Source: a virus
Lineage: Duplodnaviria; Caudoviricetes
Direction: 5' to 3' (one strand)
DNA length: 29,553 nt
IMG/VR virus record: IMGVR_UViG_3300005805_000018
Location: 1-29,553 of that record
The translations under genes and the position numbers were made by a program. Below the pieces are notes generated by a model that saw only the letters and a list, made by a program, of their open reading frames with translations, searched no databases and was not told where the DNA came from. How positions within the stretch are numbered: position 1 is the stretch's first letter; every line of letters starts with the position of its first letter. Shown in pieces: positions 1 to 29,553 of the stretch.

Positions 1-51
1 GTGCCCCTGCGTCGCCTTGATGACCTTGATTGCCTTGATTTCCCTGATTAC
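1..51. repeat. Terminal 51-nt direct overlap with 29503-29553 (circular assembly junction)
   Basis: Exact identity of 1-51 with 29503-29553; the same 51-mer also occurs at 29440-29490. Confidence 0.9.
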
Positions 52-913
52 CTTGGAAGCCTTGTGGGCCTTGTGCCCCAACGGTTTGGCCATTTACTGA
101 TAGGGTTGAATCAGCAACGGTCAATGTCGCAGTTCCAAAGTAAATTGTGTTTGTGCCAACATAGAGGCTACGCCATTTAAGATCACTGGTGCCTAAATCA
201 TATGTGTCATCTGCTGAAGGAACAAAGTGAGTGTAGGCTGTGATGCTGCTGGTCGAACCCGTTAAAATGTTAGTGATAGTTGAACCAACATAGGTATAGA
301 CACTAAAGGTTCCAGTATAATTGTTGCCATCACCCAATCTAATACCAGAACCATAATTATTATTAATACCTGATTGGATATCTAATTGATTATATCCATC
401 AATATTGCTTAAACCACTTTGGCTTGAAAGCAATCTTAAAATATAAGAATTTACACCAACATAATTGGCTGTAGTATAGGGTGATAATTCCAAATTACCG
501 CCTGGAGCAATACGAATCAAATACTTACTGGGGTCTGATTCTTGGTTGATTGTATCGGCATATAGTATATTAGTCACCGTTAAATTATATACCGTGGCTG
601 AACTATCAGTAGTAAATCCACCTTGGGCCCCTTGGCTACCTTGACTGCCCTGTGATCCAGCCACACCAGCATCGCCTTGACTGCCCTGGGATCCCTGACT
701 ACCCTGTGATCCTTGGCTACCTTGATAACCTTGATAACCTTGATAGCCCTGGGCACCTTGGCTTCCACTACCTCCACCAATTTCTACGCCACCGGCGGTG
801 CTGCCATTACCAATAAACAATTTTTCGGTATCGGTGGCCCATAATGGTTCGCCCTCTGCTGGGGTAATTGATTGTAATTCTGTTTCTGTGCCTCGTCTTA
901 ATTGTAATGGCAT
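1..913 (-). CDS. 5' part of a collagen-repeat tail fibre with an Mtd_N-like N-terminus; continues across the circular junction into 29502..27653 (~920 aa in total)
   Basis: Not in the ORF track. ATG at 913 with GGA upstream. Hand translation MPLQLRRGTETELQSITPAEGEPLWATDTEKLFIGNG resembles the major tropism determinant N-terminal domain, followed by (G-x-Q)n and FVPSADDTYDLGTSDLKWRSLYV. The frame matches ORF 27653..29254 across the 51-nt overlap. Confidence 0.85.
   Translation of the reverse strand, partial: MPLQLRRGTETELQSITPAEGEPLWATDTEKLFIGNGSTAGGVEIGGGSGSQGAQGYQGYQGYQGSQGSQGSQGSQGSQGDAGVAGSQGSQGSQGAQGGFTTDSSATVYNLTVTNILYADTINQESDPSKYLIRIAPGGNLELSPYTTANYVGVNSYILRLLSSQSGLSNIDGYNQLDIQSGINNNYGSGIRLGDGNNYTGTFSVYTYVGSTITNILTGSTSSITAYTHFVPSADDTYDLGTSDLKWRSLYVGTNTIYFGTATLTVADSTLSVNGQTVGAQGPQGFQGNQGNQGNQGHQGDAGA
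620..765 (-). repeat. 9-bp-period tandem repeat encoding a collagen-like G-S/Y/A-Q tract
   Basis: ccttgataa, ccttggcta and ccctgtgat units. Confidence 0.9.
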
Positions 914-925
914 TTTATTCTTTCC

Positions 926-3232
926 TTAAACTAAATTGTAATCTACTGATAATGTAGGGTTATTAAAATCAACCACTCGAGCCTGCTGCTCAATACCAGC
1001 AATACTGGTTGCTTGAACAGGGCCAAAGTCATTGCTATAATATGCTGTTAGTTGAACCGTTTGATCCCCAAATTGAATACCTGCGGGGAAGAACGGTGCT
1101 CCAACACCTGAATAACTATAAATTCTACTGACATGTAATCTACTGGTGTTTATAGCACTACCAACTCGAACATATGGCGATGATAGATAGATAAAATCAT
1201 CTGCGGATAGTGTTATATCATCGGTCTGTAATGTAATACTGGTAGAAGCATTACTGCTAATACTGGTAGCATTGGGACTCAATAAAATATTAGCATCTGG
1301 ATATAAAGCACTACGGCGAATATAGAAACCATTAGTCTCCATATCTTCAGTAAGGCTGATATTACCACTGGTCGTAGCACTTAAAACACCGGTGCCGGCA
1401 TCTATAGATAAACCACTGCCAACTTTTATACCGCCCAATGTTGATGTTGTGGCTACGGGCAATGAATAACTGACCTGACCAATGCTTACCGTATTCACAC
1501 TCAATACACCAGTGGCTGTGTCAATATCCAAGAACTGGCCAACCTTGATACCGCCCAATGTTGATGTTGTAGCAATGGGTAAGGTGTAGGCAATTGTTCC
1601 CAAACTTGTGGTATTCACACTCAATATACCGGTGCCGGGATCAATATCAAGATAATCACCGACACGAATACTGCCCAATGAGGCAGTTGTGGCTATTGTG
1701 GTAGTTGAAAGGAATGAACCAGTTTGAACTGATAGCACCCCGGTAGTAGAATTGATCTCTAAAAAATTACCAACTTTTATACCACCTAATACCGTACTGC
1801 TGGCTATGGGTAGGCTTACGGTGCCTGTGCCGGTGCCAATTGCGGCAGTGTTCATCCGTGTGCCATCGGGGAATTCAATACCCGGTAAAACTCTAAAATA
1901 TGAAGTCCCAGTGACCCCACCTTTAATGGCCTTACCTCCGTTTATAATAATATCATCATAGGAAGTTAAACCACCGGCAGTAAGACCGCCTGAAACATAA
2001 ACACTACCGCCAATATCAACATCATTGGTTATATCTAATTGATCTGCTTTAATTTCTACATCGCCGACTGCGGTGCTTTGGGCTACTTCTTTGAACCAAA
2101 TATGGCTTTTTAGACCTGCGGCTCTACTACCACTACCCACTTTCAATTCTGGATTGGCTACACCTGCTTCATAACCAGTGACAATATAAAAGCCAATAGT
2201 TTTTAGATCATCTGATAATTGCCAAAATTGTATATCGCCTAAATTAGTCCAACTGGCTTGATTGGTTCCATTTGTGACTAATACTTGACCATTCACACCT
2301 GCGGTAAGCGGATATCTTAAGGCACCGACTTGAAATTGATTTCTTATTGTGGCATTGTAAAATGAACTGGTGCCAGTATTACTATAGACCAAATTAGTAG
2401 CAGTGAAGATATTACCTTCAATTCGTTCTCCTGCTACATTCACACTACCGCCCACATATAGAGGTCCAAGAACTTCGAGACTTTCTGTGATGGTCATATC
2501 ACCTTGTAGTGTAGTTGGCCCATCAAGATTGCTAACTTGTAGGCTGGCAAAACTACTGGTTCCAGCATTACTAACAATTCTATTTGAAGCAGTAAAGACA
2601 CCTGTTAGTCTGGCACTGCCATTGATTAAGGTATTACCATCAATTTGAACCAGTGTATATGTGCCAACGGTATCTGAAAATCTTGTTGGACCGAGATTGG
2701 CTAAATTGGCTACTATTCGGTTATCTACTACAAGATCAGTTTTAATATAAGCACCATTCTCTACCACTAAAGAATAATCTGGATTTAATGTCGGTGTATA
2801 ATTGCCTGTGGTATTAGTGATATAAACTGGTCCGCCAATTGTGGCAGTCGTAGTCACCGTCAGGTAGGCCATTGTGGCTTCGTGGAAATAGAACAATTCC
2901 CAATTTGTGGTATCACTTGGTGGTGCTACGGTGCTGGTGAATACGGTTCTAAATGGAACACCACAGATATAGAGACTTTTGTTGTAATCAACTACATCAT
3001 TACGAAGATATTCTGTACCGCTGACCCAAGGGCCTTTGTTTTGTTCGACAAAGTCAAAACCTCCCGCAGTATCACTGAACACCGTGATGTCATTGACCAC
3101 ATTGGTAATTGAAAATACCGTATCAACATTAGTCACCGTGAATAGGATATCATCTACATTGACCGTGATATTATTGATAGTATCAGTTGCTGTGACTACA
3201 ACTACGACACTGGTAGCGGATAGTTCAATCAC
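926..3232 (-). CDS. Tail fibre/receptor-binding structural protein with an N-proximal carbohydrate-binding-like motif and four LPxATxxxLGGIKVG repeats
   Basis: WVSGTEYLRNDVVDYNKSLYIC resembles CBM5/12-type motifs; ~40-aa repeats at ~1380-1815; Thr/Gly/Ser-rich; located in the tail cluster. Confidence 0.7.
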   Translation of the reverse strand: MIELSATSVVVVVTATDTINNITVNVDDILFTVTNVDTVFSITNVVNDITVFSDTAGGFDFVEQNKGPWVSGTEYLRNDVVDYNKSLYICGVPFRTVFTSTVAPPSDTTNWELFYFHEATMAYLTVTTTATIGGPVYITNTTGNYTPTLNPDYSLVVENGAYIKTDLVVDNRIVANLANLGPTRFSDTVGTYTLVQIDGNTLINGSARLTGVFTASNRIVSNAGTSSFASLQVSNLDGPTTLQGDMTITESLEVLGPLYVGGSVNVAGERIEGNIFTATNLVYSNTGTSSFYNATIRNQFQVGALRYPLTAGVNGQVLVTNGTNQASWTNLGDIQFWQLSDDLKTIGFYIVTGYEAGVANPELKVGSGSRAAGLKSHIWFKEVAQSTAVGDVEIKADQLDITNDVDIGGSVYVSGGLTAGGLTSYDDIIINGGKAIKGGVTGTSYFRVLPGIEFPDGTRMNTAAIGTGTGTVSLPIASSTVLGGIKVGNFLEINSTTGVLSVQTGSFLSTTTIATTASLGSIRVGDYLDIDPGTGILSVNTTSLGTIAYTLPIATTSTLGGIKVGQFLDIDTATGVLSVNTVSIGQVSYSLPVATTSTLGGIKVGSGLSIDAGTGVLSATTSGNISLTEDMETNGFYIRRSALYPDANILLSPNATSISSNASTSITLQTDDITLSADDFIYLSSPYVRVGSAINTSRLHVSRIYSYSGVGAPFFPAGIQFGDQTVQLTAYYSNDFGPVQATSIAGIEQQARVVDFNNPTLSVDYNLV

Positions 3233-3236
3233 GATA

Positions 3237-3755
3237 TTATGCTGCCACTACAACAGAAGTATAATTTGTTGTGGTTATTGTAGTTGGATCTTGTGCCAAA
3301 ACTCCGGGTTCCCAAGCCAATATCTTAGCCATACGGTGAATATTAGTCACTGGTGGGGTTGAACTATCAGTCCAATGAAGACTGATAACTAACAGGGGAA
3401 CATTCTTGCGGCTGTCTGGCAGTATCCCGTTATCTTCTGGATATAGACCGCTGGGATGTGTGACATTTACGATACCCAAACTTGTGCTGGCTACCTGAAC
3501 ATAAGTGGCAGTTGAAACTACACCTTTGGGGAAGAATCCAATGACCTGACTATCTGTAAAATTAGGTTCGCCGTCGCGAGTATATGATATTGTATCAACA
3601 ACTACGGTTTGATAGTCTAAAAGAAATGTCCAACCATTGATTGAACCATTAAAGTTATATGTGTAGGTTTTTTGAGTTGATGGAAAACTACCTTCAACCT
3701 TGATTGAATCTGGACCCCCCAAAAACTGGCCCAGTGTAAGAACGCCCCCTGCCAT
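3237..3755 (-). CDS. Virion structural protein, possibly a fibre attachment/baseplate protein
   Basis: 172 aa, beta-rich; GGAG RBS; first gene after the TAAATA element at 3826. Confidence 0.5.
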   Translation of the reverse strand: MAGGVLTLGQFLGGPDSIKVEGSFPSTQKTYTYNFNGSINGWTFLLDYQTVVVDTISYTRDGEPNFTDSQVIGFFPKGVVSTATYVQVASTSLGIVNVTHPSGLYPEDNGILPDSRKNVPLLVISLHWTDSSTPPVTNIHRMAKILAWEPGVLAQDPTTITTTNYTSVVVAA

Positions 3756-3780
3756 TTTATTTCTCCCATTAGTGGTAAAA

Positions 3781-3831
3781 TTCTATAGCTGAGGCTATAG
3801 AAAGTTTTTTTGGCTGTGTTAGATTTATTTA
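3781..3831 (-). promoter_or_regulatory. TAAATA late-type promoter (3826-3831) plus a 9-bp leader hairpin (3781-3802)
   Basis: GGTAAATA in the intergenic gap; ttctatagc/gctatagaa inverted repeat. Confidence 0.6.
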
Positions 3832-3867
3832 CCGAACTAATCAAAAAACTCTCTAATATAGCCGTTT

Positions 3868-6666
3868 TTAACTTGATCCGCCTGCGACCTTGTTGATACT
3901 GAATAGTACGCCTGGTGTTCTTGGATACACAGGTGCCACGGTGCTGCTTGAAATAGCGGCAATACCGATAGCGGCGTCAGTGGCGTTCCAATAAAGTTCA
4001 ACATAGTCATCTTTGTTCAAATTCAATATAACCGGCACGGTCATTACTGCGGTTCCATCAATACTGCCGTGTCTGGCCGGCACCGTTATGGCAGTGGCTG
4101 AATCTGGAATATCACTACCATTACGACGATACCATAAAATGGCTCTATGAGCCGTATTGTCTGTGTTTTCAAATACAGCCGAAAATTGAGCGAAATATGT
4201 TCCTGAACTTGATACATTGATATGACTTGATGTGGTCAATGTGACACCATTTGAGATATCAGTGATATCAAAAGGTATAGCAACAACTTCAGTGGCTGTG
4301 GCAATACTCTGTGTTGCTGTGGTTAAGAACTGACCATAGATCGCAGGTGATCCTAAATCAATCCATTTGGTGCCATTATAGAATGCTGGGTATTTGGTGC
4401 TTTGGTTAGTGCCAGCGGGATCCCAACTGGCAGCATCTGCTACTGCCACGGTTCCTGTTGAATAAGAACTGGGTTCAGCGGTCAATGGTGTAAATGTGAT
4501 CTTACTGCTAACCGTAGCAGTGGTCATTGACCAATTTAGGCTTGAACCTGTCGTATTGGTTAAGTTTGTGGCTGTTAAAGTTGTGACTATTTCATTAGCA
4601 ACGGATAATTGATTAAGTGAGGCATTGTATGTGATATCATTATCGCCAAAGACATTATCGTAATCATTAAGAGGTTGAGCAAATAAAACATTATAGGTTC
4701 CTGAAGTGGCAGCACTGACAAATATTTGATCAGCAAATGTGGCTGTATTGATTGTGCCATCATTGGCACCTGCTGGTCTGGGGTTCCAAGTAAATGCTGT
4801 GCTGGCCGCACTTAAAGCACTGGTTCTACCTGCTGCTACGGTTCTGGCCTTCAAATACCAAGTGCCGGGTTTCAATGTGGTGATAACATCTGTAATAGTT
4901 TGATTAGCCACATATTCACCATCAACCGCACGCTCATTTTCAAGGAATACATAACCACTGGCTGATGAACTTGAATAGAACCATTCAATACTTGTCACTG
5001 GTTGGCTGGTAGCATCAATAGTAGAAGAAATAGTAAAGTTGGGCACATTAGCAGTTTCATTTACATTTGATACTACTGGGGCCGAAGGTGCCGGCAGACT
5101 TGATCCTCCGAAACTGGGGATACCTGAACCATCTGTGGGCACATATTGGCTGAGAGTTTGATCATCATAGACCGTGGCATCATATTCTAATGCTGTTATT
5201 TCAGCGTACAACTGGCCTTCTGTATCTTCAATCTCTCTGGTTCTTGTGACTCTAAATAACTTTTCATTGAATCCATAGATAGCATTTGTGACCTTGATAA
5301 CATCACCAACATCGACCTGAAGAGCACTATAATCTGCTCTAAATGTTATGATTAGATCAACTCGACTCTGTTTAAGTTCAATATTACCAATACGGGCTGC
5401 GTGTATGGCATTATTGACCATATCAACCTTCATACTCAATTCATTATCAGGTTCATTGTCATTGCGTAATCCTGCGATGGTAGCAGTTGAGTAATAGTCA
5501 ATTTGATCTTCAATGTCCTTATTGGGGAATTCAACTTCCACACTATTGAAAAGATCTTCCAATGCTGTGGCTGTGATCTGTATATCACCAATAATATTAT
5601 CATCATTGAATATAAAGGCATTGGTCAATTCACCTGCGGTAGCAGCACGATTTACAATGACCTTCCATTGTCCCAATGAGTGATCAAATGTGGTCCAACT
5701 GGAACTGGCAATATTGATCTTTTCTAAATTGACCTTTTGACTATCACCTGTGGATAATACCCCATTGATTTCATAACGAACCTGTGTGCTGGTTGAACCA
5801 TCACTATTAAATTGATTCGCGGGTATTTGATTGGATATTGAGTAAAGACTTAGAGTATTTGCAGTGTCAATACTGGTTGAGGTATTGACCAAACTGGCCG
5901 AGATATTGGCACCATAGGTCGAATTCGTAATATAATCATACCAAACTAAACCTGGATTTTTCAGTGTATTTGAGATTTCAAAAGTAGTAGGTGCCAAAGC
6001 AGTGACACCATTTTCCTGACTATAGGTCAATTGAACCACAGCAAATACAAGATTGTTCAATAGGTATGTAGGATGATCTGTTTCACCAATAAAGTCTCGA
6101 GCATTAGTAGCATTGTTAGTGGGGAATATTTGATTGCTTGAATCTGTGCTACCAGCATATACTCTGATCTTAATAAGACCATTTAATTTTGTATTTTCAA
6201 CTACAGCCGAAGTATCTGGATCAATACGGCCATAATTCTCTAAACCCTTTTCTACAATATGACTATCTGAACCTGACTTGAATACTAATTTTTGATCGTT
6301 CCAATAGATATTTTCGCAGGTGAATGTTCCTGTTGCGGTCTTTTCACTTAATATCAGCACATAGGTCATAACTTGACGATCCGCACTCAATCTGGCATCA
6401 GTGATTATGCCCTGTTGGAATACTCGACCATATATGACGGGGATTTTATTATTTGTAGCGGGGGGTATTTGAACACGCACACCAGTATCTTGACTGGCAC
6501 TACCTCGAGCACCTCCTCCCGCACTGGGCAACAAGATACGAGCAGTAATAATGGCCAAACCTGTGGCTATGACCGATACCGCAAATGCTGCGGCTGTGCC
6601 AGCAACAACGGCACCTCCAATAAAGGAACTGACAATCGCTGTGGCTGCTGCGGTAAAGATAGGCAT
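3868..6666 (-). CDS. Tail tip/central fibre protein (lambda gpJ-like) with an FN3-like region and a C-terminal C1q/BclA-like domain
   Basis: Hydrophobic N-terminus, IPVIYG motif, LQVDVGDVIKVT..FRVTR..EITALEYDATVY; C-terminal PFD..SNG..SGTYFAQFS..LWYRRNG. Confidence 0.8.
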   Translation of the reverse strand: MPIFTAAATAIVSSFIGGAVVAGTAAAFAVSVIATGLAIITARILLPSAGGGARGSASQDTGVRVQIPPATNNKIPVIYGRVFQQGIITDARLSADRQVMTYVLILSEKTATGTFTCENIYWNDQKLVFKSGSDSHIVEKGLENYGRIDPDTSAVVENTKLNGLIKIRVYAGSTDSSNQIFPTNNATNARDFIGETDHPTYLLNNLVFAVVQLTYSQENGVTALAPTTFEISNTLKNPGLVWYDYITNSTYGANISASLVNTSTSIDTANTLSLYSISNQIPANQFNSDGSTSTQVRYEINGVLSTGDSQKVNLEKINIASSSWTTFDHSLGQWKVIVNRAATAGELTNAFIFNDDNIIGDIQITATALEDLFNSVEVEFPNKDIEDQIDYYSTATIAGLRNDNEPDNELSMKVDMVNNAIHAARIGNIELKQSRVDLIITFRADYSALQVDVGDVIKVTNAIYGFNEKLFRVTRTREIEDTEGQLYAEITALEYDATVYDDQTLSQYVPTDGSGIPSFGGSSLPAPSAPVVSNVNETANVPNFTISSTIDATSQPVTSIEWFYSSSSASGYVFLENERAVDGEYVANQTITDVITTLKPGTWYLKARTVAAGRTSALSAASTAFTWNPRPAGANDGTINTATFADQIFVSAATSGTYNVLFAQPLNDYDNVFGDNDITYNASLNQLSVANEIVTTLTATNLTNTTGSSLNWSMTTATVSSKITFTPLTAEPSSYSTGTVAVADAASWDPAGTNQSTKYPAFYNGTKWIDLGSPAIYGQFLTTATQSIATATEVVAIPFDITDISNGVTLTTSSHINVSSSGTYFAQFSAVFENTDNTAHRAILWYRRNGSDIPDSATAITVPARHGSIDGTAVMTVPVILNLNKDDYVELYWNATDAAIGIAAISSSTVAPVYPRTPGVLFSINKVAGGSS

Positions 6667-6669
6667 TGC

Positions 6670-7125
6670 TTATTCTCCAATCATATATGTTGCTTCTATA
6701 AATCTAAATCCACGACGCTCATAATCAAACGGGGGACTGGTGGCCAATCGACTAACGGTATAACCTGTGATCTGACGGCGTATCTTTAGATCCTCACATC
6801 GGTCAATATATGTGCTCCACAGACGACCACCAACACTACTTCCTCGATATTGGGGTCTAACCCACCAAGCCAATTCACGCATTCTTATGATCTTGCGAAT
6901 CCAAAGATCACTTTCTCTCAAGGCCAATATCATACCTGCGATCTCACCATCACCCTGTGCGACTAAACTGGCACCACTATACTCGCATCTCAATAGAATT
7001 TGATCAATATGACTACGATCATATTCAGGTTGATCTAATGTTGCTATACCAGTTTCATAACCAAAATTCACCAACATTGAGGTTATCTCTGGATAATCGG
7101 CTCGCTGTAAAGGTCTGATACGCAT
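6670..7125 (-). CDS. GNAT-family acetyltransferase
   Basis: MRIRPLQRAD start, ELAWWVRPQYRGSSVGGRL acetyl-CoA motif, YERRGF. Confidence 0.85.
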   Translation of the reverse strand: MRIRPLQRADYPEITSMLVNFGYETGIATLDQPEYDRSHIDQILLRCEYSGASLVAQGDGEIAGMILALRESDLWIRKIIRMRELAWWVRPQYRGSSVGGRLWSTYIDRCEDLKIRRQITGYTVSRLATSPPFDYERRGFRFIEATYMIGE

Positions 7126-7787
7126 TATACACCGCCTGAAAGAGCCATATCATTACCGCCTCCACCACCATCACTACTACTGGCCGATGCGGCTGCTGGG
7201 GCTACTGGTTTGCCAAAGTCAAATGCGGTATTTGCTATGGCCTTGACTCTATACATACCAAAATCAGTAGCAGTTGAAAAACTATCAGTATTGGTTCTTC
7301 GACCTGAATATTGACGCTCCAATAAGGCATTGTTGCTTGAACATTGTAATGCTATAGTATTAGTCATAACCTTACCATCAACATCCCAATTTTCTGATAT
7401 TGAATAATTGCTGACATAGCCCTGAAATCTTAAGAATACATTTGAAGTCACAAGGTAATGATCCTCGGTATTGAAAAAGGCTCGATAAATCTTGATCAAA
7501 CTGCCTTTGACATTGCTGTTCAATACAATATCCATATAACTGGGCTCACCTGTGACATCACTGGGGATACCACTTAAACTCACGGTTAAGGCATTATTAG
7601 TAGCACGAAGATCTTCTTGTATCTCACTCAAACCCAATAAATGGCCTAATTGTGTATATTGATTACCGTCCCAAGTCACTGGGTTATATGAATTAGCAAT
7701 TCTATATGTGGTGCCATTTACGGTCAGGTCTATCAAAAGACCGTGAAGAATATGTGTGCCTTGAACTGCGGTTATGCTGGTGGTCAT
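7125..7787 (-). CDS. Minor tail/hub protein (gpL/DUF2163-like)
   Basis: Position after Dit; VTWDGNQY..LG..LS.IQE..TVSLSG and RRTN motifs typical of this class. Confidence 0.65.
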   Translation of the reverse strand: MTTSITAVQGTHILHGLLIDLTVNGTTYRIANSYNPVTWDGNQYTQLGHLLGLSEIQEDLRATNNALTVSLSGIPSDVTGEPSYMDIVLNSNVKGSLIKIYRAFFNTEDHYLVTSNVFLRFQGYVSNYSISENWDVDGKVMTNTIALQCSSNNALLERQYSGRRTNTDSFSTATDFGMYRVKAIANTAFDFGKPVAPAAASASSSDGGGGGNDMALSGGV

Positions 7788-8770
7788 ATTATTTTCTCGA
7801 TCATTTCAAAATTACCGTTCCAACTCATACGGTCATATGGTAATACAACATAGTTAGGTAATTGACTCAACACCATACGCCAAGTAGTCTCGGTGCCAAT
7901 GTTTAGACTGCGGTTAGTTAGGCTAATACCTTCACTACTGATAATATTACGGTGTAGTGTGGCAGTCACGGTTGAGGTAGTGCCCCTCACGACTTCTGTT
8001 TGAACACTATAAGGATAACGACTACCATTAGGTTGAATTAAATCACCAACTTTGAATACAATGGTTTGATTTGTCACCGTTGTGGTCAAACTGGATTGAA
8101 CTGGTTGATCATAGACCGTTGTGGTTGTGGCCGCAGTTGTTGATGAATTTGGTGCCCCACTCATAACAATGCGACTATAACTGGTTCCATCAAGAGTAAT
8201 ATAATCTCTTGTTATACTTGATATTGTTCTGGCACTGGTAATATATGTGGTAGTTGAAACCGTATCACCTGCTTGAATACTATACCAATTACTATCCAAT
8301 TCGCTGGTTGTGATTAAGAAATCAGTTCTTGATGTATCCAATGCCCGATTATAAGTCACCGAAGTCAATGTTGAAAAACTTCGTGCGGTCATTATATAAC
8401 TTCGACTTGAGAGTGTGGCCCCAAGTGCAGGTAATTGATCAATAGTAATACTGGCTGTACTGGTGGCAGTGGTTCTTAAATCGGCTCTCTGTGCGGCAGT
8501 AAGTTGTCCTTGATAAGCAGTCAGATAACTGGCTCGAGCCAAATTGACTTCTTCCTCTTCAATACGATCCTTATCCAATATACTTTCAATAATAGCACGG
8601 CTGGTGCTATATTTCATATTAGCGGGAGGTTTGACAATCCAACGCCAAGGTGTAGCACTGGCTCTTTCAGCAGTTTTCAATCTCTGTGATCTACTGATTG
8701 ATTGACCAACAATACGGCGTCGATCAAACTCTATGGTCTCTGCTTGATCAATGATAGTTTGAATTGACAT
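7784..8770 (-). CDS. Distal tail protein (Dit-like) with a Thr/Ser-rich internal insertion
   Basis: Immediately downstream of the tape measure gene; C-terminal F-E-M-I-E; enlarged to 328 aa. Confidence 0.6.
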   Translation of the reverse strand: MSIQTIIDQAETIEFDRRRIVGQSISRSQRLKTAERASATPWRWIVKPPANMKYSTSRAIIESILDKDRIEEEEVNLARASYLTAYQGQLTAAQRADLRTTATSTASITIDQLPALGATLSSRSYIMTARSFSTLTSVTYNRALDTSRTDFLITTSELDSNWYSIQAGDTVSTTTYITSARTISSITRDYITLDGTSYSRIVMSGAPNSSTTAATTTTVYDQPVQSSLTTTVTNQTIVFKVGDLIQPNGSRYPYSVQTEVVRGTTSTVTATLHRNIISSEGISLTNRSLNIGTETTWRMVLSQLPNYVVLPYDRMSWNGNFEMIEKII

Positions 8771-11229
8771 TACGATAATCTCCTCGAGGGTTGTGATCTA
8801 CGCCCTGCTTCAGTGACATTATATATGAATTGCGGATCACGAGCCACTAATTGCTTGAAACTGGCAGCATCAACTGCTGAAATATTATACACTACATTAG
8901 TCGAACCCAATGAGGTGCCAATATTATCTATTTGATTGTTAGGTATAATAGTGCCTGCGGATTTCGGGATGAAGATTTCGGGGCCGGCCTCCCCGGTAAG
9001 GTAAGGTTGATTTGGTGATACTGGGCCACCTTGGGCTCTGGGTAATACATCACCGGCACCACCATAGCCAACTACGCCATCGGTCCCTCCTCCCCCTAAA
9101 GCACCGAAGAATCCAAATCCCGCTAATATTGATCTACGAACCGATATTCTAACAATATCAGCGATAACACTTTCAGCAAAATTATTAAATTCGAATTTAC
9201 CTGTGCGAGCGAAATTCACAAACAGATCTTCCATTGATCTTGTGGTTGTTCTAAATATGGTCGCGGCTTCTTCAGCAGCATTTTTAGCACTATTACGATA
9301 TTCTTCAAATGCGGTCTGCCAACCATACTGAAATGATCTTGTGACCTCATAGTTCCTCAAAGAAAATTCAACCTGTGCCTCACCGGCCAATCTATATGCT
9401 TGTTCTATTTGATTCAAGCCATTGGCCAATTCTGCTGATTGCTGTTCGGTCAATTCACCGCCCATAGCCTCGAAAGGTCGAGCAAAATTACGGGCCGCTT
9501 CACGACCGGCACGAGCATAATTCTCTGTGATATCCCTGACCTGTTTCTGTAGTTCTGATTGAGGTCCAAATCTTTCAAGATCTAAACCCTGTGTTCTGCG
9601 TTGTGTCTCACCTGTTTCTTTTCTTATATTGGCTAATATATCTCCAAGAGTGCCCATTCGACTGATTTGATCTTCAATACTCTTGTTCATCAAGTCAATT
9701 TGTTGTTGATTGATGAATTCAAATACCTTATCATCTCTGGCCTTCTTGGCAATATTCACTTGTCTTTGTTGTAGATCCTGTGCCTGGGCCTGTAGATTTA
9801 GACTATCAGCAGATGTGATCTTTCTTGTTCTTTCTTGTTCGCGTATATTGGCTAATGTGTTAGCATACTCGCCTGCGATACGAACAATTTCTTTATTAAA
9901 TTCTATATTATATTGAGCATCATTAGTGCTAAATCTTTGAATATCTAAAAGACGACTTTCAGTATTCAATTGTCGTTTTTTAGCCTCATTGGTCTGTGTG
10001 GCCGCGTGATATGCTTCTTTTTGTGATTGTGCTACATCAGCGATCTTATCACGAATTTCTTGTTCATTACGCAGTCTAAAAACCGTAAGTTCGCCTTCTC
10101 GATCAACTCCATCCTGCCGTGTTTTTTCATCTAACTGGAATTTAAATTGTTGATATTTTAATTCGCCTTCTCGTCTAATAGCAGTGACTTGATCAAAATT
10201 GCGTCGTGCTGCTGCGATATCAGGGGCAGCAGCATATTCTAAAAACATCATATTTTGACTTAAAAGACTGGCTTGTTCTCCTGCTGCTCGTATATTTTTT
10301 CTAAATTCAAATATTAGATTATTGGCTTTTAATATTGGATCTATTGCTTCATCAAATATTTTTTTGAATTTTTGATCATCACCTTCAGTAATTGATCTCA
10401 AATATTTTTCTAATTCTGCTAATACTTGAACATTCTTTTCTGGGGCATTTTTATCTAAATCTTTTAATATTTGACCTAATTTGATGCCTTCTTCTACACT
10501 TAATCCCAATGATACTTTCAATCTATACGCTTCTGTTTCTGTTAGATTTAAGAAAATTTCTAATTGTTCCAAACCTGTCGAACCTGATACAATCCTTGGG
10601 GTTCTTGAAAATAAACTGGCCTCTGCAGCCTTTTTTCGTAATTCATTTAACTCATTCATTCGATTTAAAACAAAACCGAACTCTTTTTGAACTTTTGATA
10701 TCCCAGCACCTAAATCAATATCCGCTCTTCTTCTTGTTAAACCTTCTTGAATAGCATAGAATCTTTCCGCAGCACCGGCAGCATCACCGAACTGGGCTCT
10801 TAAACTACCTAACCCTTGGGCGTTCAATTGTTGAGCATCTTTGAATGCTTTGACTCGTTCTTCACCTTCTTTTAATATTTCATTTAGATTACGAAAATCA
10901 ATACCCATAGCCTTTACAGCAACTATGGCAGCAGGAATGGCTACAGCAGCAATACCTCCAATCAAAGGACCGAATCTACCAAAATTCCCAATCAAATCAC
11001 CAATATCACGACCTAACCCTGCTGCCTCACCCGATACACCTGATAACCCCAATGCTAAATTACGAGCATCATTGATGGCCCCACGATCCATTTCACGCTT
11101 CTTACCTTGCGTGTCGGTGACTTTCTTCGTGGCCTTATCGAGATTATCATACTCTTTGACTGCGGCTCGAACATTGTCAAGACCTTCAGTTTCAATCAAT
11201 AATCGTAATTTGTCAATTGTGGTGGCCAT
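8770..11229 (-). CDS. Tail tape measure protein
   Basis: 819 aa helical/coiled-coil; lambda H-like C-terminus (FVNFARTGK.F.NFAES) and RAQGGPV..YLTGEAGPEIFIP. Confidence 0.92.
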   Translation of the reverse strand: MATTIDKLRLLIETEGLDNVRAAVKEYDNLDKATKKVTDTQGKKREMDRGAINDARNLALGLSGVSGEAAGLGRDIGDLIGNFGRFGPLIGGIAAVAIPAAIVAVKAMGIDFRNLNEILKEGEERVKAFKDAQQLNAQGLGSLRAQFGDAAGAAERFYAIQEGLTRRRADIDLGAGISKVQKEFGFVLNRMNELNELRKKAAEASLFSRTPRIVSGSTGLEQLEIFLNLTETEAYRLKVSLGLSVEEGIKLGQILKDLDKNAPEKNVQVLAELEKYLRSITEGDDQKFKKIFDEAIDPILKANNLIFEFRKNIRAAGEQASLLSQNMMFLEYAAAPDIAAARRNFDQVTAIRREGELKYQQFKFQLDEKTRQDGVDREGELTVFRLRNEQEIRDKIADVAQSQKEAYHAATQTNEAKKRQLNTESRLLDIQRFSTNDAQYNIEFNKEIVRIAGEYANTLANIREQERTRKITSADSLNLQAQAQDLQQRQVNIAKKARDDKVFEFINQQQIDLMNKSIEDQISRMGTLGDILANIRKETGETQRRTQGLDLERFGPQSELQKQVRDITENYARAGREAARNFARPFEAMGGELTEQQSAELANGLNQIEQAYRLAGEAQVEFSLRNYEVTRSFQYGWQTAFEEYRNSAKNAAEEAATIFRTTTRSMEDLFVNFARTGKFEFNNFAESVIADIVRISVRRSILAGFGFFGALGGGGTDGVVGYGGAGDVLPRAQGGPVSPNQPYLTGEAGPEIFIPKSAGTIIPNNQIDNIGTSLGSTNVVYNISAVDAASFKQLVARDPQFIYNVTEAGRRSQPSRRLS

Positions 11230-11230
11230 A

Positions 11231-11503
11231 TTATTTTCCTGTTATCTTGCTGACATATACTCTAACAGCAGCAATAGTGGGATCAACCATACCTTCACGA
11301 CTCTTGGGGCTATAACCTTCATTCAATCGTTGAGCATAGGGGTAATCAGCATTGATACTTTTCGCATCCTTACTGGTTCTTCTTCGAGCATTTCCAGTAA
11401 GCACGGGTGTTTTTTTTACAAATTCTGGAAATCCCGCATTGACTAACTTTTGTGCTGTCAATTCTTTCTGTAGATAGGCCAAACGATCAGTCAATTTTTT
11501 CAT
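11231..11503 (-). CDS. HK97 gp10-like neck/tail completion protein
   Basis: TPVLTGNARR, YAQRLNEG.S, GMVDPT motifs. Confidence 0.7.
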   Translation of the reverse strand: MKKLTDRLAYLQKELTAQKLVNAGFPEFVKKTPVLTGNARRRTSKDAKSINADYPYAQRLNEGYSPKSREGMVDPTIAAVRVYVSKITGK

Positions 11504-11733
11504 CTTGCTCGCCTCAATATATCCTGTAGATTATCCACATTATATTGTGTTTGATCACTGGGGTTGCTCTTGTGCTTCTCCCAAGCCGTATAGACATCTA
11601 ATACCATAAGGTCGAATGTTGTGGCTTTCTCTGCTACTTCACTGGGTAATTTATTCAACATTTTGGCAAGATGTCCAATGGTTATCAGATAACTTGATTC
11701 CCATCGCTTTTCATCAACGACTTGGTTTCTGAC
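11500..11733 (-). CDS. Tail assembly chaperone, -1 frameshift extension (gpGT-like)
   Basis: The -1 frame after GGGAAAG is open for 77 codons (VRNQVVDEKRW...LAKMLNKLPSEV...RRAR) to a TGA overlapping the next ATG. Confidence 0.8.
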   Translation of the reverse strand, partial: VRNQVVDEKRWESSYLITIGHLAKMLNKLPSEVAEKATTFDLMVLDVYTAWEKHKSNPSDQTQYNVDNLQDILRRAR

Positions 11734-12029
11734 TTTCCCAAGTGTTCATTGATCTTTTGAATGATAGCAATGGCTAATCCTGCTGGGATACTGCGGCCAT
11801 CAGTCAAGGCTTTTTGACCCTGCTGATCTAACACCAACATCTCTAATATCTCACTGATATTTTCTTTTTCTTCATTTAGAGTTTGGAAATATCTGAAATA
11901 GGTTTTGATATCTATAAATTCAGGGATCCAAAATATAACACTATCACCGAACTGGGAGATGATATCTTCACTGTCCAATGTGATCTCTGTTAGTTGGGGT
12001 TTGCGGGCTATTTGATCTATACTTTTCAT
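11685..12029 (-). CDS. Tail assembly chaperone (gpG-like)
   Basis: Between the major tail and tape measure genes; slippery G-GGA-AAG in frame near the 3' end. Confidence 0.8.
   Translation of the reverse strand: MKSIDQIARKPQLTEITLDSEDIISQFGDSVIFWIPEFIDIKTYFRYFQTLNEEKENISEILEMLVLDQQGQKALTDGRSIPAGLAIAIIQKINEHLGKSETKSLMKSDGNQVI
11733..11739 (-). promoter_or_regulatory. Programmed -1 ribosomal frameshift site GGGAAAG
   Basis: Same heptamer and phase as the lambda G-T slippery site. Confidence 0.85.
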
Positions 12030-12199
12030 CTTTCTAACTCTCTTTCTTTTAATATGTTATTGACCGTCAATATAAATCTTAATCTACTATTGACCTTATC
12101 CAAATCACTTTGAATAGTTCTGACCTCACTCAAGGCCTTGGCTGATTCAGCGATCAGACTACGCAATAAATCTTCTGTAGGGTAATCTTTCAAATCCAT
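12026..12199 (-). CDS. Small coiled-coil protein (57 aa, MDLKDYPTEDLLRSLIAE...ERELER)
   Basis: Below the ORF-track cutoff; GAGGA RBS; ATGA overlap with the chaperone gene. Confidence 0.75.
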   Translation of the reverse strand: MDLKDYPTEDLLRSLIAESAKALSEVRTIQSDLDKVNSRLRFILTVNNILKERELER

Positions 12200-12217
12200 C
12201 AATCTATCCTCTCAATA

Positions 12218-12223
12218 TATTTA
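12218..12223 (-). promoter_or_regulatory. TAAATA late-type promoter
   Basis: Directly after the hairpin that ends the capsid-to-major-tail operon and before an RBS. Confidence 0.6.
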
Positions 12224-12229
12224 ACGCAG

Positions 12230-12268
12230 ATAAGGGGAAAGGGCCCATAAAGACCCTTTTTATCCCTC
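12230..12268 (-). terminator. Stem-loop after the major tail gene (probable terminator)
   Basis: aaagggtc-tttat-gggcccttt on the minus strand; weak U-tract. Confidence 0.5.
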
Positions 12269-12279
12269 GATACAGCAGT

Positions 12280-12738
12280 TTAACTTACGGTGCCGGCAGT
12301 TAGATCGCCATCAACTGAAAGAGTTAGCGGACTAACCCAGACAGGTGCCTGCGGATTCACCGTCGGGGCAAGATTAGTAATATATCCTGAACCTGACACA
12401 TATTTGGCACCATTACCGCGACCATTGAAATAGACACGGAAATAGACCAATGTGGCATTGTTTTGTAGATCGAATAGACCACTTACACCTGCCGATCCTG
12501 TGAAGAATGTAGTTGCATCGATAACCATATTACCAGTGATCGAATTGGTTGTTGGAGTTGGCACAGCCTTTTGACTGAACTCATCCAATTGGGTCCAATT
12601 GAAGACCCCTGCTGCGTTGTTTATAGTAATATCTTGTAAGGCCGGGACGATATAACCACTGCTGGTTGTTGAAATAGTAGCAGTAGAAATCTGTAGTGTG
12701 GCATTACTTGTATCACTTGAGACATTGATATAAGCCAT
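12280..12738 (-). CDS. Major tail tube protein
   Basis: 152 aa; GSGYITNLAPTVNPQAPVWVSPLTLSVDG C-terminus; synteny. Confidence 0.8.
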   Translation of the reverse strand: MAYINVSSDTSNATLQISTATISTTSSGYIVPALQDITINNAAGVFNWTQLDEFSQKAVPTPTTNSITGNMVIDATTFFTGSAGVSGLFDLQNNATLVYFRVYFNGRGNGAKYVSGSGYITNLAPTVNPQAPVWVSPLTLSVDGDLTAGTVS

Positions 12739-12750
12739 TGTTTTTGTCCT

Positions 12751-13143
12751 TTATGTAGTTGCGATGTTTATTCTAAACTCGAAAGTATAGATCAAGACAT
12801 CCTCTTGTTGCTCAACGGTGTAATCACTTTCTGAACCGAAATTGACTACTCCGGTATAGGCCTTGGCGGCTAATATAGAAGCGACCGTAGTGTCTAATCC
12901 TGAAGGTGGGTTCTTGCCATCTACAGCCAAATAGGCATTACAGATCTGATCATTTTGAAATACTTCACCGCCATTTAGTGTTGGCAGTAAAGTAGTCTGC
13001 TCTTGACGAGGCTGATCAACATACACATAACGCATATTCTTCAAGTAGAGAGGTTGGCCATTTTGACTCCAAGGTAATTCACTGGCACATTTAATAGTTC
13101 CAGTAAGTACGCTTTGTAATCTCGATACGATACCTGATCTCAT
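12751..13143 (-). CDS. Tail terminator/completion protein
   Basis: 130 aa; immediately upstream of the major tail gene. Confidence 0.55.
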   Translation of the reverse strand: MRSGIVSRLQSVLTGTIKCASELPWSQNGQPLYLKNMRYVYVDQPRQEQTTLLPTLNGGEVFQNDQICNAYLAVDGKNPPSGLDTTVASILAAKAYTGVVNFGSESDYTVEQQEDVLIYTFEFRINIATT

Positions 13144-13661
13144 CTTCGTCTCTGTAGATTGACAGGAGTGGGCATACGCTCCAATGGTTCAACCGTGCCA
13201 TCATTATCAAAATCATACCAATCACCATCTTCGATCAATCTGGTGAAAAGTGATTGATACTTTTCACGATATAGACCGATCTTTCGAACCTCGGCATTAT
13301 CTTCAGCACTGAAATCAGCAATACGGGGTAATAGGTATTCATAAAGTGTTTTATAAATGGCCAAATCCGTAAATTGTTGAGTTCTGGCACGAATTCTGTT
13401 TGGGTCCAAAACTGGTGCTATGGGATATGATTTTGTTTCTTCGGCTGTGGTAAAACCATTATTCTCCACTTGCCAATAACGGGCCCACCAGCCCGAGGAT
13501 CTTATTTCATCCAATATCGCACTGGTGGCCTTTTCAGCAAGATCTTCCACTATGGTCTCGGTCAAGCCTTCATTGGCCTCGAATAGGCGTTGATCTCTTT
13601 CGGTGATATCTGCGTATTCACAGAATGATATCACAACCCCTCCACTGGAAATGAAAGCCAT
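13140..13661 (-). CDS. Head-to-tail adaptor
   Basis: Directly after the capsid gene; helical; YDFDNDGTV acidic loop near the C-terminus. Confidence 0.6.
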   Translation of the reverse strand: MAFISSGGVVISFCEYADITERDQRLFEANEGLTETIVEDLAEKATSAILDEIRSSGWWARYWQVENNGFTTAEETKSYPIAPVLDPNRIRARTQQFTDLAIYKTLYEYLLPRIADFSAEDNAEVRKIGLYREKYQSLFTRLIEDGDWYDFDNDGTVEPLERMPTPVNLQRRR

Positions 13662-13675
13662 CGCATTACTCCTTA

Positions 13676-14539
13676 TTAAACGGTTGAGTCTGCTAACAGA
13701 CTTACACCGTATGATTCATAAATGGTGCCAACACCATACATAGCACTACATACAACATCAGTTCCAATAGCACGAGCACGACGCTGTGTTTCGATGCTAA
13801 TATCACGCATTAGACCAAAGCCTAAAGCATCACGATGGAAAATAGCACATTGAAAGTCATCACTGGCCCCACCTGTGACTACAGGAACATTACTTGACTC
13901 AAATACTTGAACCCCGAAGAGTTGTCCGACATATCCTGAACGCATTGCTTCGTTGGCCACATCACCATAAGCACCGCCAGTAAAGGCCACAGCACCTTGA
14001 GTGGTTAGAGCGGCTTTTAGGTCATATGCGATACGAGGATGTAAAACTGCGACTACACCGGTAGTATCAACACCAATATTCTTTAGTTTAGTGATACCCT
14101 GCATAACGGTAACGGCTGTAATTGCTGTGCCAGTAGTGCCAACTACATTTGTGGTAAAATCCTCAAACTTGGCCATTAGGTCCTGGTCAATTTTACGAGC
14201 AACTGCTTCACCAAATAGACGACCAAGATCGGCTACTACATTTGAAGCACTGGCGTTGATAGCCATATCAGTGACCATTGTCATTAAACCAACTTGACCA
14301 ATGGTGAAAGTTGCTACATCAGTTGAAACAGCGGTGTTGGAAAAATCATCACCCTCTGTCAAAGAAGTGGCAGTTGAAATTGGGTAAATTGGCACTTGAA
14401 TGGTCTTGCCCTGTGCTGGGGCTAATGAATAATTCTTTACGAGATTACGCATAATTGAACGCTCATTGACAACGAACATTGCTTCTTGAACGATTGTGGG
14501 TAATAGGTCATTTAGTGTGACGCTTGTAGATCCAGCCAT
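13676..14539 (-). CDS. Major capsid protein (HK97 fold)
   Basis: GKTIQVP, LTEG, ARKIDQDL, VLHP..AYDL, GYVGQLFGVQVFESSN, IETQR motifs; AGGAG RBS. Confidence 0.92.
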   Translation of the reverse strand: MAGSTSVTLNDLLPTIVQEAMFVVNERSIMRNLVKNYSLAPAQGKTIQVPIYPISTATSLTEGDDFSNTAVSTDVATFTIGQVGLMTMVTDMAINASASNVVADLGRLFGEAVARKIDQDLMAKFEDFTTNVVGTTGTAITAVTVMQGITKLKNIGVDTTGVVAVLHPRIAYDLKAALTTQGAVAFTGGAYGDVANEAMRSGYVGQLFGVQVFESSNVPVVTGGASDDFQCAIFHRDALGFGLMRDISIETQRRARAIGTDVVCSAMYGVGTIYESYGVSLLADSTV

Positions 14540-14554
14540 TTTTTATTCTCCTTG

Positions 14555-15229
14555 TTATCTGGTTAGGCCAGCGGATTTTCTGTATTCGGCATATATTTTT
14601 CGGTCTGCCGGATTACTCATATCCAACTTTGTTATGTCCATTTTCTCGCGTGTTTGAGTTAGATTGCTCTTGGTCTGTGTGGTAGTTGGACCTGCTGCCT
14701 TGAAATGAGGATTTTGATCAAGAAACTCTTTGACAAGATCATCAACTTGGAAAGGGCGACCTCGTTCTGAATATCTCACCGTGCCTTTTTCATCCAAGAC
14801 TTCAACTTCTCCCGAATCATTTAGTCGAAGATTACTTTTCAGTAATGCTTGGACCTGTTTTGGATTTACCGCACCCATCTGTGCAGCCACATTTACCAAC
14901 GGCATATCTACCGTATAATTTTTAATAACTTCATCACGCCTACGGATTTCTTCGTCATGTTTTGAAACAATATCAGCAATAATTTTATCAAACTCACCCC
15001 GTTTCTTTTGGAGTTCCAGTTGTTGCTGTTCTTGTTGTTGCTTCAATTGACGAAGTTCGTCAATATCACCTAATTCAGCAAGAGTCTTTTCATATTTTTT
15101 CTGGATCGCACCTCGAGTGCGGGCCATCATATTATCGACTTCTTCCTGTGTGTAGGTCTTGACTTTGGGTGCCTGATCGGAGTTTTGAGACAGATCAGTG
15201 CTGTCTATAGCCGGTGTATTGTCTGACAT
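14555..15229 (-). CDS. Capsid scaffolding protein
   Basis: KTYTQEEVDNMM motif, coiled coil, upstream of the capsid gene; start moved to MSDNTPA at 15229, downstream of the promoter and hairpin. Confidence 0.8.
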   Translation of the reverse strand: MSDNTPAIDSTDLSQNSDQAPKVKTYTQEEVDNMMARTRGAIQKKYEKTLAELGDIDELRQLKQQQEQQQLELQKKRGEFDKIIADIVSKHDEEIRRRDEVIKNYTVDMPLVNVAAQMGAVNPKQVQALLKSNLRLNDSGEVEVLDEKGTVRYSERGRPFQVDDLVKEFLDQNPHFKAAGPTTTQTKSNLTQTREKMDITKLDMSNPADRKIYAEYRKSAGLTR

Positions 15230-15255
15230 CGTGGCATCGCCTTTATAAGTTAAAC

Positions 15256-15287
15256 GGGCGTACTGCGACGCCCTTGCCACTTATTTA
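15256..15287 (-). promoter_or_regulatory. TAAATA late-type promoter (15282-15287) plus 5' hairpin gggcgt/acgccc (15256-15273)
   Basis: Heads the scaffold-capsid-tail operon. Confidence 0.6.
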
Positions 15288-15620
15288 TTGAATCGAATTA
15301 AAAACCTCTAATTTACGCCGAATACGATTCAAATGAGATCTATTCTGTTGTATGAGGATGGGATAAGGAGCAGCCGATGGACCATAACCTGGATAACTGA
15401 ATAACCATTCATTATTGGGATCCAATTGATCCATTTGCTCACATAGAGATTCTATTAGTGCTTCAGGTTGATCAATGATCCATATCCTGGCCAAAAATGA
15501 TCCTAAATCTGGAACTGGTTGATCTTGACTCCAATTCTGGAAATCAATTTGTCCTTGAAGATAGGCGGCTAAACTCCAAGGACATTGCTCACGAATACTC
15601 CGAAAGTATTCTAACCACAC
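15285..15620 (-). CDS. Hypothetical protein, DUF1415-like
   Basis: CPWS and FSYPGY..PYPILIQQ.R motifs recalled from DUF1415; probable GTG start at 15620, just after the micro-ORF stop. Confidence 0.5.
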   Translation of the reverse strand: MWLEYFRSIREQCPWSLAAYLQGQIDFQNWSQDQPVPDLGSFLARIWIIDQPEALIESLCEQMDQLDPNNEWLFSYPGYGPSAAPYPILIQQNRSHLNRIRRKLEVFNSIQ

Positions 15621-15621
15621 T

Positions 15622-15678
15622 TTATCGTTTTGGTGGTTTGCGACCACGACCACGACCTCTGCCCATTGCTTGGTTCAT
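15622..15678 (-). CDS. 18-aa Arg/Gly-rich micropeptide MNQAMGRGRGRGRKPPKR
   Basis: AAGGAG RBS with correct spacing; fills the gap between its neighbours. Confidence 0.6.
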   Translation of the reverse strand: MNQAMGRGRGRGRKPPKR

Positions 15679-15689
15679 AGTTTGCTCCT

Positions 15690-15848
15690 TTATCGTTTAG
15701 GTTTATACCCAGCGGCTCTGATAGCACGCCCCTGTGCTTCGGCACGCTGTTTTGCTCCTGGTCCTGTATAGATACGACCTGATTGGCCATATCTATAACC
15801 TACAACTGGTTGTCCATTTCGGGTAGTGCTTATTCTACGAACTGGCAT
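15690..15848 (-). CDS. 52-aa basic phage protein (MPVRRIS...GYRYGQSGRIYTGPGAKQRAEAQGRAIRAAGYKPKR)
   Basis: Hand-translated; AGGGA upstream; tight packing with neighbours. Confidence 0.75.
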   Translation of the reverse strand: MPVRRISTTRNGQPVVGYRYGQSGRIYTGPGAKQRAEAQGRAIRAAGYKPKR

Positions 15849-15858
15849 CTTCGAATCC

Positions 15859-16038
15859 CTAATTGATCAGACTGATACCACTGACTAACGAATTTTGATC
15901 CCAAGATTGTTCCTCAACGGGTCTGCGTTCAAATACAACATTCAATGGTGGTAATTTGAATACAAACCGTTGATCATATGGTCTTGTAGATAATATATTC
16001 ATTTCGTGATAGACCTGAATACTACCAAATATTTCCAT
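15859..16038 (-). CDS. 59-aa hypothetical protein
   Basis: TAATG overlap with the upstream gene; open to a TAG at 15859. Confidence 0.55.
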   Translation of the reverse strand: MEIFGSIQVYHEMNILSTRPYDQRFVFKLPPLNVVFERRPVEEQSWDQNSLVSGISLIN

Positions 16039-16343
16039 TACTCTTCCTTCTCTTGATCTATTATTCTTTTAGCCCAAGTAAGACCAGCAGGACCACCCCA
16101 CATTAGGTAAGCCTGTGTGCCTGGGGTATTCTGTCCTGGTCGATAATACTCTCGGGCTCGACTTAAAAAACTAAAAGTTCTTTTTACTATATCTAAACTC
16201 ACTGCTTCTCGATTTGCGAATTGACGAGCACGGGCCAATCCCACTGCGGTGCCCCCTTGATTACTGGGGCTACTTTCTTCACGCAATCTCAAACCTCTTC
16301 GTGCTGCTATACTCATTGCCAATGTTGGAGTATAAGTGGCCAT
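16038..16343 (-). CDS. Conserved phage head-region protein (101 aa)
   Basis: ARRGL..GGTAVGLARARQ..AYLMWGGPAG..WA pattern, which I recall near portal genes; start moved to MATYTP just after the portal stop. Confidence 0.7.
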   Translation of the reverse strand: MATYTPTLAMSIAARRGLRLREESSPSNQGGTAVGLARARQFANREAVSLDIVKRTFSFLSRAREYYRPGQNTPGTQAYLMWGGPAGLTWAKRIIDQEKEE

Positions 16344-16344
16344 A

Positions 16345-17832
16345 TCAATAATCTTCTTTATGAACGAAACCCTGTTCCATATAAGTGATATGTTCTTCTT
16401 CAGTTCTGGCAATGACTTCTTCACCTGTTTCTGGATTGAACATTTCGTGTGGCTCAAATTCTGGGGTAGGTGGTATCTGATCAGCAGGTAGATATTCGCC
16501 TTGTGGTAAGACTACATCTGGTTCTTCACCTAACAACTCAACTAATTCGTGATCAATCAAATTCAATACACGGGGATCAGTGGCTGTGTCTCGAGCCATC
16601 TTCAAGTGTTGGAATTCACGATCATCATCACGAATACTGAATGTGTCTGGATATTTGATCTCACCCATCCATAATCTATTTTGATAAGCACCGAATAACT
16701 GCCAAATCTGTTCTTCGGCTAATTCTAAATTATCGGCCTTTTCTGATAGTTTAGCAGAAAGCAAATTGAACTCAACTTCCATCGCTATACCGGATTGAAC
16801 TTTCTTAACTGAACTGCGAACACCACCGGTAAAACTCATTGTATCTATGGCTTCAACTAACTTATCGATACTGCTATGAATAGCACCAACACTGGCTGAT
16901 CCACTTTCGAGGTAGTAAGGGTTTTGACCCGCGTCCGCACCTTCCTGTAATACAATAAGGGCACCGGCACCTGATCCCAATTGTGCTGTGGCGGGCACAA
17001 CCAAACTGGGGTGGCCATTCAGTCTAATCGCCTGTTCATTTTCACTGGTAAAATTATATAGAGTTCGTTGTATATCGGCCACATCAGTTATATCACTGAC
17101 CCCAATATCTCTGGTGATCCCTCTTTGATTATAGACTAATACAGCGGGGATACGACCTAATAAATTTGGCTCTTCCATTTGAAGATAGGCTTCTTTCTTT
17201 GTGTCATCCATTATCCAAGTCTTAATCGAGGTTGTGGTCCATTCTTTGATCACGGTGATTTTGTCTATGACTTCTTCAACATATTTTAGATAATCGAGTT
17301 CATAACGACCATTGGGCATTCTACGCCAACGCCAATCACTACATACAAGTGGGCTAACTAAATTCACATAGGGTCTTACACCAGCAGCCAATTCCTGTGC
17401 CTGTGTGGTCTGTCCAACATTGGGTTTTGACATTATGACCCATACATGACCGAATACTGATGACCAAATTGCGACCTGTTTCATAAAACTATCAAAGTCT
17501 CGTCCTTCTAAATCGGCATCACGAAGGAAACTTTCAACATCTTCATAACCCTCCCAATCATTGAAATCACGATCGGGATGTTCTCTAAAAAGGAATGAAA
17601 TATAGGTTTGAATTACAGATGAGCAATAATTTGTCAGTGGGGTATTTTGTAGTCTGGCATTATATTCATTAGCGGTCTCTAATTGATATTTTGTTAAATG
17701 ACCAGCACGGCGGAATTCTTCCCCTCCCACGAATGACTCATATAGAAATTGCCAACGATCTCTATTGCGTGTATAGAGCCAATGTGTTGAGTTCAGTGCT
17801 GTATAATCATCTAAAAGGGTTTGATTGGCCAT
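16345..17832 (-). CDS. Portal protein (SPP1-like)
   Basis: Follows terL; NLLGRIPAV, GVSDI, SGIAM..F..L..K motifs; 495 aa. Confidence 0.9.
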   Translation of the reverse strand: MANQTLLDDYTALNSTHWLYTRNRDRWQFLYESFVGGEEFRRAGHLTKYQLETANEYNARLQNTPLTNYCSSVIQTYISFLFREHPDRDFNDWEGYEDVESFLRDADLEGRDFDSFMKQVAIWSSVFGHVWVIMSKPNVGQTTQAQELAAGVRPYVNLVSPLVCSDWRWRRMPNGRYELDYLKYVEEVIDKITVIKEWTTTSIKTWIMDDTKKEAYLQMEEPNLLGRIPAVLVYNQRGITRDIGVSDITDVADIQRTLYNFTSENEQAIRLNGHPSLVVPATAQLGSGAGALIVLQEGADAGQNPYYLESGSASVGAIHSSIDKLVEAIDTMSFTGGVRSSVKKVQSGIAMEVEFNLLSAKLSEKADNLELAEEQIWQLFGAYQNRLWMGEIKYPDTFSIRDDDREFQHLKMARDTATDPRVLNLIDHELVELLGEEPDVVLPQGEYLPADQIPPTPEFEPHEMFNPETGEEVIARTEEEHITYMEQGFVHKEDY

Positions 17833-17836
17833 TATA

Positions 17837-19069
17837 TTATCCTATTCTATGCCCCCACATCACGGGTGGTTGCGGTTTAATCTGTGTTCTAATTGGATAG
17901 AGGTAATCCGTCATATAGCGTAAAGCATCGAATTGATGATCAAAGCCTGAATCTTTATCAGGGATGCTGGTGCCCTGTTTATATGTGAATTTCTCTAAAC
18001 ATTCTATTGTATATTTACAACGAGGATCAAAAAACAAAGTGCTAACGCCAGTAGAACTACGCAATTTGGCATTTACCGCGTTGATTCCTGATCTGACGGG
18101 GTTATGACTTGCTGGGGCGAGAACCCTGAAACCGGCGTTTTTAAGGATTGAATGGTCTGTTCTATTTTGAGCACTTGTGCGTCGAGCCGAGCCTGCTGGG
18201 TCCGGATAACAGATAATTTTATTTCCAACATATCTATTTTTAATTTCTTCCACCAATTCATCAGTATTACTCCCAAATATTCTTATTTCATCTACACAAT
18301 GTAAGATTTGATCTCGTTTGACTGCTACTACAGCACTTATGGGATCCACATTGAAATCAATCCCGATATGTAATTCTTCCGGTAATCGACCTTCATAAGG
18401 TTTTACATTATATGATCTATCGAACGCATACGCTATACGACCGCTAAATGTTTCGAAACTACCTTCATATTCTTGTTTGAATGTTTTTTCATCCAATACA
18501 CGGCGAGCGGCTTCGATCTCCTCTTCAGGGATATTACCGCCTTCTAAACTTGTATATTGAAAACTGGCCCATTCATCGGGATATATCGCAGCCAAATCAT
18601 AGAGATCTTTGACCCAGTTTAGACCTGCTGGTGTTGATATGAATAGGGCCCAACCTTGACGATCTGATAATGCTGGGCGTAATACAGAGGTCCAAGCCTC
18701 TTCATCGATTATAGCGGCCTCATCCATAATCACGGCATCAAGGCCGACCCCGCGAAGGTTTTGGGCCCCGCCATCGGCACCTTTGAGACTTATGGTTGAA
18801 CCATTCTTTAATTGAATTGAAAGTTCAGTCTCATTTACTTTCTTTACCCAACGAAGATCCAATAGTTTATTCTTTAACTTCTTCCAACAGATCAGTTTAG
18901 CCTGTCGATAAGTCGGTGCTATATAAAATATTTCTCTATCAGGTTGTGCTGCTTCACGACACATAAGCCAAATAGCCAAGGTGGTCTTCCCGAATCTTCT
19001 GCCGCATATCGCAACCTTGAATCTTCGGGGGTCATTGGCTATTATACGCTGTCGTTCTTTAAGTGGCAT
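17837..19069 (-). CDS. terL: Terminase large subunit
   Basis: Walker A GRRFGKT, Walker B VIMDEAA, ISTP coupling motif, nuclease GIDFN and DALRY; start MPLKERQ. Confidence 0.95.
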   Translation of the reverse strand: MPLKERQRIIANDPRRFKVAICGRRFGKTTLAIWLMCREAAQPDREIFYIAPTYRQAKLICWKKLKNKLLDLRWVKKVNETELSIQLKNGSTISLKGADGGAQNLRGVGLDAVIMDEAAIIDEEAWTSVLRPALSDRQGWALFISTPAGLNWVKDLYDLAAIYPDEWASFQYTSLEGGNIPEEEIEAARRVLDEKTFKQEYEGSFETFSGRIAYAFDRSYNVKPYEGRLPEELHIGIDFNVDPISAVVAVKRDQILHCVDEIRIFGSNTDELVEEIKNRYVGNKIICYPDPAGSARRTSAQNRTDHSILKNAGFRVLAPASHNPVRSGINAVNAKLRSSTGVSTLFFDPRCKYTIECLEKFTYKQGTSIPDKDSGFDHQFDALRYMTDYLYPIRTQIKPQPPVMWGHRIG

Positions 19070-20450
19070 CTTCGTCAAATAGATCTTGGAACTTTGTCGA
19101 TTCTTGTTCTTGTGATTCAACCCAAGCATCGATTCTTTTCTTTGATATTTCTATATAGCGTGGGTCTAACTCACAACCGATATAGTTAAAGCCTAAACCC
19201 ACAGCGGCCATACCTGTTGAACCTGAACCGTTAAAGGGATCAAGCACGGTGCCGCCTGGTGGAGTGATCAGTTTGATCAAATATTTCATCAGTGCTACAG
19301 GTTTTACGGTGGGGTGGTTATTACCGATATTGCGTGTTTGTTTATTGATTTCACACCATTTGCGATATTCTTCTTTCAAACCATGTGTATATATTACACC
19401 GCATTGGGGCAGATAGATTTGTGGATTATTACCTCTATCTTTATATAAAAGGGGTTGGCCATTCTTATCAATATAATAACCTCCCATCTCTTCCAACATA
19501 GATCGAGTTGAGGGCGGAGAATCATTACTACCTTGAATATTCTGTTTTTTTTGAATATAGTTTCCACCATTGCTTGTGCCTTGATATCCACTTGGATCAG
19601 TTGGAATATTAGTAGTATCAAACCCTAAATGTCTCTCTTTTCGACTAACTTTGGGACAATAGAAATACTTTTGATAACCTGGGATCTCACCGATGACATT
19701 TGAGGGGAATCGGCCTGCTACGGTCTTCCATTCACTATAATCATCAACTTCTTTACCTGCTGTTTCTAATGACGCATTATTACTAAATGCTGATTTACTT
19801 TCATATGTTATTGAATCACCAACACGACAAGCATCAATATTCAGTGCCCCAGTTCCCCACCGTTGAACCGTATCTTTAATACTGCCTCGAATGGGTTTGC
19901 GAGCCAAACATATGGGTTCGTGTGCGGGCTTTAAGGCTGTGCCCCAACCCGCCCATTCATTGTCTGCTGGTTTAAGGACTTCTTTAAGTGGGCAAGGATT
20001 ATTAGAGCATTTCTTTTGATTGCTACCATTCTCAAACTTACCACATTGAGGACATTGTGTTCCCATACCAACAATCTGACTACTATTTGCTGATGGAAGT
20101 TTCTTTCTTTTTCCTTCCGAGCGTTCTATTGATTTACCAATATCTTGACTCTTGGGGAAGCCTGAACTATATAACCACATTATTTGATCACGAATCTCAA
20201 ACCCCGCCTGTTCCAAAGTGATAGCAAGATGATGATAGGTTCTGGCCGCACTGAAAGCCAATATATGACCCCCGGGCTTTAGAACACGAAGGCACTCTTG
20301 ATATGTATCAAGAGCCCCAGTATTGGCATCCCAACTTTTACCTAAAAAATCTATCCCGTAAGGCGGGTCTGTCACAATAGCATCGATTGAATTATCGGGT
20401 AAAGTTTTAAGGGCTACCCGATTATCGCCCTGAATAAGTTGATATTTCAT
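19059..20450 (-). CDS. Orphan DNA N6-adenine/N4-cytosine methyltransferase (beta class)
   Basis: N-terminal TDPPY, HPTVKP, C-terminal VLDPFNGSGSTG; start MKYQL at 20450 with GGAG RBS. Confidence 0.93.
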   Translation of the reverse strand: MKYQLIQGDNRVALKTLPDNSIDAIVTDPPYGIDFLGKSWDANTGALDTYQECLRVLKPGGHILAFSAARTYHHLAITLEQAGFEIRDQIMWLYSSGFPKSQDIGKSIERSEGKRKKLPSANSSQIVGMGTQCPQCGKFENGSNQKKCSNNPCPLKEVLKPADNEWAGWGTALKPAHEPICLARKPIRGSIKDTVQRWGTGALNIDACRVGDSITYESKSAFSNNASLETAGKEVDDYSEWKTVAGRFPSNVIGEIPGYQKYFYCPKVSRKERHLGFDTTNIPTDPSGYQGTSNGGNYIQKKQNIQGSNDSPPSTRSMLEEMGGYYIDKNGQPLLYKDRGNNPQIYLPQCGVIYTHGLKEEYRKWCEINKQTRNIGNNHPTVKPVALMKYLIKLITPPGGTVLDPFNGSGSTGMAAVGLGFNYIGCELDPRYIEISKKRIDAWVESQEQESTKFQDLFDEDAT

Positions 20451-20503
20451 TTCGTTTCTCCGTAGCAAATATCATAAGAAAAACGGGGCACTCTGGCCCC
20501 GTG
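20447..20503 (-). repeat. Cassette boundary repeat, copy A (hairpin + U-tract + leader/RBS + ATG)
   Basis: Near-identical to 20771-20828. Confidence 0.9.
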
Positions 20504-20510
20504 ATTGAGT

Positions 20511-20774
20511 TTAACCGTGATTCTCAAAGATTTCTATATTATAGATCTTTGAAAACATCTCTAAACATTTTTGATTCGTCTCAAACGCCACTTTATAATT
20601 TTTATCGAAATTACCGTAGTCTTCGTAATACCCTTTATCATCACCGATAGACTTATTATGAGCGATCAATTCGGCAACGAGCCAAAGAGGCCCACCGGGT
20701 GTATCTTGAAACTCTATCTCATAATTTACAACATTATCTTCATCATAATAAAACAATAAAATATTTTGTGTCAT
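20511..20774 (-). CDS. Acidic hypothetical protein (cassette gene)
   Basis: 87 aa, flanked by the two repeats. Confidence 0.7.
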   Translation of the reverse strand: MTQNILLFYYDEDNVVNYEIEFQDTPGGPLWLVAELIAHNKSIGDDKGYYEDYGNFDKNYKVAFETNQKCLEMFSKIYNIEIFENHG

Positions 20775-20828
20775 TTCGTTTCTCTATAGCAAATATCATA
20801 ATAAAAAACGGGGCACTCTGGCCCCGTG
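20771..20828 (-). repeat. Cassette boundary repeat, copy B, with terminator-like hairpin acggggc-cagagt-gccccgt-TTTTT
   Basis: Direct repeat of copy A; its leader part recurs at ~21000-21021. Confidence 0.9.
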
Positions 20829-20836
20829 TTGTTTTT

Positions 20837-21010
20837 TTAGTGTTCTAAAACCTCAGTCCAAGTCAATAGCCCTGCTTGATCAAGTCTATAGACTTCTCTC
20901 GCCGTAGTTTCTTCTTCTATAAAATAATGACGCTCTTCGTCAGTGTTAAATGATAACCAAATCGCTTTTAAGACTTCTACTGATCTATCGATAGATTTTT
21001 TTTGTGTCAT
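20837..21010 (-). CDS. Hypothetical protein (cassette gene, 57 aa)
   Basis: AGGAG RBS, start MTQKK. Confidence 0.7.
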   Translation of the reverse strand: MTQKKSIDRSVEVLKAIWLSFNTDEERHYFIEEETTAREVYRLDQAGLLTWTEVLEH

Positions 21011-21070
21011 TTCGTTTCTCCTTTTGAGTAGCACACAAATATAAAAAGCATTTACTCTTTCTATTTTATT

Positions 21071-21099
21071 ATTATACTTATTTATCTATTTTCTGTCAA
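21071..21099 (-). promoter_or_regulatory. Perfect sigma70 promoter TTGACA-N17-TATAAT with TAAATA (21079-21084) in the spacer
   Basis: -35 at 21094-21099, -10 at 21071-21076. Confidence 0.85.
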
Positions 21100-21121
21100 A
21101 TGTCGTTTTTTTACAACAGGG

Positions 21122-21319
21122 TCATTGAGCCGTAATTTTATTAATCCAAACTCCGCCAAATTGACTTTGAGTTTTCAATCTTTGAAACTCTTGTCTTCCC
21201 AAAAGTCTATCCGTAAATGACATTGTGATTTGACCTCGATGACCTAAATCTATTGTGATAGTATAGTCAGCGGGTTTGGCAGTATCTGGTGCGTCAATAT
21301 CGCGTGTTTTAATTTTCAT
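21122..21319 (-). CDS. Hypothetical protein
   Basis: 65 aa; ATGA overlap with terS. Confidence 0.65.
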   Translation of the reverse strand: MKIKTRDIDAPDTAKPADYTITIDLGHRGQITMSFTDRLLGRQEFQRLKTQSQFGGVWINKITAQ

Positions 21320-21762
21320 AGGTCTTCATCATTAAATGGTAGTGGTGCGTTGGCTTCAGAATTATTGGGATTGTCCGACATGCCCAAAATATTTTTCGAC
21401 AAGAAGATCTGCATCACAGCATTACCATTCAAGGCATTCTTGACCATAGCGGTGCGTAGTGCTGTTTTAAGATCCTGGCGACCTTTAGCCATCGTTTCGC
21501 TAAAGTTGTATCTCAATGTATTGTAATCAATATCAAACCAAGTGGCTATTTCGGCATCAGTACAGCCAATGGCGGCCAACTTATAAACATCTTCTGGCAC
21601 TACAACTCGTTTTCTAAGTCCTCTACCAACCTCATAGCCATAGACTTCAACTGCTTTAAGTTGTTTGGGTTTGTTTCCAGTCTTTGAGGGATCAGGTAGG
21701 GGTTCTGGAGGTAGTGGTATGACCTCATACTCAATAGTAGAGGTGTGGGTGTCTTCAATCAT
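21316..21762 (-). CDS. terS: Terminase small subunit (HTH type)
   Basis: LAAIGCTDAEIATWFDI HTH and A..GNAVMQIFLSKNILG motif; upstream of terL. Confidence 0.8.
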   Translation of the reverse strand: MIEDTHTSTIEYEVIPLPPEPLPDPSKTGNKPKQLKAVEVYGYEVGRGLRKRVVVPEDVYKLAAIGCTDAEIATWFDIDYNTLRYNFSETMAKGRQDLKTALRTAMVKNALNGNAVMQIFLSKNILGMSDNPNNSEANAPLPFNDEDL

Positions 21763-21767
21763 AATAA

Positions 21768-21773
21768 TATTTA
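21768..21773 (-). promoter_or_regulatory. TAAATA promoter 5 nt before the terS ATG (leaderless mRNA)
   Basis: TAAATA-TTATT-ATG with no Shine-Dalgarno. Confidence 0.65.
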
Positions 21774-21795
21774 ACTAATCAACTAAAAAAGTCAT

Positions 21796-21823
21796 AAAAA
21801 AAGACCGCTTTTCGGGGCGGTCT
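21796..21823 (-). terminator. Rho-independent terminator ending the early/moron region
   Basis: agaccgc-cccgaaaa-gcggtct followed by a T run. Confidence 0.85.
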
Positions 21824-21856
21824 AATTATATAATAGTATCTAACAATGATCACCAA

Positions 21857-22204
21857 TCATTTTGCTGTCTCAATCTCTTGTTCTGAATAGTCTTCAATCT
21901 TTTTCATCCAATTAAGAATATGTGGATTAAATCTAAACATATGGGCCAACGCATCAGATAATCGATAGACCTGACTATGACTCATTTTGATTCTATAAAC
22001 ATCTTCAATGGCGTGTAAAATCTCGTGAAACATTGTTTCAATAGCATCGTGTCCGGTCAAATTGGGATCGATTCTCATAGTATGATTTAAGACATTGCTA
22101 CAATCACCATTTACACCAGCAAGAATCTTTTCTTTAGGTAAGGGATGAATGTCATAATCAATATTGCCAATTAGAATTCGTGAAGGCAATTTGGGCTTTT
22201 TCAT
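21857..22204 (-). CDS. Small HExxH zinc metallopeptidase-like protein
   Basis: ETMFHEILHAI; start MKKPK with AAGGAG. Confidence 0.75.
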   Translation of the reverse strand: MKKPKLPSRILIGNIDYDIHPLPKEKILAGVNGDCSNVLNHTMRIDPNLTGHDAIETMFHEILHAIEDVYRIKMSHSQVYRLSDALAHMFRFNPHILNWMKKIEDYSEQEIETAK

Positions 22205-22398
22205 TGTGCTGCTCCTTGATTCGACCAAACAATCTTACCGTATTGGGCACTACGAATAAGACCTTCTTGCTGTGCTTCATAAAGCATATTAGCCAAAAGT
22301 TGTTGAGCGGGTGTCCAAGAAAAATAGGCAGTGTTTTTCATTTGAAGATATTCTTTGTAATCTTCGCCAATACTGGACAAATAGTCTTTGACTTTCAT
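22201..22398 (-). CDS. Hypothetical protein (65 aa, MKVKDYL...)
   Basis: AAGGAG RBS; downstream of the promoter at 22444-22472. Confidence 0.7.
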   Translation of the reverse strand: MKVKDYLSSIGEDYKEYLQMKNTAYFSWTPAQQLLANMLYEAQQEGLIRSAQYGKIVWSNQGAAQ

Positions 22399-22431
22399 TG
22401 TGCTGCTCCTTTGTGTGTGTTGTGTAGCATT

Positions 22432-22472
22432 CACTACACCTCTATAATAGCAGTTATAGAGGCTGTAGTCAA
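22432..22472 (-). promoter_or_regulatory. sigma70 promoter TTGACT-N17-TATTAT overlapped by a long palindrome (operator candidate)
   Basis: actaca-cctctataa-N6-ttatagagg-c-tgtagt. Confidence 0.7.
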
Positions 22473-22483
22473 TTGTGGCGAAT

Positions 22484-22735
22484 TTACAACACTTCAACAG
22501 CCTGATCATTAGCCCAACGAGCCTGATTGGCAGCACGGGCTATTTCTACTTGCCGTAATTCTTGTATATGATCTTCTAAATATAAGATCGCATTGGCTAT
22601 TTGATCAATTGGAGTCGTGGGATCAATATCTGTAAGTGTATCTTCAATTGGCCAATAACTCAATAAGAATTTAAGTGTATCCTCTGCTTGTTGCTGTGTC
22701 ATATCGAGGACATCTAAACGATCAGGTATCCTCAT
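22484..22735 (-). CDS. Hypothetical protein
   Basis: 83 aa; overlaps the upstream gene. Confidence 0.6.
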   Translation of the reverse strand: MRIPDRLDVLDMTQQQAEDTLKFLLSYWPIEDTLTDIDPTTPIDQIANAILYLEDHIQELRQVEIARAANQARWANDQAVEVL

Positions 22736-22910
22736 CTTGGCTCCGTTGTGCTGTCAATGCGAAATCCCTAAACTCACCGAATTGTTCGTGAATAATCTCA
22801 ACTATTTCACTGATCTTTAGATCGTGTTCTAAATAGGTTTGACCTGAAATCTCTTGATGTGTAGAATCTTTGAATACGGTCAGAGCGACCTGTAATGATA
22901 TTTGGTTCAT
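22722..22910 (-). CDS. Hypothetical protein
   Basis: 62 aa; ATGA overlap. Confidence 0.6.
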   Translation of the reverse strand: MNQISLQVALTVFKDSTHQEISGQTYLEHDLKISEIVEIIHEQFGEFRDFALTAQRSQDEDT

Positions 22911-23173
22911 CTTCTTGTTCCTTCAATACGGCCAACGGTTTGACCTCGTGTGTTTGTGATCCAACCTTGGCTATCAATACGACCTGTGGTTTGACCCCGT
23001 GTGTCAGTGATCCAACCTTGATGATCAATACGACCTGTGGTTTGACCTTGACTATTAGTCATATATTGTGGTGGTGGACTAATTGAACTGGCGGGCGGTG
23101 TGGTGCCTGTGGGTGTTTGTGCTGCTACTTGACCTGTCAATAGTACAGCACATAATATTACCTCTTTACGCAT
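22907..23173 (-). CDS. Small secreted protein with three 15-aa repeats (T-x-x-x-G-Q-T-x-G-R-I-D/E)
   Basis: Signal peptide ending VAA-Q, Pro/Thr linker, 45-bp DNA repeats; AAGGAG RBS. Confidence 0.75.
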   Translation of the reverse strand: MRKEVILCAVLLTGQVAAQTPTGTTPPASSISPPPQYMTNSQGQTTGRIDHQGWITDTRGQTTGRIDSQGWITNTRGQTVGRIEGTRR

Positions 23174-23190
23174 TAGTGTCTCCTTGATTT

Positions 23191-23219
23191 ATTATAGGTG
23201 GTTTAGGCGGTGTTGTCAA
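23191..23219 (-). promoter_or_regulatory. Perfect sigma70 promoter TTGACA-N17-TATAAT
   Basis: -35 at 23214-23219, -10 at 23191-23196. Confidence 0.85.
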
Positions 23220-23446
23220 TCACCTAAATATTTTGTATCTTCATAACCTATAGCACGGCTAATTGAAATATCAACGGGATAGCCTTTGACCCCTTTGAGA
23301 TTTAAGATGATCTGTGTGGCACTACCTTGACGAACCCAATAGCCGTGCCGCATCGGTTCAAAACGACTATCAAGTTCATTTAGATCTCGTGGTCTGACAT
23401 TTTGACACCAAAGATCATATAGATTATAAAATAAATGATCTTTCAT
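23216..23446 (-). CDS. Hypothetical protein
   Basis: 76 aa; ATGA overlap. Confidence 0.6.
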   Translation of the reverse strand: MKDHLFYNLYDLWCQNVRPRDLNELDSRFEPMRHGYWVRQGSATQIILNLKGVKGYPVDISISRAIGYEDTKYLGD

Positions 23447-23781
23447 TGGAATCTCACAATATCCTCAAATAGTGGTGTGGTATCACGATCTGCTCTTCGA
23501 TAACGACTGATAACCAATTGTTGATATCGAGTCATAATACAGACATTAGGTAAGGTCCAAGCACCTTCCCAATCGATACGACTCAAAACATAGTCGTGGG
23601 GTTGTCGGCCTCGATTCAACCAATAGCGATCATCTTCCCAAATAGTACGCCATTGATCCCAAGTGATATCACATAATTCAGATCTATATTCACATTGGGC
23701 CTTGAAACGCAGCCAAGCCAATCGCTTGCGACCAACTTCGCCAGTCCAAACTTTATTTTTATTATGCTTCTTGGTTTTCAT
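23443..23781 (-). CDS. HNH-like endonuclease-fold protein
   Basis: W..RGR...DYVLSRIDWEGAWTLPNV pattern. Confidence 0.6.
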   Translation of the reverse strand: MKTKKHNKNKVWTGEVGRKRLAWLRFKAQCEYRSELCDITWDQWRTIWEDDRYWLNRGRQPHDYVLSRIDWEGAWTLPNVCIMTRYQQLVISRYRRADRDTTPLFEDIVRFQ

Positions 23782-24203
23782 CTATGTATATCCTCGGTAA
23801 GGGCTCGTTTTAAGGCCCATCCCAAGCGTAATCTTGACGCCAATGTATGATGATTGATACCGTACTCTCGAGCCCAACTTTTTAAGCATTGAGTTCTGCG
23901 GCGGTAAGTTAGTTGAACGCTATGACCATCTGGTCTATTGCCCTTTTCTTCACCTGTGGCCCAATATAGATTACCGGGGCGGAAGTCATCATCAATATCA
24001 ATTCGTGTTAGGAATTTACTGCGACCTCGTGGTGGTCCCAAATTCGATAGAATCCAAGATTCAAATAGATCGTATTGACCGCGACCCCAATGACTTTGGA
24101 TACCTCGGCCTCCGATATTGGGGTAATCAAGATGGTTGGGGTTATTTGTGGCACCTCGCATCCAATTCCAGCGAGCGTAAAATTGTCCTCTTCGTCTCGT
24201 CAT
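23778..24203 (-). CDS. HNH homing-endonuclease-like protein with C-terminal HTH (possibly degenerate)
   Basis: W.WM...NNPN...Y...GGRGI; TRIDIDDDFRPGNLYWAT; L..WA..YGI...L..RL..GW; start 24203 with AGGAG. Confidence 0.7.
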   Translation of the reverse strand: MTRRRGQFYARWNWMRGATNNPNHLDYPNIGGRGIQSHWGRGQYDLFESWILSNLGPPRGRSKFLTRIDIDDDFRPGNLYWATGEEKGNRPDGHSVQLTYRRRTQCLKSWAREYGINHHTLASRLRLGWALKRALTEDIHR

Positions 24204-24208
24204 ATCTG

Positions 24209-24565
24209 TTATTCTCCTAATCTTTCTTGTGACCAACGATCGTAGTGTCGTTGTCCTCGTCTGGCCTGTTGGCATATCTCTTCGGCCTCTTGACCTAACT
24301 CTGTGGTAATAAATGGTCTATTCACACCTTGGAACATCCCACCTAATGTATCTGTATTCAACATCTGATCCGCGAACCAAGAAAAAAAGTTTCGATCTGG
24401 GTGATTACAGACAAAATCATTTTGATCTATTTGATCTACTGCTCGGGGCAACCATACATCTCTAAATATGGCCCAAGCACGGGGTCGAAGATGTTGTTTC
24501 TTTAATAAGACTACTTGTTGTAGTGCTGCTGCTATAATATACCGATCGTGTTCTGTCAATTCCAT
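24209..24565 (-). CDS. Hypothetical protein
   Basis: 118 aa; AGGAGG and TAAATA (24592-24597) upstream. Confidence 0.65.
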   Translation of the reverse strand: MELTEHDRYIIAAALQQVVLLKKQHLRPRAWAIFRDVWLPRAVDQIDQNDFVCNHPDRNFFSWFADQMLNTDTLGGMFQGVNRPFITTELGQEAEEICQQARRGQRHYDRWSQERLGE

Positions 24566-24590
24566 TTCGCATAAGGCCTCCTAATATCAG

Positions 24591-24800
24591 TTATTTATCA
24601 ATGTTAGTAAAAAACCGATTAAAATGGGGGATTTTAATCAAGCCTTGGCGGATGGCCTGATCAGTTTCAGATTTGGATAGCCAAGCGATGTATTGGCCGC
24701 AATCACAGCACCAATAGCGAGCCAAGTTCGGTGCTGTACTGCTCTGTATCTCAACTTGGTGATTTTGATGTTGTTTTAATGGTTCATATTTGTTTTTCAT
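24591..24800 (-). CDS. Small putative Zn-binding protein
   Basis: H..H ... YWCCDCGQYIAWL. Confidence 0.6.
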   Translation of the reverse strand: MKNKYEPLKQHQNHQVEIQSSTAPNLARYWCCDCGQYIAWLSKSETDQAIRQGLIKIPHFNRFFTNIDK

Positions 24801-25276
24801 TAGAATATGGCTCGCGTTTGAATTTGGTAATTTTTATTATAGTTTTTGCGTAGTGGTTCAAAATGTTTATACCATTCTTGTCTTGTTTCTAAATCTAATA
24901 TTGAACCTCTACTTGTATTAGTATCGAATATCATTTTCACAGAATTAGATTGTGCCCACCATAAATCTCGTGTAGTGGCCAACATCCAATATTGATGGAT
25001 GGGACTATGTGTTAAACAAATATCGTGATGTTGATATGTGCCGTGTCCTTTTTTATAAAATGAAAAGATTTCTAATTTACCAAATATATTGATCATATCA
25101 CCAATACAGATTGCGTGAAACCAATCCGTCAATTCACTCGATGCTTGATGGGTTTTCCATATACTGACATTAGTAGATGAATACCGATTAGTTAAAAAAC
25201 GATCACCGCGATCTGTGTTCAAATAGATTTCACCTGAATTGATTTCTATTTCGATCTTTTGTTTATAGTTTATCAT
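24800..25276 (-). CDS. Hypothetical protein
   Basis: 158 aa; coupled to both neighbours. Confidence 0.6.
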   Translation of the reverse strand: MINYKQKIEIEINSGEIYLNTDRGDRFLTNRYSSTNVSIWKTHQASSELTDWFHAICIGDMINIFGKLEIFSFYKKGHGTYQHHDICLTHSPIHQYWMLATTRDLWWAQSNSVKMIFDTNTSRGSILDLETRQEWYKHFEPLRKNYNKNYQIQTRAIF

Positions 25277-25532
25277 ATTGGTTTATCTCTGCTTGTAGTT
25301 GAGATCGATCAAGTGGTTCTCTTTGATCTGGTGCTTTTGGATAATTTCGTGATATCCATAATACTAAATCGGGTGCTGTCCGACATAATTCTTCGATTGA
25401 CTTATCGATGCTAAAAGAACTATACATTTCTAAATCTGCTTCTTGAGGTGGATTATAAACAGGGGGCGATCCAACTCTATGATTTGACCAATCAACCATT
25501 TTCTTTCTAAATTCGTTATCATAATCACTCAT
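25263..25532 (-). CDS. Hypothetical protein
   Basis: 89 aa; AAGGAG RBS. Confidence 0.65.
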   Translation of the reverse strand: MSDYDNEFRKKMVDWSNHRVGSPPVYNPPQEADLEMYSSFSIDKSIEELCRTAPDLVLWISRNYPKAPDQREPLDRSQLQAEINQYDKL

Positions 25533-25544
25533 TTTTAAGTCTCC

Positions 25545-25845
25545 TTTATGAAATTATTTTACATAAATTATAATATTTCTACAACAATCAAATACCCCAA
25601 TTGGAGATCCTACAAACATATATAAAATATAGATTTAATATTGGCTATTATTATAACCTTACTATCAATCTATGAGATCCTACAAACATATATAAAATAT
25701 AGATTTAATATTGGCTATTATTAAATTCATATAACCCCATATTCCCCGTTCGTATGTTTGTTCTTGTTCGAAGAGATCTTTCTAATAAGTTCGAAGCGAA
25801 GCGAAGAACGGATCAATATGAGCGATAAGCGAATGATTGATCCCT
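25545..25845. other. Candidate replication origin
   Basis: One of the two largest non-coding gaps; iteron-like repeats, AT-rich tract, hairpin cluster with GCGAAGC; abuts the polymerase-like gene. Confidence 0.55.
25604..25723. repeat. Two exact 50-bp direct repeats (25604-25653, 25674-25723) in AT-rich non-coding DNA
   Basis: gagatcctacaaacatatataaaatatagatttaatattggctattatta x2, 70-bp period. Confidence 0.92.
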
Positions 25846-26888
25846 CATTCTTGATCATATACTGACCAATCGAACTTTATTCGAAATCCCGTTTTCCCAA
25901 AAACGATATCACTCAATTCATTGGGATCAATAAACCTCGTAGATCTAAATCCATCGTGTTCGTGAAAATATTTGATCTTCTTCTTTTTCAAATGACCGAT
26001 AACTGATTTCATTACTAAACTCTCTAACATCTGATAGTAATTGGTTTTATCTACACCTCTTATTCTACGGGATTTCTCTTTGCCATCAATAATCTCAGTT
26101 CCAGTATCAATTTTTACTCGTAATATTGACCACATCACACGAATATCTCTCTGAAGTTCTTGAATATAGGGATTTCGTCTTATTTGATTCATCTTATAGG
26201 TATTTCCTCCCAATATGGCCAAAATGCGATTATGTTCATAATAGGGATTCATTCGTGCTCCTTGAAATAGGCCATTTAGAATTTGTTTAATCACTGCTTC
26301 CCCAATATTCAATTTGATACTCAATTCCGTTCGTATTTCTTTTTTGAATTCAATATAAGCCTCAATGGCTTCGAGATGTAAAGGTGTCAAATGGATTCGT
26401 TGTGCTTGTTGATATAATAGTGTTGGGGCACAACACTCAATATCATAATCATAGGGATAACCTCGTTGGCTCCATTGATCTGCTTTATGTCTTCTTGCTA
26501 TATATTGTAAGGTATGAAAACTACGCCATTCTGCTTGATTCATTTCAAAATCACCTGATGCTATTTGATCTTCACATTGATCAAATCGAGCCTCGATACG
26601 CAGGAAGCGTAATTGTGTAGGTGGTAGTCCTAATAAACTGCGTAGATAATTTAGGTGTTGCTCATTTACACGATATTGCTTACTGAACTCACCTGGTTGA
26701 AATCTATCATTGATTTGAACTAATAGATATTTCTGTAGCCATCGACCGCTGGGGCTACTACCAAATGCTTGTGGATCACTTAATTTTTTGCTATGGATGC
26801 GTTGATCTTCCGCACCGATGTTTTGTTCAACCCATTCGATGACACGAAGGGCTAATCTTCGATTTCTCGAATCTTCTAAATTGATCAA
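25845..26888 (-). CDS. Minimal family-A-like polymerase (TV-Pol-like primase/polymerase or initiator) with a putative N-terminal wHTH
   Basis: Motif A YDYDIECCAP, motif B-like IKQILNGLFQG, QMLES helix, motif C HEHDGF; TTG start with AGGAG; no exonuclease domains. Confidence 0.65.
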   Translation of the reverse strand: MINLEDSRNRRLALRVIEWVEQNIGAEDQRIHSKKLSDPQAFGSSPSGRWLQKYLLVQINDRFQPGEFSKQYRVNEQHLNYLRSLLGLPPTQLRFLRIEARFDQCEDQIASGDFEMNQAEWRSFHTLQYIARRHKADQWSQRGYPYDYDIECCAPTLLYQQAQRIHLTPLHLEAIEAYIEFKKEIRTELSIKLNIGEAVIKQILNGLFQGARMNPYYEHNRILAILGGNTYKMNQIRRNPYIQELQRDIRVMWSILRVKIDTGTEIIDGKEKSRRIRGVDKTNYYQMLESLVMKSVIGHLKKKKIKYFHEHDGFRSTRFIDPNELSDIVFGKTGFRIKFDWSVYDQE

Positions 26889-26962
26889 TATTATCTCCTA
26901 AAAATAATAATTGGCGTTTTGATCTCGCAACAGATCAAATCGCAGTCTCCTTATCACAATAT

Positions 26963-26989
26963 TATTTATATAATAATTTAGAAAGTCAA
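26963..26989 (-). promoter_or_regulatory. Composite promoter: TTGACT -35 plus TATAAATA
   Basis: TTGACT at 26984-26989; exact T4 late consensus TATAAATA at 26963-26970. Confidence 0.65.
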
Positions 26990-27001
26990 GAAATAAGGGG
27001 T

Positions 27002-27031
27002 AAAATGAAAACCCCCCAATTGCTGGGGGGT
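27002..27031 (-). terminator. Rho-independent terminator
   Basis: acccccca-gcaat-tggggggt followed by TTTCATTTT. Confidence 0.85.
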
Positions 27032-27171
27032 CCGTGCCTATAAAATCAAACTTTAGGTAAATGAAAGACGCGGTAGATGTTGCGATTTAGGAGACTTCAA
27101 ATGACAAAGCAATATTATTTTTAGGATTGCGAAAACACAATTCAACAAGCATCATATGAAATATCTACCGC
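27003..27171 (-). ncRNA. Candidate ~170-nt structured antisense sRNA
   Basis: TAAATA at 27177-27182, closing stem 27160-27171/27070-27081, terminator, no long ORF, and segments complementary to the downstream leader. Confidence 0.55.
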
Positions 27172-27206
27172 ACAAGTATTTAGTTGGAGTTCTAAATACT
27201 CTATTA

Positions 27207-27419
27207 TTATACAATATTTTTATGACAGGTCAAACACTTTTTCTGCCAAAGAGGATCAGGCACACAGCGAATATAACCGGGATGTGTGACTCGCTTTGAG
27301 CAATAAAGACAGGCAGTACGCTTGGGCTCATAATATTGTATCCCATCACGCAATTGACGATAACGGGGTTGTAATACTTGACTGAGTATGATTTCAAATC
27401 GGGCTGGCCTCATAGCCAA
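27207..27419 (-). CDS. Small Zn-finger protein
   Basis: CLYC...CLTC; 70 aa; start could instead be the ATG at 27413. Confidence 0.6.
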   Translation of the reverse strand: MAMRPARFEIILSQVLQPRYRQLRDGIQYYEPKRTACLYCSKRVTHPGYIRCVPDPLWQKKCLTCHKNIV

Positions 27420-27431
27420 TTACTTACCCAA

Positions 27432-27653
27432 CTATCGAAGCAAAATGGCTAAAATCCCTAAACAGGCCAAAGTAATACCAATACCAAGCCCCTGAAAATA
27501 TCGACAGAATTTTCGATTATTTTGTTCAAATAAGGCCAAAATATCCTGAATTTTTGCCTCTAAATTCAGGATTTTTGCCTCTAAACCTCGGTAATTTTTT
27601 TCACAAGTATCTATGTGCTGTTCGAGGTCTCGTTTAAGTTTTGACTCAAACAT
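27432..27653 (-). CDS. Coiled-coil plus C-terminal TM protein (holin/XhlA-like candidate)
   Basis: TAATG overlap with the fibre stop; LEQHIDTCEKNY; hydrophobic C-terminus. Confidence 0.55.
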   Translation of the reverse strand: MFESKLKRDLEQHIDTCEKNYRGLEAKILNLEAKIQDILALFEQNNRKFCRYFQGLGIGITLACLGILAILLR

Positions 27654-29553
27654 TATCCAAGAGCGACCCAAGCACTACCATTATAAAATGCTACATAGGC
27701 AGTGGTAGTTGAGAATGTTGCTGGGTCCCAAGTGACTCCATCTGCTACTGCGATCGAACCAGTGACATAACCGACTGGTTGAGCAGTTTGAACTGGTAGA
27801 TTGAATAATGGAGCACTGATCTTGACCGATGCTGTGGTAAATTCAGTGATCGTGGTGATGACTGAACTCTTTTCTTCATAGATCTTGACCGAACCGCCAT
27901 TCTCTGTCTTGTTGATTCGAATCTTGGCTGAGTCTGCACCTCTTTGACCAGCAAGTAGTAGATCTGGTGCACCAAATATGCGAGCATCTGTGCCACCACC
28001 ACCAAAGTCGATCTGTTCATTGCGAATGAATATCACACCATAACTGGTATCACCCAAGCCCATATTGCCATCGCCGTCATCTTTGATCAACACACGATTG
28101 CTTGAATCTTGCACACGGGTAATTGTGGCTGTGGTGACTTCAATGGGCACTGAAAAATCAACTTGATTAGTTGTAGTGTTCCAAACGATAACACTACTAT
28201 CACCGTCGCTCTTATTGCGAACGGCAAACTCATTGGAAGTAAATCTTGCAGTTTGAATATTTTCAAATGACAAGACTTGATCATCCATACTCATTCGAGT
28301 CTGTTGATTTGTAGTGCCTGCACTTACGGTATCAAATAATAATCTGGTTCCCAATGCTGTAGTTGAAGCATTTTCTAACATACGAACTTTGATAGCGGCT
28401 ACGGTGTTGCCATTACCAGTATTAGAATCTGTGGTAGGAGTCTGCCATTGAATATCATAAACTGCATCATCTTGTATAAGTTTATTTCTACGAGCACTCA
28501 TACCACTACGGCGAACACCAACAAGACTGATGTAGTTTGTATTAGATAAGTTGAGATTATCAGCACTGCCGTCATTGGCCACACCAATTATGGTATGTTG
28601 TGCATTAACCCAAGTCACTGCCATCTTACCGTGGCCAGTATAGGTTGTGCCACCTGCTGCCGGTGTTAAAGTTGGATTGGTTCCAGCATTATCATTGAAG
28701 AACAAGTTTAGGGTTGGAGGAGCACCTGTGACCAAAGTCTGGCTGGTTCTCATCCACCAACGGCGGCTGGTTGAATTTAGTTGAATATCCTGTGGTTGAT
28801 CACGGAAGAACCAATTTACACCTGCGTTAGTAGTAGTCGAACCTGAATTAGTCCAAGCACCTGCTGCGGTCAATAATATCATACCTGGAGCAAATCCGCG
28901 ATCTACTTTGGTGCTGGCTGTGCCATCATAACCTGAAAACTCATATGCTCCAAGAGCATTGCCATTATTCATTGCTAATGGTGTGCTGGGTGTTCCTCTA
29001 TAACCTTCAAGTGTAATACTGGCCTGTGGTGTAGATGAACTGGTTCCACCTGATTGGTTTTGACCATAATCTCTTATTAGACCGCGACCGATTAGACCTG
29101 AAGTATAATTTGAAGCGTGAATCAGATATGGAGTTGAACCACTTCCTGTCCAATAACCTGTGCTGGCCAATGAATCACCACCAAGGACCGCACTACGGGC
29201 GATCTTGGTGCCACTATTCACGGTTAAGACATTTGTCACCGTTAGACTATTCACCGTGGCATCTGAATCAGTAGTAAATCCGCCTTGGGCACCTTGGCTA
29301 CCTTGTGAGCCTTGGCTACCTTGGAAGCCCTGTGCCCCAGCATCGCCTTGATGACCTTGGAAGCCCTGTGCCCCTGCGTCGCCTTGATGACCTTGGAAGC
29401 CTTGTGCCCCTGCGTCGCCTTGATGACCTTGGAAGCCTTGTGCCCCTGCGTCGCCTTGATGACCTTGATTGCCTTGATTTCCCTGATTACCTTGGAAGCC
29501 TTGTGCCCCTGCGTCGCCTTGATGACCTTGATTGCCTTGATTTCCCTGATTAC
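27653..29553 (-). CDS. 3' part of the collagen-repeat tail fibre (starts at 913 across the junction)
   Basis: Frame is open from the window end through (GxQ)n to the TAA at 27653; RGTPSTP..LG.YEFSGYDG fibre motif. Confidence 0.85.
   Translation of the reverse strand, partial: NQGNQGNQGHQGDAGAQGFQGNQGNQGNQGHQGDAGAQGFQGHQGDAGAQGFQGHQGDAGAQGFQGHQGDAGAQGFQGSQGSQGSQGAQGGFTTDSDATVNSLTVTNVLTVNSGTKIARSAVLGGDSLASTGYWTGSGSTPYLIHASNYTSGLIGRGLIRDYGQNQSGGTSSSTPQASITLEGYRGTPSTPLAMNNGNALGAYEFSGYDGTASTKVDRGFAPGMILLTAAGAWTNSGSTTTNAGVNWFFRDQPQDIQLNSTSRRWWMRTSQTLVTGAPPTLNLFFNDNAGTNPTLTPAAGGTTYTGHGKMAVTWVNAQHTIIGVANDGSADNLNLSNTNYISLVGVRRSGMSARRNKLIQDDAVYDIQWQTPTTDSNTGNGNTVAAIKVRMLENASTTALGTRLLFDTVSAGTTNQQTRMSMDDQVLSFENIQTARFTSNEFAVRNKSDGDSSVIVWNTTTNQVDFSVPIEVTTATITRVQDSSNRVLIKDDGDGNMGLGDTSYGVIFIRNEQIDFGGGGTDARIFGAPDLLLAGQRGADSAKIRINKTENGGSVKIYEEKSSVITTITEFTTASVKISAPLFNLPVQTAQPVGYVTGSIAVADGVTWDPATFSTTTAYVAFYNGSAWVALG
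29283..29553 (-). repeat. Collagen-like tandem repeat with 9-, 36- and 63-bp periodicities
   Basis: Units encoding GAQGFQGHQGDA and GNQGNQGNQ. Confidence 0.92.

Follow-up and report, generated by a model that had tools for sequence, protein, structure and literature searches.

A predicted tandem antisense RNA upstream of a Pol A-fold gene in a small tailed phage, with counterparts in related phages

Known antisense systems and the phage locus

The c4 RNA of phages P1 and P7 is encoded in tandem with its target, on the same strand, and is cut from a longer precursor. It blocks translation of ant at the ribosome-binding site (RBS), presenting in loops the complements to the RBS region of its target, with a sequence specific to each phage (RF01695; as described in PMC12197685). 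The CI RNA of P4 lies in tandem upstream of the replication genes that it restrains, pairs through separate complementary segments and is processed from the leader, where it causes premature termination (according to PMC4825925). In the plasmid systems CopA/tap/repA (R1) and Inc/repZ (IncI) an antisense RNA, a leader ORF by the rep start and an origin 3' of rep are combined, and CopA acts by blocking tap, repA being coupled to the latter (in the account of PMC12361487); both CopA and Inc are encoded on the opposite strand of their targets and are fully complementary to them. SviR, of the Vibrio PLE, is a sequence-conserved small RNA of a mobile element that acts on the element's own transcripts and has proven helper-phage targets (as reported in bioRxiv 10.1101/2022.04.08.487710).

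The locus analyzed here belongs to IMGVR_UViG_3300005805_000018, a complete phage record with direct terminal repeats, whose whole length of 29,553 nt constitutes the window. All long ORFs are on the minus strand, and genes for terminase, portal, scaffold, capsid, tape-measure and collagen-like fibre proteins were recognized; in the complete genome no lysin, holin, helicase, SSB or integrase was recognized and no tRNA or tmRNA was found. The nearest named relatives of the capsid are those of four HTVC111P-type Pelagibacter phages (42-46%) and of the metagenome-assembled DSL-LC06 (37.5%; the latter as presented in PMC10611076). Both ends of the record (1-913 and 27653-29553) lie inside collagen-like repeats of fibre genes, and the terminal repeat and the repeat count may therefore be assembly-dependent.

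A sequence-only reading of this genome had proposed a self-contained small-RNA unit on the minus strand, ahead of a polymerase gene. The features of the unit and of its surroundings, as placed in the present analysis, are as follows.

27206..27233, minus strand: candidate sigma70-type promoter for the RNA, TTGACC-16-TATAAT (11/12 matches, best of 11 sites)
27175..27200, both strands: 9-bp inverted repeat with back-to-back TAAATA boxes (minus strand 27182-27177, plus strand 27193-27198)
27177..27182, minus strand: T4-late-like TAAATA promoter-like box P1
27004..27171, minus strand: predicted small RNA of ~168 nt with presumed ends; folding z -3.7 against shuffles
27070..27171, minus strand: closing stem, 9-bp arms 27171-27163 and 27078-27070; folding z of the core -2.9
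27113..27126, minus strand: 14-nt element antisense to the arm of the polymerase RBS hairpin and the first 4 nt of the Shine-Dalgarno (SD) sequence
27078..27097, minus strand: predicted open seed, with the anti-SD word and complements of the leader-peptide start region and of the leader hairpin loop
27004..27033, minus strand: intrinsic terminator with a GCAAT five-base loop (27019-27023); hairpin 27033-27009, U tail interrupted
26961..26989, minus strand: promoter P2, TTGACT-17-AATAAT, overlapping a TAAATA (26968-26963)
26889..26957, minus strand: target leader with two AGGAGA sites (26951-26946 and 26899-26894) and two predicted hairpins; folding z only -1.8
26891..26938, minus strand: putative upstream ORF read in the sequence, 15 codons, with a TTG start (26938) after the first AGGAGA
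25845..26888, minus strand: gene for a 347-aa minimal Pol A-fold protein, TV-Pol-like, a putative primase or initiator
25604..25723: two identical 50-nt AT-rich direct repeats, period 70, 3' of the polymerase gene; candidate origin

The proposed succession of a minus-strand TAAATA (27182-27177), 5 nt, and then G27171 as the first base of a stem closing at 27078-27070 was recovered, as was the terminator noted at 27011-27031, though its U tail is interrupted. The enclosed loop, put earlier at ~78 nt, measures 84 nt between the 9-bp arms and is partly folded: only a 15-nt 3' segment of this antisense domain is predicted to be open (0.83-0.99 unpaired). The presence of its own promoter-like box and terminator suggests that the RNA is a primary transcript. 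In addition to its TAAATA, each of the two transcripts, small RNA and leader, is preceded by a sigma70-type candidate site; the genome scan found such sites at chance level (11, with a shuffle mean of 10.4). A start at the sigma70-type site would come ~28 nt earlier and give an RNA of ~196 nt, with the inverted repeat at 27175-27200 as its 5' hairpin. Transcription from the plus-strand TAAATA (27193-27198) could yield an antisense RNA to the upstream ORF 27207-27419. That the small RNA itself encodes a peptide was rejected, as its 22-codon ORF lacks an SD and such units contain almost no sense SD words.

The unit shares with c4 a phage-specific sequence and complements to the target RBS region displayed in a loop, an exposure that is here predicted; unlike c4, it has its own promoter-like box and terminator, and its presumed target is a Pol A-fold gene rather than an antirepressor (ant) operon. 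With P4 CI it shares the tandem position upstream of a presumed replication gene and pairing by separate segments, whereas it would target SD sites, and the leader (26957-26889) contains no recognizable intrinsic terminator. The order of parts, with a putative leader ORF and a candidate origin, is that of CopA/tap/repA and Inc/repZ; however, the RNA would come from a separate upstream gene, in tandem with its target on one strand and 110-280 nt from it, and bears patchy complements that would need co-evolution. The locus would represent plasmid-style antisense logic in a tailed phage, exerted by a gene of its own placed in tandem with the target. Like SviR it would be a small RNA of a mobile element with predicted action on its own transcripts, but this phage has head and tail genes of its own and the RNA sequence is not conserved. 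It is fairly likely that the small RNA acts in the manner of P1 c4 and plasmid CopA while being a member of neither group.

Rfam yielded no family at gathering score in the genome or in 29 related loci; ten weak matches (best E 0.65) were taken as chance. The absence of sequence likeness to c4, asserted earlier, was upheld by the RF01695 covariance model, which gave 0 matches at E<=10 over the whole genome. Two pattern scans for the RNA itself each returned at least 120 loci and gave no unit among those listed: among the matches listed in the first, 15 had stems of at least 7 bp and by eye none was unit-like, and among the loci listed in the second, 0 had a TAAATA ahead of the stem. No description of such an RNA class was found in the literature searched, and three motifs had 0 matches in the 3/6 supplementary files of the Fremin csRNA catalogue (PMC10690425) that were searched, so that an entry elsewhere in that catalogue is possible. 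Judged from its sequence, this is apparently an undescribed variety of phage antisense control.

Complementarity of RNA and leader in this phage and its relatives

The complementarity in this phage is confirmed as real and beyond chance. The loop was scored against the 94-nt leader, with dinucleotide shuffles as the control and coverage counted as nucleotides in matches of at least 7. The perfect 14-nt complement reported in the sequence-only reading (27126-27113 to 26909-26896) is present, together with its second match to the polymerase SD (27094-27086 to 26902-26894), the further leader complements (27096-27089 to 26951-26944 and 27088-27081 to 26944-26937) and the complement of the leader hairpin loop (27085-27078 to 26932-26925). 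These matches are better than those of AT-rich shuffles, the comparison which that reading had proposed: the 14-nt length was reached by 0/2000 loop shuffles, the 38-nt coverage of the leader by 1/2000, and the RNA-leader duplex energy by 0/500; none of 1236 other 94-nt stretches of the genome reached the 38-nt coverage. The match to the RBS of gene 25532 that had also been claimed exists (27097-27089 to 25545-25537, 9 nt), but it is not distinguishable from chance, and this gene is unsupported as a specific target; over the genome, the minus strand carries 22 loop matches of at least 9 nt and the plus strand 14.

Relatives were assembled from 88 loci, 80 of them with the polymerase family, of which 57 distinct polymerase loci were left after removal of 3 without a start and 20 duplicates. 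A unit was defined by a pair of TAAATA boxes preceding the gene and separated by 100-350 nt, a rule that is blind to complementarity, was chosen after a few units had been seen by eye, and leaves out the by-eye units L007 and L185. Such a pair is present at 27/57 loci and absent from 30/57; some of the pairs are probably not units at all. A terminator is found in 19/27 units (coding controls 0/27), a strong closing stem (score at least 12) in 16/27 (at the second box, 3/27) and a hairpin with the GCAAT five-base loop in 11/27 (control 0). Anti-SD words are enriched (CTCCT, 12 against 3.2 expected; TCTCC, 17 against 3.3), whereas sense SD words, with counts of 1 and 0, are not. SD-led upstream ORFs of at least 10 codons occur in 3/27 units; the upstream ORF is therefore not conserved. 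The GCAAT-loop hairpin, which is possibly a protein-binding site, serves as the terminator or stands just before it in this phage (27019-27023) and in L001, L002, L003, L006, L024, L151, L155, L165, L170 and L176.

Relatives with polymerases that are 23-40% identical keep the layout of the unit, but not the sequence of the RNA: the units cannot be aligned across relatives, which precludes a covariance model. The search for close relatives sharing this RNA sequence found none, and column-wise compensatory changes are therefore lacking. Complementarity was compared by scoring each of the 27 units against its own downstream 100 nt and against the other 26 leaders. Own leaders score above cross leaders on all three measures (P 1e-5 for each), with 8.33 vs 7.07 for the longest match, 16.5 vs 8.9 for coverage and 34.7 vs 29.9 for duplex energy. 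Without the unit of this phage the coverage is 15.7 vs 8.8 (P 4e-5; reached by 0/1000 leader shuffles), and a score for helices that tolerates G-U pairs also separates own from cross leaders (P 1e-5). Recurrence of own-leader complementarity in related phages, another check proposed earlier, thus holds over the 27 rule-defined units taken together. Taken singly, 9/27 units pass at P<0.05 and 5/27 have no 7-nt match at all, and antisense and same-strand matches differ only at p=0.033. Coverage by matches is highest in the stretch from 30 to 10 nt 5' of the start codon, with examples in L006 (11 nt just 5' of the start), L151 (13 nt), L165 (10 nt across the start) and L171 (9 + 11 nt). In 14 whole records, which were picked by eye and are secondary evidence, the adjacent leader scores 21.9 vs 9.8 for 82 other TAAATA leaders; it is the best in 7/14, another TAAATA leader being better in the other 7.

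By these sequence comparisons the relatives are shown to keep the architecture, with RNA and leader staying complementary while both sequences diverge. Such joint drift suggests phage-specific control, by analogy with P1/P7 heteroimmunity. It also points to a class of phage regulatory RNA that sequence- and alignment-based screens would miss, because it is the architecture and the complementarity to the neighbour that are conserved, and not the sequence.

The next gene is not always the polymerase: in L165, L184, L148, L149 and others it is a small early ORF ahead of it. DSL-LC06 (OR003941; L208:239-372) has no polymerase homologue and yet, by eye, shows a TAAATA box, a stem, a terminator and a near-perfect complement of the RBS of the next gene. 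A second layout is seen in L162, L206, L019, L161, L179, L017 and L021, where one TAAATA is followed by a stably folded leader of 110-170 nt; in L162 and L206 a loop word is, by eye, complementary to a segment near the SD, a possible pseudoknot. The variety of next genes, the DSL-LC06 unit and the single-box loci together argue that the predicted RNA would regulate the next early transcript and is not a cofactor of the polymerase.

Matches of the RNAs fall in 86/582 start regions of their own genomes (14.8%), in 1293/9493 foreign start regions (13.6%) and in 188/2525 coding interiors (7.4%). The similarity of own and foreign starts leaves multi-gene targeting within the own genome unsupported; the bias toward start regions beyond the adjacent leader arises because the units carry the anti-SD word.

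Proposed action of the RNA and competing explanations

In the folded leader the second predicted hairpin buries the SD and start of the polymerase. The last two codons of the upstream ORF are the polymerase SD, and its stop ends 2 nt before the polymerase TTG. Co-folding of RNA and leader gives energies of -8.8 to -11.6 kcal/mol, the ensemble value of -8.8 being reached by 2/150 shuffled loops. The predicted binding covers the SD of the upstream ORF, whose unpaired fraction falls from 0.42 to 0.01, and 4/6 bases of the polymerase SD, for which it falls from 0.38 to 0.27; that of the polymerase start codon rises from 0.08 to 0.78, and that of the whole footprint is unchanged (0.39 to 0.36). Because co-folding frees the start codon and leaves the footprint unchanged, it does not settle the sign of regulation; the reading preferred here is repression of a coupled and hairpin-gated start.

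The explanation adopted here, with moderate confidence, is that a tandem-encoded antisense RNA blocks both SD sites of the leader-peptide/polymerase message and so damps the predicted replication protein. A transcript running from its own promoter-like box to its own terminator would arise ahead of the polymerase gene, in tandem with it, and would bind both ribosome-binding sites of the leader in trans. Ribosomes on the upstream ORF would open the polymerase hairpin (translational coupling), and the small RNA would block such coupling, leaving less of the predicted replication protein. If its level follows genome copy number, the RNA would serve as a replication brake, and perhaps also in phage-specific exclusion of close kin. 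The sequence-only reading had likewise seen in the unit an undescribed switch for replication or copy number, and such control may be its role; the parts of that reading that stood are the superiority to shuffles and, through the relatives, the complementarity to the own leader. The gene-25532 target is unsupported, and the class of units is not tied to the polymerase. For the large family of minimal Pol A-fold proteins the antisense model offers a control circuit that is open to testing.

That the pairing occurs in cis instead, with the upstream domain of read-through transcripts folding onto the leader to form an attenuator or a switch acting over a distance, is unlikely. Such an arrangement would accord with the interrupted terminator tail, with the single TAAATA and long, stably folded leader of L162, L206, L185, L019 and L161, and with P4 CI, which also pairs within its own transcript (as PMC4825925 describes it); the terminator kept between the boxes in 19/27 units and the leader's own promoter candidates argue against it.

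A broad anti-RBS weapon, directed mainly at the mRNAs of the host or at a co-infecting T4-like phage that would supply the gp55 to fire TAAATA, with the own-leader match as a side circuit, is decidedly unlikely. It draws on the matching of start regions at about twice the rate of coding interiors and of foreign starts almost as often as own ones, on TAAATA marking gene starts in 17/17 records, on the failure of 43 + 126 searched ORFs to match gp55, sigma, helicase, lysin or integrase, and on the precedent of SviR, which acts on PLE and ICP1 RNAs (as stated in bioRxiv 10.1101/2022.04.08.487710). However, the generic bias follows from the anti-SD word, complete SD-plus-ATG mimics are at background (4/34), a 19-nt complement of the loop has 0 matches in IMG/VR, and undetected phage or host factors could read TAAATA. 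At the same background the loop was also rejected as the mimic of a complete translation start (plus strand: SD, ATG and 7 codons).

Activation, in which the small RNA would open the hairpin that hides the polymerase start, is quite improbable. The model does have the 14-nt element pairing with the 5' arm of this hairpin and releasing the start codon, but AGGA of the SD is occluded by that helix as well and the upstream SD by the seed, and in L006, L151, L165 and L171 the matches fall on the SD or else overlap or adjoin the start codon.

That no RNA function exists, the matches having arisen by chance from AT-rich sequence or been left over from an inverted duplication, is very improbable: the region is indeed AT-rich and 18/27 units fail singly, but the shuffle, own-versus-cross leader, terminator and stem statistics all run the other way, the matched pieces in this phage are not colinear with a single inverted copy, and the layout persists in relatives with 23-40% identical polymerases.

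Hardly credible, finally, is a role of the RNA as template, primer or cofactor of the Pol A-fold protein, a polymerase partner as had been suggested earlier: the RNA adjoins a minimal polymerase whose family has a predicted priming function (per PMC2579912), but 30/57 polymerase loci lack the promoter pair, the RNA sequence is not conserved, other genes may follow the unit, a similar unit (by eye) stands in DSL-LC06 without a homologue, and the 50-nt repeats contain no loop complement of at least 9 nt.

The Pol A-fold protein and the TAAATA boxes

The gene behind the leader had been called a polymerase, and its 347-aa product is indeed predicted to have a Pol A fold. Its structure model (pLDDT 92.6) finds T7 DNA polymerase in Foldseek (E 4.5e-6), aligns with a family A polymerase in VIA (Z 12.4, rmsd 3.8, 223 aligned) and also matches virophage primase-polymerases. 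The ORF has no match in Pfam or PHROG, and neither a PDB sequence search, tblastn of named phages nor a single-protein scan of viral contigs gave a match; its relatives form 540 clusters at 50% identity, a phage family without a name. The GTDB scan returned one family member (L236:5971-7044), on a 51-kb Steroidobacteraceae MAG contig of 53% GC; its upstream region is without TAAATA boxes and without an RNA unit, and it was not taken as a host call. Neither of the 2 loci from a metagenome scan has upstream DNA enough for a unit.

With TV-Pol (Iyer et al. 2008, in the description of PMC2579912) the protein shares a minimal Pol A core without nuclease, the hairpin Arg and two Asp; R122, D149 and D312 are invariant in 36/36 family members, and the beta-hairpin is present in the model. 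The RxxxK of the TV-Pol fingers is absent, E197 standing four residues before K201 with no conserved Arg in the column. TV-Pol has a D5 helicase or resolvase/integrase neighbourhood, of which nothing is seen among the 43 ORFs here except a weak 'helicase' PHROG match on a methylase. Unlike TV-Pol, the protein has an N-terminal domain of ~95 aa, with weak winged-helix matches in 7/36 members. By its fold, it is a putative replication protein. Exact direct repeats of at least 20 nt lie just 3' of the polymerase gene in 9/51 loci, inside it in 1/51 and upstream in 0/51; repeats behind the polymerase fit a rep-ori layout, a fit and not a proof, and make those at 25604..25723 a candidate origin.

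TAAATA precedes genes in this phage 5 times (0.6 expected) and is enriched there in 17/17 records of the group (3-10 observed vs 0.1-0.7 expected), though not in HTVC111P and HTVC112P. Minus-strand boxes at 27182, 26968, 24597, 21773, 21084, 15287, 12223 and 3831 lead early and virion operons, as do those of 16 other records, DSL-LC06 included. The consensus of T4 late promoters is TATAAATA. The conserved part of the box here is the 6-mer only, TA preceding TAAATA in 14/54 sites; sigma70-type sites stand ahead of 5 and 6 of 27 boxes (control 1).

T4 late promoters, read with gp55, gp33 and gp45, require gp55 and gp33 and place their box one turn upstream of gene leaders, virion operons among them (so PMC2988020). 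The boxes here are placed likewise but, unlike those of T4, also lead early genes, and gp55 was not detected: PHROG gave no match to gp55, gp33, gp45 or sigma among the 43 ORFs of this phage or among 126 ORFs of four complete relatives, many small ORFs having no assignment, and in the relatives none to helicase, lysin or integrase either (for the relatives, best 5 matches per protein, over ORFs of up to 1.5 kb apart from the polymerase and some short ones called on the opposite strand). Helper dependence is therefore possible, and it becomes a sharper question which factor recognizes TAAATA promoters when a small phage has no detected gp55. A wider picture, a long shot, is that these ~30-kb phages are helper-triggered parasites of T4-like phages, low-copy replicons held by the tandem antisense RNA on a primase-like initiator until helper gp55 fires TAAATA, the anti-SD RNA perhaps throttling helper messages; fast co-divergence of RNA and leader would then define immunity groups. 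A 112-aa ORF (23443-23781), considered as a reader of TAAATA, gave no named match in the Atlas and was set aside; it occurs in 14/17 TAAATA records including DSL-LC06 and is absent from HTVC111P and HTVC112P.
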